Numbered from the stretch's first letter, positions 1-64,000 are shown. The stretch: 64,000 nucleotides of DNA from a bacterium (GCA_963675755.2 CAXXMD010000003.1:448001-512000), one strand, 5' to 3'. The notes: generated from the sequence alone by a model not told the origin. Numbers and translations are program-made.

Positions 1-2
1 AA

Positions 3-770
3 ATAAATGGTTGGGATGAAACAATCGAATCATATAAAGACACTATTGAAAGCAATAAAGAAAGAATAAATAATCTATTAACATCATCAGAAAAATTAAA
101 AAAAGAAATTGATAATTTAATAAAAAATGGAGAAACTGCTTCAACTACTCTTTCAAAAAATGAAGATAAAAACATAAGATTACTTACTGAAATTGAAAAA
201 ACACTTGCGGATGCAAATAGATTAAGTATGGCGGGTTCTTTCAAAGAAAGGAAAGAGGAGTTGGTAAAAACACAGCGAGGTTGGCAATTAATATTTATTA
301 TCTCAATTATTATAATTGTATCAATATCTACTTATTTTTTTCTACCACAATTCTTAGGTGAAACTAACCAGTGGGACTCAGTTCCTCTAAAAATCTCAAT
401 TATATCTCCTCTTATTTGGTTAGCCTGGTTTGCCGCTAGGCAGTATGGTTTTGCATTAAAAGTAAAGGAAGATTATGCATTTAAATATGCATCAGCAATG
501 GCATATGAAGGTTATAGTAAGGAGACACAAAAGGTTGATCCACAATTAGAAAAAGTATTACTTGAATTCTCATTATACAATATGGCATTAAATCCGATAA
601 GGTTATATAACAAAAAAGATGAGAACGCTTCTCCGATTGAAGAATCATTAAATATTCTTTCAAAAAAACTACCCAATTTGAAAAAAGCGACGGTAAAATC
701 TCCAACTATCGGAGAAATATCTGTTGAAGCTGAACCTAAAACAAAAAAAAATCAAGAACCAAACACATAA
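3..770 (+). CDS. 5'-truncated coiled-coil protein with two C-terminal transmembrane helices (hypothetical)
   Basis: The frame of ORF 228..770 is open back to the window edge (INGWDETIESYKDTIESNKERINNLL...), heptad-like and rich in E/K/L. Two hydrophobic helices are followed by EDYAFKYASAMAYEGY. AT-rich. Confidence 0.8.
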   Translation: MNGWDETIESYKDTIESNKERINNLLTSSEKLKKEIDNLIKNGETASTTLSKNEDKNIRLLTEIEKTLADANRLSMAGSFKERKEELVKTQRGWQLIFIISIIIIVSISTYFFLPQFLGETNQWDSVPLKISIISPLIWLAWFAARQYGFALKVKEDYAFKYASAMAYEGYSKETQKVDPQLEKVLLEFSLYNMALNPIRLYNKKDENASPIEESLNILSKKLPNLKKATVKSPTIGEISVEAEPKTKKNQEPNT

Positions 771-815
771 TAATTTAAATTATTATTAAAATTTTTCTAA
801 ACAAGAGGTAACAAA

Positions 816-1043
816 ATGAAAACTTATAAAAATCTTGGTGGTGACTCTGGTATCATAGCATATGAATTTGGCGCTGATTTCATACGTGTTAAATTTTCTG
901 ATGGATCATTATATTTATACACACATACAAGCGCTGGCATTCAAAACATTAAAACGATGAAACAATTGGCCCGCAATGGAGAAGGTTTAAACGCTTTTAT
1001 TAATACAACTGTAAAATATAAATATAAAAAAAAAGAAAGATGA
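816..1043 (+). CDS. Small basic conserved protein, KTSC-domain-like
   Basis: RBS GAGG upstream. The pattern SGIIAYEFG..IRVKFSDGSLYLY...GEGLNAFIN resembles KTSC-type domains. Confidence 0.6.
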   Translation: MKTYKNLGGDSGIIAYEFGADFIRVKFSDGSLYLYTHTSAGIQNIKTMKQLARNGEGLNAFINTTVKYKYKKKER

Positions 1044-1207
1044 TTTATCAGATACATAAAGAAAAATCAAAATACTCTTTACATTTATTTGTATAGATTG
1101 TTTAAATATTAAACCAATTATTTATATAATCAATTTCTCTTGCTTTATGCACTAAATATTAATATAGTAAATCGATTTTATTACAGTAAATTATTAAAAG
1201 GAAATAA

Positions 1208-1450
1208 ATGAATATAGAGAGTTATTTTCTATGGATAGTGTCCATCGGTATAATTGTTATTCTACTCCGAGAGTTTGTCACATGGTATTACAAACTAAAC
1301 GACATTGTAAGGCAAATAAAGACATTAACTTACCAGCAAGAGCAACAAATTAGACTTGATGAAATGTTTTTAAAAGCTCTATTATTTGGAAAAGAAGAAA
1401 TAAAACAAGAATATGAAAGATATAAAGAAGAGTATGATGAAGAAATATGA
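1208..1450 (+). CDS. Small single-pass membrane protein (hypothetical)
   Basis: RBS AAGGA, N-terminal hydrophobic helix, LREFVTWYYKLN motif, acidic tail. Confidence 0.6.
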   Translation: MNIESYFLWIVSIGIIVILLREFVTWYYKLNDIVRQIKTLTYQQEQQIRLDEMFLKALLFGKEEIKQEYERYKEEYDEEI

Positions 1451-1503
1451 AAAACCATTTATTATCCTCAACTGTAAACAAAGTTTTTTATTTTAATTTA
1501 TAG

Positions 1504-1932
1504 TATCATAAATTTAAAATCCCAATCGACACATTACAATTCAGCGAAATCCTGCGTCCCTACATCTGGATGTGGGCTGGTGATACCCTCGCTACCCTGA
1601 ACGTCCCCGGTGGATACAAAGAACATATCGATTACTATGGCGAAGGGGTAATTATTGACCTGGTATACCCGGACAGTTCCAGAATATTTTTACATTTCGG
1701 GGGGTTGATGAAGCTACCGTTTTGCAAAGAACCTGAAAACATTGTTTTGGAATCCAAAGAATTATCAGACCGGTTGTACCGTTCTGGCAGAATTAAAGAT
1801 AAAGACTTTTTCTAGCGTGAGGAAAACCACGTAAAAATCGCATTGATGAATATTGGATTCTACCGTGTTCCCCCAAGCCACATTGACCTGTTCAACAAAT
1901 CGCTGGATTCCTTTCAGCTTTTGAAATATTGA
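1504..1932 (+). pseudogene. Gene remnant with an in-frame TAG and no clear start
   Basis: The frame is open 1504-1812, has TAG at 1813-1815, then reads as plausible protein (REENHVKIALMNIGFYRV...) to TGA at 1930-1932. The 5' end abuts the AT-rich island. Confidence 0.5.
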
Positions 1933-1944
1933 TTTTAAAAATCA

Positions 1945-2691
1945 TTAATCGGTTTTAAATGTATTAATAGTAAAGACCGTGCTCAGGTTCTCATTTTCTT
2001 CATCATATACAACCATTAAATATTTTTGCCAGGACTTGAACGGAAAGTACAGCCGCCCGGCAACGCTGTAATTGGGTGGCAATGTTGTCTTTCGCAGGGC
2101 AGTGAATTCCCAAATATCCCGTTCACCTAAAAGCCGGGTTATAACATCGTAATGATAATTTTCATCTTCTATATTGGCAATTTCCCGTTCCTCGTCCTCT
2201 ATTTCTTCCTGTTCAATTTCTTCATCGGTCCGTGGCGAGGCAATGGTGGCCAAATCACTGAAAAGATCTACAATTGTCAAGAGCCCATTTATCCCGGATT
2301 CCTGAATATAACGGGAATCCTCTTTGGATATTGCCAGATCCGTATCTAAAAGCTTTTCCTCCGGATCGATCGGTTTTTGAACAAAGAATTTGTCATACTC
2401 TTGCTTCGCGTTCATATAATATCCATGAAACAATTCGCTGGAGGCGATCATAGGCTCCGGTCCCCGGTTTACAATTTCAACATCGATCACTGCCATATTG
2501 TCCTCAACTCTATCAAAGGCAAGAATCACGTCAACATTGTTTCCAGTCATCTTTATATATTCTTTACCATGAAGCCAGACACGTTCATGCTCATCAGACA
2601 ATGTTTGTAACTTGTAAACTCGGCCCGTCCCTGCCATGCAGGACATCAGGCACAATAACAACAGCATCAAAAAAACAGCACTTTTTCTCAT
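1945..2691 (-). CDS. Putative lipoprotein (hypothetical)
   Basis: RBS GGAG, signal peptide with lipobox-like LMSC, central acidic stretch. Confidence 0.75.
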   Translation of the reverse strand: MRKSAVFLMLLLLCLMSCMAGTGRVYKLQTLSDEHERVWLHGKEYIKMTGNNVDVILAFDRVEDNMAVIDVEIVNRGPEPMIASSELFHGYYMNAKQEYDKFFVQKPIDPEEKLLDTDLAISKEDSRYIQESGINGLLTIVDLFSDLATIASPRTDEEIEQEEIEDEEREIANIEDENYHYDVITRLLGERDIWEFTALRKTTLPPNYSVAGRLYFPFKSWQKYLMVVYDEENENLSTVFTINTFKTD

Positions 2692-2783
2692 TGCATACTC
2701 CCCGGGATTTTCATGAGCTGCAAAACATTACCTGCCAGCAGTTGCAGTACAATGAAAACAGGTAATCCTCATTATATTATTCA

Positions 2784-2809
2784 TACGCTAATAAACGACC
2801 CAGGTTGCA
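2784..2809 (-). promoter_or_regulatory. ECF sigma-type promoter (TGCAAC-N16-CGTA)
   Basis: The minus strand reads TGCAAC CTGGGTCGTTTATTAG CGTA, matching the SigW/SigM-type layout, about 90 bp upstream of the lipoprotein start. Confidence 0.45.
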
Positions 2810-2881
2810 TTTTAAAACAATTGTTTCTGATAATTTCTCTATACGTCCAGGCCCATTAGGTAACGCGGATAGCGTATTTTA

Positions 2882-3179
2882 AATCAGGATAATCCTCAAA
2901 TCCTTATAATCTGGATTAAAAATCAAGGCAATCCTTCAATCCAGTGAATCAAGGTCTTATTTAATCAGGATAATCCTCAAATCCTTATAATCTGGGTTAA
3001 AAATCAAGGCAATCCTTCAATCCAGTGAATCAAGGTCTTATTTAATCAGGATAACCCTCAAATCCTTATAATCTGGGTTTGCTAATCAAGGTAATCATTT
3101 GAATCTGAGTGTGATCGTGACGGAGATCGCTTTGCTTAACTCCGTCACGATCCAATCCTCTAATCCTTGTAATCTGGGT
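2882..3179 (+). repeat. AATC-phased 35-bp unit array, arranged as an 81-bp tandem repeat (about 2.4 copies)
   Basis: AATCAGGATAATCCTC starts at 2882 and 2963, with a one-base variant at 3044 (period 81). Each period holds two AATC-N5-AATC-N4-AATC-N5-AATC-N5 units. Confidence 0.95.
3113..3152. repeat. REP-like hairpin GATCGTGACGGAG..CTCCGTCACGATC
   Basis: Perfect 13-bp stem. Related copies at about 7894-7930, 30590-30620, about 30816-30847, about 45511-45537 and about 45750-45776. Confidence 0.9.
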
Positions 3180-3203
3180 CTGGGAAGCAAGGTGATTAAA
3201 ACC

Positions 3204-3232
3204 TTGCATTCAACATCAAATCCTTTTACATT
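3204..3232 (+). promoter_or_regulatory. sigma70-like promoter TTGCAT-N17-TACATT
   Basis: Canonical 17-bp spacing, 25 bp before the ATG at 3258. The same boxes recur at 5337-5365. Confidence 0.55.
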
Positions 3233-3257
3233 GCTACATTGGAAATTTGAGGAAATA

Positions 3258-3869
3258 ATGACAAAAAAGAACCTGATATTTACCCTAATTCTGTCCATTT
3301 TGATATGCTTTCCCCTGTTATTGGAAGAGTTTCTACCGGGACTGCATAAACTGACCTATACATTATTTGTCTTTACCCCGCTGTTAATGCTGTTTGCTTT
3401 GGGAACGCTGATTTCTATCATTATCATTCTCATCAGAAAATTCAAAAAACGGAAACAGCTCCCGCTGTTTCTGTCCATATGTATCATCTTTGCGTTCATG
3501 CTGGTGTCATCCGCCATCGTAGTCTTTGCACCGGAATCCGAGTTTCCAACCGGCTCCAATTTGATGAAATTCAATCCGGATGTCTGGAAAACCGAAAAAG
3601 CGCAGATATGGCCCGAAAACGGACCCAGCACCCGCGAGAAAATGCTAAAAGATCTGGTAAAAAATGTTCTCCCCGGCAAATCCAGAGCAGAAATAGAAAC
3701 GCTGTTGGGACCGTCACTGGAAACAGACTATTTTCAATCCATAGACAAAGATCTGATCTATTATATGGGCCCGGAACGCGACAATTACATGGCACTCGAT
3801 TCAGAATGGCTGCTGATCTGGCTGGATGAGAATGGAATATTCCAAAAATATAAAATCGTGAACGATTAA
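3258..3869 (+). CDS. Membrane protein, three TM helices plus a C-terminal SmpA/BamE-like domain
   Basis: RBS GAGGA before MTKKN. The longer ORF start at 3099 only translates repeats. Motif REKMLKDL..LPGKSRAEIETLLG. Confidence 0.7.
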   Translation: MTKKNLIFTLILSILICFPLLLEEFLPGLHKLTYTLFVFTPLLMLFALGTLISIIIILIRKFKKRKQLPLFLSICIIFAFMLVSSAIVVFAPESEFPTGSNLMKFNPDVWKTEKAQIWPENGPSTREKMLKDLVKNVLPGKSRAEIETLLGPSLETDYFQSIDKDLIYYMGPERDNYMALDSEWLLIWLDENGIFQKYKIVND

Positions 3870-3940
3870 TAAAACATCAGTAATGTTTTAACATCATATA
3901 TAATACTCACCCCATTTAACCTTAAACAAGGAGCTTTATA

Positions 3941-4996
3941 ATGAAACGGCATCTATGCTGGTTATATATTCTTTTCTCTACGGTAAATATTTTTGCGCTC
4001 TCAGAACCAGCTGTAGAATTTAGCAAATCCTTTTCAGGATCTGCTGACCCCGGCGGAACGGTAACACTGACCTTTACCCTGACCAATCCCGAAAATTTTA
4101 GCATTAGTGATTTAGCTTTTACCGATGATCTGGATGCCTGTCTAAGCGGACTGGTAGCAACAAACACCCCGCTGAATGATATTTGCGGATCAGGATCACA
4201 GCTCACCGGTACATCTGTTCTTACACTGACCGGGGGAAATCTGGCTGCTGCAATGGAGGTACAGCGTCTTTTGATGTAACACTGGTTATACCAGAAGGTG
4301 CCGCAGCAGGCACCTATACCAACACGACCAGTGAGCTCACCTATTATGGAGTACCTGTATCCGGGCCTGTTACCGCGGACCTGGTTGTCAATGACACTCC
4401 TTTACCTGTACAATTGTATGATTTTCAGGCAATTTACCAGAATAATAACATACAATTGCATTGGACCGTTCAAAATGAAATCGATATTTTGGGTTATACC
4501 GTTGAACGAAAATCCAGCGATTCCCCTTGGAAACAAATTGCTTCATATCAGAACGACAAGAATTTATTATGCAGCAATACCGACCTGGAAAAAAGCTATA
4601 ACTGGACGGATTATAATTTAGAAAACAACAACGATTATATTTACCGGTTATCTCACACCAATATTCATGGCGAGGTTACAATCCTAAAAACAGTTCAAGC
4701 CAATCTCGTTCTGCCCGAACAAGCATATATGCACAACGCTTATCCGAATCCATTCAATCCACAGACTACTATTCAATATCAAATACATAAAGATGCTCAG
4801 GTAGAAATTACAATCTATAATATTCTGGGCGTTAAAGTAAGACAACTGGTCCGGGGACAATATACTGCAGGCAGTTATTACAAAATCTGGGACGGGTACT
4901 TCTGATAACGGAACCCCGCTCCCAAGCGGAGTTTACCTGATCAGGATGCAAACACCGGATTTTCAGCAATTGCAAAAAATTGTGCTCACAAAATAA
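3941..4996 (+). pseudogene. Secreted DUF11-like Ig protein with a C-terminal FlgD-Ig/T9SS-type domain, two frameshifts
   Basis: Signal peptide, FSKSF..PGGTVTLTFTLTN, PLPVQL linker, YPNPFNP. Frame breaks at about 4250 and about 4894 (extra G). The corrected tail WDGTSDNGTPLPSGVYLIRM...KIVLTK ends at TAA 4994-4996. Could be assembly error. Confidence 0.75.
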
Positions 4997-5033
4997 AATC
5001 AACTACCATATTATTTTTTCCCATAAAATACTA

Positions 5034-5185
5034 TACTGCGTCCCAAACTCCCGTTTGGGACGTAAATGATATTGATAAACCTCTGTTTATCTACATTAAA
5101 CATTGAAAATAATTTCAGGATAAACAACACATAAACAGAGTTTATGTTTCCAATTCCGTCCTAAACAGGAGTTTGGGACGGAGTA
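5034..5185. repeat. Inverted doublet of a bipartite REP-like unit (REPIN/MITE-like)
   Basis: Left arm TACTGCGTCCCAAACTCCCGTTTGGGACG..GATAAACCTCTGTTTATC (5034-5091). The right arm (5130-5185) is its approximate reverse complement. Confidence 0.9.
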
Positions 5186-5324
5186 AATCCTTTCAATCCG
5201 GGTTATTCATCATGGTAATCCTTTAATCCTGGTAATCAAGGTCGCTTTCAAGCTGGGTCATTAATAATGGCAATCACTAAATCCTTGTTATCAAGGTCTC
5301 TTATAATCCGGGTTCATCAAGGTC
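5186..5324 (+). repeat. AATC-phased unit array
   Basis: 35-bp 9-8-9-9 units at 5208-5242 and 5263-5297, plus fragments. Confidence 0.85.
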
Positions 5325-5336
5325 ACGAATATCCCC

Positions 5337-5365
5337 TTGCATTCAAGTCCGTTTTCTTTTACATT
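5337..5365 (+). promoter_or_regulatory. sigma70-like promoter TTGCAT-N17-TACATT
   Basis: Same boxes and flanks (CCTTGCATTCAA...CTTTTACATT) as 3204-3232, 32 bp before the GH127 ATG. Confidence 0.55.
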
Positions 5366-5397
5366 ATACTATCGAATAACAACCGAGGGTAGTACAA

Positions 5398-7316
5398 ATG
5401 AAAAAAATGCTCCTTTTATTCGTTCCAATTCTGCTGATCAACTGTTCCAAATCTTTAAAAACCGATTATCCTATACAGCCGGTCCCGTTTACGAACGTCC
5501 ATTTTAACGATTCATTCTGGCAGCCGCGCCTCGAAACCAACCGCACCGTTACCATACCCTTTGATTTCAAAAAATGCGAGGAAACCGGCCGTATCGACAA
5601 TTTCGCCATCGCCGGTGGTCTCAAGGAAGGCAAACACGAGGGCATGCGTTTATAACGATTCCGATGTCTTCAAGATCATCGAAGGCGCGTCGTATTCACT
5701 CAGCATGCACCCGGATCCCGAGCTGGACAAATATCTGGACGATCTCATACATAAAATTGCGGCTTCTCAGGAAGAAGACGGCTATATTTTCACTACCCGG
5801 ACCATTGATCCCACACGCGTTGCAGTTCGTTCAGGAGAAACCCGCTGGTCCTATGTGGCCATGAGTCACGAGTTGTACAACGCCGGTCACATGTACGAGG
5901 CTGCTGTTGCGCACTATCAGGCCACGGGCAAGCGTACGTTTCTGAATGTTGCCATTAAAAGCGCGGATTTGATCGAATCCACATTCGGTCCCGGCAAACG
6001 CATGGAGCCCCCCGGCCATCAGGAGATCGAAATCGGATTAACCAAGCTGTACAGGGTAACCGGAGAAAAAAAAATATTTAAAGCTGGCTAAATTCTTCCT
6101 GGACCAGCGCGGTAACAAAGAAAATCACGATCTGTACGGTGAATACAGCCAGGACCACCAGCCTGTCGTCAAACAAACCTGCCCCACCGGTCATGCGGTA
6201 CGTGCCGGCTATATGTATTCGGCAATGGCAGATGTAGCGGCAATAGAGGGAGATCAGGATTATATTTACGCCCTGGATACTATCTGGCAAAACACCGTCT
6301 ATACCCGTCTTTATCTTACCGGAGGAATTGGCGCAAGACATACCGGTGAAGCCTTTGGCGAAGAATATGAACTGCCCAACATGAGTGCCTATAATGAAAC
6401 CTGCGCCGCCATTGCCAACATGTTCTGGAACCAGCGTATGTTCCTGCTGCATGGTGATGCCAAATATATCGATGTTATGGAACGAACACTTTACAATGGA
6501 TTTCTTTCCGGCGTTTCTCTGGATGGTAACGAGTTCTTTTACCCCAATCCCCTGGAATCGGATGGTTCACACAGCCGCAGTCCCTGGTTCGATTGCGCCT
6601 GCTGCCCCGGAAACGTGGTCAGGTTTCTGCCCTCTCTGCCGGGTTACCAGTATGCCGTCAATCAGGACACCCTGTACGTCAATCTGTTCATAGGCGGAAC
6701 CGCTGACATTGAACTGGATGGGCAATCTATTCAAATCGAGCAAAACACAAAATATCCCTGGCAAGGCACAGTAGAGATCCTGCCGCAGCCGGCAAACAGC
6801 AGAGAATTTACACTATCCGTTCGTATTCCCGGGTGGGCCATAAACGCACCTGTTCCCGGAGACCTGTATCATTTCTTAACCGAATCCAATGCGAAACCAA
6901 CACTCCGGGTAAACGGAGAATTCGTAAACTATGACCTGCGCAAGGGATACGCGGATATCTCCCGGCAATGGCAAAAAGGCGATATTGTAACGCTGGAACT
7001 GCCCATGCCTGTCCGAAAAGTCCTGAGTAATGACAAGGTGGATGAAGACCGCGGCAAGCTTGCCCTGCAGCGCGGACCGCTGGTCTATTGCGCGGAATGG
7101 GTGGATAATGACGGACACGCACGTGATCTGCTCGTCCCCCAAAACACAGATTTTACCATAAACGCCCAACCCGATCTGCTGCATGGAATATATACCATCA
7201 CCGGACCGGTTAAATTACAAAACGGACGCAAACAGACCTTGACAGCCATCCCCTATTACGCATGGGCACACCGAGGCTCCGGCGACATGGCGGTTTGGAT
7301 GAAATATGAGGATTAA
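5398..7316 (+). CDS. Glycoside hydrolase family 127 (beta-L-arabinofuranosidase-like) lipoprotein, frameshifted twice
   Basis: Motifs NDSDVFK, HELYNAGH, GHQEIE, GHAVRAGY, NETCAA, CACCP, QRGPLVYCAE, IPYYAW. One extra T at about 5650 and one extra A in the A9 run 6066-6074 split it into three ORFs. Confidence 0.9.
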
Positions 7317-7364
7317 ATATATCGTGATGGAGTAATTAACAATCACCACCGATTTGGAGGGATT

Positions 7365-7874
7365 ATGAAATACTTTATATATATAATATTATTAGCATTC
7401 TCTGTTATTTCCTGTAATAACGGTGGCGAATCGCTTTCTACCCATACAGCCAATTGGGAAAAGAGAACCATTGATCATGCTCTGAGCAGCTCGCTTGAAT
7501 CAGGATCATCTTATTTATCCGTTTATTCAGAGATATATAACAGGAGTGAGCATAGAACATATGACCTGACAGCAACGATCAGCATTAGAAATGTAAACAG
7601 AGCAGATACCATCTTTATCGAAAAAGCAGAATATTTTGACACGGTCGGAAACTCGATCAGGACCTATTTCAACAAACCGATTTACCTGACACCAATGGAA
7701 ACTGTCGAGATTGTTATTGACGACAAGGACAAAGCAGGCGGCACCGGTGCCAACATTGTATTCGACTGGAAAATAAAACCCGGATCCAACCCTCCCCTGT
7801 TTGAAGGGGTCATGATCTCTACCTATGGTCAGCAAGGCTTGTCTTTTACCACACAGGGAATCCGGATCCATTAA
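7365..7874 (+). CDS. DUF3124 family lipoprotein
   Basis: Lipobox VISC. Motifs YLSVYSEIY, LTATISIRN, GGTGANIVFDW, GQQGLSFTTQG. Confidence 0.85.
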   Translation: MKYFIYIILLAFSVISCNNGGESLSTHTANWEKRTIDHALSSSLESGSSYLSVYSEIYNRSEHRTYDLTATISIRNVNRADTIFIEKAEYFDTVGNSIRTYFNKPIYLTPMETVEIVIDDKDKAGGTGANIVFDWKIKPGSNPPLFEGVMISTYGQQGLSFTTQGIRIH

Positions 7875-7893
7875 CTATTGGGTTACCATAACA

Positions 7894-8192
7894 CGTGACA
7901 AAGAACGCGCTGCGAATCTCCGTCACGATCAATCTAATCAAAAACCGGTTGCTGAGTAGGACGTCCAAAGGACATACGTATCGAAGCACCGGTGATGTAT
8001 TCCGATAAAACAGGAGTTTGGGGGTCGAGTAGGTATTACACATAAACAGAGTTTATGCAATCAGTTCCGTCCAAAACAGTAGTTTTGGACGGAGTAATTG
8101 TGGCGGGTCGGACAGATAAATCAGGGTAATCCTTAAATCTTATTAATCAGGGTAAATAATCAAAGTAATCCTCTAATCCTTTTAATCAAGGT
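7894..8192. repeat. Mosaic of four repeat families between convergent genes
   Basis: GTGAC..GTCACGATC hairpin (7894-7930); CCGGTTGCTGAG..GTATCGAAGCACCGG (7944-7993); bipartite REP arm (8041-8096, degenerate copy about 8000-8032); AATC units 8119-8153 and 8158-8192. Confidence 0.9.
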
Positions 8193-8197
8193 TTCTT

Positions 8198-9364
8198 TTA
8201 ATCATGATCAAGGTTCATCTGGGTATCTAACCACTCGAACGCTTCTTTTTGCATATCCAGATTGAATACATGCGGAGCGTCCCAGATTTTGGTTACAAGC
8301 TTGTCGCCGGCGTTTTGCGAGTCCCACACTTTGTGCATTTTCGCAAACGCATCCTCTGTTGCTGCTGTGGGAAAAAGCTTGTCCTGGCTACCGTTGTAAA
8401 ACATCATGGGCTTTGGACAGGCAATACTGGCATAATCAGGATAATCGAGATAATAGTACAATCCCGCATGGGTCATATAATAAGCAGAATTCCCACGCGT
8501 AATATTGTTGCCAGGCACAACCAGTCCTTTTACAGTGGACATCCAGCATACAGCGATCCCGGCGCGGATATGGTCCGAAAGCGCAGCGATCTGGAACGCG
8601 CGGAACGATCCCATCGACAGCCCCACTGCGGATATGCGGTCAGTATCCACTTTATCCACTGTCGATAAATACTCTGCGGTGCGCAGGTCTTCATGGGCAA
8701 TAATTCCGGCAAAAGACATCCCAAACTGCATCAGGTTCGAATTCAGGCACTGCTGTCCCTCGTATTCACCGCCTCCCCGATCACCCCAGTTGAGCACATC
8801 TGTAGCCAGACAGATGTAACCGCGTTTGGCGAGTTCATCACCGATATAGACGCCGCCGTATAATTTTTCCACCCACTCGTCTGCTGAAGCCAACCGCTCT
8901 GTCGTATCGTTAAATGGACGAATCATTTTTTCTTTACCGATGTCAAATCTGGCGCCATGATCGTGCAGTAACAGCACCGCCGGAAAAGGTCCTTTACCCT
9001 TGGGTACCAGGAGATACGATAATACACGCGAATCCGCGGTCAGATTAAACACCACTTTTTGCGCGATATAACTGCCGCGGTCCTCCGAATCAATTACAAC
9101 CGGATCAAAAGACGCATCCGGAGGCGCCACCAGCAGAGCATCCATTACCTTTTGCTTTGCTAGCTCGCGCCAGTTATCAAAATCATCATAATTCCCGGAC
9201 AACCATGACATGGGAAAGGTCATGCGCTCATGCAGATTTTGATAAAATACAGGCAGCTTGTCTACAACGCCGCTAGTTTGATACTGAGAGTTCTTTTCAT
9301 CTTGTGCCCATCCCAAAGCAACGGTACAAATCAATAATACAATTATTGTCAGTTTCTCAAACAA
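8198..9364 (-). CDS. Secreted alpha/beta hydrolase (dienelactone hydrolase/esterase-like)
   Basis: Signal peptide, PAVLLLHDHG, nucleophile elbow GLSMG, catalytic D (QDKLFP) and H (APHVF). Confidence 0.85.
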   Translation of the reverse strand: MFEKLTIIVLLICTVALGWAQDEKNSQYQTSGVVDKLPVFYQNLHERMTFPMSWLSGNYDDFDNWRELAKQKVMDALLVAPPDASFDPVVIDSEDRGSYIAQKVVFNLTADSRVLSYLLVPKGKGPFPAVLLLHDHGARFDIGKEKMIRPFNDTTERLASADEWVEKLYGGVYIGDELAKRGYICLATDVLNWGDRGGGEYEGQQCLNSNLMQFGMSFAGIIAHEDLRTAEYLSTVDKVDTDRISAVGLSMGSFRAFQIAALSDHIRAGIAVCWMSTVKGLVVPGNNITRGNSAYYMTHAGLYYYLDYPDYASIACPKPMMFYNGSQDKLFPTAATEDAFAKMHKVWDSQNAGDKLVTKIWDAPHVFNLDMQKEAFEWLDTQMNLDHD

Positions 9365-10040
9365 AATTCTGTCCTTTTTTTAATACATGCATATGCAGGG
9401 TAAAAACATACCACAGCACTGTACTCATTACAACCAATTCCCCGGTTTCTTCAAGAATAGAAGCACCTTTAACATTCAACAAAACGCCCAGCACATCTAT
9501 ACCCACGGCAAAAAACACAAAAACACATAGCAGGTAAAACAGATATCTGGATGTTTTTCTCACAAACTCGTTACTGAAATAATAAAATATCAACAGAACA
9601 CTAAATAGCACAACGCCAATCAATCCTGCAAAAACAACCTGCCCCAGGTCATAAGCATCTATTGAATTCAAAATCCCCCATTGCGGCAGCCTGCTGCCAA
9701 TAAAATGACCGCCAACAGTCTCGTGTATACGTGTAGAATCATCAATCAAAAGATAGGCAAATAAAACCGACCAAAATCCATACAGCCATGCTCGAAAGCG
9801 AATAGCAATATACCCCATGAGCAGGAAAACCCAAAACATTTTTATGTACTGAAACAATTCTGAATACCCGCCATCCGTAGCCAATATCAACATGGGTTCG
9901 GAAATCAAACAGGTATGACAATTGATCATATGTAAAAAAATAAACATACAATCGGTTATTATCAATAATTGCAAGAGACGTAATAGATGGATATCGATAA
10001 TAAGGTCTGGTTTGAGTCTGGTAATAAAGGTTGCTTTCAT
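9357..10040 (-). CDS. Multi-pass membrane protein (hypothetical)
   Basis: About six TM helices with DDSTRIHE and LEETGEL motifs. Overlaps the next gene by 8 nt. Confidence 0.75.
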   Translation of the reverse strand: MKATFITRLKPDLIIDIHLLRLLQLLIITDCMFIFLHMINCHTCLISEPMLILATDGGYSELFQYIKMFWVFLLMGYIAIRFRAWLYGFWSVLFAYLLIDDSTRIHETVGGHFIGSRLPQWGILNSIDAYDLGQVVFAGLIGVVLFSVLLIFYYFSNEFVRKTSRYLFYLLCVFVFFAVGIDVLGVLLNVKGASILEETGELVVMSTVLWYVFTLHMHVLKKGQNFV

Positions 10041-10357
10041 CTTTCACCTTTATTTTAAATTCGGATTATTTAAGAGGAAAATTTTATACTATAATAATAA
10101 TAAATCGCTTCACATTTGCAAGTAATATCTACAAAATGGTATTGTTTTCTTTTCATGGGTTTTGTATAATTATAAATCAACCCAAACTATTCTCATATAT
10201 TCCGGCTCTTGGGTTTATTCGTTCTGAACCACGTACCTATCAAATACAAATTTTGACAGGAGCACAAATGGTTTGCAAATAATAAAAGCCAATGCTCAAT
10301 TAAAACGCACATATCGGGAACCCTATTCACTCCCGGAACTGACTTGATGGTATCAAC

Positions 10358-10972
10358 ATGACTGCAACAGAATTGTATCAAAATTACTATGCTGCAATTC
10401 GATTTGAAAGACAGGGACTTTTTCAGCTAGTTCATGAACAATATGGATGCAAGGAGGCGCTGTATCCCGGTAGTTCGGTGCATATTACACCTTCTTTTTA
10501 TATTCCTCATGTAGTTTATGTAGACAAAAGTAACGATGCCGCTCAATTTTTCAGCAATAAAAATGCGGTTATAGAACAAATCAGTCATCATAAAAAATAC
10601 AAACGCAGTGCATTTTTTCAATTTCTCCATCAAGACTATACTCAGGCCTTGCCAATTCAACATCAATTTGATCTGCTCATTGCACTTTTTGCACCCCAGG
10701 TGATACACAATTGTACACAATATATTAAAAAAAATGGGATTGTTCTGGTCCACCCGTTTCAAAACAACCTGTATGATGCAGCCAACGACCCTGAATTGAT
10801 TTTCGAGTCTGTAATTCAATTCACCAAAAACCTATATCAAATCATTCCGCCAGATAAAACCGGAATAGATCCTTTCCTGAAATCCAGTCCACCTAGAAAA
10901 TATTTAAAACAAAACTCAAATTCAGTTGACTATATTGAAAATGAAATGTATTTTATATTTAGAAAGATTTAA
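10358..10972 (+). CDS. Hypothetical protein, class I SAM methyltransferase-like
   Basis: ALYPGSSVHITPS, VYVD and FDLLIAL fit Rossmann methyltransferase motifs I, II and IV. Confidence 0.55.
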   Translation: MTATELYQNYYAAIRFERQGLFQLVHEQYGCKEALYPGSSVHITPSFYIPHVVYVDKSNDAAQFFSNKNAVIEQISHHKKYKRSAFFQFLHQDYTQALPIQHQFDLLIALFAPQVIHNCTQYIKKNGIVLVHPFQNNLYDAANDPELIFESVIQFTKNLYQIIPPDKTGIDPFLKSSPPRKYLKQNSNSVDYIENEMYFIFRKI

Positions 10973-11074
10973 CGCATCAGACAGATCTGTCACCACTCCA
11001 TAGATCTGTTATCCACATTGGGGAGTGACCAGCAGTATTCATAATTTGTTGAACTAGATTTGGGGAGAAAACAA

Positions 11075-12070
11075 ATGAATAAAATTTATCTAGCTGTTTT
11101 GGTCAGTATGTTAACACTTTTGGGATGCGACACAAATAAAAACCCTGCCGCACCGTCGCCTTATTATGACTTTTCCATCTATATGCTCAAAGACACAGAA
11201 CTCGAATTGCAGGATATAGCAAATACCAACATCTACAGGCTAGCTCTGCAAAACACACCACTGATCAGCAGAGATGACATTGTCAGGTATGATTTTTCAT
11301 CACACATGATTTATCTAAATAAAAGTAAAAAGGAAATTTTCAAAGACATCATTGGTGACACACCCATGTTCACGAGTTTTTCTACCAAGCCCTTTGTTGT
11401 GGTTTGCGGGAACGAGCGTGTATATACCGGTGCGTTGTTCAGTACAGCGTCTTCAATTGCGTGTGTAGGAGTAAGTATATACGACCTTGATGTGTTTTTT
11501 CTACCGGATGATATGCTGCAAATCAGCAATTGCACACGGTTTGATGATCCTATAGATCCCCGTAACGATGAGCGCGTAAGGATGGCTTTGCAAAATTGCG
11601 GTCTTTATCACGCAGGCCTTGAGATCAAGCTACAAAATGTTACCGTTGTTGAAAACGCAGATACATCTACCATCAGCTATCAGTTCAAACTAACCAACAA
11701 TGACAGCCAAACCCTGTTTGTTCCTGATCCCGATAAAATGGGTACCGACCTGTTCCATTATTTCTCAACAGGACTTAACATCAGCAACGACGAAACACAA
11801 CAATACTTTTATGCGAGTTTGAAAAAAAGTCTCTATCCCGGTCCCTATAATACCTGGGATGCCACCTGGTTTACCGAGTTGAAAAGCGGAGCGTCATTGG
11901 AACGCTCTGTGGTTATTAAAGGATTTCCGAAAATGCCGCCGGGTGAATACCGCTGCGGATTTAATTATTCGGGACCCCAGGCAATAACCAAAGAGGAACG
12001 ATCCGTTCAAAATACACGATACTGGATTGGAGAAATTACCGCAAATACCAGAAACATTACTATAAAATAA
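11075..12070 (+). CDS. Putative lipoprotein (hypothetical)
   Basis: GGAG RBS before MNKIY, lipobox LLGC, C-terminal beta-rich domain. Confidence 0.75.
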   Translation: MNKIYLAVLVSMLTLLGCDTNKNPAAPSPYYDFSIYMLKDTELELQDIANTNIYRLALQNTPLISRDDIVRYDFSSHMIYLNKSKKEIFKDIIGDTPMFTSFSTKPFVVVCGNERVYTGALFSTASSIACVGVSIYDLDVFFLPDDMLQISNCTRFDDPIDPRNDERVRMALQNCGLYHAGLEIKLQNVTVVENADTSTISYQFKLTNNDSQTLFVPDPDKMGTDLFHYFSTGLNISNDETQQYFYASLKKSLYPGPYNTWDATWFTELKSGASLERSVVIKGFPKMPPGEYRCGFNYSGPQAITKEERSVQNTRYWIGEITANTRNITIK

Positions 12071-12100
12071 TTTTAAAAACAAAACTCAGCAAGAGGACAC

Positions 12101-12832
12101 ATGAAAAATCTGAAAAAATTGGCCCTGTTACTGATCCTTGTCAACAGCATCTATGCTGTTGACAAGGGGCCTCTTGAACATACAGTTAAAAAAATATCCA
12201 CTCCGTTTACCATTGACGCAAATTGGGATAAATCCGTTTGGAATGCAATACCCCCTGTATTGATAGAAAATTATATGGGAGATTTACCGGAACACTTTCC
12301 AAAAGTGCAGGCAAAACTGGCATACGATGACAAGGCGGTCTATGTCATTTTCAAGGTTAACGACAACTATGTTCGCGCCATTGCAGACAAAACTCATGGC
12401 AATGTTTGGGAAGACAGTTGTGTAGAATTCTTTTTTACTCCCGGAACAGATTTGGATTATGCTTATTTCAATCTGGAAACCAATTGCGGCGGCACTATGC
12501 TGTTTTCATGGCATGAAAAACCCGGCAAAAGCCAATCTGTTGCGGTAGAGGATTGTGACGATATTACCATTGCCCACTCTTTACCCAAAATCATAGATCC
12601 GGAAATTCAGGAACCCACAACTTGGACGCTTGAATATCGCCTTCCTTTTGAGCTGATACAAAAATATTGTCCCCATGCAGCCAAACCCGCAAAAGGAACG
12701 GTCTGGCGCGCAAATATCTACAAATGCGGCGATGAAACATCACACCCGCACTGGCTCACCTGGTCATATGTAGACGATCCGAAACCCAAATTTCACACGC
12801 CGGAATTCTTTGGAACGCTGAAATTCGAATAA
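12101..12832 (+). CDS. Secreted carbohydrate-binding family 9-like protein
   Basis: Signal peptide. Motifs VWEDSCVEFF, YFNLETNCGG, WRANIYKCGDET..PHWLTW, PKFHTPEFFG. Confidence 0.85.
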   Translation: MKNLKKLALLLILVNSIYAVDKGPLEHTVKKISTPFTIDANWDKSVWNAIPPVLIENYMGDLPEHFPKVQAKLAYDDKAVYVIFKVNDNYVRAIADKTHGNVWEDSCVEFFFTPGTDLDYAYFNLETNCGGTMLFSWHEKPGKSQSVAVEDCDDITIAHSLPKIIDPEIQEPTTWTLEYRLPFELIQKYCPHAAKPAKGTVWRANIYKCGDETSHPHWLTWSYVDDPKPKFHTPEFFGTLKFE

Positions 12833-12989
12833 TGTCATTAAAAACAGATAATTCGTTTTACGCCCTTGTCGAATCCTTTGCGTTCTCTGCATTTTGCATT
12901 TAAAACAAAAAACTTGATCATGCATCAACTCTACAATTACGAGTAAAATTTTGCTATCGCTGGCTGAATCAGACTTTATTTTATTTATC

Positions 12990-13060
12990 ACTTGAAATTA
13001 TACCTGTTATGCTGTATAATGTAAACTAGTTAACAGGATAAAAAACGAAATGGACCTCAC
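12990..13060 (+). promoter_or_regulatory. sigma70 promoter TTGAAA-N17-TATAAT plus leader, copy 1
   Basis: -35 at 12992-12997, -10 at 13015-13020. Near-duplicate at 15029-15100. Confidence 0.8.
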
Positions 13061-14971
13061 ATGAAAAAACGTTATTACATTTTACTCTTTCTAACTATTT
13101 TCACACAAAATCTGTTAAGCAAAGAATTCAAGCTCCAATCTCCGGACAAAAATACTACCGTTATTATCTCAGAAATCAAGGGACAAATATCTTATAATAT
13201 AACAAATAATAACAAGGTACTGGTGTCTCCTTCAATGCTGGGAATACTATTTCAGGAATCCCCCATGGTTGATCTCTGGTACATTGATAATGTAAAATCA
13301 CAAACCGTAGACGAAACATGGTCACCGGTAATTGGCAAGCGTTCGCTTGTTGTTAATAATTATAATGAACTGGAATTGGATTTATTTTCAGAATACCACA
13401 CCCAAATAAAATTAAAGCTGATTTTCCGGGCTTATGACGAGGGTATTGCTTTTCGTTATTTAATTAATTCCGAAAAGGATAGTGTTGTTATCTCTACCGA
13501 GCTCTCTGAAATCAACTTTTTAAAAGATATGCAATGGTGGAGCTATAGAAAAGAACGTCCGCCATTGGGTCCCACGCTGGCATCACAAATTGATACTACG
13601 ATCAACTATCCTTTACTTGCGCATTCTCAATCCGGTAAAAACATTGCAATTCTTGAAGCCCAGCTTGACAATTATCCCTGGGCAGTACCCGCCAGCATTG
13701 CCGGGCAGTTCGGCTTTTCATTTGATTACAATAAGCTTATCACCATCCCCATACCTTTCAGTATGCCGTGGCGTGTAATTATGATTGGTGAAACCTATGG
13801 AGAATTGATCGACTCGGACCTGATCGTCAACCTGAATCCAAAGGCTGATCCTCAAACTTTTTCCTGGGTCAAACCGGGCATCTCTTTTTGGGACTGGCGT
13901 GCATGGGGATATAAAGCAGATGACGGATTTGTTTACGGGCTTGACCTCCCCTCCTGGAAACGCTTTATAGATCTGGCAGCAGAAACCGGTGTTCCCTATT
14001 TATTGCTTGACGCGGACTGGTATGGCCCGGAGTTTAGCAAAGGCTCAAATCCCCTTACCGGTGGTAAATCCCAGGATGTTAAAGCCGCAATAGAATATGG
14101 TCGTACAAAAGGAGTTGGGCTGGTACTTTATCTGAACCATGTTGCTGCCAAAGCATATGGTGTTGAAAAGATCATTCAAGCCTATTCAGATTGGGGCGCA
14201 AAAGGTATAAAATATGGATTTATGCAAATTGATGATCCTGAGGAAAAGGTAAATTGGACCCATTATATTGTAAAACTGTGCGCGCAAAACCATCTTTTTG
14301 TAAATTTCCACGATGGTCCGGTCCCTCCAACAGGAGAAGAAGCAACATTCCCTAATTTTGTACATCGTGAATTCATACATGCACAATCTGATGGCAAACG
14401 TGTTTTTGAGCCAGGTGACTATATTAAAATGGTACATGTGAATACCCTTGCAGGTCCGGTGGATCAAAACAACGGCATGTTTGATATGGTTAATTCATTA
14501 GAGCAACGTCCCAAAATGTTCCAACAGCTCAACTCTACGCCTTTGGCAGAAGCAGCCAGAACGCTTATCACTTACAGTGGCGGCATGACAGTCATACCAG
14601 ATGCCGCGGACATGTATCGCAAACACATGGAATTATTTCGCTTTATCAGTGAACAAAAACTGCCATGGGCAGAGAGTAAAACACTGGATTCGCAAATGGG
14701 AAAATACATCTCTATGATGCGAAAAACAGGAAACACCTATCTGGTAGCATCAGTAACTGATGAATCCGCGCGCGAATTAACCATAGACCTTTCGTTTCTA
14801 CCTCCGGGAAAAACATTCAAAGCAGAGATCTTTTCAGACACACCCGAGACGCATTATATAAACAACCGGATGGATTATAATATATCTCAAAGAGATGTTA
14901 CATCAACAGATAAAATTATTGCCAAAATTGCACCTGGCAGCGGACATTGCATAATCATTGAACCCAATTAA
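13061..14971 (+). CDS. Glycoside hydrolase family 97
   Basis: FRAYDEGIAFRY, PWRVIMIG, SWVKPG, LLLDADWY, WGAKGIKYGF, VNFHDGP, C-terminal IAPGSGHCI. Confidence 0.9.
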   Translation: MKKRYYILLFLTIFTQNLLSKEFKLQSPDKNTTVIISEIKGQISYNITNNNKVLVSPSMLGILFQESPMVDLWYIDNVKSQTVDETWSPVIGKRSLVVNNYNELELDLFSEYHTQIKLKLIFRAYDEGIAFRYLINSEKDSVVISTELSEINFLKDMQWWSYRKERPPLGPTLASQIDTTINYPLLAHSQSGKNIAILEAQLDNYPWAVPASIAGQFGFSFDYNKLITIPIPFSMPWRVIMIGETYGELIDSDLIVNLNPKADPQTFSWVKPGISFWDWRAWGYKADDGFVYGLDLPSWKRFIDLAAETGVPYLLLDADWYGPEFSKGSNPLTGGKSQDVKAAIEYGRTKGVGLVLYLNHVAAKAYGVEKIIQAYSDWGAKGIKYGFMQIDDPEEKVNWTHYIVKLCAQNHLFVNFHDGPVPPTGEEATFPNFVHREFIHAQSDGKRVFEPGDYIKMVHVNTLAGPVDQNNGMFDMVNSLEQRPKMFQQLNSTPLAEAARTLITYSGGMTVIPDAADMYRKHMELFRFISEQKLPWAESKTLDSQMGKYISMMRKTGNTYLVASVTDESARELTIDLSFLPPGKTFKAEIFSDTPETHYINNRMDYNISQRDVTSTDKIIAKIAPGSGHCIIIEPN

Positions 14972-15028
14972 GTTTTACTGTCGTATTGAAAAGCATAGCA
15001 CTTGTTTTGCAAATTTTTGACATTTTTC

Positions 15029-15100
15029 ACTTGAAATAATACCTGCTGTGCATTATAATGTAAAAAAATCCACAGGGTATAAAAACGAAAAGGACCAAAC
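15029..15100 (+). promoter_or_regulatory. sigma70 promoter TTGAAA-N17-TATAAT plus leader, copy 2
   Basis: -35 at 15031-15036, -10 at 15054-15059. The leader AAAAACGAAA.GGACC..AC ATGAAAAAA is shared with copy 1. Confidence 0.8.
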
Positions 15101-16171
15101 ATGAAAAAAATGTTAATCTCTTTAATTTTGATTACAGCTGTCAGCCTCTTTGCGCAAAGCTATAATGTTGAAACCTACCGGGTTTTCGGCCCTGAACATC
15201 CGGGAAAATACAAACATCCGGCTTCTATTACCCAGCTGGATAATGGAGATCTCTATATCTCTTATTATGGTGGTTCCGGTGAATATGGCGACGATACCGC
15301 GGTATACGGGTCTCGTCTCAAGGTTGGTTCAACCCAATGGACTGCCCCAAAAGTGATTGCAGACACCCCCAACCGCGGAGAGGGTAATCCTGTGGTATGG
15401 CAGGCCCCTGATGGTAAAGTCTGGTTGTTTTATGTAAACCGTTATGGCGATACCTGGTCTAATGCGCGAGTCAAGGTTAAAATTTCAGAGGATGGTGCCG
15501 AAACCTGGTCCGATTCGTTCATGCTCAATTTTGAAGAAGGCACCATGGCCCGTAGTCAACCCATCGTGTTGAACAATGGCGACTATTTGCTGCCAATGTA
15601 TCACGAAACCGGTGATGACCGTGAAATGTCTGCCGCATCTACCAGCTCATATTTCATGCGCTATAATCCCAAAACCAAAGAATGGACCGAGACCAACCGT
15701 ATCAAATCTCCTGAAGGCAACCTGCAGGCCCAGGTGGTACAAATCTCGGATGACTATCTCATTGCCTATTTACGTCGCGGCGGCGATTTTCTGCCAACCG
15801 ACCACGGTTATACCCTGCGCGCCGAGTCCCGTGATGGCGGTTATACCTGGACAGATGCAGTGGATTCGCAATTCCTGAATCCCAATTCCGCAGTGGATTT
15901 TATCAAATTGCAGAACGGGCATTTGCTGTTAGTTTATAATGATAATATGAACGACCGTACCCCGTTGACCATTGCCGTATCGACAGACAATGATAAAACC
16001 TGGCCCTACAAACGCAACATTGGCGGCGGCGACAATACTTTTGCCTACCCATACGCCATTCAGTCCAAAGACGGCAAGATCCACATTGTTTATACCACCA
16101 ATAATCGTACAACCATCATGCACGCCGTGTTTGATGAATTTGCAATCATTGGTTCTCCCCCCGAGTTTTAA
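15101..16171 (+). CDS. Secreted BNR/Asp-box beta-propeller (exo-alpha-sialidase-like)
   Basis: Asp boxes SEDGAETW, SRDGGYTW, STDNDKTW; also NPNSAV and AYPYAIQ. Confidence 0.85.
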   Translation: MKKMLISLILITAVSLFAQSYNVETYRVFGPEHPGKYKHPASITQLDNGDLYISYYGGSGEYGDDTAVYGSRLKVGSTQWTAPKVIADTPNRGEGNPVVWQAPDGKVWLFYVNRYGDTWSNARVKVKISEDGAETWSDSFMLNFEEGTMARSQPIVLNNGDYLLPMYHETGDDREMSAASTSSYFMRYNPKTKEWTETNRIKSPEGNLQAQVVQISDDYLIAYLRRGGDFLPTDHGYTLRAESRDGGYTWTDAVDSQFLNPNSAVDFIKLQNGHLLLVYNDNMNDRTPLTIAVSTDNDKTWPYKRNIGGGDNTFAYPYAIQSKDGKIHIVYTTNNRTTIMHAVFDEFAIIGSPPEF

Positions 16172-16203
16172 AAAAGACGCGCTTTATGCGCGTCTTTTTT
16201 TTT
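16171..16203 (+). terminator. Intrinsic terminator
   Basis: AAAAAGACGCGC-TTTAT-GCGCGTC followed by a long T tract. Confidence 0.85.
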
Positions 16204-16242
16204 ACACAAGCACTGTAACTGAAAATCTATAAGGAGAGTACT

Positions 16243-18849
16243 ATGAAAAAAACAATCCCAACTTTTTTATATATCATTCCTCTCCTATTATTGATATTTT
16301 TCACTGATTCATTCAGCCAGGAAACAACCTGGCCTGTCCTGAAATCCTACGACCAGGAACACATTGCCCGCATCGCTTTGCCCCTGGGTGGGATCGGTAC
16401 CGGCACCGTATCTCTGAGCGGACGCGGCAGCCTGCTCGATTGGGAGATCATGAACAAACCCGCCAAAGGTTTTACGCCTGATCCTTTTCTCTTTTTCGCC
16501 ATTTATACAGAAACAACAGACGGCAAGTCCGCAACCCGCGCGCTCGAAGGTCCTTTGCGCTATGAAGAATACGAGGGCTACAGCGGCAGTCAGACGCCCA
16601 ACCATGGTCTGCCGCGATTCCGTGAATGCTCTTTCAAAGCCGCATACCCATTCGGGCAGGTGCAATTAGCTGACTCGGATATGCCCGTAACCGTCACGCT
16701 CGAAGCGTTTAATCCACTTGTTCCTGCCGATCTCGATGCCAGCAGTATTCCGGTCGCAATATTACGATACAAAGTCACCAACATTGCCAACAGCCCCATC
16801 AAAGCTTCTATTTGCGGCAATATCCCCAATTTTATTGGTAATGATGGTTCACAGCAAAAACCGGATTGGTTGAATGTGATGCGTCCCATTGGTACCAAAG
16901 TAAACATCAATACATTTCGCAATGAAGACTCTGTTCAGGGACTATTTATGACATCACTCGGTGTCGATTCCCTGGCTGAGCAATGGGGTACACTCGCGCT
17001 GACAACTCTCGCATCCAATTCTATATCCTATCGTACAACCTGGGTCAATCAGCGCTGGGGCGGTAGTCTGCTGGATTTCTGGGATGATTTCTCTCAAGAC
17101 GGTGTACTGGAAAACAATGCAAAATTACAAACCAATACTCCTATGGCTAGCCTGGCGATTGAACTTGACATCCCTGCAGGAGAAACACGCGAAGCACTTT
17201 TTTTCATCACATGGCATTTCCCCAACCGAATGACTTGGTCACCTCAGAGTACCAAAACATGCAGTTGTAGCGATTCTACCTGCAATCCCAATCTCATTGG
17301 TAATTATTATACTACCCAATACAAAGACGCTTGGGATGTAGTAAAAAAAACCATTGGCCGATTATCTGATCTTGAATCCAGAACCATCCGCTTTGTGAAC
17401 GCGCTTTGTTTCAGCGATCTGCCGGAGGTTGTCAAAGAATCCGCACTGTTTAACCTGAGTACCCTGCGCACACAAACCTGTTTCCGCACACCGGATGGGC
17501 ACTTTTTCGGATTTGAAGGATGCGGCGACAACAAGGGCTGCTGCCACGGCTCATGCACCCATGTCTGGAATTATGAACAGGCCATTGCATTCCTCTATGG
17601 TGATCTTGCGAAAACCATGCGTGATATTGAATTCAACTATGCCACAGCGGATAACGGATTAATGAATTTTCGCGTGAATCTGCCCCTGAAACACGCTCAG
17701 GAATACGGTATTGCCGCGGCAGACGGACAAATGGGTTGCATTATGAAAATGTATCGCGATTGGCAGTTGTCCGGTGATGATGAAATGCTGAAATCGCTTT
17801 GGCCGAATGTAAAAAAAGCGCTGGAATTCAGCTGGATTCCCGGCGGCTGGGACGCAGACCAGAACGGTGTGATGGAAGGCTGTCAACACAACACCATGGA
17901 TGTAGAATATTACGGTCCCAATCCCCAAATGGGCATCTGGTATCTCGGTGCATTACGCGCGGCAGAAGAAATGTCCGCATACCTTGGGGAAAAATCATTT
18001 GCGAAAAAATGCCGTAAATTGTTCAATAACGGCAGTAAATGGATTGATGAAAATCTCTATAATGGAGAATATTATGAGCATCAAATTGTACCGCCAACGG
18101 ATGAAACGATAATTGCGCAGGGATTGAAGCACAATATGGGTGCTAAAAATGTTTTCAATCCGGACTTCCAGCTCGGCAAAGGGTGTCTGGTAGATCAGTT
18201 GGTTGGTCAACTCCTATCACATGTATGTGGTTTGGGGTACCTGACAGATAAGGAACTTGTTCAAAACACATTGAAAAGCATCATGAAATACAATCACAAA
18301 GCCAGTATGCATGACCATTTTAACAATATGCGGTCCTATGCGTTGGGTGAGGAATCCGCGTTGCTGATGGCTAGTTATCCGGATGAGCGCCCACAATTTC
18401 CTTTTCCCTATTTCAACGAAGTGATGACCGGTTTTGAGTACACTGCAGCTATCGGTATGCTGTATGAAGGACAACGGGATATGGGTTTGCAATGCATTAC
18501 AAACATCCGAAACCGGTACGATGGACGTAAACGTAGTCCTTTTGACGAGGCTGAATGTGGTCACCACTACGCCCGTGCTATGGTCAGCTGGGCAGCCATA
18601 CCTGCCTTGACAGGATTCAACTATTCAGGCGTAAAGCGATCTATATCTTTTGCAAATATTGAGGGAACCCATTTCTGGTCTAATGGATACGCGTGGGGAC
18701 AGTGTAAGGTCAAAGGAGATGAAATCACTCTAATTGTATTGCATGGAAAACTGAATTTAGATTCTTTTCAATTAAAAAATCGCAATATTAAGAAATTTAA
18801 AGATCCGGTCACGCTTGAAACAGGACAGGAAATACAGTTTACAATTTAA
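16243..18849 (+). CDS. Glycoside hydrolase family 116 (non-lysosomal glucosylceramidase-like)
   Basis: LPLGGIGTG, GSCTHVWNY, AADGQMG, QHNTMDVE, EVMTGFEY, EAECGHHYARAM. Confidence 0.92.
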   Translation: MKKTIPTFLYIIPLLLLIFFTDSFSQETTWPVLKSYDQEHIARIALPLGGIGTGTVSLSGRGSLLDWEIMNKPAKGFTPDPFLFFAIYTETTDGKSATRALEGPLRYEEYEGYSGSQTPNHGLPRFRECSFKAAYPFGQVQLADSDMPVTVTLEAFNPLVPADLDASSIPVAILRYKVTNIANSPIKASICGNIPNFIGNDGSQQKPDWLNVMRPIGTKVNINTFRNEDSVQGLFMTSLGVDSLAEQWGTLALTTLASNSISYRTTWVNQRWGGSLLDFWDDFSQDGVLENNAKLQTNTPMASLAIELDIPAGETREALFFITWHFPNRMTWSPQSTKTCSCSDSTCNPNLIGNYYTTQYKDAWDVVKKTIGRLSDLESRTIRFVNALCFSDLPEVVKESALFNLSTLRTQTCFRTPDGHFFGFEGCGDNKGCCHGSCTHVWNYEQAIAFLYGDLAKTMRDIEFNYATADNGLMNFRVNLPLKHAQEYGIAAADGQMGCIMKMYRDWQLSGDDEMLKSLWPNVKKALEFSWIPGGWDADQNGVMEGCQHNTMDVEYYGPNPQMGIWYLGALRAAEEMSAYLGEKSFAKKCRKLFNNGSKWIDENLYNGEYYEHQIVPPTDETIIAQGLKHNMGAKNVFNPDFQLGKGCLVDQLVGQLLSHVCGLGYLTDKELVQNTLKSIMKYNHKASMHDHFNNMRSYALGEESALLMASYPDERPQFPFPYFNEVMTGFEYTAAIGMLYEGQRDMGLQCITNIRNRYDGRKRSPFDEAECGHHYARAMVSWAAIPALTGFNYSGVKRSISFANIEGTHFWSNGYAWGQCKVKGDEITLIVLHGKLNLDSFQLKNRNIKKFKDPVTLETGQEIQFTI

Positions 18850-18869
18850 AAAGTCCGTTATATCTTGAA

Positions 18870-18906
18870 CCTCCCAAAGAATAATACTTTTTGGGAGGAT
18901 CTTTTT
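18870..18906. terminator. Hairpin/terminator between convergent genes
   Basis: CCTCCCAAA..TTTGGGAGG followed by ATCTTTTT. Confidence 0.55.
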
Positions 18907-18977
18907 GTATTATTGTATCCTGTTGATTGTCAATTTGTAAAATATTTCCCCTATGGATATAAAAACATCCTCCAAAC

Positions 18978-20441
18978 CTAATCCAATTGTTCCACATTGC
19001 TGCAATTTTCAAACACAAAGGATTCACCGGTTTTTGCGTCACAGCTTACATTGTACAATTTGAGCCCGTCAACCCAATTAAATACCATCCCTTTTTCAGC
19101 AGTCATATTTACATTTTTCAATATCAGGTTCCGAACCGGCATTGCTTCCACACTCTGGATAGATACCGCCGTGCCCGCGCCATCACAGTCAATATCATGG
19201 ATCATGATATTGCGAAAAGCCGGATACGCATCCGCGTCATCCGCGGCCAGCCAGGCACCGTAATGGGTGTTGATACGTATGGCTTCGTTACGAATATTGC
19301 GCATGCTTATGTCGCGGTAAAAGATATTCTCAACCACACCCCCGCGAGCAGCATTTGACTTTAACCGAATTCCCCGATCTGATCCGTCAAACACACAGTC
19401 ATAACACAATACGTTTCTCACTCCACCGGACATTTCACTACCAATCACAATTCCGCCGTGACTACTCAACGCAGTAATATTGCGCACAACAATATTTTCT
19501 GTAGGTCTTGCAACCCGCCAGCCATCTTCATTTACCCCGGATTTCAGACAAACCGCATCATCCCCCACATCCAACCGGCAATGTTCAACCAAAACATTAC
19601 TACTCGAATCCAGATTAATTCCATCAGTATTGGGGCCGCCTTTGGTATGTACCTCCAGATCACGCACTATCACATTATCACAATACGCTATGTGGACCGT
19701 CCAGAACGGACCGGGATTGGCAATAGTAAATCCTTCCAACAATACATTCCTGCAATTGATGGGACTGATCATTTGCGGGCGCAGCCCGGCTTCGGGTGTG
19801 CCGAATATCCGTTTCTCCGGTCCAACGCCATTTAACACCATAGTATTATACATATCAGTTGCGGTACTGCTTTGTTTTTCAGACCAGGGCCACCAGGATT
19901 CCCCGTTTCCATAAATCTTTCCGGGGCCGGTAACCGCAATATTAACACACTCCCGTGCATAGATCAGGGGAGAATAATTATAGCATTCAAATCCTGCCCA
20001 GCGGGTAAAAACAGCAGGTAGAAAATCATTTGGATCATTGCTAAAATGGATTTCCGCTCCTTTTAAAAGGTGCAAATTCACATTGCTGAGCAGATGAATC
20101 GCCCCGGTCAGCCATTTACCTTCCGGAACAATCACCTTTCCCCCGCCTGCCTCGTTACATGCGGCTATTGTTTCTCGTATAGCTTGTGTGTTGAGTACTA
20201 AACTGTCTCCTACGGCACCATAATCCACAATATTAAATGTGCGATCCATAAACACGGGACGTATGGGTTGGTTCATTTCAAAAGGCGTCATCACAGGAGC
20301 AATCTCGTATGATGGCTTTTCAAGCGCTCCTCGTGATGCTGGTACCCATTGCCGGCAGCCAAAATTATTCAATAATAAAATCAATAAAACGAGCAGACAG
20401 AATCGAACAGCAATTACAATCGGCCGGGTGTGTTTGCGCAC
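18978..20441 (-). CDS. Glycoside hydrolase family 28 (polygalacturonase-like)
   Basis: Catalytic motifs NTDG, GDD, HGG and RLK; IVDYGAVGD N-terminus. GTG start. Confidence 0.92.
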   Translation of the reverse strand: MRKHTRPIVIAVRFCLLVLLILLLNNFGCRQWVPASRGALEKPSYEIAPVMTPFEMNQPIRPVFMDRTFNIVDYGAVGDSLVLNTQAIRETIAACNEAGGGKVIVPEGKWLTGAIHLLSNVNLHLLKGAEIHFSNDPNDFLPAVFTRWAGFECYNYSPLIYARECVNIAVTGPGKIYGNGESWWPWSEKQSSTATDMYNTMVLNGVGPEKRIFGTPEAGLRPQMISPINCRNVLLEGFTIANPGPFWTVHIAYCDNVIVRDLEVHTKGGPNTDGINLDSSSNVLVEHCRLDVGDDAVCLKSGVNEDGWRVARPTENIVVRNITALSSHGGIVIGSEMSGGVRNVLCYDCVFDGSDRGIRLKSNAARGGVVENIFYRDISMRNIRNEAIRINTHYGAWLAADDADAYPAFRNIMIHDIDCDGAGTAVSIQSVEAMPVRNLILKNVNMTAEKGMVFNWVDGLKLYNVSCDAKTGESFVFENCSNVEQLD

Positions 20442-20443
20442 GT

Positions 20444-22222
20444 TTATTCTCCTTCCGGTGAAGTAAATGGATAATCAAAGGGAGCAGCGGATTCCAGAAC
20501 CAATGCACCAAATGCATCGGTACAGTAAACCTGGTTGGGTGAAACCGTCAGGTTTTGCTTTTTGCCTCCCCATTCCAGTGTAACCTGTTGTGTTTCCGGG
20601 CTGATGCCCACAACCTTTAACAAATTGCCCTCCATATCGGTAACAACCCGCACATTGGCTGAACAGGTAAATATCTTTTTCCCGTCTATTGTTCCGTCAA
20701 AACGGCCATTCTTTAATTGCAGAGTAAAAACGTGTTTGTCCCATTGCTGCGTATAGGTATATTCTGACTGTTTATAAGCCATTCCGCTGAACCAGACCTC
20801 GTTATTCTCGGCAGAAAACTCGATACCATACAAATGTGCTATATATTGCAATACCGCAAGTGCCGTGGGACCATAAGAAGATGTCCGTTGCCCCTTGGGT
20901 ATATTGGGTTTACCAGTTATGGGATCAAACTGCTGGGTAAAGATCCGTTCTTCACCTACCGCCGGCAGCAATTTATCTGCGATCAGGGTCACTTCAGCAT
21001 AATGCCCGTAATTTTCCAATGCCCTAACAGCACGCTGAAATGTCAGTCCTTGCGGTTGACCGCTCCAATTGTTCCAGGGCACACTTTTGAATTTGGGATC
21101 ATTTGCCGCAATAGAAACCAGCGGCATGGGTGTCCAGAACTCGTCCGGATTCAACAAATGATTTTTAATAAACGCATCGGCCATGTGCTGGGTAAAAACA
21201 CCGTGGTACATACATCGTAAATTGTTGTGAATCAGTACATCCATAAATTCGTTATCCGGTCCACGATCATAACAGGCATGTTTTTCCGGTATCCACAGGT
21301 AATCGATCACTTTGCGCCGGGTGGTTTCAGACTTTTTCATCCAAAAATCAGCTTTACCGTTCTCTAGCTCTGCCGAGATCTGTGCCATGATCCGTTCACC
21401 ATTGTACGCATAAGACATGACATCCATGGATTCATAATACGCGGGAAGTTTGCTGCGGTCCTCTGGCCAGCGCGTACAGCCATCCTCTCCTGTATCCAGA
21501 AACGAGAGCGCTTCCAGGCAGCCGTTATTATCATTATCCCGACTCTTCCACAAAAACGCTTCATGGCGTTCAAACGCATTGTACAAAAGCTCGAGATAGT
21601 TTTTATCTTTTTTCAACAGAAAATAGAGCTCCCAGGCCGGAGTAGGAAAGCAATACCCCTGCAATCCTCCGAATTTACGTGAATCCGTATTGATACGATA
21701 TGCGATTTGCCCGTCATCTCCCTGGTTCAATATAAAGATCATCTGGTTATTACGGGCGATTTGCAGATTACGTTTGCCCCACATGTATCCACCCATAGGT
21801 TGGGTCTCTATCCATGCACCTATATAACCACTGCCTTCAATCAATATATCCATGTCGAGTGGAGGAGGATAATGCGCTTCGTTGTTATAACAAACAGCTT
21901 CCGCGGCATTGTACAATCCCATCAGAAACGTATCGTTTACAGCAAAGGTAACTCCGGTTTCAGGGACCTCACCCAGCGGAACTGATAGCAGAGGAAATTC
22001 TTCCGGCAGCGGTTCAACCCGGCTGCTGCCCGGTATCCTTTTTCCGTCAGGTTGTCGACGCCGTTCGGGCCTTTTAGGAGGGGTTGCATCATCCGCAGGT
22101 TTTTTGATCTGCTCCTCAGGTTTGTTTTCCTGAGCTGTAACCGGGGATTGAATAAAAAACACAGGGTACATTACCAGAACAAGAATAATGATTAAAACTC
22201 GGATAAATTTCGATGGCAGCAT
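20444..22222 (-). CDS. Secreted (alpha/alpha)6 glycoside hydrolase, GH63/MGH1-like
   Basis: WIETQPMGG, DTGED, FWTPMPLVSIAANDP, NNWSGQPQGLT, FTQQFDP. Confidence 0.7.
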   Translation of the reverse strand: MLPSKFIRVLIIILVLVMYPVFFIQSPVTAQENKPEEQIKKPADDATPPKRPERRRQPDGKRIPGSSRVEPLPEEFPLLSVPLGEVPETGVTFAVNDTFLMGLYNAAEAVCYNNEAHYPPPLDMDILIEGSGYIGAWIETQPMGGYMWGKRNLQIARNNQMIFILNQGDDGQIAYRINTDSRKFGGLQGYCFPTPAWELYFLLKKDKNYLELLYNAFERHEAFLWKSRDNDNNGCLEALSFLDTGEDGCTRWPEDRSKLPAYYESMDVMSYAYNGERIMAQISAELENGKADFWMKKSETTRRKVIDYLWIPEKHACYDRGPDNEFMDVLIHNNLRCMYHGVFTQHMADAFIKNHLLNPDEFWTPMPLVSIAANDPKFKSVPWNNWSGQPQGLTFQRAVRALENYGHYAEVTLIADKLLPAVGEERIFTQQFDPITGKPNIPKGQRTSSYGPTALAVLQYIAHLYGIEFSAENNEVWFSGMAYKQSEYTYTQQWDKHVFTLQLKNGRFDGTIDGKKIFTCSANVRVVTDMEGNLLKVVGISPETQQVTLEWGGKKQNLTVSPNQVYCTDAFGALVLESAAPFDYPFTSPEGE

Positions 22223-22474
22223 AGGTTACCTCCACTGAACTTTTGGGGTGTGTTTAACAATACTGTTTTTGTCAATTGTAGAACAATCAATTCTTAAATA
22301 GAGGCTGTTTCGTATCATACAAATTTCCGGAAATTTTATCAACCCTTTTTTCCAGACATTCAATTGCACCGCATTTTAGGAAAAAGATCATATTTATTAA
22401 TTCTCTTGAACTTTTTTTTGTAACAAATACTGTTTATTTACATATAATAGAGCGTTAAAAAACAAGGAGACAAC

Positions 22475-23014
22475 ATGAAAAAATCATTAATCAGAACCAT
22501 TGCATTGTTAATAATCATTAGCTTTATATCTTTATCTTTGCCGGGTTGTTATGGCAAGTTCCAGCTTTCTCGTAATCTTTATAAATGGAACGGTCAGGTT
22601 GGAGATAAAACAGCAAATACTGTTGTTATGTGGATAATGGTTATTTTACCGGTATACGAAATTGTTGGCGCCGTAGACTTTTTCATCCTCAATACCATTG
22701 AATACTGGACCGGAGAAAACCCGGTTAATATGAGCGCAAATGAATCTGAAATCCGGGTTGTTAATATGGATGGAGTAGATTACGAGATCACAGCAACGCA
22801 AAACCGGTTCGACATCCGCTCCATGAATGAGGACAAACACATCAGCCTGGTGTATCACGATGAAAGTCGCTCCTGGTTTGTTCAGGATGATTCCGGTAAT
22901 ATCACCCAGATCGCCCAACTGGATGATGTGGATCAAAACCTGTTACATCTCATCAAACCCGATGGAAAACTACTCGATGTGGATTTGAGCACCAATCAAC
23001 TCGCAGCAAATTAA
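22475..23014 (+). CDS. DUF3332 family lipoprotein
   Basis: GCYGKFQLSRNLYKWN and DFFILNTIEYWTGENP. Confidence 0.85.
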   Translation: MKKSLIRTIALLIIISFISLSLPGCYGKFQLSRNLYKWNGQVGDKTANTVVMWIMVILPVYEIVGAVDFFILNTIEYWTGENPVNMSANESEIRVVNMDGVDYEITATQNRFDIRSMNEDKHISLVYHDESRSWFVQDDSGNITQIAQLDDVDQNLLHLIKPDGKLLDVDLSTNQLAAN

Positions 23015-23028
23015 ATTCACCTACTTTT

Positions 23029-23068
23029 AAAAACGCAGCAGTGGAGAATCTCCCTGTTGCGTTTTTTT
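23029..23068 (+). terminator. Intrinsic terminator
   Basis: AAAAACGCAGCAG..CTGTTGCG followed by a T7 tract. Confidence 0.8.
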
Positions 23069-23215
23069 ATAGCCGCATCACCTCAACTGGCTTGTAAATT
23101 GCAACCCTGTTTTCATATCATTTCTCACCTGAACTGATACTGATATTAAAAACATAATAATCAGATACTTGTAAACAAAACTCATTTCCATTGGAGCTGT
23201 TTATTCTATCCTATA

Positions 23216-24295
23216 ATGGATAAAAAGTTCAATTTGGGGATAAATACCGGACAAATTTATATGACGAAAAATAAATACCTTCACTTTTGGATGGCTGCCG
23301 TGCTATTGTGCCTTTGGGGACTGGCGTTCCCTTTTTTCAGACAATCCTTTACACAGGATTTCTACTATATGCCCTTCCTGGGTGTTATAGCGGCTACAGT
23401 TGCCAACACGACTCCCGCTGCAGCAGGCATAGTCTACTTTCCAATCCTGACGCGTCTGCAAATTGCACCGTTAGCTGCAGTTCAATTCAATATGCTCATT
23501 CAGGCTTATGGTATGAGTTTGGGCACGGCCAAGTGGTTCATGGTTAACAAGCGTCTTTTTATTACCAATGTTTTACCGGTTTGCCTTGTTGGTGGTTTTT
23601 TGGGCGTTTTTACAGGAATCGTTTTGCTCCCGCTTCAAGAGCCCAAAATATTAACCCTGGTATTTAATTTTATTGCATTTGCACTGACGCAATTTATCTT
23701 TTTCTCTATACTTGCCCGGCACAAATATCCCAAATTATCCGTAACTCTGAATCCCAGGAATATTGCAATTTTATTTATTTTTTCACTTTTGGGAGGTTTA
23801 ATCTCAGGATGGATAGGTTTTGGCATTGATACTATTTTTTACTTTGTACTGACGGTTATCTTTCAGATCAATCCTGCCGCCTCTATTATCACCAGTATAT
23901 CACTCATGGCCGCCATGTCCCTGTTTGGTAGTCTGCTCAATATACTGCTGCACAGTGTGCCCATTTCACTATGGTATTCTGCAATTCCGGGTGTTACCAT
24001 TGCAGGTCTGTTTCTGGCAACGTTTATCGCCATGAAACTGGGACCGAAAAACGTGTTATTGCTCTTTACCATGCTGTTGAGTGTGGACTTTTTTGTAACA
24101 TTCTGGACCCAACAGACTTTACCCATGACACAGGTTCTGCGTGCTTTTACAACGTATGCGCTTGTAGCATATATTGTATTTATTCACATCAAAGTATTTA
24201 AAAAAGGATACAACGATATGGAAAACATGCTGGGAACATTCAAAGAACAAAAAGAACCTGTTTTAGAGCCAGAAAAAGAATTGGAGTATAATTAA
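23216..24295 (+). CDS. TauE/SafE (sulfite exporter) family membrane protein
   Basis: About nine to ten TM helices, ATVANTTPAAAGIVYFP and GGLISGWIGFGID. The start may be 23261. Confidence 0.7.
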   Translation: MDKKFNLGINTGQIYMTKNKYLHFWMAAVLLCLWGLAFPFFRQSFTQDFYYMPFLGVIAATVANTTPAAAGIVYFPILTRLQIAPLAAVQFNMLIQAYGMSLGTAKWFMVNKRLFITNVLPVCLVGGFLGVFTGIVLLPLQEPKILTLVFNFIAFALTQFIFFSILARHKYPKLSVTLNPRNIAILFIFSLLGGLISGWIGFGIDTIFYFVLTVIFQINPAASIITSISLMAAMSLFGSLLNILLHSVPISLWYSAIPGVTIAGLFLATFIAMKLGPKNVLLLFTMLLSVDFFVTFWTQQTLPMTQVLRAFTTYALVAYIVFIHIKVFKKGYNDMENMLGTFKEQKEPVLEPEKELEYN

Positions 24296-24568
24296 ATAAC
24301 ACTTTTTTAATTTAAAATGATCACTGCTTAAAAAAGCATATTCTCTGTTGGATTGCAATAAATATCCCCTTAAACATCTACCTCAACATTTTACATTTTA
24401 AATTTTTCTTTCAACATTATAACAACTTTTTTGATTAAACAAATACAAACGTTACCAATAAATCTGTGATTAAAAAACCAAATTTACCTGCAAAATTTTA
24501 ATATTGCTTTTCATTTTTTTTAGCGGTAATATATTTGTTTTTAAATTTAAATAATTACAGGAGTCTTT

Positions 24569-26143
24569 ATGAAAAAATTTGTTACAATTGTTTTTTTTAT
24601 CATGATGCAGGGTGTGGTTTGGGGACAGTTTAACGGTGGTGATGGATCTTCTTCAACTCCTTACCAGGTCGCTACGGCAACACAGTTGAACAATGTTAGA
24701 AATTACTTGTCTGCTTATTTTATTCAAACAGCGGATATTGATCTAAATGTTTCACCCTATAATACCGGTAACGGCTGGGTACCTATCGGTGATGGTGCAA
24801 CCAAATTTACCGGAAATTATGACGGTAACGGTCATATCATCAGCAATCTCTTTATTGATACTTATAGCAGCTATATGGGGCTTTTCGGCTATACCAACGG
24901 TGCGGTTATTTCAAAGCTTGGTCTGGTCAATGTTGACATTACCGGCTCTGGTAATTTAGGTGCGCTTGCGGGTCAATTAACCGGAGGTTCTGTCAGCCAA
25001 TGTTACAGCACCGGTTCTGTGACCAATATCGACGCCGGTGAAGTTGCTGGCGGCCTGGCGGGTGGTGCCACAACCTGCACTATATCCAACTGTTACAGTC
25101 GGGCGAATGTGTCAGGTGAAACGCTCGATGGCGGATTGATAGGCCAAATCGGAGTATCATCTTCCTTGACCAACAGTTACAGTACCGGAACCGTGACCAA
25201 TGCCAGTGATGACGGATATTTCGGGCTAATCAGCCAGAATTATTCTTCATCCAATACGTTTGTTGTCAATTGTTTTTGGGACACGGAATCTTCCGGAGAA
25301 ATTGATAGTGACGGCGGTAATGGCAGCGGCGGTACCGGTAAAACCACGGCTGAAATGAAAACCCTGGCAACCTTTACCGATATCGCTACAACAGGACTCA
25401 CTACTGCGTGGGATTTTGAAACCAATCCAAATGATGATGCCGCGGATGACGATATCTGGGACATTGACCTCTCCGGTACCATTAACAACGGCTATCCTTA
25501 TCTCGCATGGCAGGATGGCGGCGAACAGTCACTGCCGGTGGAATTATCGTCATTCACCGCAGTGATGGAACACAACGGTGTTCTCCTGCAATGGCAGACC
25601 GAAAGTGAAACCGACAACCTCGGTTTTATTCTGGAAAGAAAAGAGGCATCCGCTAAAGCATGGTCAGTTATCGCGGATTACAGAAAAACTGCAGGACTGC
25701 AGGGCAAAGGCAATTCTTCTTCTATAAGCAAATATTCCTACACGGATAAAAATATTACCCCCGGCAGCAGTTATGAATACCGGCTTTCCGATGTAAATAT
25801 AGATGGTCAAAATAACATTTTAAAAGCTGTCAATATCACCGCAACTTTTGTGACCGTACCTGAAAAGACAGCTTTGATGCCAGCGTACCCCAATCCTTTT
25901 AATCCCGAAACCCGCATCACCTGGCATCTGGCAGAAAGCGCAATTGTTAATATAACAGTGGTCGATCTGCTGGGTCGAACAGTTTCGCGAATACTGACTG
26001 ACCAGTATCAGGATAGTGGTGTCTATAACACAACCTGGAATGGTCGTGACGATCTGGGCCTGAATTGCCCGTCAGGAATTTATCTTGTCGTGCTCAGAGC
26101 CGGTAACTATACAGCCGCTCAAAAAGTTATGCTTGTCAGATAA
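24569..26143 (+). CDS. Secreted GLUG-repeat beta-helix protein with a FlgD-Ig/T9SS-type C-terminal domain
   Basis: GGDGS..PYQV, FTGNYDGNG, repeated GGLAG/GGLIG, GKTTAEMK, LPVELSSF, YPNPFNP. Confidence 0.85.
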   Translation: MKKFVTIVFFIMMQGVVWGQFNGGDGSSSTPYQVATATQLNNVRNYLSAYFIQTADIDLNVSPYNTGNGWVPIGDGATKFTGNYDGNGHIISNLFIDTYSSYMGLFGYTNGAVISKLGLVNVDITGSGNLGALAGQLTGGSVSQCYSTGSVTNIDAGEVAGGLAGGATTCTISNCYSRANVSGETLDGGLIGQIGVSSSLTNSYSTGTVTNASDDGYFGLISQNYSSSNTFVVNCFWDTESSGEIDSDGGNGSGGTGKTTAEMKTLATFTDIATTGLTTAWDFETNPNDDAADDDIWDIDLSGTINNGYPYLAWQDGGEQSLPVELSSFTAVMEHNGVLLQWQTESETDNLGFILERKEASAKAWSVIADYRKTAGLQGKGNSSSISKYSYTDKNITPGSSYEYRLSDVNIDGQNNILKAVNITATFVTVPEKTALMPAYPNPFNPETRITWHLAESAIVNITVVDLLGRTVSRILTDQYQDSGVYNTTWNGRDDLGLNCPSGIYLVVLRAGNYTAAQKVMLVR

Positions 26144-26226
26144 GCCATTACTGGCTCCCATATCAAGTCTTGACAAAAAATACTAGTCGAACAATCTTGA
26201 TTTTAGTTTTACATTTATATCGCAAT

Positions 26227-26270
26227 TTTAAAAAAATCAGGCACCCTATAAAAGTGCCTGATTTTTTAAA
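26227..26270. terminator. Bidirectional terminator
   Basis: TTTAAAAAAATCAGGCAC..GTGCCTGATTTTTTAAA between convergent genes. Confidence 0.8.
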
Positions 26271-26321
26271 GCTCGTATCCTTTATCCCAAAGCAGCTGTT
26301 TTCCACCAGCCCGGAACAACT

Positions 26322-26834
26322 TTACAATACCAAAATAAGCATAGACGCTGCAACTCCAAAGGATGTTAAAAACATTCCGCGTTTAAAATGTTTTGAACTG
26401 GGTTTAAACATCCACAATGATGAAAGTGCCAGGAACAGCAGCAGAATCCCATAAATCATGCTGAACCAATGGACCAGATTCTTGTCGTTCTGTTTGTGCA
26501 ATTGGATCAACTTGTCCACCATTGCCGGATATTGGGTAACTGTATAATTCACAATTCCGGTTGTTTTTTCATAAGTTCCTGAATCAAATTGAATCACCTC
26601 ATCATCTCTGATAACATGAAATTTGCGCATATGTAATGTATTACCAAGCTCTTCCGCTGTTAATCCAGATTCAAGAGTTCTGGTAACTGTTTGTTCTGTT
26701 TTCAACAAACCCGTCTCACGATAAATGAGTAAAATTCCACTCAAACCATAAATCAAGGTAAGGCCAATAAGGAAAAATCCAATATCTCTATGCAATGCAC
26801 GAATTAATGTATAAATAGTTTTTCTTGTTTTCAT
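26322..26834 (-). CDS. PepSY-associated TM helix protein
   Basis: AAGGAG RBS before MKTRK. RALHRDIGFF, LIQLHK, LALSSLWMF. Confidence 0.8.
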   Translation of the reverse strand: MKTRKTIYTLIRALHRDIGFFLIGLTLIYGLSGILLIYRETGLLKTEQTVTRTLESGLTAEELGNTLHMRKFHVIRDDEVIQFDSGTYEKTTGIVNYTVTQYPAMVDKLIQLHKQNDKNLVHWFSMIYGILLLFLALSSLWMFKPSSKHFKRGMFLTSFGVAASMLILVL

Positions 26835-27350
26835 TTCTGTACTCCTTAATAATATCACGCTGTATATACGTCTCTTAGGTCCTAATATTGACATATTAAC
26901 ACATCAATCGAGCGTTTCAAACATTTCACTTGTGGATTGCAATCCTGATCAGCTGCCTGTCACTTTGCTCTCACTTTTAGCAAGTAACAGTTTTTGAAGA
27001 GTTTTTTACTCAAATCACATGTCATTCATTTATGAGTAAAAATCGACATGTTAGTTCAAATAACGGGGGGCATAACAAAAAGTTCTTAAAAATATTTTAA
27101 AAAAATAAATTCATCAGAAATAGTATATGTATTAACAAAAATCACTTACCCACAAACAATTAAATAATCAGTATTTAACCATTTTTACAAATATTCCCAA
27201 AAAAATGATTGTTACAGAGAACATATACTTGAAACGTACGTTATTCATTAAAACGATCAGTTGTGAAAAGAACTAGAACAATCCAATCGCTTGCCCCGAT
27301 ATCGGCAGAAACCGTCAACCACTTGCCCTCAACCATTTGGAGGATTCCAC

Positions 27351-29471
27351 ATGAATGGGAAAAGAGCTACCGTATTTATCATTTTAACATTATTCATCAG
27401 TACAATTACCTGGTCACAGGGTTCTTACACATTTCAACCCCAAATTGACGCGCGTATGACTGAATTGCTGCACCAGGATGGAATGGTTTTCAAAGATTTG
27501 AACAAAAACGGCAAACTGGATGCTTACGAAGACTGGCGCAAATCCGTAAATGAAAGAGTGGATGACCTGGTCAGCCAAATGACACCGGAAGAAAAAGCCG
27601 GAATGCTTTTGATCAATACCATGAACGCAGATACCAAAGGCCGGCTGCCAGAAATTGCAAATCGCTATATTTTCCAGGAACACATGACTCGTTTTATTTT
27701 TAGAAACAATGTCGCTGAACGGTCTCCCAATCCTTCGTCCAGGAGTTCCCGCTCAAGACGTGGAGGGGGTTTCCCACGTACAGCGCCTATCAGTCCTTAT
27801 GATGCGGCACAGTTTATGAATTCCGTACAGGAACTGGCAGAATCCACACGCCTAGGTATTCCGGTGCTGTTTAAATCAAACGGCAGAAACCATTATACAC
27901 ATTCAGCACAGTTGGGTATTGATGTTAGCGCGGGATCCTTTTCGGCATTTCCCAAAGAAGCAGGACTCGCAGCGGCAGCACTTGGTGAAGGCAATATGGA
28001 TGTGATCAAAACATTTTCCAAAATCATGGCTATGGAGTGGTCATCCATTGGTTTGCGTGGCATGTACGGTTATATGGCAGACCTGTGTACTGAACCCAGA
28101 TGGAACCGTTTTTCCGGCTGCTTTACCGAAGACGCGGATCTGAACTCAGAAATCATGACCACCCTGGTCACCTGTCTGCAAAGAAAAGACGTATGGCACA
28201 ACAATGTCTATTTAACCATGAAGCACTTTCCCGGTGGCGGACCGCAACAGGATGGTTTTGACGCACATTACAGATATGGCAAAGATCAGGTCTACCCTGC
28301 CAGCATGTTTGATTATCACTGGAAACCCTTCAAAGCCGCCATTGACGCAGGCCTCTCTGCAATCATGCCCTACTATGGCGTTCCGGTGGGCGGACCCTAC
28401 AAACCCAATAATGTGGGCATGTCCTACTCGAAAGGGATTGTCACGGATCTGTTGAGAGAAAAACTGGGATTCAAAGGTGTGGTTAATTCCGATACAGGCA
28501 TTATGCAAAATATGCCCTGGGGAGTTGAAGACAAATCCCTGGATGAACGGGTTGTCATGTCTGTTAACGCCGGAGTGGATGTGTTGTCAGGATTTGATAA
28601 TAACGCCCAGGTACTGGGCATGATTGGCAATGGGATTACCGAAGAACGGATTGACGAATCCTGTAAACGCATGCTGACTGTACAATTTGAACTGGGATTG
28701 TTTGAAAATCCCTATGTCGATCCGGTTCGCGCAAGCACGGTTGTAGGACGCACTACACACACCCAGGCTGCCTATGAGGTACAAAAAAAATCTGTCGTTT
28801 TGCTGCAAAACAAAGATATTCTCCCGCTCCCTGCACCTGCAAAAGAAAAACCGGTTACTATTCTTATTATGGGTATGAACCCGGATGTGGTATCTAAATA
28901 CAGTAATGCACAGGAAGAAGGCGGATTTGGATTTGGCCGCAGAGGTAGAGGCGAATTGCCAACCTATACCGTAATTGACGGTAACGACAGTACCCTTAAT
29001 ATTTCTACTGTTGATGCCGATTATGCTATCATCCGGGTTACGGCCAACTATAGCGGTGGTACCAGTTGGTTTGTTCCCTGGGACCAGCAGAATCCCGGCA
29101 ATGGATTTGGTATGCTCTCTCTCTCGTCAATGGATGAAACAGACTGGGAACTGAGCCCATCATTAACAGATATTCAAGCAGCCATGAATAAAGTGGGTGC
29201 AAAAAATACAATAGTCTCTATCTATTTTAGTCAACCCTTTGTCATAGATGAACAATGCGGCATTCGTGATGCCGGTGCCATTCTGGCGACTTTTGGAGTA
29301 AGGGATGACGCATTGATGGAAGTACTGACCGGAGCATTCAATCCACAGGGCAAAATGCCCTTTGCGCTGGCAAAAAGCCAGGCCGCTATTGAAGCTCAGG
29401 ATGAAGATGCCCCCGGCTATCCCGAAAAAGACACACTTTTCCCATTCGGGTTTGGATTATCATATAAATGA
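27351..29471 (+). CDS. Glycoside hydrolase family 3 (beta-glucosidase-like), secreted
   Basis: GGAGG RBS. FKDLNKNGKLDAYEDWR, MKHFPGGGP, IMPYY, nucleophile VVNSDTG, FPFGFGLSY. Confidence 0.93.
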   Translation: MNGKRATVFIILTLFISTITWSQGSYTFQPQIDARMTELLHQDGMVFKDLNKNGKLDAYEDWRKSVNERVDDLVSQMTPEEKAGMLLINTMNADTKGRLPEIANRYIFQEHMTRFIFRNNVAERSPNPSSRSSRSRRGGGFPRTAPISPYDAAQFMNSVQELAESTRLGIPVLFKSNGRNHYTHSAQLGIDVSAGSFSAFPKEAGLAAAALGEGNMDVIKTFSKIMAMEWSSIGLRGMYGYMADLCTEPRWNRFSGCFTEDADLNSEIMTTLVTCLQRKDVWHNNVYLTMKHFPGGGPQQDGFDAHYRYGKDQVYPASMFDYHWKPFKAAIDAGLSAIMPYYGVPVGGPYKPNNVGMSYSKGIVTDLLREKLGFKGVVNSDTGIMQNMPWGVEDKSLDERVVMSVNAGVDVLSGFDNNAQVLGMIGNGITEERIDESCKRMLTVQFELGLFENPYVDPVRASTVVGRTTHTQAAYEVQKKSVVLLQNKDILPLPAPAKEKPVTILIMGMNPDVVSKYSNAQEEGGFGFGRRGRGELPTYTVIDGNDSTLNISTVDADYAIIRVTANYSGGTSWFVPWDQQNPGNGFGMLSLSSMDETDWELSPSLTDIQAAMNKVGAKNTIVSIYFSQPFVIDEQCGIRDAGAILATFGVRDDALMEVLTGAFNPQGKMPFALAKSQAAIEAQDEDAPGYPEKDTLFPFGFGLSYK

Positions 29472-29477
29472 TCAACA

Positions 29478-29710
29478 CACCTCCCGGAGGTGAAATTGAT
29501 CGCGTTGCAGATGCCTGCATCGCGCATATTTTTAAGGGACAATCGTCCCGTACAATAACATCAATATCAGGACAAATGTCCTGAAAATAGTTCCGCACGG
29601 CATGAATATGCCGCACGATCAAGTTATTTGGGTCACATTACCGACGCTCCTTAATTACTGCGTCCAAAATGAAATTTTGGACGCAAATTATACGCGAAAC
29701 TCTGTATCGC
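29478..29710. repeat. Repeat mosaic
   Basis: CACCTCCCGGAGGTG palindrome (29478-29492); TTGATC-capped inverted doublet (29496-29622); bipartite REP arm TACTGCGTCCAAAA..TTTTGGACGCA..GCGAAACTCTGTATCGC (29656-29710). Confidence 0.85.
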
Positions 29711-29878
29711 AAGGTTTTCAATCCATTTCTATCGATTGACATAAACCATCAAATGTCAAAGTCTAAACCCACCATAAAAAATTTTAAAAATTGATTAGAA
29801 TTTCAATACGTTTATTTGTAGATTGGTTCTATAATCCAACCCCAAATAACCAAACAATAAACGATCGGATTGATGATC

Positions 29879-30475
29879 ATGGATACGCGTATCAAATTAC
29901 CCGCTCCGCAAACAGATCTGGATTTCCCACTCATGCAGGCCTTCGCCGAAAGACGGACCTTGCGCAGATGGAAAGACGAGCCGATTTCGGAACAGGACCT
30001 ATCCAATCTGTTATGGTCCGCTTGCGGCATTACCAAAGAACAAAAAGGCAAGACCAAATGCAAAAGGACAGCCCCATCCGCTTGTAATGTTCAGGAGATA
30101 CGGGTCTATACCCTGCTTGAAAAGGGAGTGTTTTTGTACAATGAAGCGGCCCATGAACTCGTGCAAATCATCCCGGACGATATTCGGGAGCATGTGGGCA
30201 CGCAAAAAATGATGAAATCCGCTCCCCTGGGACTCGTGTATGTAGCGGACCTGTCCAGGATGAACAGTCCGTTTTTAAAAAGTGATGAAGCCAAAAAATT
30301 CTCAGCCTGGGTAGACACAGGATTCGTCAGCGAAAATGTGTATCTCTATTGCGCATCCGCAAACATGGCAACCGCCGTATTGTCACTGGTAAAACGTGAC
30401 AACCTCGAACAACTCATGCAACTCCAGGAACATGAAAAGGTGGTATTGACTCAGGTGGTGGGGTATAGAGTGTAA
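29879..30475 (+). CDS. Nitroreductase family protein (SagB/ThcOx-like)
   Basis: ERRTLR, LSNLLWSACG, RTAPSA, DTGFVSENVYLYCAS. Confidence 0.9.
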   Translation: MDTRIKLPAPQTDLDFPLMQAFAERRTLRRWKDEPISEQDLSNLLWSACGITKEQKGKTKCKRTAPSACNVQEIRVYTLLEKGVFLYNEAAHELVQIIPDDIREHVGTQKMMKSAPLGLVYVADLSRMNSPFLKSDEAKKFSAWVDTGFVSENVYLYCASANMATAVLSLVKRDNLEQLMQLQEHEKVVLTQVVGYRV

Positions 30476-30523
30476 TTCAGTATCTTTCTCGTTACTATCT
30501 AAACATATCCTATCTTTTATCTT

Positions 30524-30884
30524 GTCCACCTGACGGTGAAAAATCCCATTAAAATGGGATCTACAGGTAAAACAGGATTAGTCTTACCTGATCGTGACGG
30601 AGATAATCTCCGTCACGATCGTTGCTTGAAATTACTCGTTCCTAATCCGCCAGCCGGCGGATGGGGAACGCAATGACACGGATAAACTCTGTTTATCCAA
30701 TACTTTATAACACAAACACTTTCAACTAAACATTTCACATCATTATCGGGTCCACCTCACGGTGAACAATCCCATTAAAATGGGATCTACAAATATAACA
30801 GGATTCGTTTTACCTGATGGTGACGGAGAGTATCTACGTCAATATCGAAAACAGCTGCCCGGCATCCTCGGAGGTGCCGGGCAG
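30524..30884. repeat. Repeat mosaic with a 226-bp-period duplication
   Basis: A block of about 98 bp, GTCCACCT.ACGGTGAA.AATCCCATTAAAATGGGATCTACA...GAT.GTGACGGAGA, starts at 30524 and 30750. REP arm at 30633-30698; CTGCCCGGCATCCTCGGAGGTGCCGGGCAG at 30855-30884. Confidence 0.9.
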
Positions 30885-30911
30885 TTATTATCATTGTAAA
30901 ATAATCCTAAT

Positions 30912-31871
30912 TCAGACAGCCACCACCTGTTCCCAGTCCTGTGTGGTAACCGAGCGTTCAAGCGCTTGCAGTACGGCTACGCAGGCGAGAATGCTCTCGT
31001 GGCTGCGCGGCTCTTTACCGGTGCGGAACATTTCAACCATATCCACATAATTTTTAGCAGGATCACCCTTGGGTACGTCCGAGACGAGTTTGATGCCTTT
31101 TTCCGGTGTAACCACAGTGGTGCTCCAACCGTGCCCGCCCCGTATAAACCCCAGACTGGCAAACAATCCCGATTTGAACACCACATCGGCAGAGGCATCA
31201 TCACCATGCAGGGTCATGCGTACGCGATCAATATCGTCGCCAAACATATACATCAGCGGCTGGATAACATGCACACCATAGAAAAAGATACCGCCGTATT
31301 TGGAATCCACTTCTGCGGGACCATGACGGTACACATGTTTAATATCTTTAATATCTTTTAACTGACGGATAATGTCAAAGGTCTCTTCGCTCTGGGCTAT
31401 AGAGCTGAACGAGGTCACCGGTGTGCCTTTTTCACGCGCGATTCTCAAAAACTCTTTTCCCTCATCCACACGGTAACAAAAGGGCTTGTCCACAAACGTG
31501 GGGATTCCCTCTTTAACAAAGGGCAATGCCGCTTCCAAATGATATTTTGCATGGCGATGGTCAACTATCAGCGCGTCGATCTTGCCCATCATTTCCGCGG
31601 GGTCCTTGACGATATTGGGAATGGATCCCTTTTCCGCGGCACGTTTGGCAAATTCATCGGTCTCGCCCCATACATATTTCACTTCGCATCCCGGAAACTG
31701 TTTTTTCTCGTTAAAGATGCGCCCAAAACCAATGGTATGCGAATTCTCGGCACCGATAATACCAATACGGATCTTTTTCTCATCAGCTAAAAGTGGACTT
31801 GTGACAGATGCGGCCGCCAAAACGGTTGCTCCTTTGGCTGCTTTTTCAATAAATTCTCTGCGTGTTTGCAT
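30912..31871 (-). CDS. Tat-exported Gfo/Idh/MocA oxidoreductase
   Basis: TRREFI twin-arginine signal, IGIIG, FVDKP, FFYGVH. Confidence 0.88.
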   Translation of the reverse strand: MQTRREFIEKAAKGATVLAAASVTSPLLADEKKIRIGIIGAENSHTIGFGRIFNEKKQFPGCEVKYVWGETDEFAKRAAEKGSIPNIVKDPAEMMGKIDALIVDHRHAKYHLEAALPFVKEGIPTFVDKPFCYRVDEGKEFLRIAREKGTPVTSFSSIAQSEETFDIIRQLKDIKDIKHVYRHGPAEVDSKYGGIFFYGVHVIQPLMYMFGDDIDRVRMTLHGDDASADVVFKSGLFASLGFIRGGHGWSTTVVTPEKGIKLVSDVPKGDPAKNYVDMVEMFRTGKEPRSHESILACVAVLQALERSVTTQDWEQVVAV

Positions 31872-31898
31872 TTGTATATTATCTCCTGTAAAATTTCA

Positions 31899-33257
31899 TT
31901 ATACGGTTTCGGGTAAAACATAGGGATGCCGATAGCGGCGTGTCAGATAAGAGTTTGCCTCGTCATCATTTATGAATCGTTCCGCGCGCCCGTCAAAATG
32001 CAGGGTCCTGCCGGTATGATAAGCAATATTGCCCAGGTGCATGACCGATGTGGACAAGTGCCCCTCTAAAATATCCGCGTTCAGGTCCTGCCAGCGACCG
32101 GTACGCACGCAATCGATAAAATTGCCCATATGCGGTCCGTCTGTGCCCTTGAATTCCTGTATCATTTTTTTGTCTGTCGGAATCGTCATGTCTTTGCTGT
32201 TCATTGCGGGCCCCGGTTCATTGTCCTTGCCTAAAAACGTCTTGAATGAGGTATGTGTAATGTGCATCCAGCCTTTAGAGCCGTAAATAAACTCGCCGCC
32301 CTTTTCTCCATCTTCAGAATTATTATACAGACTGCGCACATCCACCTGGATGGTTTTCCCGTCCGCGTATTCAAACGCGCCCAACTGTACATTGGGGATC
32401 TCCTGGTCCGAATCCCAGATATGGAACCCGCCCATACACTGGATTTTGGCTGGGTGCTCGCGCTTGTTCATGGCCCAGCGAATCACATCTACGCCGTGAG
32501 TGCCGTTATTGCCAAACTCGCTGGTGCTGGTGTCCCAGAACCAGTGCCATTTGTAATGAAAGCGGTTTTCGTTAAAGGGACGATATGGCGCCGGTCCCAA
32601 AAACAGGTCCCAGTTTACGCCTTTAGGGATTTCACTGTCCGCTACTCTGCCAATGTTTGGCCGAAACCCGAACACAATCGCGCGGCCCATATAGATCTCG
32701 CCAATCACTCCTTCTCTCAGCAACCGGATGGCCTCGTGTACAATGGAACTGCTACGGCTCTGGGTGCCCACCTGTACAACACGATTGTACTTGCGTGCCG
32801 CTTCCACCATCTTGCGGCCTTCCTGCAGGGTATAGGAAACGGGCTTTTCGATATAAACATCCTTGCCGGCCTGACACGCCCAAATGGTTTGCAGCGCATG
32901 CCAGTGGTCCGGGGAAGCAATAGAGATTGCATCCAGATGTTTTTCATCCAGCAATTGCCGAAAATCGGTTACCGTCTTGACTTTTTTAGCGTCCTTCTCC
33001 TCCAGTTCTTTAAGACCTTTGGGGAACAGACGTTCGTCAATGTCGCACAAGTGGGTAATGCGTACATTGGGCATTTCCGCGTAACGACGGATATGCGCAA
33101 TGCCGCGGCCATGCAGTCCCACAACAGCGATATTGATGGTATCGTTAGCTTTGGATTTTGCGTATAAAGGATGGATCAATGGTGCGGACATGAGCGCTCC
33201 GGCTGTGGTCATGCCGGATGTTTTGATAAACTCACGACGATTGGTTACACTCATCAT
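31899..33257 (-). CDS. Tat-exported Gfo/Idh/MocA oxidoreductase
   Basis: NRREFI, PDHWH, GKDVYIEKP, VQVGTQ, WDLFLGPAP. Confidence 0.93.
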   Translation of the reverse strand: MMSVTNRREFIKTSGMTTAGALMSAPLIHPLYAKSKANDTINIAVVGLHGRGIAHIRRYAEMPNVRITHLCDIDERLFPKGLKELEEKDAKKVKTVTDFRQLLDEKHLDAISIASPDHWHALQTIWACQAGKDVYIEKPVSYTLQEGRKMVEAARKYNRVVQVGTQSRSSSIVHEAIRLLREGVIGEIYMGRAIVFGFRPNIGRVADSEIPKGVNWDLFLGPAPYRPFNENRFHYKWHWFWDTSTSEFGNNGTHGVDVIRWAMNKREHPAKIQCMGGFHIWDSDQEIPNVQLGAFEYADGKTIQVDVRSLYNNSEDGEKGGEFIYGSKGWMHITHTSFKTFLGKDNEPGPAMNSKDMTIPTDKKMIQEFKGTDGPHMGNFIDCVRTGRWQDLNADILEGHLSTSVMHLGNIAYHTGRTLHFDGRAERFINDDEANSYLTRRYRHPYVLPETV

Positions 33258-33360
33258 GACCTCCTGAAAATGGATTGATTTGGATCTTTTTTAAAAGATA
33301 ACAAGTCAGGTAATGAAAAACAATCGGAAAATCAAACTCTCACATATCCTACGTCTTGGT

Positions 33361-33518
33361 TTCTCCTTCCCAAATTTTATTTGGGAAGGAAAGTTTGCTC
33401 CAAGCTTTGCTTGGAAAAAATTGCGTAACACATAAATAATTAATTTACAGATATTCGCGAAGCAGAGCTTCGCACCAAAGTTCCGTCTCATCCGTCAGCT
33501 GACGGATGGGACGGAGAA
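33361..33518. repeat. Inverted doublet of a bipartite REP-like unit
   Basis: Left arm TTCTCCTTCCCAAA..TTTGGGAAGGAA..CCAAGCTTTGCTTGG (33361-33414). The right arm (33457-33518) reverse-complements to TTCTCCGTCCCA..TGAGACGGAA..GCGAAGCTCTGCTTCGC. Confidence 0.85.
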
Positions 33519-33580
33519 TTGTTGCTTTTTCAAGGTTAAGCTCTTTTTCAACAATCACCAAAAGATGGTATTACATTAAT

Positions 33581-33779
33581 ATTGCATACCTGACGGCATG
33601 CAAATACGCATTTCTTATGTTTCTACAAATATCTTGTCCCTACGGGACTTGGAATGTATTGTGATTGGATTAATAATTCTCATGTTAAACGCCATTGACT
33701 ATCCAAAGGCCCCGTCAGGGGCCATATAGTTGTAGCCATACAAAAACCATAGTTTTCTGCGTGCCGTCAGGTACGCAAT
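33581..33779. mobile_element. Non-autonomous palindrome-associated element (IS200/RAYT-end-like inverted doublet)
   Basis: Termini ATTGCATACCTGACGGCATGC / GCGTGCCGTCAGGTACGCAAT; inner hairpins GTCCCTACGGGAC / GGCCCCGTCAGGGGCC. No coding capacity. Confidence 0.65.
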
Positions 33780-33811
33780 CTGACAAAATAATATATAATT
33801 ATCAATAAACT

Positions 33812-34855
33812 CTACTCTTCAACATCAACATACATTATATCCCACAAGTAGCCTTCATAAAACTCACTTCGGCTCCTGTTAAACTTGAACACCTCTGAAA
33901 ATTCTCCTGTAGTGAAATCATATTTCATAAATTTAATTTTTGTAAAAATCTCCAAATGTCTTGAAAAATGTTTAAAATACAAACAGTTATTATATATAAA
34001 CATATTTTGAAAATTCCCCCAATGTTCATACTCAAACAATTCGTTTCTTTTTTTTGTTTGTATATCAAACAATTCAATTTGATATTTTTTCAATTCTTTA
34101 TTATAACGATACAAAACCAATGAATCACTATTTAGCCAGGTAAAATCATAAACATCTTTTGCAATTGGTATTAGCCCTTCAAGGTTTAAATCCCAAAAAA
34201 ACAACTCGTACATATGTTTATTTCTATCATAATAATTCACACCAATTATATTATAATCTTGGCTCTTCTTAACTTTACTATGCCAACTCATCGAAATATT
34301 TTGATTTTCCCTTGTAATATTATAAAATAATTTTTGATTTTTATCTTTAATCATCAATATTCTATGTTGTTTATTATCATCACTCAAAACAAGCATACAT
34401 AGATAAACAGTATCAATATTTTTACAAACCCATTCCAGCCTTTCTATTTCCTTATATTGGTATTCAGTTTCATCATTAAATAAAATCTTGCTTGTTTCCT
34501 CCGGCGTGCCAACAAAAATAGTATCTCCTTTCATTTTCGCCCAAACGCCCTGGTTAAAAACTACTGTTTTATAATCCCAGTCACTCATTGGTGTTATGGA
34601 TTTATTTTTTAAGTCGATAATGCAATAACCACTTCTACCTACACCAACAATACTCGTTTTTGAAAAGAAATAATATTTTGAAAGCCCCCATTGCAAAGGA
34701 ACAATGTAATCCATAATCATTGTATCTCTTTCAAGATCATGGATTACAACTCGGCATTGCTTATTTGCTGCCGGTTCCGTGTACACCATCCAGGGTGATT
34801 CAGCAGCGTATAACATTTGAAACCCAAATAATAAAATAAAAACTTTTAAATTCAT
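33812..34855 (-). CDS. AT-rich secreted hypothetical protein (beta-propeller-like)
   Basis: Signal peptide MNLKVFILL..YA, repeated short beta strands, markedly AT-richer than its neighbours. Confidence 0.7.
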   Translation of the reverse strand: MNLKVFILLFGFQMLYAAESPWMVYTEPAANKQCRVVIHDLERDTMIMDYIVPLQWGLSKYYFFSKTSIVGVGRSGYCIIDLKNKSITPMSDWDYKTVVFNQGVWAKMKGDTIFVGTPEETSKILFNDETEYQYKEIERLEWVCKNIDTVYLCMLVLSDDNKQHRILMIKDKNQKLFYNITRENQNISMSWHSKVKKSQDYNIIGVNYYDRNKHMYELFFWDLNLEGLIPIAKDVYDFTWLNSDSLVLYRYNKELKKYQIELFDIQTKKRNELFEYEHWGNFQNMFIYNNCLYFKHFSRHLEIFTKIKFMKYDFTTGEFSEVFKFNRSRSEFYEGYLWDIMYVDVEE

Positions 34856-34954
34856 GGTTTTCCCCATAATGATATTTATTTTGATTAATATACTAACAAT
34901 GCGAACCAATCCAAAAAACCGAAACGCAACTCATGCCCTTCTAAAAGCCCCCCA

Positions 34955-36661
34955 TCATACCTGCAATAACGCCTCGATGATCTCTTTTACCGAGGTTTTG
35001 TGCACATCCAAAACAACAGGATTTGTGATGCGCCAGCGGATGCATACATCCTGAATGATCCGGTTTCTCACAATCCACAACATGGGTTTTGAATACGCAT
35101 GCACCAACGCATCCAGCGCCTCTGCCCATCCTTCGCCGCGCAGTTCCAGGGGACCCACTTCATCCACCACAACCACATCCGGATCGGCATCAACTGCCAT
35201 CAAAATAGCTTGACTACCAAATTCCATCCCCTTTTCTAAAAAATGAAACGGGCCCATTTCTATTCCACTACCCTGTATCTCTGTTCTGCACAAAGGTTCC
35301 TGCACACCATCCTGAATGCGTACCACATCAAAACCGGAGCGTTTATTATTCTGCCAGTATCCCGTGGAATAGATGCCCCCGGTGGTCAAGCCCAGCTCGG
35401 TTAAGCGTCGCAGTAATTTCTGCACCAGGGTGGTTTTGCCCTCACCGGACCTGCCGGTCAAAAACACGATCCGTTTTACGGGCACATGCTCGTTCTGGTA
35501 TTCCAGCAACCATTGTTTCGAATAATACAGCATCTGCGGCAGGACTTGTCCGAGTCGTTTCCAAAGCTGTTTTTGCGCGGACAAAACCGACATGAACCGC
35601 GGTAGGGTTTCAAAAGCAACACCCAACGCGCGGGGGAAATCCTGCATGCTGTGCTTGATGAACCAGTCCAGTATTTTCGGGTTCCGCAGTTCAATGCTCA
35701 CAGCCGAAAACCCCACCAGAATTACAATGGCCCGCAGGCTCATACTCGTTCCAATTACCACTCCATTGAGCGTAAAAAACTCGCGTCTTTGCAGTCCGTC
35801 CAAAAAGATGGCAGATAAAAGAATCACCGAGATCAACATGATCCACAATCCCGGTTTCCTTAAGCGGTTCAACGACCGTCGGTACCGGTAGAAATTAAAC
35901 GCGATAAACAGTATACAATATATTGCCGCTATCCATAAAGGATAAAAACTTAACAGCAGCAGACCGGCTACGATCCCCATACTGATCAATATCAGCAAAA
36001 TCAGAGAAAATTGCTGGGTGGGATCCAATCCGAATGACATGGCATGTTTGCCTTCATTCACGACCGGCATCTGTTCGGCATCCAACAGGATCGCTTTTTT
36101 CCCGATGCGTACCGCAATGATTGCGACAATCACGCCAAATAGCATTTGAATCAACCAAAACGCCAGTACCAGATCAAAGGGCCCAAAGGAGGACACACCC
36201 AGATTTTTAGCCGCAAAGAAATAGAGGTTCTCATAGAGGTCCACAAAATACAGTCCAAATGTAATGACCAGTCCTATGATCTTTTGCACAAAACTCCACG
36301 ATACCGCAAGCGCCCCGCCCAAAAGATAGGCGAACAGATTTCTGCCCAGTAACAATACAGCCAGCTCTAACAACACCCCTTCCATAAAGATCCCGATCAT
36401 GGGGCCCATGATTACCGCACTGGGAGAAATGGACTTCATCACCGCGCAGATCAATCCCGAGCGCCAGAACAGTCCTTTTTCCGGCCACAACTGGTGTCCG
36501 CTGATCATGATCAACGCACCGATTGCGGAAAGCAGCGTGCCCGACATGGGGATTTTTAAATTGTGCAGCATGCTGCCCAAAATGATTTCGCTGGATGCCC
36601 ACAAACTGCCCAGTACCGCGGCCTTGAGCCAGATGTGTGATATTTCTGGTGATTGCTTCAT
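34955..36661 (-). CDS. Polytopic membrane protein fused to a C-terminal THEP1/NTPase_1-type P-loop domain
   Basis: About nine TM helices, then LTGRSGEGKTT (Walker A), GFDVV and VVVVDEVGPLE (Walker B). Confidence 0.8.
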   Translation of the reverse strand: MKQSPEISHIWLKAAVLGSLWASSEIILGSMLHNLKIPMSGTLLSAIGALIMISGHQLWPEKGLFWRSGLICAVMKSISPSAVIMGPMIGIFMEGVLLELAVLLLGRNLFAYLLGGALAVSWSFVQKIIGLVITFGLYFVDLYENLYFFAAKNLGVSSFGPFDLVLAFWLIQMLFGVIVAIIAVRIGKKAILLDAEQMPVVNEGKHAMSFGLDPTQQFSLILLILISMGIVAGLLLLSFYPLWIAAIYCILFIAFNFYRYRRSLNRLRKPGLWIMLISVILLSAIFLDGLQRREFFTLNGVVIGTSMSLRAIVILVGFSAVSIELRNPKILDWFIKHSMQDFPRALGVAFETLPRFMSVLSAQKQLWKRLGQVLPQMLYYSKQWLLEYQNEHVPVKRIVFLTGRSGEGKTTLVQKLLRRLTELGLTTGGIYSTGYWQNNKRSGFDVVRIQDGVQEPLCRTEIQGSGIEMGPFHFLEKGMEFGSQAILMAVDADPDVVVVDEVGPLELRGEGWAEALDALVHAYSKPMLWIVRNRIIQDVCIRWRITNPVVLDVHKTSVKEIIEALLQV

Positions 36662-36662
36662 T

Positions 36663-37514
36663 CTAAATAACCGGATCCTGATTTACTGACCACAACATGC
36701 CTCCCACAGTGCCCTTGTGCACCCGTGTGATTTGTCCGTTTTGCTGTTTATCATTGAGATACGTTTCAATCTTTTGTTTCAACACGTCATAAGGCATATT
36801 AACAATCCGGCTAAAAAAACGCGTATAATACTCGACCGTTTCTCCAAATGGCAGAAATTTTGACCATTCCTGCGTATCAAACCGGATCTCGGGATAGATC
36901 CCCATAGAATATAAAAGATTCAAGGCATATTGAAAATGCCGGCTCTTGCGATTTTCTCCAAGCAGTTCCACAAACAGATCGTCCATGGGTTGGTTCTCCC
37001 GGTCTCCGGCCCATCCCGCCAGATAACACCACCCCCGCGAGCGTTTCATCATACGGAGCAGATCATCCGCGCAATTGATTGCAGGTGTCATGTGCGCAAA
37101 AACCAGATCGTACTGTTTTGCGATTTTTGCTTCAATCTCCGGTGCCAGCCAGTCGCCATGCACAAGGTGCAAAGCGGAGAGCAATTCCTGTGGTGCCCGT
37201 TGAGATATCTGATCAAGCATCCCCTGCGATACATCAACGCAGGTGACTTTGGCGCCATGTTCGGCAAAGGGGATTGCAAATGTGCCGGGCCCCGAACCAA
37301 TATCCAATACCGTTGCACCGGGACGGATAATTTCATTCTCTTTTAAATGGTTAATCAAACAACGGTTGCGTTCTGCAGATTCACCTTTTTCCTTAGAATA
37401 ATCGGGAGCCTTTTCATCCCAAAATCCCGCGTTTTTAAAGCCGTCTCCCTGCCGGTTGGTGCGATCAAAGGCATTCCACTGTTCTATCCAATATTCTTTT
37501 GACCCAATATCCAT
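36663..37514 (-). CDS. Class I SAM-dependent methyltransferase
   Basis: VLDIGSGPG, VDVSQGML, YDLVFAHMTP. Confidence 0.9.
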   Translation of the reverse strand: MDIGSKEYWIEQWNAFDRTNRQGDGFKNAGFWDEKAPDYSKEKGESAERNRCLINHLKENEIIRPGATVLDIGSGPGTFAIPFAEHGAKVTCVDVSQGMLDQISQRAPQELLSALHLVHGDWLAPEIEAKIAKQYDLVFAHMTPAINCADDLLRMMKRSRGWCYLAGWAGDRENQPMDDLFVELLGENRKSRHFQYALNLLYSMGIYPEIRFDTQEWSKFLPFGETVEYYTRFFSRIVNMPYDVLKQKIETYLNDKQQNGQITRVHKGTVGGMLWSVNQDPVI

Positions 37515-37522
37515 TTTCTCAC

Positions 37523-39814
37523 TCAGAATTTTGCTTCAAATTGTACAATCACTGAACGCCCGGGCTGCCAGGTATGGTGCCACAATCTGTACTCTGTATC
37601 ACTCAGGTTTTTGATATGCAGCGAGACCTTGTAATACCCCGACAAGCTCAATCCCACAGACGCGTCCTGCAAAGCAAACGCAGGATACGGATTGACCTCA
37701 TAATCAAAGAAATATCCGTCGCCGGTATAATCATATCGCCATGCAAGGTCCATGATTACCAGATTGATCTGTTTTTCGTAATACAATCCCACATTATAGC
37801 GATGACGGCTGGTCTGGAACGTAAAATCACCGGGATCCAATAAAGTATATGCGCTATACACACTCAGTCCGCGGACCGGTTGAAATTTAAACGCCACTTC
37901 CACTCCCTGTGGAGTATAATCTCCGCGGTTGGTGCGGCGATCAAAATACAACGTATCCGTACCGCTCGAATTGGGCATGAGCACATATTGTCCCCAGCCG
38001 GTTGAACCCTGTTTATCGCTCACCATCAGATTTTCTACCTGCATCCTGAATGCGGAAACACTTATAAATCCCCAATCCTCCAGACGCTGGATGACGCCCA
38101 CATCCACATTTGCAGTTTTTTCCGGCTGCATATCCGGATCGCCATAGCCGCTCAGGGAACGTGAATACAGATCAATCATGGCTGGCGCCCTGAATCCTCT
38201 GGCATAATTGACTTTGAGATGGGTTGTGGAATTATTTATCCTGAGCAGGCGATAAGCCAGACCCGCATTGGGATTCACAATACTGCCAAATTCCGAATGC
38301 ATATCCAGTCTTGCACCCAGTACCGCATGCAGCCTGCTGCCAATATCCTGTTGATATTGCATATACAATGCGGTATTGTGTAATTGATAATCCTGCCGGG
38401 TGCTGCCATATTCCCCGGTGTAAAGATCTACAGGATGCGTGGCATACTGTCCCGACTGTCGGTTATAAACATCAATTTCCTGCACACCCGCATAGGCAAG
38501 ATTGTCAATAACCTGCTCATAATCCACATCCGCATTATCAAGAATCCCTTCAAATCCAAACTGCAATAGTGCGGCATTCCATGGCAGATACAGAGCATAG
38601 TTACTCATCAATCCGGTTCTGAGGGCGGTATATCCGGTTGCAATATCACTCACCAGACTGGTTTCATCATCCTGGTTGAGGTTTACAAACACTCGAGAAT
38701 CCCACACACCCCGACGACCATTGTATTGAACATGCACGTCTGCACCCGCATAGTAATAATCACTTTTCACCGGATTTTGGTCTGCCGGTTTTTCCCAGGA
38801 ATTGTTATGAAAATCAACATGAATAGTGGCTTGCAGCTGTTCATTATATTGGCGTTTATATTTATACTTCAGATCTGTATTGTTCCATTCATTGTTATTG
38901 GGCACCCGATAATCCTGCATAGAGCTGCGCAGCCCCAGTGAGAAAAAATGGTTGATCTTTTCATTGCGATACGAACCGGTCCATTGCAGCGTATTGGCTT
39001 CCACTATAGGACGACTGTATCCGTCAGCATTGGGATCACTAATAAGATCAGCCGCTTCCAGTTCTTTGGAAGCGGAAACCCAGGTGTGCCAGCCAGGTTC
39101 CGGGACCTTTGTCAGCACGTTCACCACACCCGCCGTAGCCTGAGAGCCATACAATGCAGAGCCCGCCCCTTTCACCACTTCAATCCGGTCTACAATCTCC
39201 ATGGGGATGGTATTAAAATTTACGCCTCCGTTCCAGCCATTGTTCATGGGACGTCCGTCAACCAGGACCAGCGTCTTGTTGGAATATCCTCCCCCGTTCA
39301 AAGAACGGATCGATAGACCATAATCTGCGCCAACAGTGGATCCATCCCGAATGACTCTTATACCGGGTAACTGGTCAAGTGCCTGACCGGCATTATACTG
39401 GTATTGCTGTTGTAAATCTTTTGGAGATAATTGAGAAATGGATTGCGGGGCTTTATCCGCAATCAGCACATTCCGGGTAGCGGTTACGGTAATCTCATCA
39501 AAAGTTAATGTACGTTTATTTTGAAATTGTAAATAAATGGGGCCATTGTGGTTATCATCCACTCGGATTGTTTTTCTCACCGGATCGAATTGTATATGGG
39601 ATACGGTAAGAGTATATTCTCCTGGCTCGGGTACTTTGAATGCGAACGAGCCGTCCGTACGGCTGGCAGTCCCCGTTTTGGTATCTTCCAGGAGTATATT
39701 TGCATTTACAATTGCCTGACCATCAGAATCCAGAACATATCCGGATAGCGGAATATCGGCAAAGGATATACCGGTACAAAAAACAATGCAAATCCAAATC
39801 TGTTTCATGATCAC
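37523..39814 (-). CDS. TonB-dependent receptor with an N-terminal carboxypeptidase-regulatory-like domain
   Basis: TonB box EITVTATR, plug RIEVVKGAGSALYG, RGFRAP, PEKT, C-terminal F. Confidence 0.92.
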   Translation of the reverse strand: MIMKQIWICIVFCTGISFADIPLSGYVLDSDGQAIVNANILLEDTKTGTASRTDGSFAFKVPEPGEYTLTVSHIQFDPVRKTIRVDDNHNGPIYLQFQNKRTLTFDEITVTATRNVLIADKAPQSISQLSPKDLQQQYQYNAGQALDQLPGIRVIRDGSTVGADYGLSIRSLNGGGYSNKTLVLVDGRPMNNGWNGGVNFNTIPMEIVDRIEVVKGAGSALYGSQATAGVVNVLTKVPEPGWHTWVSASKELEAADLISDPNADGYSRPIVEANTLQWTGSYRNEKINHFFSLGLRSSMQDYRVPNNNEWNNTDLKYKYKRQYNEQLQATIHVDFHNNSWEKPADQNPVKSDYYYAGADVHVQYNGRRGVWDSRVFVNLNQDDETSLVSDIATGYTALRTGLMSNYALYLPWNAALLQFGFEGILDNADVDYEQVIDNLAYAGVQEIDVYNRQSGQYATHPVDLYTGEYGSTRQDYQLHNTALYMQYQQDIGSRLHAVLGARLDMHSEFGSIVNPNAGLAYRLLRINNSTTHLKVNYARGFRAPAMIDLYSRSLSGYGDPDMQPEKTANVDVGVIQRLEDWGFISVSAFRMQVENLMVSDKQGSTGWGQYVLMPNSSGTDTLYFDRRTNRGDYTPQGVEVAFKFQPVRGLSVYSAYTLLDPGDFTFQTSRHRYNVGLYYEKQINLVIMDLAWRYDYTGDGYFFDYEVNPYPAFALQDASVGLSLSGYYKVSLHIKNLSDTEYRLWHHTWQPGRSVIVQFEAKF

Positions 39815-40042
39815 ACCCTGGGATTATGTAACACGAATTTTAACATAGGATATTTGTAAAAAAAAATCAATCAGTATTTGATATTTAAATGCAACAGATG
39901 CCCATTCTTGTTAATTTCCTTTTAACCATTAGAATTGTAAAATATTACAAACACTTGGAAATTTGGAATTTTCAGAATGTAATATTGTTACTAAAGCAAA
40001 ACACAATACAAATCATAATACTCTAACAATTCAGGGGTTACT

Positions 40043-40858
40043 ATGGAAAATATGAATATCTATGTCGAAAAAGGCATAGAAATGATCATGGAATATGGAC
40101 CCAAATTATTATTAGCAATTGTCACACTAATTATCGGTTTGATGGTGATCAAGGCTTTTACCAAAGGGTTAGGCAGAACCATGGCGAAAAGCAATACGGA
40201 TGAATCTCTACGACGCTTTTTATTAAGCCTGACAAGAGTAGGATTAAAAATATTGCTGTTCATCAGTGTGGCGTCTATGGTTGGTATACAAATGACATCC
40301 TTTATTGCCATTTTGGGTGCTGCGGGACTCGCTGTAGGCCTGGCTTTGCAGGGCAGTCTGGCTAATTTTGCCGGAGGCGTGCTGATTCTGTTATTCCGTC
40401 CGTACAAGATCGGTGACTTTATCGATGCCGCCGGTCACATGGGAACTGTTCGCGATATTCAGATATTTAACACCATTCTGAAAACACCGGACAATAAAAC
40501 CATCATCATTCCCAATGGTGTCTTGTCAAACGGCAGTATTACCAATTTTTCTACCGAGCCTACACGTCGTGTGGATATGGTATTTGGCATCGGCTATGGA
40601 GACGATATCAAAAAAGCCAAAGACCTGTTGAGCTCCATGGTCAACAGCGATGAGCGTGTGCTCAAAGATCCGGAACCATTGGTGGTTGTTTCCAGCCTGG
40701 GAGACAGCTCGGTCAATTTTACGGTACGAGTCTGGTGCAACAGCGGCGACTACTGGGGCCTGTTTTTCGATATGCAGGAAAAAGTTAAACTCGAGTTCGA
40801 TAAAGCCGGTATTTCAATCCCCTTTCCCCAACGCGATGTTCATGTGTTTAATCAATAA
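40043..40858 (+). CDS. mscS: Small-conductance mechanosensitive channel
   Basis: GAAGLAVGLALQGSLANFAGG, RPYKIGD, IPFPQRDVH. Confidence 0.95.
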   Translation: MENMNIYVEKGIEMIMEYGPKLLLAIVTLIIGLMVIKAFTKGLGRTMAKSNTDESLRRFLLSLTRVGLKILLFISVASMVGIQMTSFIAILGAAGLAVGLALQGSLANFAGGVLILLFRPYKIGDFIDAAGHMGTVRDIQIFNTILKTPDNKTIIIPNGVLSNGSITNFSTEPTRRVDMVFGIGYGDDIKKAKDLLSSMVNSDERVLKDPEPLVVVSSLGDSSVNFTVRVWCNSGDYWGLFFDMQEKVKLEFDKAGISIPFPQRDVHVFNQ

Positions 40859-40871
40859 ATAAAAACTCTTC

Positions 40872-40898
40872 CCACCCGAGGGTTTTGCCCTCGGGTGG
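40872..40898. terminator. Hairpin between convergent genes
   Basis: CCACCCGAGGG-TTTTG-CCCTCGGGTGG. Confidence 0.7.
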
Positions 40899-40918
40899 AT
40901 AAATAAAATCATTTTAGC

Positions 40919-41896
40919 TCATACCAAATGCATTACAACAAACAAGCTACCGATCGACAATACAACAAAAACCAATACACCTGTCATCAAGGCACCCATC
41001 CCCTGTTTGATCTGTGAAAAATGGACTGACAGTCCCATTGCGGTCATGGCCATTAATACAAATAATGATCCGGTGCTGGCAAATATATGAGAAACGGATT
41101 GGGGCAAAATCCCCAAAGAATTCACAATACCCGCGATTAAAAAATACAACACATACATGGGGAATTTTGCTTTCTCAACATTACCATCACGTTTATTATA
41201 AATAAAACTCAGCGCCAAAGATACCGGTACAAGCATCATCACTCTGGTCATTTTTACAAAGGTACCAATTTCTCCGGATTCACTGCCTTTGGCATATGCA
41301 GCCGCAATTGCATGGGCCACACCGTGCAACGACAAGCCTGCCCATGTACCATATTGAACAGGTGTCATCACAAATCCACTAACCGCAATTGCCGAATAGA
41401 CAATGACCCCAATCGCACCCAAAAAGCTGACAATGGATACCGCCAGCACCGAATCCTTATCATTTGCCCGAATACAGGGGGCCACGGCAAGCACCGCCGA
41501 AGCACCGCAAATACAGGAACCAATGCCTATTAACGTTGCAAGCCGGGTGTTCAAGTTGAAAAATCTGCCCAACAAATTGGATATCATCAAGGCGATCAAT
41601 ACATAAAACACAACCAGAATTAAAAATCGGGGGCCCAGTTTTAAAAGCACATGAGAATCAATCCTGAATCCCATAAGAATAATTCCCAGTTTTAAAATAT
41701 TTTTCAATGACAAAGAAATCCCCGGTTTAAAGCGGGCCTGGGTACCAACAGAATTATTATAAATCATGCCAATAATAATTGCTATTGTCAGCGCTTCCAG
41801 ATTGATAAATTTGATAGATTGATTTAAAAAAATAGATAATAGTGAAATGATGAGAACCAGAACCAGTCCGGGAATGTAATTTCTAATATTTTTCAT
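40919..41896 (-). CDS. yeiH: YeiH family putative sulfate exporter
   Basis: GCSICGASAV-like GIGSCICGASAV, GLSLHGVAHA, VKMTRV. GGAG RBS before MKNIR. Confidence 0.85.
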   Translation of the reverse strand: MKNIRNYIPGLVLVLIISLLSIFLNQSIKFINLEALTIAIIIGMIYNNSVGTQARFKPGISLSLKNILKLGIILMGFRIDSHVLLKLGPRFLILVVFYVLIALMISNLLGRFFNLNTRLATLIGIGSCICGASAVLAVAPCIRANDKDSVLAVSIVSFLGAIGVIVYSAIAVSGFVMTPVQYGTWAGLSLHGVAHAIAAAYAKGSESGEIGTFVKMTRVMMLVPVSLALSFIYNKRDGNVEKAKFPMYVLYFLIAGIVNSLGILPQSVSHIFASTGSLFVLMAMTAMGLSVHFSQIKQGMGALMTGVLVFVVLSIGSLFVVMHLV

Positions 41897-41972
41897 TATA
41901 CTTGCTCCATATTTTTTTGTCAAGTATAATGCATTATATATATAAATAAAAATTATTGTTTTTTATATTATC

Positions 41973-41987
41973 ATAAAAATATCTTAT
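41973..41987. promoter_or_regulatory. LysR-type binding box ATAA-N7-TTAT
   Basis: ATAAAAATATCTTAT (T-N11-A core) upstream of yeiH and next to its LysR gene. Confidence 0.5.
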
Positions 41988-41997
41988 AATTACTCAA

Positions 41998-42882
41998 CTA
42001 TTCATCCTGCTTTTTACAAAACGAGATAAAAGGCCCCATAAATTCATCATCGAAATCGAAATAGATGAAATTAAATTCTCTGAAAATACCAAAATCCTGA
42101 ATGGGCACGTGGACCAGGCTGCCCGATTTCAGATGTTCACGTACAGCTTCGCGGGAGATTATGGTACACCCCAGGTTAGACTCGACCAGTGAAACAAGCG
42201 CATTGATATTCCCAATCTCCATATAAATCATATCATCCGTGAGATGGTACCCCTTGCTCACCAGCTCATTTTCAAAGACCATCCGTGTACCAGAACCTTT
42301 TTCCCTCAGAATCAGCTTGTTCTCCAGCACCGCTTCAATACTCACACTTGATTTGGATGCAAATTCATGCTCAGGAGATACGACCAATATCAGCTCATCA
42401 TCTTTGAATTTGGTGAATTGAAATTGGGTCCGGTCAAAGGGGCCCTCAACAATTCCCATCAACATATCCCCCGTTATCAGGTGCTTTATGACTGTCTCCG
42501 TATTTTCAACAGCCAGCATAATTTCCACATTGGGGTGTTCTTGTTTATATCGTCCCAGAATCTCGGGTATTACATACCCGCCAATGGTTAATGTTGCACC
42601 AATATTGTATTTTTTCACAAATCCGGCTCTATTTTCAAGATCGTTCTTGACAGTATTCGCCAATCGATTAACCTCAATCGCATATTCATATAACCGCTGG
42701 CCTTCCAGCGTAAGCTCTATTGATTTTTTCTTAATATTGAATAATTTAACATTATAATATGCTTCCAGACTCTTGATATGTTGAGATACACCGGGTTGGG
42801 TAATATGCAGCAATTCCGCGGTTTTGGTATAATTGCGGGTCTTGACCACAGATAAAAAAGTCAGCATTTTATAATCAATCAT
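41998..42882 (-). CDS. LysR family regulator (YeiE/CysL-like)
   Basis: HTH TKTAELLHITQPGVSQHIKSLE, GATLTIG, LREKGSGTR. Confidence 0.93.
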   Translation of the reverse strand: MIDYKMLTFLSVVKTRNYTKTAELLHITQPGVSQHIKSLEAYYNVKLFNIKKKSIELTLEGQRLYEYAIEVNRLANTVKNDLENRAGFVKKYNIGATLTIGGYVIPEILGRYKQEHPNVEIMLAVENTETVIKHLITGDMLMGIVEGPFDRTQFQFTKFKDDELILVVSPEHEFASKSSVSIEAVLENKLILREKGSGTRMVFENELVSKGYHLTDDMIYMEIGNINALVSLVESNLGCTIISREAVREHLKSGSLVHVPIQDFGIFREFNFIYFDFDDEFMGPFISFCKKQDE

Positions 42883-43056
42883 AACAAATCTCCTTTCCCT
42901 GTAAATGTGAGAATATATTTTCTCAAATTCAAGTATCTCCTCTTACTATTACAAATCAGAATTTAATTTTTTTATAAATTAAATACGACTTGGATGATAA
43001 TATATTTTTTCTATTTTAATATACCGGGGCAACATTTCATTTTTCGAGGGATATAT

Positions 43057-43821
43057 ATGAAATGCAATTTTTTACATATAATTTTGATCACAATTATAGC
43101 TGCTATATCACAATCATATGCGGAAGGATTACCTGAAAAAGGTACATTATGGTTTACCCTGGAGCTTGGTATTGGAGCACATTATAGTAAAATCAAAAAT
43201 GAAGAACAAAAGTTTATAAATGAAAACAATATATATCTGGTTTCTAAAAGTGATTCAACCATTACAAAACCTATTTATTACGATACTTTTAACCAAATTC
43301 TCAATATCTCGGTCCAATATCAAAAATCCCCTTCGTATTCCTATGGAATAAATTATCAAATCTATTCTGTACAACAACTATTAGCATCACAAGTTGGTTT
43401 TAGTGGGACCAAAGAAATTTTATTTTTGAATAATTTGGGGCCTGTCTTTATAAAATGGACAAACGTTATCAAACACAATATAAATTTTTCAGCATCACCT
43501 AAATTATTTTATGGGAAATTGCATCGTGCTGCAGTCTTGAGGAAAAATTTATCAAAATTTCCAGCAGATGATACGGAATTTGTATCTCTTGTTAAAAATT
43601 ATCACAATAATTTAAATGTTTATGGTTTTGGCATTAATTTTAATTTCAATTTCACTCTTATCCAAAGAGAACGAATGCAAACAATGTTAGGATTGGGATT
43701 TGACTATTCAAAGTTGTATTTTAATGATAAAAGTTTTGAATATATTGACAATACCTATTTCAAGAGTTTTAATTTATCAGTCGTTTTTGCTTTCAATAAA
43801 AAATCCAAATCACCAGAGTAA
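43057..43821 (+). CDS. AT-rich secreted hypothetical protein, outer-membrane beta-barrel-like
   Basis: Signal peptide, alternating beta strands, ..LSVVFAF near the C-terminus. Confidence 0.6.
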   Translation: MKCNFLHIILITIIAAISQSYAEGLPEKGTLWFTLELGIGAHYSKIKNEEQKFINENNIYLVSKSDSTITKPIYYDTFNQILNISVQYQKSPSYSYGINYQIYSVQQLLASQVGFSGTKEILFLNNLGPVFIKWTNVIKHNINFSASPKLFYGKLHRAAVLRKNLSKFPADDTEFVSLVKNYHNNLNVYGFGINFNFNFTLIQRERMQTMLGLGFDYSKLYFNDKSFEYIDNTYFKSFNLSVVFAFNKKSKSPE

Positions 43822-44035
43822 TTATTAATATCAAATCAAAGCTTCTGCAATTTCCCAAAAAGAAGACAGGAGATTAACCCTATACTCACTACAACCTACT
43901 TAAAAAACGCATTGCTAATAGATACCCATCACCCATCAATACAGGCAAAAAATATTATTTGCCTCTCTACTCTATCCATTGTATATTATATCATAAACAG
44001 ATGAAAAAGCAGTTAACATATATCCCAGAGGTGTT

Positions 44036-45376
44036 ATGTCTGAAAACAAAATATCCCGCAGAAGTATGTTGAAAACCACATCCGCCGCCGCATTTGCAGC
44101 AAGCATTCCCACAATTATCCCTGCCACAGCATTGGGCAGCAACGGCAAAGCCCCGGCTAGTGATCGGGTAAATATAGGTATGATTGGATGCGGTAACCGG
44201 TCCGGTGTTACAAAAGCATATCAGAATTATGAAAAGTCCCAAATCGTAGCAGTATGTGATCCTATCAAAGAAAGGCGACTCGCCAGAAAAGAACAATATG
44301 GCAATTGTGCAGATTATGTTGATTTCCGTGATCTGCTGGCTCGGTCAGATATCGATGCGGTACATATCGCCACACCTGACCATTGGCATGTGCCTATTTC
44401 CCTGGCTGCAGCCCGCGCCGGAAAAGACATGTATACCGAAAAACCTTTGGGTATCAGTATTGAGCAGTGTGTTGCCGCACACGAGATCATTGACAAACAC
44501 AACCGCATTTTCCAATACGGTACGCAAAACCGTTCAATGGCTCAGGTACGCATGGGGATTGAACTGGTTTTGAACGGACACATTGGAGATGTTAAAAAAG
44601 TGCATGTTTGGTGCCCCCAAAGCGAGTTTGGCGGTTCCACCCAAACCATGCCTATTCCGGATGGATTCGATTACGATATGTGGCTGGGGCCCGCCCCGGA
44701 AGCACCGTTTAGTCAGGACCGCTGCCTGAATCAGGGACAGCGAAACGGAATTTTCCACATATACGATTACGCCATTGGCTTTATTGCAGGATGGGGCGCA
44801 CACCCCATGGATCAGTTGCAATGGTGGGCCGATCAAATGGGACTCGGAATTCCGGTACATTATAAAGGGTGTGGAACCCTGCCGGCAAATGGATTGTTTG
44901 ATACCATCACCCATTGGGATGTTACCGCTACCTATGCAAACGGATTGCAAATGCGATTCATGGATGCTGCCACCGCACGTTTTAAACAAAGTGATGATGT
45001 AATACCTTATATGAACGAAGCACCTTTTTCTCACGGTACCTTGTTTGAAGGAACAGATGGCTGGGTAGCCGTAACCCGAAGCGGCTGGAAAGTATTTCCC
45101 GAAACGCTGTACCAAAAAGCTAAAAATCCGGGCAAAATCCGACTCATTGAAAATTCACAACATCAAACCCATTTTGTGGATTGTGTATTGGACCGCAAAC
45201 AACCCATCAGCGATCTAAAATCAGCTATCAATTCAGATACCATATGCCACCTCTCGGATATCTGCATCCGTACCGGACGAGAAGTGACCTGGGACCCACA
45301 GAACAATACCATCAAAGGTGACCGCGAGTTGAAAAAACGCATGCACCGCGATATGCGCGGTCCGTGGACGTTATAA
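44036..45376 (+). CDS. Tat-exported Gfo/Idh/MocA oxidoreductase
   Basis: SRRSML, IGCGNR, TPDHWH, GKDMYTEKP, MWLGPAP, GWGAHPMD. Confidence 0.93.
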   Translation: MSENKISRRSMLKTTSAAAFAASIPTIIPATALGSNGKAPASDRVNIGMIGCGNRSGVTKAYQNYEKSQIVAVCDPIKERRLARKEQYGNCADYVDFRDLLARSDIDAVHIATPDHWHVPISLAAARAGKDMYTEKPLGISIEQCVAAHEIIDKHNRIFQYGTQNRSMAQVRMGIELVLNGHIGDVKKVHVWCPQSEFGGSTQTMPIPDGFDYDMWLGPAPEAPFSQDRCLNQGQRNGIFHIYDYAIGFIAGWGAHPMDQLQWWADQMGLGIPVHYKGCGTLPANGLFDTITHWDVTATYANGLQMRFMDAATARFKQSDDVIPYMNEAPFSHGTLFEGTDGWVAVTRSGWKVFPETLYQKAKNPGKIRLIENSQHQTHFVDCVLDRKQPISDLKSAINSDTICHLSDICIRTGREVTWDPQNNTIKGDRELKKRMHRDMRGPWTL

Positions 45377-45424
45377 GAATTTAGTCGCAAAGCAAAACCC
45401 CGCGACACAAAACATTGATCACTG

Positions 45425-45857
45425 TTGCCCGGCACCTCGGAGGTGCCGGGCTTTTTTTTATATTAACTTGATCGCGATGCAGAGTGGACGTTGAAAAGAT
45501 TAACATAAACATGACAGAGATAATCTCTGTCATGATCGTTTTTATTGATCGTGATGCAGATTCCTGCATCACGGATAATTATATCGGGACATTTGTCCCG
45601 TTTATATTTTCACAATCAAAAAAAAAAACGTAAACAAATCAATACGTTAAGGCACAATATACTTGCCCGGCACCTCGGAGGTGCCGGGCATTTTTTTTAT
45701 ATTAACTTGATCGCGATGCAGAGTGGACGTTGAAAAGATTAACATAAACATGACAGAGATAATCTCTGTCACGATCTTTTTTTATTGATCGTGATGCAGA
45801 TTCCTGCATCACGATAATTTTATCGGGACATTCGTCCCGTTTATATTCTCACAATCA
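45425..45857 (+). repeat. Tandem duplication (period 238) of a block of about 194 bp built from several hairpin families
   Basis: Near-identical copies at 45425-45618 and 45663-45857. Confidence 0.95.
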
Positions 45858-45915
45858 TAAAACATCCCCATAAACACATCTGCCAGATATTGGCTGATCA
45901 CAATTCTTATACAAA

Positions 45916-45982
45916 CAAAAATGCCGGTTGCTGAGTGCTCGTCTGTTAAAACGGACGAGCGTATCGAAGCACCGGCATTTTG
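45916..45982. repeat. REP-like hairpin CCGGTTGCTGAG..GTATCGAAGCACCGG, likely also a terminator
   Basis: Same termini as 7944-7993 with a different internal hairpin. Confidence 0.8.
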
Positions 45983-45998
45983 ATCATGTAAATATAAC

Positions 45999-46871
45999 TT
46001 ATGCTTTATCTTTTTCCTTAAACAGCTCTCCCACACCGCCAATACTTCCCAAAATACCGCTGGCTTCCATTGGCAAAAAGATCTTGGTGGCGTTACCGTT
46101 GGCTACTTTTTCAAGTGCTTCCAGGTATTTAATAGCAATCAGATCATTTGAAGGATTCCCTTCGTGGATCGCTTTATAAACAATAGAAATCGCTTCAGAT
46201 TCACCGTTAGCAATGGCAATCTTTTCATACTTGTTTGCGTCTGCAACCTGTCTAATGGCTTCGGCCTCACCTTCCGCTTTAAGGATTGCGGATTTTTTGG
46301 CACCTTCTGCTTCCAGAATCATGGCACGGCGTTCACGCTCCGCTTTCATCTGACGGTGCATGGCTTCAGTAACATCTACTGGCGGTTCAATACGCTGTAA
46401 TTCCACGCGAGTCACTTTGACGCCCCATTTATCGGTTGCGTCATCCAATATCTGGCGGAGCTGGGTATTGATGGCTTCACGGGATGTCAAAGATTCATCC
46501 AAAGCCATATCACCCACCAGGTTTCTGAGGTTGGTTTGTGCCAGCTTGGTTACTGCCAGCCAAAAATTGGTAACGTTATAGGTCACCTTGACAGGATCGG
46601 TAACTTCGTAATATACAACCGCATCCACTTCTACGACTACGTTATCTTTGGTGATTACACTTTGCGGAGGAATATCAACCACATTTTCACGCATATCCAC
46701 TTTACTCATATTTTCCAAAAACGGAAGTATAAAGGAAAGACCGCTGTCTGCGGTACGCTGGTAACGTCCCAATCTTTCAATCAAACCCTTTTGCCACGGA
46801 CGAACAATTTTCAATCCACTTGCGGCAATAATAAATACAACGATGGCAATAATAATTAACAGAATATCCAT
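45999..46871 (-). CDS. SPFH/stomatin-like (slipin) protein
   Basis: [38 protein letters not shown]. Confidence 0.95.
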
Positions 46872-46872
46872 G

Positions 46873-47322
46873 TTATTCTCCCTCTTCTACAGGTGATACA
46901 ATTAAATGGGTCCCCTCAACTTGGGTCACTTTGACCCTGGTACCCTGCGGAATTATAATACCTTGTTCGCTCGAAGCCCGCCACTCTTCGCGGTCCATTC
47001 TCACACTTCCGGTATTGGAAAAATTATCAATATCTTCTAAAACGATCGCTTCCTTGCCTACAAACCGGTCTGCACCAATGCCGGGTGGCTGTGGCTTGGT
47101 GACCTTGTCAGCAAATTTGCGGGATACGCCCACAAGGATCCCTGAAACGATAACAAAAGCAAGCAATTGCCACAACGGTCCAAGTCCCAACAGGGATAAA
47201 ACTCCGGCTGCGGCAGAACCTACTCCGAACCACAGGATAAAAAATCCGGCTGTAAAAATCTCGCCAACTATAAATACTGCGGCAAGTATAAACCAGATTA
47301 ACCAGGTTTCTATGCCCAACAT
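46873..47322 (-). CDS. nfeD: NfeD-like C-terminal domain membrane protein
   Basis: TM helices plus an OB fold ([13 protein letters not shown]); typical stomatin partner. Confidence 0.88.
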
Positions 47323-47348
47323 GATTGCCCCTTTCCTTTTAACTAAAA

Positions 47349-48998
47349 TTAATGTGAATACATGAATCGTTTAATTTTTTTAGTTGGTGTTTTTTCAAAT
47401 TCTTCAGGATACAATTCTATCTTGGAAATACTAATAAAACCGGGAAGCAGCGCATTCAAAGCTTTGCGATTCTCTTCCATTATTTCTGTAATATCGGCTT
47501 CTCCCATCTCTTCGGCATCCGTCATTTCAAGATCAGGATAAACCAATGCCACCAGTTTGTCATTCTTTTCAATTACCAGAGATTCCTGAACATAAGGCAT
47601 ATTATTAAGCTTGGCTTCCACTTCTTCAGGATAAATGTTTTGGCCTGACGGTCCCAATATCATATTCTTACTGCGACCTTTGATATAAACAAAGCCATCT
47701 TTATCAATTAATCCCAAATCACCGGTATGCATCCAGCCGTCAGGTTCAATGGTTTCCTTTGTGGCTTTTTCGTTTTTATAATATCCCATCATCACATTCT
47801 CTCCCTTGACCAAGATTTCGCCGACTTGCTTTTCAGGATCCTCAGAATCAATCTTGATCTCGAGCGTATCTACACGTTGTCCTATGGCACCGAATCGATT
47901 TTTATCCCAGTTGGAATAGCTAATCAAAGGACCGCATTCGGTCATGCCATAGCCCACGGTATAAGGGAAACCCACTTTTCTCAAAAACGCCTCTACTTCT
48001 TCATTAAAAGCCGCGCCGCCAATAACAATTTCCAGGAAATTATTGCCAAAGACATCCATCAATTTATTATACACCTTTTTATGAACAATATTCTGTAAAA
48101 CCGGTGTTTTTAATAAATATTTTGGCGCGCCTTTGCTTATAGCCGGTTTGATTTGTTTTTTATAAATCTTTTCAATAATGAGCGGAACAGACAAGATCAG
48201 GTTGGGTTTGACATCCTGAAATGCCTTAACAATGATCTTGGGTGACGGGGTTTTACTTAAAAATGTAATATGGCATCCAATAGTAAAGGGGAACAAAAAT
48301 TCAAACGCGCAGCCATAAGAGTGTGCCAGGGGCATAAATGACAATATCCGGTCCCCGCGCTTCAACGCAATATTATTCCAGGCAAATCTCACGTTTGCCA
48401 TCAGGCTGTTGTGCTGCAGCATAACGCCTTTTGAAAACCCGGTAGTGCCCGAAGTATAAACAATCGCAGCCAATTCAGCGTTACTAATCTCCGGAAACTG
48501 AATGGACTCTTTGCTGAAATTGGCATCGCGCTGGGTTCTGGCAGATAATGTTTTTTCCACAATACCGGGTAGATCTTTTTTCTTGTGATAGAGCAATTTC
48601 ATACTTTCCAGAGAAAACACCCCTTCCAACTCGGGCATTTCAGATTCATCCAAAGTATCAAAGATAGCTTCAGCAGTAAAAAACAGCACTGAATCCGAAT
48701 GGTTCACAATATGTGTCATATCATCAGGACTAAAATCCGGTAATATGGGCACAATCACTGCACCATAGGTAACGGCCGCCAGAAAGGTAACACCCCAATT
48801 GACAGAGTTTTTGCCAACCAGAGCAATCTTGTCGTCTTTTTTTATACCGCATTCTTTAAACAAATCATGCATCCAGCGGATCTCTTTGGCTACATCGCCA
48901 TAGTTCAAATGGCCGCTTCCATAATTAGAAAAAGCCGGCAGGTCCCAGTTGTTTTTCAAACTGTCTTGTAATGTTTTTACAAAATTTTCAGGTAACAT
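47349..48998 (-). CDS. Long-chain fatty acid--CoA ligase (AMP-binding)
   Basis: YTSGTTGFSKG, GYGMTE, WMHTGDLG, GQNIYPEE. Confidence 0.92.
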   Translation of the reverse strand: MLPENFVKTLQDSLKNNWDLPAFSNYGSGHLNYGDVAKEIRWMHDLFKECGIKKDDKIALVGKNSVNWGVTFLAAVTYGAVIVPILPDFSPDDMTHIVNHSDSVLFFTAEAIFDTLDESEMPELEGVFSLESMKLLYHKKKDLPGIVEKTLSARTQRDANFSKESIQFPEISNAELAAIVYTSGTTGFSKGVMLQHNSLMANVRFAWNNIALKRGDRILSFMPLAHSYGCAFEFLFPFTIGCHITFLSKTPSPKIIVKAFQDVKPNLILSVPLIIEKIYKKQIKPAISKGAPKYLLKTPVLQNIVHKKVYNKLMDVFGNNFLEIVIGGAAFNEEVEAFLRKVGFPYTVGYGMTECGPLISYSNWDKNRFGAIGQRVDTLEIKIDSEDPEKQVGEILVKGENVMMGYYKNEKATKETIEPDGWMHTGDLGLIDKDGFVYIKGRSKNMILGPSGQNIYPEEVEAKLNNMPYVQESLVIEKNDKLVALVYPDLEMTDAEEMGEADITEIMEENRKALNALLPGFISISKIELYPEEFEKTPTKKIKRFMYSH

Positions 48999-49014
48999 GT
49001 ATACTCCTAAAATG

Positions 49015-52000
49015 TTATATATGAATTTCTATATATTTTCCGGTAACTTTGTATTGTTTATTTTCCACAACCGGCAGTTTATGAACAGCCTGTATATAAT
49101 CATCCAACTGTTCAGCCTGGTATTGTTCACCCGTCTTGTAATCAATAATCTCAACATATCCGTCTTTTAAATTCACCATCATACGGTCAAGTCGCAATTC
49201 CTTGCCGGATTGAGTGTAAAGTGTATACTCGGTGAAAACCCGGTCCCAAACAGCGGCATCAAACAGTTCGGGATGTTGAGATACAACATTACGCGCATTC
49301 TGCATGAGTGATTCCAACTGTTCTATGGGCAGCAAATTACCAAAATACCCTAATGTCTGTTGCCGGGCAAACTCGAATTCCTTGTTTGTACCATAATGGA
49401 CGTATGACAGATAAAAATGGATGATATTCCCCTTGTCAATATCTCGATTTTTCAGGTAAACGCTTTTCAGGTCAATGTGTTCCATGCGCTGTAAATGCAG
49501 GGCATCCGGTTGTTTTAAAGGACGTCTGTTATAACTCAGATAATCCGGCAGCCAGGTATAATCAACCGTTTCCTTTTCATCTTTTACATGCTGAACAGGT
49601 ATAAACGAGCCGGAGGTCCAAACCGACTTGTTGGCTGTATTGTCTGCACCTGCCTCAAACCGCTGTACCCGGTTCAAAACCGATAAAAATAACAAGCGGT
49701 CAGATCGTATCTTTGTAGTATCATCGGGTAGACAATCTTTAATAAATTCAGATATACCTCCCTTTTTACCCAATACAAATTGAATATAGAGGTTTGTTTT
49801 GGCGCGAGTCAAAGCTACATAAATATTGTTCAACTCTTCAATAATATCACGTTTATCTTTTTGCTCAATCAACGGTGCATAATCCGTTAATTCAAGAATA
49901 TGATCATAATTCAATGTATATATGTAATGTAAAAGATGACTGAAATCCAGTTCATAACTCAGATAATACGAAATCTCTCCACTAAAATTCCCACCAGAGG
50001 GTGACAAATTCCAATAGAGGAACACATTATCATATTCCAGTCCTTTTGATTTATGGATAGTCAGCAAGGTAATGGCATTATATTCTTTGAGTCCAATCTG
50101 CTGAAACCGTTCATTCTGTTCGTTTTCCTGACAATATTCCAAAAAGCCTTTTAACGAATAATTGGCATCCGTTTGGGTGAATGCAGCAAGGATCTCCAGA
50201 AACCGGTTCAGATTCACCAGATCGTTTTCCTGCTTAAAGATACCGGTAGCGTTCCACTTTTCAATGACTTTTTGTGTAAACAATAGCAAATTGGGGTGTG
50301 CCGCAAACACTAATTCTTTGGCTAGCTGATAGATCTCATCCACTTTTTTCAATGCGTCAATACTGTCCAGGCTGCTGAAAAGATCACTGAGCGAATAGCC
50401 ATCCTTTGCATTGTCCCGAATGTACAACATGATTTTTTTCAAAGCTTCCGGAGACATTAAAACCAGATCAGAGCGTAAAAATCTCAGTAGATCATAAACA
50501 TCCTGATAAACCAGAAAACGAAACAGCATCATCAACGGGACGACAGTCCTGTGCTGCAATATGGAACCCGATGACTCGAGAATGTAATCAATATCCAGCT
50601 CATCCAAAACCGCGGCAATATGTTTCAGGTCACTGTTTTTACGGGCAAGCACAGCTGTTTTCTTTACATCCAGTTGACCCGACTGCAGCAGTGGCGCCAG
50701 GGTTTGGGTCACAAACTCTCGCAGTGCGTCTTCAACCGTAGAGATATCGTTATTATCATCCTTGAAATTGGCATAATTGCGTGCCTGAACTTTAATAAAT
50801 CCATCATCCGATGTTTTATGCACCTGCACCGGATCATAGGGCCAGTGGATATCCAGACTGGCATGCATATCGGTATCCATAAAAATATCATTGATAAAGT
50901 CCATAATCCGGCGGTAGCTGCGGTACGATGTATTGAGACTGAACTGATTGCAATCGTTCAAAACTGAGGGCATGGCCAAAAGCAGGTCGCGCTCACCACC
51001 ACGCCATCCATAAATGGATTGCTTCTCATCGCCCACAATGATCACACCGCCATATTCTTTGGCACCCATACCACTGGTAATCTCGTTGATAATTGGCAGC
51101 AGTATTTTGTATTGGATCATACTGGTGTCCTGGAACTCGTCAATAAGAATAAAGCGGATCTGCGCGGTCAGATATTCATAAAAGGCATTAGTCACCGAAA
51201 AATCATCAATCAATGAAAGATCAGGATCATAGAGATACTTGAACGTATAATACGATACATCACTATGGGTAAATCGTTTATCTCTGAATTTGATTTCGTC
51301 ATATTTTTCAAAAACCCGGTTTGCAATCAAGCGGATTTCATCCTGTTCTGCAAACAGTTCTTTCTCTAGAATAAAAGCAGCCAGATCTTTACGGCAATTT
51401 TCAAAATCAGCAATCAACGCTTCCTTGATATCCGCATAAGCCTTGCCGCGAAAGACTTTGGATCCGTCCCAAAAATACTCCATCCCCAACAGCTTTTTAT
51501 GGTGTTCTGAAACAATCTCCTGACCAAGATTATCCATAATGCTGGCAGCAAAAACCTGGCTGTCCAAATCAGCAGGACTCAGAAACATCTTTATGAAATC
51601 CATTTTAAAATATTGTGAATTGGTCAGATTCGGGTAAGAAGAACAGACCTCAGCCTCTAATCGACGCAACAACGCGGAAAAGGATTTGAAAAAGCGCTGA
51701 TACGCCTCTTTAATTTGCTGCTCCCGGTTTTTTGGATCAACCTGCGGTTGATCTTCCGCATCCATAAAATCAAAGATCCAGCGGTTCCGCAGCAACGATT
51801 CTATAAATTTCTGATAATCGGTTATAGTCTTTTTGTTTGCACGAAAGAAAAAGTCATGCATTAATTGTTGTGCCTGCGGATCACGCTCCTGCATCAGAGA
51901 ACTGAACACCTCTGCAAACACATCATCATGAATGGTATTTTCTATTTCATAATTGGCAATGCCAAGATAAGGCGCGATAATGGTTTTAAATATCTCGTTG

Positions 52001-52356
52001 GTAAAAGCGTCAATGGTGCTGATGCGGACCTTGTTTTTGTTAACCAGCATATCTTCATAGATCCGCTTTAAAACGGAACGGTCCTTGTCTGATATTTCAA
52101 GTCCCAAAATACTCTGCAAATTCGCCAGCAATTCTTTGCCGTCATCGTCCATCCGGATGATGTGGTGCAGATGCTCAAAAATCCTCTCCCGAATCTCTGA
52201 TGTGGCCTTTTTGGTAAAGGTAATTACCAGCATCTCGCTGTAATGGATACCCTGTTTATAATATTTCAACAGCAGTCCAATATATTCCAAAGACAACCGA
52301 TAGGTCTTGCCCGTACCCGCACTGGCACTGATGATCTTGTTCTCGAGACCGTTCAT
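49015..52356 (-). CDS. addA: AddA/RecB-like UvrD helicase-nuclease
   Basis: ASAGTGKT, IDEFQDTS, VGDEKQSIYGWRGG, TIHKSKGLE, YVALTRA, C-terminal RLDR..IIDYKTG. Confidence 0.85.
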   Translation of the reverse strand: MNGLENKIISASAGTGKTYRLSLEYIGLLLKYYKQGIHYSEMLVITFTKKATSEIRERIFEHLHHIIRMDDDGKELLANLQSILGLEISDKDRSVLKRIYEDMLVNKNKVRISTIDAFTNEIFKTIIAPYLGIANYEIENTIHDDVFAEVFSSLMQERDPQAQQLMHDFFFRANKKTITDYQKFIESLLRNRWIFDFMDAEDQPQVDPKNREQQIKEAYQRFFKSFSALLRRLEAEVCSSYPNLTNSQYFKMDFIKMFLSPADLDSQVFAASIMDNLGQEIVSEHHKKLLGMEYFWDGSKVFRGKAYADIKEALIADFENCRKDLAAFILEKELFAEQDEIRLIANRVFEKYDEIKFRDKRFTHSDVSYYTFKYLYDPDLSLIDDFSVTNAFYEYLTAQIRFILIDEFQDTSMIQYKILLPIINEITSGMGAKEYGGVIIVGDEKQSIYGWRGGERDLLLAMPSVLNDCNQFSLNTSYRSYRRIMDFINDIFMDTDMHASLDIHWPYDPVQVHKTSDDGFIKVQARNYANFKDDNNDISTVEDALREFVTQTLAPLLQSGQLDVKKTAVLARKNSDLKHIAAVLDELDIDYILESSGSILQHRTVVPLMMLFRFLVYQDVYDLLRFLRSDLVLMSPEALKKIMLYIRDNAKDGYSLSDLFSSLDSIDALKKVDEIYQLAKELVFAAHPNLLLFTQKVIEKWNATGIFKQENDLVNLNRFLEILAAFTQTDANYSLKGFLEYCQENEQNERFQQIGLKEYNAITLLTIHKSKGLEYDNVFLYWNLSPSGGNFSGEISYYLSYELDFSHLLHYIYTLNYDHILELTDYAPLIEQKDKRDIIEELNNIYVALTRAKTNLYIQFVLGKKGGISEFIKDCLPDDTTKIRSDRLLFLSVLNRVQRFEAGADNTANKSVWTSGSFIPVQHVKDEKETVDYTWLPDYLSYNRRPLKQPDALHLQRMEHIDLKSVYLKNRDIDKGNIIHFYLSYVHYGTNKEFEFARQQTLGYFGNLLPIEQLESLMQNARNVVSQHPELFDAAVWDRVFTEYTLYTQSGKELRLDRMMVNLKDGYVEIIDYKTGEQYQAEQLDDYIQAVHKLPVVENKQYKVTGKYIEIHI

Positions 52357-55226
52357 TATACAGCATCCCCCGAGGTAAAATTCTGTGCAAGATACAGATC
52401 TTTGCGTGTAATGTCCGGCATGTATTGCAGTTTGCTTTTTTGCTCTGCCAACGAGAATCCCTGTTCATTGAGCTTGCTGGCAATCTCGATCAAACTCTCG
52501 GCAAACGCATCGAAAAGGTCCTGCTTTGTTTTCTGTTTTGATCTGGCGGTAATATATTCCAGCAGTTCTTTTTTTTCTTTTTTCAAAACCTGGTAAAACC
52601 ATGATGAAACAGCATCCTGTTTTTCCGGTTCTTCAAGCAAATGATAAAACTGTTCATAGATAATCAACTGCTCTTTTTCAAACTGCCCTGTCTTGAAATC
52701 AAAAATATAATTCACTTCGTCGTCAGGATCAAAAATACGCAAATCCGCGCGTCCCCTGAACTGAAAGTCCAATTCCAGCACATTCTGCTCTGCCGGTAAA
52801 AATGTTTTATATCGTCTTTCCGCGGCGGTTCCTTCTTCCTCTTCGGGCATAATAACCAGCGACTTGCCAAACAGTCCTTGTTCAGTCAGCAGATCAAAAA
52901 AGCCAAGAAGCCCGTCTGCCAGGTTGGGTGCGGTAATATATTCAAAATATGAAAAGGTGTAATCATGCAATATACTGTAATAATACTTTGACCAGCGTAC
53001 CACATTCTGAATGGCCCGCATAACCAGCTCACGTTCAATGGGAGCATCAAAGGCAAAGACATCATCACTTTGCGGATGCATCAGCCGCCAGCATTCTGTG
53101 GCTACATCGTGGGCAATGTTTCCGATTAATCGGGCAGAAAAGTCCCGCTCAACAGTTTTGGGCTTTTCATCGATACGACAAAAACTGCGTACAAAATAAA
53201 GGAATGGATTCGTTTTCAAATCACGAAATGAGGTATAAGAAAGTCGAATTCGGCTGTCAGGATAATCTGTTTTTACATCCAGGGGGATACGGTAAAATTC
53301 CGGCGAGTAGATCTTTTTCCTGTCCACTTTATAATCCGCACAATCCAGTATCGTATCATATACAGGTTTATAATTATAACCTTGATCTTTAGTGTATTGC
53401 AAGACAGTAGCATCAAAATTTAGCATCAGTTCTTCTACAAATGAACTGACCTGCACATTATTTTCGATATTTTTCTGAGTATAAAGATATACATTTTTAC
53501 TGGCCAGCACCATACGATAAAAATAATACTGTTCTCTCAAACGGATATCATCATAAATTTTCAAGCCCATGTGCTTACGCTGCTGGTCTGTAAAAAGAAA
53601 TGGAGACAACCGCTGTGAAGGGATTTTACCCTCCATTACGTTCAACACCGCAACCGATTCATAAGCAATATTTCGGGTATCATTCAGGTTGGTGATCTCT
53701 ATTCTTGACCCACCGGGCTCTGTATTCCATTGCCAGGTTTTGGCTTTCATATAATCAAGAATAATCCTGAGCAGGCCCGCACCGGTTTTATATGTCATTA
53801 GATTCGGATTCTGAACATTTAAATAGGTATCCCAATCGGTCACAATACCAATAGATTCTATGGATTCCAAATCCGCAAGGAGTCGATAAAACACATCCAG
53901 TATTGTTGAATGCTCTTTTTCATGCCGGCTCACAATCTGCTTGATTCGAATACCGGCTTCGCTGTCTATAAAGTCTATCCACTCGGTAAGCGATTTCAAA
54001 CGGGCCATTTTTTCAAGCAATACAACAAGCGTATTGCTCAAGGCCAGCACCTGTTCATCCTTAACAAACGTATTCAGTTCTGTATCCATATCCAGATATT
54101 TGTATTCACGGTCAAGCAAGCCGTACAATACATTTAGTATATGTTCACGATTGCTGTCACCGGACGATGGTACAAAATAGTCTACAAATCCGGGTACCAA
54201 TACAGCAGACAATATAGAATCTACAGGCAGCAGATATTTTTTCTGTTTTTCCTCATAGATAATGGAATTGAGAGCCGTATACAATGCGGTAAAAAACCGG
54301 TATATTGAAGATTGAGTGAACGAGACCGACTCGCCGAGGTTAAATTTTTCCGGAGAAACCATTGCAGAATAGGGATTGCGGTTAAATGCAGGATCAATGA
54401 TTTGCTTTATCTTTTGAGAATCCAATGTACGAGACATTGAGAGTATCATTGAAAAATCATTGGCGCACTCGGTGATATTTATATTTTCAACGGCAAATGC
54501 TTCTGTCAGATCATGCAGACCAAAAGGTTGAATATTCAACGATTCCTGATCCAACAGTTTTTCAGGCAATTGATAATACAGTACAACCTGCTTGTCCAAC
54601 TGTTCCAACTGCTTGATAATATTTTTTTCCAAATTGGTATAATAAAACTGGTTGGCAAAAACAAATCGATCATATTTTTCTAGAAATCCGGAATCAGGGT
54701 TGTCAGTATTGCGCACAAAGATCAGATCATCAAAACCTTTTTCAGTGATAAAGGCTTTGTAACGGGCTTTGATCTCTAATAATCGGTTAAAATTCTCAAT
54801 CTGCCAATCCAGAATATCAACCAGATTTCCATCAATCAACGTGTCTAAAATTTTGTCCGGTACACACTCGTCATTAAATTCTTCCCAAAGGGTAAAAAAC
54901 TGGTGCGCCAGTTCTATAGCCTGAAAATAAGAATGGACCCTGAAAACTTTTTTATCTTCTGTAGAAAGCACCGCGTAAAACGCGAGTGTTCGTTTCTCTT
55001 CGCGCAGCAGACTTTTTTGTGTTAGATAGAGCAGGCCTTTAAGTTCTTCAATGGTAAGAAACCGGGTATCGCTAAAATCCCACTGCTGTTGAAAAATTCT
55101 GAGTGCCTTTTTTTTACTGTTTTCATTGGGAAAGACAAAAACAGTCCCATCAAAAGGCTCTTTTTCCAGCAGATGTGTAATAACATCTGTTGAAAAGTCA
55201 CAAAACTCGAATTCTTTTATAGACAT
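52356..55226 (-). CDS. addB: AddB-like subunit (inactive helicase fold plus PD-(D/E)XK nuclease)
   Basis: VFVFPN N-terminus, EGKIP, SYTS, IGNIAH, RGRADL..IFDFKTG. TAATG overlap with addA. Confidence 0.75.
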   Translation of the reverse strand: MSIKEFEFCDFSTDVITHLLEKEPFDGTVFVFPNENSKKKALRIFQQQWDFSDTRFLTIEELKGLLYLTQKSLLREEKRTLAFYAVLSTEDKKVFRVHSYFQAIELAHQFFTLWEEFNDECVPDKILDTLIDGNLVDILDWQIENFNRLLEIKARYKAFITEKGFDDLIFVRNTDNPDSGFLEKYDRFVFANQFYYTNLEKNIIKQLEQLDKQVVLYYQLPEKLLDQESLNIQPFGLHDLTEAFAVENINITECANDFSMILSMSRTLDSQKIKQIIDPAFNRNPYSAMVSPEKFNLGESVSFTQSSIYRFFTALYTALNSIIYEEKQKKYLLPVDSILSAVLVPGFVDYFVPSSGDSNREHILNVLYGLLDREYKYLDMDTELNTFVKDEQVLALSNTLVVLLEKMARLKSLTEWIDFIDSEAGIRIKQIVSRHEKEHSTILDVFYRLLADLESIESIGIVTDWDTYLNVQNPNLMTYKTGAGLLRIILDYMKAKTWQWNTEPGGSRIEITNLNDTRNIAYESVAVLNVMEGKIPSQRLSPFLFTDQQRKHMGLKIYDDIRLREQYYFYRMVLASKNVYLYTQKNIENNVQVSSFVEELMLNFDATVLQYTKDQGYNYKPVYDTILDCADYKVDRKKIYSPEFYRIPLDVKTDYPDSRIRLSYTSFRDLKTNPFLYFVRSFCRIDEKPKTVERDFSARLIGNIAHDVATECWRLMHPQSDDVFAFDAPIERELVMRAIQNVVRWSKYYYSILHDYTFSYFEYITAPNLADGLLGFFDLLTEQGLFGKSLVIMPEEEEGTAAERRYKTFLPAEQNVLELDFQFRGRADLRIFDPDDEVNYIFDFKTGQFEKEQLIIYEQFYHLLEEPEKQDAVSSWFYQVLKKEKKELLEYITARSKQKTKQDLFDAFAESLIEIASKLNEQGFSLAEQKSKLQYMPDITRKDLYLAQNFTSGDAV

Positions 55227-55313
55227 GGAATAATCCGGATTAGAAAATAAACGTCATAAAATATAAAATATTTCAGCATCAAAACAAAAGATTTATCATC
55301 AAAAAAGACTAAA

Positions 55314-56504
55314 TCAATCCATCATTTTCCTCATAACATCACCCAGTTTGCTGATACCTGCCTCAATCTGTTCAGGATTTGCGTTAGAATAATTCAGTCG
55401 AAAACTGTTTTTTCCACCGCCATCCACATAAAACGGATCACCCGGAACAAAAGCAACCTTTTGTTCTATGGCAAGATCAAACAATTCCATTGATGATATA
55501 TGCTCCGGCATGGTCACCCAGATAAACATGCCCCCCTCGGGACGGGTGAATTGGATATCCTTTGGAAAGTATTTTTCAATCATCTTGACCATTGCATCCC
55601 GCTGTACGCCATAGGCCTCTTTAATATTCGCCATATGTGCATCAATATTACCCCGGGTATAAAAATGATGCACTATTCGTTGCCCAAAATAGTTCGTGTG
55701 CAAATCGCTGCCTTGTTTGGCAACAATCAATTTTTCCATAATCGGCAGATCAGCACATACCCAGCCCAATCGGAATGAGGGTACAACCGTCTTTGAAAAA
55801 GAACCCAGCAGTATGGATTGGTTCCCCACCTGTGTTTTTATGGGAGGGATATCCTCTCCCATAAAGCGCAATGCCCCGTATGGGTTATCTTCAACCAGCA
55901 GGGTTTGTGTTGTATTTAAAACCTTTGCAACCTCTTCACGCACCTTTGCAGAATAGGTAACGCCTGAAGGATTCTGAAAGTTGGGCACACTGTAATACAG
56001 CTTGACCGGCTTTTCAAATGCCCGCCTGAATGCATCCAGATCCGGTCCCTCGTCCGTTAACGGGACAGTAACAAACTCGGGTTGATAAAGAGATAACGCC
56101 TGTATAGCACCCAGATAACCGGGACTTTCAATCAGCACACGGTCACCGGGTTCGATCAAAACTTTAGCCAAAAGATCCAGACCTTGTTGCGAGCCATTTG
56201 TAACAAGAATATTTTCCGCACCAACATCCAGGTTGTATTGATCACGGTACTGCTGCGCAATCATCTCGCGCAAGGGAGCAAAACCTTCGGTTGTGCTGTA
56301 TTGTAAAACCGAACGGCCTTCTTCTTCAAGCAGGTCGTTACAAGCCTTTTGAATATCGGCAACGGGAAACAACTCGGGATTCGGTAAACCACCGGCAAAT
56401 GAAATGATTTCAGAATCAGCAGCAACCTTGAGGATCTCACGAATAAAAGATTTTTGGACACGTGTAACGCGTTCAGCAAACAGCCCATTAAATTCGGTCA
56501 ACAT
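55314..56504 (-). CDS. PLP-dependent aminotransferase class I/II (LysN/Aro8-like)
   Basis: ISFAGGLP, PNFQNPSG, EDNPYG, GSFSK, PEGGMF. Confidence 0.92.
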   Translation of the reverse strand: MLTEFNGLFAERVTRVQKSFIREILKVAADSEIISFAGGLPNPELFPVADIQKACNDLLEEEGRSVLQYSTTEGFAPLREMIAQQYRDQYNLDVGAENILVTNGSQQGLDLLAKVLIEPGDRVLIESPGYLGAIQALSLYQPEFVTVPLTDEGPDLDAFRRAFEKPVKLYYSVPNFQNPSGVTYSAKVREEVAKVLNTTQTLLVEDNPYGALRFMGEDIPPIKTQVGNQSILLGSFSKTVVPSFRLGWVCADLPIMEKLIVAKQGSDLHTNYFGQRIVHHFYTRGNIDAHMANIKEAYGVQRDAMVKMIEKYFPKDIQFTRPEGGMFIWVTMPEHISSMELFDLAIEQKVAFVPGDPFYVDGGGKNSFRLNYSNANPEQIEAGISKLGDVMRKMMD

Positions 56505-56516
56505 AAATTTCCCTCT

Positions 56517-57509
56517 TTAAAAACCCAATATAAATTCAATTTTATTGATCTCATCTTCAGTCAATTCAGACTTTTCAAGCATTTTCAGGTTATCATCCAA
56601 CTGCTCAACACTGCTTGCCCCAATCAGAACAGATGTAACCCGTTTATCACGCAGCACCCACGCCAAAGCCATTTGGGCAAGACTCTGTCCGCGACCCTGT
56701 GCCATCTCATTCAATGCGGTGATCTGTCTTTTCACGCTTTCATCCAAAGCGCTCTCATTCAGGAAACCATGCGGTTTGGCAATTCTGGAATCAGAAGGAA
56801 CACCGTCAAGATAGCGGTTTGTCAGCAACCCCTGGGCGAGCGGTGAGTAGGCAATACACCCCACACCATTTTGTTCAAGTGTATCCAGCAAACCCTCTTC
56901 GCACCAGCGTTCATACATGGAATAGCGCACCTGATGGATTAAACAATGCCTGCCCAACTCGTCCAGAATTTTTAAAGCATTTGCTGTCTGGTCCGGACGA
57001 TAATTGGAAATGCCCACATACAGAGCCTTACCTTGGCGAACAATCAGGTCCAGTGCTTCCATGGTTTCTTCAAGCGGGGTTTCCGGATCAAATCGGTGTG
57101 AATAAAATATATCTACGTAATCCAGCCCCATACGTTTCAAACTTTGATCAAGACTGGCTACCAGGTATTTTTTAGAACCAAAATCTCCATAAGGTCCGTC
57201 CCACATGGTATAACCGGCTTTGGTTGAAATGATCATCTCGTCACGATAGGGTGCAAAATCTGTTTTCATCATCTTGCCAAACATTTCTTCTGCTGATCCC
57301 GGAGGAGGCCCATAATTATTGGCCAAATCAAAATGAGTAATTCCGGCATCAAAAGCACGTCTAAGCATGGCTCTGCCATTTTCATATACATCTACACCAC
57401 CAAAATTGTGCCACAGCCCCAATGAAATTGCGGGCAAATCGAGTCCGCTAGCCCCACAGCGATTATATGTCATATCTGAATATCGGGTATTAGAAGCCTG
57501 ATAAACCAT
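56517..57509 (-). CDS. mgrA: Aldo-keto reductase, L-glyceraldehyde 3-phosphate reductase (YghZ/Gpr family)
   Basis: LGLWHNFG, FDLANNYGPPPGSAE, ISTKAGY, SPLAQG. Confidence 0.92.
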   Translation of the reverse strand: MVYQASNTRYSDMTYNRCGASGLDLPAISLGLWHNFGGVDVYENGRAMLRRAFDAGITHFDLANNYGPPPGSAEEMFGKMMKTDFAPYRDEMIISTKAGYTMWDGPYGDFGSKKYLVASLDQSLKRMGLDYVDIFYSHRFDPETPLEETMEALDLIVRQGKALYVGISNYRPDQTANALKILDELGRHCLIHQVRYSMYERWCEEGLLDTLEQNGVGCIAYSPLAQGLLTNRYLDGVPSDSRIAKPHGFLNESALDESVKRQITALNEMAQGRGQSLAQMALAWVLRDKRVTSVLIGASSVEQLDDNLKMLEKSELTEDEINKIEFILGF

Positions 57510-57620
57510 AATTGATCCTTTCTTTTTTATATGATTGAAAAATACGGTTTTGTTCTTTATTAATCAACTGATATTGTAAGAAAGGAATAGCAAATCAAAC
57601 CAGCATCACCATTTATTTTT

Positions 57621-58457
57621 TCAATTAGGCAATGGTGGTAAAAGCCGCGAACGCTTTACATAGTATCTCACCAGGAGTAACACCCATATCAAGCATACAA
57701 CAATCGTAATTAGCGAAGCCTCAGGACCAAAATCCCCTCCGGTCAACCAGGCAGGCCCAACAAGATTACTTTTTATAAAGGGTGTTAGTTTATCATTACC
57801 TGAAATCGCAACGCCATAAAAATTCTGACTAAAATTCCAGAACAGATGAAAAGAAATTGGCAGCCACAGTCTGCCCGTGGTAGAATACATTAATCCAAAT
57901 ATTAAACTCCCAAGCGCAGCAGAAAGCAACCCTGGTAATGATGTGTTTGCATTAAAAATATGAGCAGCCATAAACAATATACTGGTAATCCCTAATGCCC
58001 ACCAAATCCCCAGTTCAGTTTCAAGAATCCGATAAAGTATCCCTCTGAACAGTAATTCCTCAATCACACTCAACAGCATAAAGAAAACCAGAGATGTCCC
58101 CAGAACGGATATTGAATAAAAATCCTGAATTGAATACGCACCCAAACCCCACAGTAATCCTATAATCAAGGATATGCTGCCAAATCCAATCAAACCTCCC
58201 GTTATAAACGCTTTGGAAAAAAATGACAAATCCAACTCGTCAACATTTCGTTTTTCGGTTTTACGAACAAAATAATAATAGGCCCCCAACAATGTTATGG
58301 TCGTAAATACAGCTTTGATTGTTTTTTCAGTTATCCCCTCGAATCCCAAAACATGCTGGAGTATATAACCTACGAAAAACTTAATCAACAAGGCAGCCCC
58401 TAAAATCCAGATACATCCCCCTACAATGCGCAACAATATGAAACCTGCTTTTTTCAT
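57621..58457 (-). CDS. CPBP (CAAX protease/Abi) intramembrane metalloprotease
   Basis: EELLFRG, F..AH, HLFWN, GGDFGPE. Confidence 0.92.
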   Translation of the reverse strand: MKKAGFILLRIVGGCIWILGAALLIKFFVGYILQHVLGFEGITEKTIKAVFTTITLLGAYYYFVRKTEKRNVDELDLSFFSKAFITGGLIGFGSISLIIGLLWGLGAYSIQDFYSISVLGTSLVFFMLLSVIEELLFRGILYRILETELGIWWALGITSILFMAAHIFNANTSLPGLLSAALGSLIFGLMYSTTGRLWLPISFHLFWNFSQNFYGVAISGNDKLTPFIKSNLVGPAWLTGGDFGPEASLITIVVCLIWVLLLVRYYVKRSRLLPPLPN

Positions 58458-58694
58458 AACATCTCCTATAATTGTGTGTACGCATTAAATCTAAATATCA
58501 AAATAACTACCAACAATAGGCCTATTGTCTCATTTTCACCTATTCTCTTCAATATGCGCAGGATTGCCTTAATTCACAATTTTTAGTTGATATTCTACAG
58601 GCAAAAGATTAACTTTATCTGCAAAACGGCCCAATTTCATTATATATCTTTTATAAATGATTAAACCTAATCTATTGATTTTATTAACGCACTC

Positions 58695-60032
58695 TTGGAG
58701 GGCGACTTTATAAAAAAAAATATTACAGAAAAAATTTCATTTTTCATGTTCATCATCTCTCTTTTGTGTATGGCTTATGGTTATGGATACCTGACTCACG
58801 AATTAAAATTATTCCCGTATTATCAGATAAAGAATGCAAACAGATTCAGAGTTGAATTTATAGCCAAGCTCAAAGGACAAAAACAGTGGTTTTATCAACC
58901 CACAAAATATAACCAAAATGTCCCTGTTTATGAGCATATTGCCGCATACAATGCACCTACCATGTTTTCCTGCATAGGTAAAGATAAACATTTATATATA
59001 AAAATTGTCAATATGGATGGGAGCCTTGTGCACCAATGGAAAACCGACTGGTTTGATCTCTGGCCCAAAGATGCTAAAATACATAAACGTTTTGTCCCCA
59101 AAAAACGACCCGGTACAAACATTCACGGTTTAGAGATTATGGACAATGGCGATATAATTTTTATATTTGAAGATATTGGTATGGTATGTCTGGATGTATG
59201 TGGAAATTTAAAATGGCATATCAACTACTCGTTCCACCATTCCCTGCATCGTGATGATGAAGGTAATTTTTGGGTTAGTGGAAACATCTGGCATGAATCC
59301 GGTATCAAAAACTATTCATATTTAAATCCCGTTGTATTAGAACCAACTGTGGTCAAGGTGTCTCCGAATGGCAAGATCCTCTCAGAAACTTCAGTGTTTG
59401 ACATTCTACGCCATAACGAGCTTGAATCTTTTTTGATCATGCAAACCAAAGCCAATATTACTCCGCAAAACTCGGGGGATATACTGCACCTGAACGATGT
59501 TGAACCCTTTCCTACATCTATGGAACCCGGATTTTTTGGCCCCGACGATGTAATGATCTCGATACGAAACATGAACACCGTGCTGGTCTATAACCAGGAA
59601 ACACTGGAAGTTAAATATCAACGTACGGGCAAGTTCATTAGACAACATGATCCGGACTTTATTGACGGCAACACAATATCCTTGTATGACAATAACAATT
59701 TGGATATAAAAAATGACTCGGTACAAAGCAGAATCGTCATGTTCCATCTGCCGGAAGACCGGGCACAGGTTATCTATAGCGGCAGCAAAGAGGAACCTTT
59801 TTTCTCTAAAATCATGGGCAAGCATCAATGGCTTCCAAATGAAAATCTGCTAATTACAGATTCGCTATCCGGGCGTGTATTTGAAATCGACAAATCGGGT
59901 AAAATTGTCTGGGAATATTTTAATATTGTAGAAAAAGGGTATACAGGTATTATAGGCGAAGCAAAACGTATTTCTCCGGATTTTAATAAAGCGTTTTTTG
60001 AAAAAAGAAAAAGTGACTGCGCAGACAACTAA
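58695..60032 (+). CDS. Membrane-anchored arylsulfotransferase (ASST)-family beta-propeller, paralogue 1
   Basis: N-terminal TM; His motifs FHHSLH, DILHLNDVE and RQHDPDF. The start is uncertain. Confidence 0.8.
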   Translation: MEGDFIKKNITEKISFFMFIISLLCMAYGYGYLTHELKLFPYYQIKNANRFRVEFIAKLKGQKQWFYQPTKYNQNVPVYEHIAAYNAPTMFSCIGKDKHLYIKIVNMDGSLVHQWKTDWFDLWPKDAKIHKRFVPKKRPGTNIHGLEIMDNGDIIFIFEDIGMVCLDVCGNLKWHINYSFHHSLHRDDEGNFWVSGNIWHESGIKNYSYLNPVVLEPTVVKVSPNGKILSETSVFDILRHNELESFLIMQTKANITPQNSGDILHLNDVEPFPTSMEPGFFGPDDVMISIRNMNTVLVYNQETLEVKYQRTGKFIRQHDPDFIDGNTISLYDNNNLDIKNDSVQSRIVMFHLPEDRAQVIYSGSKEEPFFSKIMGKHQWLPNENLLITDSLSGRVFEIDKSGKIVWEYFNIVEKGYTGIIGEAKRISPDFNKAFFEKRKSDCADN

Positions 60033-60047
60033 CAACAAGGATCGGTC

Positions 60048-61364
60048 TTGAAAAATTTTAAAGAAAACCTCCCCAAATACATGTTCATGTTCTCAATTGT
60101 CTTTATGGCTTTTATTTATGGCTATATATGCAAAGAATTAAACCTGTTTCCATCAAAGCAGATACAAAGTGCAAATGCCTTTCGAGTATCATTAATGCAG
60201 CAATTTGCCGGAGAAAAACAATGGTATTACCAACCCACTGAGGAGAAACTAAACGTACCCATTTACAATAAAGACATGGCGTTTAATGGTTCTACCATAT
60301 TTTCCTGTGTTGGCGAAGACAATTATTTATTTGTAAAAATTGTTGATATGGACGGCAGCCTGATCCACCAATGGAAAATCGACTGGTTCGAGATTTGGCC
60401 GGATTGTGAGCATGTGCCCGAATCAGATAAACCAAAATCAAGACCCGGCACTCAAATCCAGGGAATCACATTATTAGACAATGGAGATCTGGTATTCAAC
60501 TTTTCCGGATTGGGGCTGGTACGCATGGATCCATGCGGTAAAGTTGTGTGGCGTCTTGCACATCGCACCCACCATTCAATCCATCAGGATGAGCAGGGAA
60601 ACCTGTGGGTTCCCAGAGATATTTTCCATCAATCCAAAGTTGCGGATTATCCATTCCTAAAACCAATATTTTTAGAGCCAACCATCCTGAAAATATCGCC
60701 AGAGGGTAAAGTACTCAAAGAAATTTCCATGTTAGACGTACTGGTAAGGAACAATTACAACAGTTTGTTAGTTATGTCTACCAAAGCCCGTACCGATGTA
60801 AGAACATCCGGCGATATATTACACCTGAACGATGTGGAAACATTTCCGGATTCTTTGAAAGAAGGCTTTTTCACTAAAGGAGACATTCTGGTCTCTCTGC
60901 GCAACATAAATACGGTCCTAGTATTCAATGAAGCAGACCTGAAAATAAAGTATATTAAAATCGGTGATCTAGTTAGACAGCATGATGCGGATTTTATTGA
61001 TGGCAATACGATCTCGGTTTATGATAACAACAATATTGCTCAAAAAGATAAATTCATGTACAGCAATATTACAATACTCGATGCGGTAACCAACCAAACC
61101 CGTATCTATTACAAAGGCACACCGGAAGCACCTTTTTTCTCCAACTTGATGGGCCGTCATCAATGGTTACCCAATGGCAACATGTTAATCACAGAATCTT
61201 CAACTGGTCGAGCTTTTGAGATTAATGATACTGGCAAAATCGTATGGGAATATATTAATATTGTTGAAAAAGGATATGTGGGCATTATGGAAGAAGCCAT
61301 ACGCATCTCCCCTGTTTTTAATCGGGACTTTTTTAAAAAGAAAATTGCTGAATGTGCTGATTAA
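60048..61364 (+). CDS. Membrane-anchored arylsulfotransferase (ASST)-family beta-propeller, paralogue 2
   Basis: THHSIH, DILHLNDVE, RQHDADF; colinear with paralogue 1. Confidence 0.8.
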   Translation: MKNFKENLPKYMFMFSIVFMAFIYGYICKELNLFPSKQIQSANAFRVSLMQQFAGEKQWYYQPTEEKLNVPIYNKDMAFNGSTIFSCVGEDNYLFVKIVDMDGSLIHQWKIDWFEIWPDCEHVPESDKPKSRPGTQIQGITLLDNGDLVFNFSGLGLVRMDPCGKVVWRLAHRTHHSIHQDEQGNLWVPRDIFHQSKVADYPFLKPIFLEPTILKISPEGKVLKEISMLDVLVRNNYNSLLVMSTKARTDVRTSGDILHLNDVETFPDSLKEGFFTKGDILVSLRNINTVLVFNEADLKIKYIKIGDLVRQHDADFIDGNTISVYDNNNIAQKDKFMYSNITILDAVTNQTRIYYKGTPEAPFFSNLMGRHQWLPNGNMLITESSTGRAFEINDTGKIVWEYINIVEKGYVGIMEEAIRISPVFNRDFFKKKIAECAD

Positions 61365-61488
61365 TGAATTGTCCAAAATGATTCCAGAATAATCATCACA
61401 GGAATGCAAACAATCAAAAAAATATGAAATAAATAATAAATTTTGTATATTTAATGTTATTACAATTGATATGTTTAGGAGTTACATC

Positions 61489-61725
61489 ATGAAAAATACA
61501 TCGAAAATATTATTGGTTTTCTCAGCCATTTTACTATTCCTGGGCCCCCAAAATGCTGCAGCATATATAGGCCCCGGAACCGGCTTGTCTGCAATTGGTG
61601 CGTTTCTTGCCTTTATTTTTGGAATCATAGTAGCCATTTTGGGGTTCTTGTGGTATCCCTTTAAAAGAATTTTCGGCAAAAAGAAATCTCAGGAACCAGA
61701 TGAAATTAAAGGTGAAAACGAATAA
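61489..61725 (+). CDS. Small membrane protein with an AYIGPGTG motif
   Basis: AGGAG RBS, signal peptide ending AAA, YIGPGTG, one TM helix, basic tail. Confidence 0.8.
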   Translation: MKNTSKILLVFSAILLFLGPQNAAAYIGPGTGLSAIGAFLAFIFGIIVAILGFLWYPFKRIFGKKKSQEPDEIKGENE

Positions 61726-62105
61726 TGACTATTGTAGGCGCTATCATTCTGGTTGTTGGATTTATTGCCATCATAAATATATTTGATCTTGTAGGAAAAA
61801 GCAAAAAAGTAATAGATGTGGCAAAGCTCTCTGCACATGTATTTCAAAATCCGGATATGAGTGATCTGGAAAAAGAAAAAGCCATGCAAAAGAATTCTCT
61901 CATTTTATTCAAATATTTTTTTATCATAGTGGCAATCTGTGCAATAGCCATTTTTGCTCCCCTGGGTATTATTTGGCTGATCCAATTGACGGGTGTAACA
62001 ACCGTTGAAAATGTACTCCACGAAACATTTTCATGGCAATTCATTGTAATCAGTTCTATCTTAATCATCGGCATAACCTGGTTGTTACGGAGAAAAAATG
62101 TCTGA
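61725..62105 (+). CDS. Three-TM membrane protein (hypothetical)
   Basis: Coupled to both neighbours by overlaps; MSDLEKEKAMQ loop. Confidence 0.75.
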   Translation: MTIVGAIILVVGFIAIINIFDLVGKSKKVIDVAKLSAHVFQNPDMSDLEKEKAMQKNSLILFKYFFIIVAICAIAIFAPLGIIWLIQLTGVTTVENVLHETFSWQFIVISSILIIGITWLLRRKNV

Positions 62106-63177
62106 TTTTGAAAACAAGTACTCCTTTATAGAAAAAATGCTTCACGATGTAGCCTTTAAAACCTTTCCCTCCCAAATTGCAATGTCTGACCTTGAAAGCA
62201 GATTAAACAAAAAAAAACTACAAGACATCCGGATTGAGCAGCCAACCTTTATTACCGCACTGCCCCGCGCCGGTACAACCTTGTTGCTTGAGCTTGCTGT
62301 AGAAACCCGCGAGTTTGTTTCACATACCTATCGGGATATGCCATTTTTATTAACCCCCATGTTCTGGAACAGTTTTTCAAAAATTTTTAAACAATCAGAT
62401 ACTCCCCGCGAACGTGCTCATGGCGATGGCATGCTGGTTAGTGTTGACAGTCCCGAAGCCTTTGAAGAAATCATCTGGAAAGCTTTTTGGCCGTCCCGTT
62501 ACAGAAAAGATAAAATTGTACCCTGGGCAGAACCAAGCTATCCGGAATTTGAAGCATTCCTTCGCGATCATATTGTCAAGCTCATTGCCTTGCGTGGTGA
62601 AGGTGATAAAGACAGACGTTACATATCTAAAAACAATCTCAACATTTCACGGTTAAAATATATTAGCAAAATTTTCCTCGATGCAATCATCATTGTTCCT
62701 TTTCGAGATCCCATACAGCACGCGTCTTCACTGTTACGCCAGCATCTTAATTTTATCAACATTCATAAAGAAGATGCTTTTGCAAAAAAATATATGGCTG
62801 CAATAGGGCATTTTGATTTTGGCGAAAACCTGAAACCCGTTGATTTTGATAACTGGCTCGACTCGTCCGCTATCAAGGATCCGCAAAAAATCGATTTCTG
62901 GCTGCAATACTGGTCCGATTCTTATAACTATATGATGAATAATAGTAATAATAATATTCAATTTATAGCATACGATGCCATGTGCGAAAATCCATCCAAA
63001 CACATGAAAACCTTTGCGGAAATGCTAAAGCTGAAAAATCCGGACGTCCTTTTACAACAAGCTGAAAGGATTGCACCACCCAAACCTTATCAGGTAGAGT
63101 TGGAATCTATTGATGCTACAATTCTGGACAAAATAAATTCTACCCATTCTCGCTTGAAAGAAATTTCCAAATTTTAA
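62098..63177 (+). CDS. PAPS-dependent sulfotransferase family protein
   Basis: 5'-PSB loop ITALPRAGTTLL and 3'-PB motif FRDPIQHASS; no signal peptide. Confidence 0.85.
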   Translation: MSDFENKYSFIEKMLHDVAFKTFPSQIAMSDLESRLNKKKLQDIRIEQPTFITALPRAGTTLLLELAVETREFVSHTYRDMPFLLTPMFWNSFSKIFKQSDTPRERAHGDGMLVSVDSPEAFEEIIWKAFWPSRYRKDKIVPWAEPSYPEFEAFLRDHIVKLIALRGEGDKDRRYISKNNLNISRLKYISKIFLDAIIIVPFRDPIQHASSLLRQHLNFINIHKEDAFAKKYMAAIGHFDFGENLKPVDFDNWLDSSAIKDPQKIDFWLQYWSDSYNYMMNNSNNNIQFIAYDAMCENPSKHMKTFAEMLKLKNPDVLLQQAERIAPPKPYQVELESIDATILDKINSTHSRLKEISKF

Positions 63178-63336
63178 CAATCCGTTCTTCTTGATACTCT
63201 CCTTACATTCCTGTTAATACATCTCCCCCTGTATTGATCAAGGCTTACTTTTTTTATCACAAAATCAAACTATTTATTGCGTATTGCGTATAAAACCTTA
63301 CATTTAATTAGACAGTAATGAAAAAAGGGGATTCAC

Positions 63337-63717
63337 ATGGAATTACTGAACTATTACACAGGATGGGCCAGTATTATACTGGGCTTTGTAGCAGGGGCGG
63401 TGATTGGTTTGTTTTTTTACAAAGACGATTGGGCTGGCGGCTATAATTCCTGGCAAAGAAGAATGATGCGGTTGGGACACATCTCTTTTTTCGGACTCGG
63501 TTTTATAAACCTGGTTTTTGCACTAAGCATCAACAATTTTCAAATCCATTTAACTACAGATCTGCCGTTTTACTTGCTGGCCGCGGGTAATATTTTAATG
63601 CCAACAGTTTGCTTTTTATCCGCGTACAGGAAAAATTTCAGACAACTCTTTCCGCTGCCTGTTGCTTGTATGTTAATTGGTACCTTAATCTTTATTTTGA
63701 ACGGGGGCTTATTATGA
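63337..63717 (+). CDS. Four-TM membrane protein (hypothetical)
   Basis: GGYNSWQRRMMRLGHISFFGLG; ATGA overlap with the next gene. Confidence 0.75.
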   Translation: MELLNYYTGWASIILGFVAGAVIGLFFYKDDWAGGYNSWQRRMMRLGHISFFGLGFINLVFALSINNFQIHLTTDLPFYLLAAGNILMPTVCFLSAYRKNFRQLFPLPVACMLIGTLIFILNGGLL

Positions 63718-64000
63718 AAATCGCACTAACCGCAATGAGTGGAATACGCGCTTATGATCAGGAACTATTGGAGCTGGGTCTGACATTACCCGGATTTGTT
63801 GAAAGAAGTAAAGTAATTGCATCTTTACCGAGCCTGGGTTTATTGACACTTGCAGGTATGACACCCAGCCACCATGACGTGGAATATATTGAAGTTCCTG
63901 ATATTGAAAACAAATCCGAAATAGTAGACAGGTTGAAAAATTTTGATCTGGTTGCAATTTCAAGTTTTAGTGCACAAATTAAAGAAGCGTACGAATTGGG
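63714..64000 (+). CDS. B12-binding-domain radical SAM protein, N-terminal part (runs off the window)
   Basis: Not in the ORF track. Manual translation: MKIALTAMSGIRAYDQELLELGLTLPGFVERSKVIASLPSLGLLTLAGMTP...FDLVAISSFSAQIKEAYEL. The CxxxCxxC motif is not visible in the window. Confidence 0.75.
   Translation, partial: MKIALTAMSGIRAYDQELLELGLTLPGFVERSKVIASLPSLGLLTLAGMTPSHHDVEYIEVPDIENKSEIVDRLKNFDLVAISSFSAQIKEAYEL

Follow-up and report, generated by a model that had tools for sequence, protein, structure and literature searches.

A probable four-component envelope-sulfation module pairing a PAPS-type sulfotransferase with a membrane-anchored aryl-sulfate sulfotransferase

PAPS is made in the cytoplasm, and for this reason the sulfation of polymers outside the membrane by bacteria is an open question. 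In caprazamycin biosynthesis a PAPS enzyme (Cpz8) and an aryl-sulfate sulfotransferase (ASST; Cpz4) are described as acting in series via an aryl-type shuttle, a triketide pyrone (PMC6731281; PDB 9kf4/9kf6), and Cpz4 is reported to sulfate a sugar hydroxyl (PMC13426309). The latter source names Tyr peptides (for example Leu-enkephalin and kyotorphin) among the acceptors of known ASSTs, places the AssT gene together with DsbL/DsbI, and notes that the natural acceptors or substrates and the role of most ASSTs are unknown. The acyl-group systems DltB/DltX/DltD and PatA/PatB are described as having a membrane-embedded microprotein, whose terminal Tyr is invariant, between a transferase supplied from the cytoplasm and an extracytoplasmic one of ping-pong type (PMC12148441). 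The Halobacterium proteins VNG1056C/VNG1057C are linked in PMC11980604 to membrane-associated sulfation of a prokaryotic surface N-glycan and assigned an alkaline-phosphatase/sulfatase fold, which none of the four parts described here has. Literature searches found no description of this four-part module.

The window, the whole 64,000-nucleotide stretch of bacterial DNA that was analysed, carries five genes at 58695..63177, all of them real, intact and on the + strand:

58695-60032, + strand: ASST1, 445 aa, membrane-anchored aryl-sulfate sulfotransferase with one N-terminal helix and a beta-propeller
60048-61364, + strand: ASST2, 438 aa, membrane-anchored aryl-sulfate sulfotransferase
61489 (or 61471) to 61725, + strand: microprotein, 78 aa or 84 aa by start choice
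61489..61563, + strand: predicted microprotein signal peptide, ending A-A-A at a signal-peptidase-type site where cleavage is presumed
61564..61725, + strand: predicted mature microprotein, 53 aa, with Y-x-G-P-G, a small-residue-rich helix, a W-Y/F-P hinge and a basic cytoplasmic tail
61725-62105, + strand: 3-TM protein, 126 aa, of no named family
62098-63177, + strand: sulfotransferase (ST), 359 aa, PAPS-type, PF13469

Translational coupling of the last three genes, proposed in the first-pass annotation, was confirmed by the sequence TAATG at 61723-61727, where the microprotein stop overlaps the 3-TM start, and by the 8-nt overlap of the 3-TM and ST reading frames. The 78-aa microprotein of that annotation begins at ATG 61489 behind an AGGAG ribosome site, with ATG 61471 (84 aa) as an alternative. 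ASST1 may start at ATA 58710 behind a GGAGG site instead of TTG 58695, and the same ATA/GGAGG arrangement was present in a close relative (L008). The five-gene layout held for the window, but the conserved unit is ASST, YxGPG microprotein, 3-helix membrane protein and PAPS-type ST, and a second ASST is optional.

Conservation was assessed around ST in genome loci, taking the best 80 of 183 with kin included; co-occurrence was counted in the 63 of these, spread over more than 10 phyla, that have at least 2.5 kb upstream. All four parts were found in 55 of the 63 loci, and the single parts in 59 (ASST), 62 (microprotein) and 59 (3-TM). As with Cpz8/Cpz4, ST and ASST were thus encoded together in 59/63 genome loci, and also on 7/7 plasmids with ST matches; the microprotein was on the same plasmid in all seven and the cassette was compact in six. 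Cultured environmental hosts of the compact cassette include Paracoccus saliphilus DSM 18447 and Novosphingobium capsulatum. Contigs ended within 311 nt downstream in two of the four loci lacking ASST, and the sole locus lacking the microprotein (L053) had an N-gap at that spot. Conversely, one locus (L088) carried a microprotein with no other module part nearby. Neither the microprotein nor 3-TM was found in any of 7 hand-picked control loci, which were centred on five ASSTs and two STs that are more distantly related. The 3-TM protein was fused to ST in 45/80 loci and in 28 of the top 120 ST homologues, and a microprotein-ST fusion was present in four database proteins (P0127-P0130). The gene-neighbourhood survey suggested by the first-pass annotation therefore supported a unit, which is probably a self-contained and mobile envelope-sulfation module. 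Its paired ASSTs did not hold as a conserved feature, since at least two ASST matches were found in only 9 of 68 loci with at least 1 kb upstream, one of which (L052) resembles a single split gene. ASST1 and ASST2 grouped only with the ASST pair of L008 (support 0.999), which points to a local duplication, and the two probably serve two acceptor positions.

Both ASSTs were well above the PF14269 cut-off of 27 bits (ASST1 123.7, ASST2 131.3) and were 51% identical in an ungapped alignment, from which the residue numbers are also taken. Each has one N-terminal hydrophobic helix and intact His motifs, in agreement with the earlier reading of two membrane-anchored paralogues. The motif residues are H181/H182, H265, N267, R291 and H318 in ASST1 and H175/H176, H259, N261, R285 and H312 in ASST2. 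Across 65 homologues the columns H175/176, H259 and N261 were invariant and R285 was conserved in at least 90%; these were equated with AssT 252/356/358/374 by motif order, with numbers from PMC13426309, while H312 aligned with AssT His436. A structure model of ASST2 (pLDDT 94) returned Cpz4 and AssT as Foldseek ranks 1-9 (E 1e-16 to 7e-11), with Cpz4 (9kf6/9kf4) first and AssT (3ets/3elq) next, and Cpz4 was also the nearest match of the sequence profile. The module ASST shares with E. coli AssT (PDB 3elq) the propeller fold and the His/His-x-Asn/Arg/His active site but differs in being anchored by a single helix, about 440 aa long, of PF14269 type and genetically linked with a PAPS enzyme.

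The N-terminal helix was present in 82/82 ASSTs. A Cys pair (Cys169/Cys442 in ASST1, Cys163/Cys436 in ASST2) was concordant in 74 of 81 ASSTs (23 with both, 51 with neither; raw counts, kin included), a joint presence or absence that is expected of a disulfide. From these topology signals (hydropathy, charge and Cys pairing) the catalytic domains look extracytoplasmic, against the cytoplasm-facing orientation that the first-pass annotation had weighed as fatal to its proposal.

The microprotein fell below every Pfam and NCBIfam cut-off, and its profile matched 848 clusters with E values of at most 1e-10. The YIGPGTG motif first reported was replaced by a conserved form, Ala followed by Y-x-G-P-G, in which Tyr is the predicted first mature residue (codon 61564-61566). 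Ala was at -1 in 75/77 homologues and at -3 in 53/77, and a hydrophobic leader core was found in 60 of 76 and missing from 16. Y1, P4, G5 and W30 were invariant in an alignment of 65 sequences. The tail around Tyr1 is short, uncharged and Gly/Pro-rich, with no acidic residues, and approximately nine residues lie outside the helix. No K/R occurred before the hinge in any of the 77 microproteins, and a mean of 5.7 K/R occurred just after it. Leader, charge and fusions suggest a topology with Tyr1 outside and the basic tail cytoplasmic; the fusion to ST ties the C-terminus to the cytoplasm. The idea that YxGPG-type tails of other operons may bear different anionic groups received no support.

ST scored 40.4 against the PF13469 cut-off of 27 bits, has no hydrophobic membrane helix and carries motifs that we take to be the 5'-PSB loop (53-61) and the 3'-PB Arg/Ser. 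R57, G59, T60, T61, K178, R203 and S211 were invariant in 41 sequences. Family and motifs indicate PAPS dependence of this sulfotransferase, which belongs to a distinct clade. In the fold comparison (VIA Z) the nearest structures were mycobacterial Stf9 (17.8) and Stf1 (16.8), followed by the TPSTs (15.2-15.8), all at 12-15% identity, and the best PDB matches of the sequence profile were to TPST1 (E 3e-5). Given this distance and the closer approach to Stf9/Stf1, the fold leaves a peptide substrate unfixed.

The 3-TM protein reached no Pfam or NCBIfam cut-off and had no PDB sequence match below E 2. It consists of helix 1, a charged cytoplasmic helical loop with D47/K50/E51, and helices 2-3; K50 and P79 are invariant, and the charge bias places loop 21-61 and the C-terminus inside. 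The Oxa1 superfamily has an architecture of a helix, a cytoplasmic hairpin and two helices; none of 65 members of the 3-TM family matched its Pfam families (EMC3/TMCO1/DUF106) at E 0.01, nor did any of 8 proteins searched at E 10. The gene was missing beside ST in five loci (L028, L034, L080, L081, L086) and an unrelated membrane protein took its place in L004, so the protein is not an obligatory conduit. It is the likely membrane anchor of ST, and perhaps a conduit too.

Co-occurrence, the two fusion types and the extracytoplasmic-looking ASST make a trans-membrane relay from PAPS to ASST the best reading, and this core of the first-pass proposal stood while its five-gene form did not. The likely sulfate carrier is the microprotein's invariant N-terminal Tyr, as a candidate sulfotyrosine. 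ST, tethered at the inner membrane face by 3-TM or a fused microprotein, would accept the sulfuryl group from PAPS and sulfate the Tyr hydroxyl to give an aryl sulfate; at the outer face the sulfotyrosine tail would charge ASST His312 in the ping-pong manner typical of this enzyme family, and ASST would pass the group to a hydroxyl of a host-dependent extracytoplasmic glycan or glycolipid, as the neighbours suggest. This specific path, from PAPS through microprotein Tyr-O-sulfate and the ASST His to an envelope glycan, is in our estimate evenly balanced between right and wrong. By analogy, the microprotein would play for sulfate the part that DltX plays for D-alanine, but here the Tyr opens the mature protein within Y-x-G-P-G, where the acyl shuttles have it in a C-terminal FxYxxF, and the module includes neither an MBOAT nor an SGNH protein. 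Neither family was found among conserved or nearest neighbours. Separately, a lone MBOAT gene was seen near a microprotein on plasmid pSC52_6 only.

The weakest point is the path of the sulfated Tyr from the ST side to the outer ASST. The predicted topology puts Tyr1 and ST on opposite membrane sides, and the module has no known transporter. With no MBOAT-like channel encoded, the tail would either dip back through a 3-TM/ST groove and recharge, or be sulfated once before export, and a one-shot carrier would be costly given the ST-microprotein fusions. A new class of MBOAT-free group-transfer machine, with the Tyr tail recharged again and again by a cytoplasmic TPST-like enzyme via a 3-helix insertase-like groove and serving as the physiological donor for a large ASST clade, is a tentative and rather doubtful extension.

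The crossing step would be simpler if the carrier were a lipid-soluble small phenol (a quinol or aryl lipid), sulfated by ST at the inner leaflet before crossing the membrane, with the microprotein and 3-TM as scaffold or gate subunits and Tyr1 as a binding residue. The topology problem then disappears, Cpz8/Cpz4 provide a precedent, Cpz4 is the nearest solved fold of the ASST, and ST is membrane-tethered and nearest to the mycobacterial Stf enzymes. The module departs from the caprazamycin pair in several respects: among the fold matches of ST, Cpz8 came only 46th of 50 (Z 10.5, far below the best), the ASST has a membrane anchor and apparently lies outside, and the core includes two membrane proteins from unnamed families. 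Against a small-phenol carrier, no conserved shuttle synthase was found among 705 clustered neighbour proteins or 132 nearest neighbours scanned. Tyr1 was present in 77/77 locus homologues (the search pattern also admitted F/W/H) and in 150/150 top library matches (the ranking profile itself favours Tyr), while the hinge Tyr was replaced by Phe in 8/77 and 22/150, respectively; the hydroxyl of Tyr1, beyond its ring, thus appears selected. A small phenol would leave this, and the position exactly at the processed N-terminus, unexplained, and we regard it as unlikely.

An alternative in which the microprotein is itself the end product, receiving its sulfate from ST ahead of export and then being surface-displayed while the ASST edits, recharges or removes that group, is improbable. 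It would resemble RaxST, described as a cytoplasmic enzyme sulfating its neighbouring peptide RaxX before export, and the eukaryotic TPSTs in PAPS-dependent Tyr sulfation of a small neighbouring peptide, as proposed here for the microprotein. The leader-plus-core layout is in keeping with this, as is the TPST-like fold (TPST1/2 are among the nearest ST folds, in a comparison that covers TPSTs), and two loci (L014 and L081) had no ASST near ST within 10 kb on either side. In contrast to RaxX and TPST substrates, the microprotein stays in the membrane, lacks acidic residues around Tyr and has an ASST as its partner, and the module has no type I exporter. An ASST with its full catalytic set kept in 59/63 loci, the few residues outside the helix and the ST-microprotein fusions argue against an end-product role, as do frequent glycan-assembly neighbours. 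Such families were matched by 21 of 53 multi-helix neighbours (11 GT-C type, 3 Wzy, 3 Wzx, 3 OpgH-like GT2 and 1 Wzz). Against the glycan step of the outward relay, a glycan gene was found in only 21 of 44 loci of at least 15 kb (seed search, raw count), the genes flanking the module in the window are not glycan genes, and no acceptor gene conserved across loci was found.

If the propeller and the Tyr tail both faced inward, a two-step relay could act on lipid-linked glycan precursors before flipping and no crossing step would be required; hydropathy, charge and Cys pairing are the sole basis of the assigned topology. The signal peptide with an A-x-A site in most microproteins, the lack of basic residues before the hinge in 77/77 and the co-varying ASST Cys pair make this highly improbable, and a second enzyme would seem needless where PAPS is at hand. 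Hardly credible is an inward relay, in which the ASST takes sulfate off environmental aryl sulfates and passes it via the microprotein to a reversed ST that makes PAPS for sulfur scavenging: the same parts and topology fit and some distant ASSTs adjoin sulfatases and ABC transporters, but those scavenging-type ASSTs are the ones without the cassette, PAPS-making neighbours (APS kinase, near the module in 5/80 loci, or CysD) occur at cassette loci, and PAPS is the higher-energy donor, so reverse transfer needs activated aryl sulfates.

The outward relay through the microprotein offers a candidate physiological ASST donor, protein-bound sulfotyrosine, and would widen the tyrosine-shuttle idea of DltX/PatA beyond acyl groups to include sulfate. 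The microprotein and the 3-TM protein each define an unnamed protein family. A four-gene cassette sulfating periplasmic glycans would serve the production of sulfated polysaccharides. Cell-surface sulfation by such a module, whose genes travel together in many bacterial groups, would be undescribed and, on the doubtful MBOAT-free reading, would give cyanobacteria, planctomycetes, proteobacteria and others a portable route for sulfating glycans outside the cell, periplasmic glucans included.

The sulfotransferase cassette of the window contained two paralogous membrane-anchored aryl-sulfate sulfotransferases (ASST1 and ASST2), a YxGPG microprotein, a 3-helix membrane protein (3-TM) and a PAPS-type sulfotransferase (ST).

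Genes of the cassette, with window positions and family matches
58695-60032, ASST1, scoring about 100 bits above the cut-off of PF14269
60048-61364, ASST2, scoring about 100 bits above the cut-off of PF14269
61489-61725, microprotein, 78 aa, below every Pfam/NCBIfam cut-off
61725-62105, 3-TM membrane protein, 126 aa, below every Pfam/NCBIfam cut-off
62098-63177, ST, above the PF13469 cut-off

All five reading frames placed here by the first-pass annotation were confirmed by an ORF check, as was the coupling of the last three genes, in which the microprotein, 3-TM and ST overlap at stop/start codons. The two ASSTs were 51% identical and the GC content of the cassette was 37.9% vs 42.0% in the rest of the window. 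A close relative (L008) carried the same five genes, all intact and with an ST 93% identical to that of the window, so the five genes are not assembly artefacts. The ASST1 start may be an ATA at 58710 behind GGAGG (58695-58712), an arrangement kept in L008. Scanning for promoters and terminators gave counts no better than chance (14 vs 20 expected; 5 vs 4.8).

The cassette was flanked upstream by a CPBP protease and downstream by a 4-helix protein and a B12 radical SAM gene, neighbours that are uninformative on the acceptor. In the downstream pair (63337-64000), the gene for the four-helix protein (126 aa, no named family) overlaps at ATGA with a B12-binding radical SAM gene that runs off the end of the window. 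The pair was rejected as part of the module, being shared by L008 only. Elsewhere in the window, a GH127 glycoside hydrolase gene (5400-7316) was disrupted by two frameshifts, which left pieces at 5561-6091 and 6213-7316 and a further one upstream in a different frame and may reflect sequencing indels or a pseudogene, and a UvrD-type helicase formed an AddAB-like pair with a PD-(D/E)XK nuclease (49015-55226, minus strand).

A profile from 41 ST homologues identified 183 relatives in species-representative genomes, and the best 80 of these, some of which are kin, were used as the locus sample with flanks of up to 10 kb. By record title these 80 included Cyanobacteria, Planctomycetota, Verrucomicrobiota, Alpha- and Gammaproteobacteria, Bacteroidota, Chloroflexota, Gemmatimonadota, Thermodesulfobacteriota, Acidobacteriota, Omnitrophota, Latescibacterota and others. 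Local profiles matched an ASST in 66/80, the microprotein in 72/80, the 3-TM in 73/80 and all four parts in 61/80. Once the 17 loci with less than 2.5 kb upstream had been set aside, the respective figures for the other 63 were 59, 62, 59 and 55. Four of the 63 had no ASST match: two contigs (L035, L087) stop within 311 nt downstream, where the ASST sometimes sits, and in L014 and L081 it was truly absent locally; the sole microprotein miss (L053) had an N-gap at that spot. The five-gene co-occurrence anticipated by the first-pass annotation therefore held for four parts but not for the second ASST, at least two ASST matches being found in only 9/68 loci. In the tree, the window ASSTs clustered only with those of L008 (support 0.999), and in most other pairs, too, the two copies were sisters. 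The conserved module is one of four components.

Among plasmids, all seven records with an ST match fell among the 31 with an ASST match; six carried a compact cassette including the microprotein, and in the seventh the microprotein lay 19 kb off, within a polysaccharide region and close to a cysNC-type gene. Cultured hosts of the compact cassette include Paracoccus saliphilus DSM 18447 and Novosphingobium capsulatum. Seven control loci were picked by hand, five from the 24 remaining ASST records and two from STs of greater distance; neither a microprotein nor a 3-TM gene occurred at any of them, which makes the association specific to this clade. The N-terminal helix was missing in 4/5 control ASSTs, against which monophyly of the cassette ASSTs had low support (0.49). 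Distance matrices of the four parts correlated over the 63 loci (r 0.43-0.84), which was not counted as co-evolution because kinship alone produces such correlation. On a plasmid of Sphingomonas daechungensis (L088:11983-12192), a lone microprotein gene faces a Core-2/I-branching (GT14-type) gene, with ST, ASST and 3-TM all absent within 24 kb.

Both enzyme types of the cassette, ASST and ST, add new members to families already described. One N-terminal hydrophobic helix was present in 82/82 near-full-length cassette ASSTs, and the His motifs reported as intact proved invariant over 65 sequences at H175/H176, H259 and H312 (ASST2 numbering), together with N261, R285 being nearly so. H312 aligned with His436 of AssT; PMC13426309 lists the remaining active-site residues of AssT, whose counterparts were assigned by motif order. 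The ASST model (pLDDT 94) had Cpz4 and then AssT as its closest folds, and a single-sequence PDB search with ASST2 gave no match, profiles being required. In 81 ASSTs, uncorrected for kinship, the D/N-x-C-G Cys and a C-terminal one were both present in 23, both missing in 51 and single in 7, the pattern expected of a putative disulfide in an oxidising compartment. More distant ASSTs from haloarchaea, Salipiger and Methylosinus (L092, L093, L095, L096) were mostly without the anchor helix and lay beside sulfatases or ABC transporters, which suggests a separate sulfur-scavenging group.

The ST was without a membrane helix and retained the residues for PAPS binding. Its closest folds were mycobacterial Stf9 (Z 17.8) and Stf1 (16.8), followed by tyrosylprotein sulfotransferases (15.2-15.8), with Cpz8 (10.5) far behind, all at 6-15% identity; the fold would allow a peptide-Tyr substrate. 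The top PDB sequence match of its profile was TPST1, a weak one (E 3e-5); a single-sequence search gave weak matches only, so profiles were required.

The 3-TM was joined to the ST N-terminus in 45/80 loci and in 28 of the best 120 ST homologues. It was missing in five loci, where the microprotein sits directly before ST, and four database proteins (P0127-P0130) were microprotein-ST fusions without it; the 3-TM is dispensable in some lineages. From the two kinds of fusion it follows that ST is always membrane-tethered, with the microprotein C-terminus on the same side. In Paroceanicella profunda (L004:14195-14914) a 239-aa membrane protein, with no detected homology to the 3-TM, stands in for it between microprotein and ST. 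An Oxa1/DUF106 identity of the 3-TM found no support in sequence searches, a word search with the 3-TM matched only 4 proteins, and the Atlas clusters resembling the microprotein and the 3-TM carried no names. A single protein with an antiporter domain preceding a microprotein (P0205) was discounted as probably chimeric.

The 77 microprotein homologues shared a leader ending in Ala before Y-x-G-P-G-x-G, one Gly/Ala/Ser-rich helix, a W-Y/F-P hinge and a basic tail, with the motif Tyr, Pro and Gly invariant and Ala at -1 in 75/77 and at -3 in 53/77. Two further matches fell outside the pattern, the first truncated where its contig stops and the second with its Tyr in a variant motif. Lys/Arg was found before the hinge in 0/77 and averaged 5.7 in the next 12 residues, and the microprotein would therefore lie N-out, C-in. 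The leader core was hydrophobic in 60/76; the other 16 had a short or polar leader, mostly still ending in Ala. Microproteins with no hydrophobic signal peptide (L070:512-691, L076:9395-9577, L079:2297-2479, L084:9247, L042, L043) mostly had Ala just before Tyr1, the first predicted mature residue, which suggests another protease or an unprocessed form and is reminiscent of TatA processing by rhomboid. Position 1 was Tyr in 77/77 homologues and in the 150 best library matches, a ranking that favours Tyr, and the hinge Tyr was replaced by Phe in 8/77 and 22/150; this pattern points to a hydroxyl probably being needed at position 1. The family is large, with 848 clusters down to E 1e-10 and 2360 at 0.001. 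An occurrence of YxGPG/YxDPG tails with non-sulfate enzymes found no support: the 6 matches of a longer-protein search, among 8000 crowded candidates, were all either ST fusions or, in two cases, microproteins with an N-terminal extension, the top 150 of the 2360 library matches were near-standalone, and a scan of 1.59 Mb of collected DNA turned up no further type.

Chemically, Tyr-O-sulfate counts among the aryl sulfates. According to PMC13426309, the known acceptors of ASSTs include Tyr peptides such as Leu-enkephalin and kyotorphin, and that of Cpz4 is a sugar. In the proposed relay, sulfate from PAPS would be placed on Tyr1, passed from Tyr1-O-sulfate to ASST His312 and delivered to an envelope glycan hydroxyl, a route for which we infer topology, direction, carrier and acceptor and which we give about an even chance of being correct as a whole. 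The chief problem for this route is the placement of ST and Tyr1 on opposite membrane sides in the absence of an MBOAT; the microprotein tail might re-enter the membrane, or might be charged once, ahead of export. A complex prediction for ASST2 and the mature microprotein (score 0.01 vs a mark of 0.32) weighs neither way. That a lipid or small phenol shuttles the sulfate with the microprotein as scaffold is rather unlikely. A microprotein that is itself a RaxX-like end product is improbable, a wholly cytoplasmic relay slightly more so, and inward scavenging of sulfate the least plausible.

The most widespread neighbour family occurred in at most 10/80 loci, and the cassette therefore plugs into differing contexts. 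Glycan families (GT-C, Wzy, Wzx, Wzz or OpgH-like) were matched by 21/53 multi-helix neighbours, and a glycan gene was found by seed search in 21/44 loci of at least 15 kb, both counted at the sampled loci alone. An APS kinase was present at 5/80 loci. Methylophaga loci adjoin opgGH, and cassettes immediately downstream of opgG/opgH-like genes (L040:4151-9348, L071, L056) hint at sulfated osmoregulated periplasmic glucans. Flanking membrane proteins of 5-10 helices and 370-630 aa (L011, L014, L030, L031, L033, L039, L047, L050, L083, L084) had no glycosyltransferase Pfam match; those of L047 and L084 weakly matched a local GT-C profile (E 2e-4 to 3e-4), and the group are possible unrecognised GT-C enzymes.

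A PAPS enzyme and an ASST act in series in Cpz8/Cpz4 (PMC6731281), and the terminal Tyr of a membrane peptide can ferry a group to an outer ping-pong enzyme in DltX and PatA (PMC12148441). The module resembles the working of both Cpz8/Cpz4 and DltX, yet belongs to neither. Halobacterium Agl30/31 were rejected as relatives, having a different fold. A full-text literature search covering few subscription papers returned no description of the module or the YxGPG motif; novelty could be affected by the supplements of two ASST preprints (bioRxiv 10.64898/2026.10.08.757629 and 10.64898/2026.10.08.757636), one of which includes a figure of gene context. The evidence obtained for the module is of four kinds, gene linkage, fusions, conservation and folds. 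The four genes very probably constitute one sulfuryl-transfer pathway that probably carries sulfate outward, and, more tentatively, the module might represent a new class of MBOAT-free trans-membrane relay.
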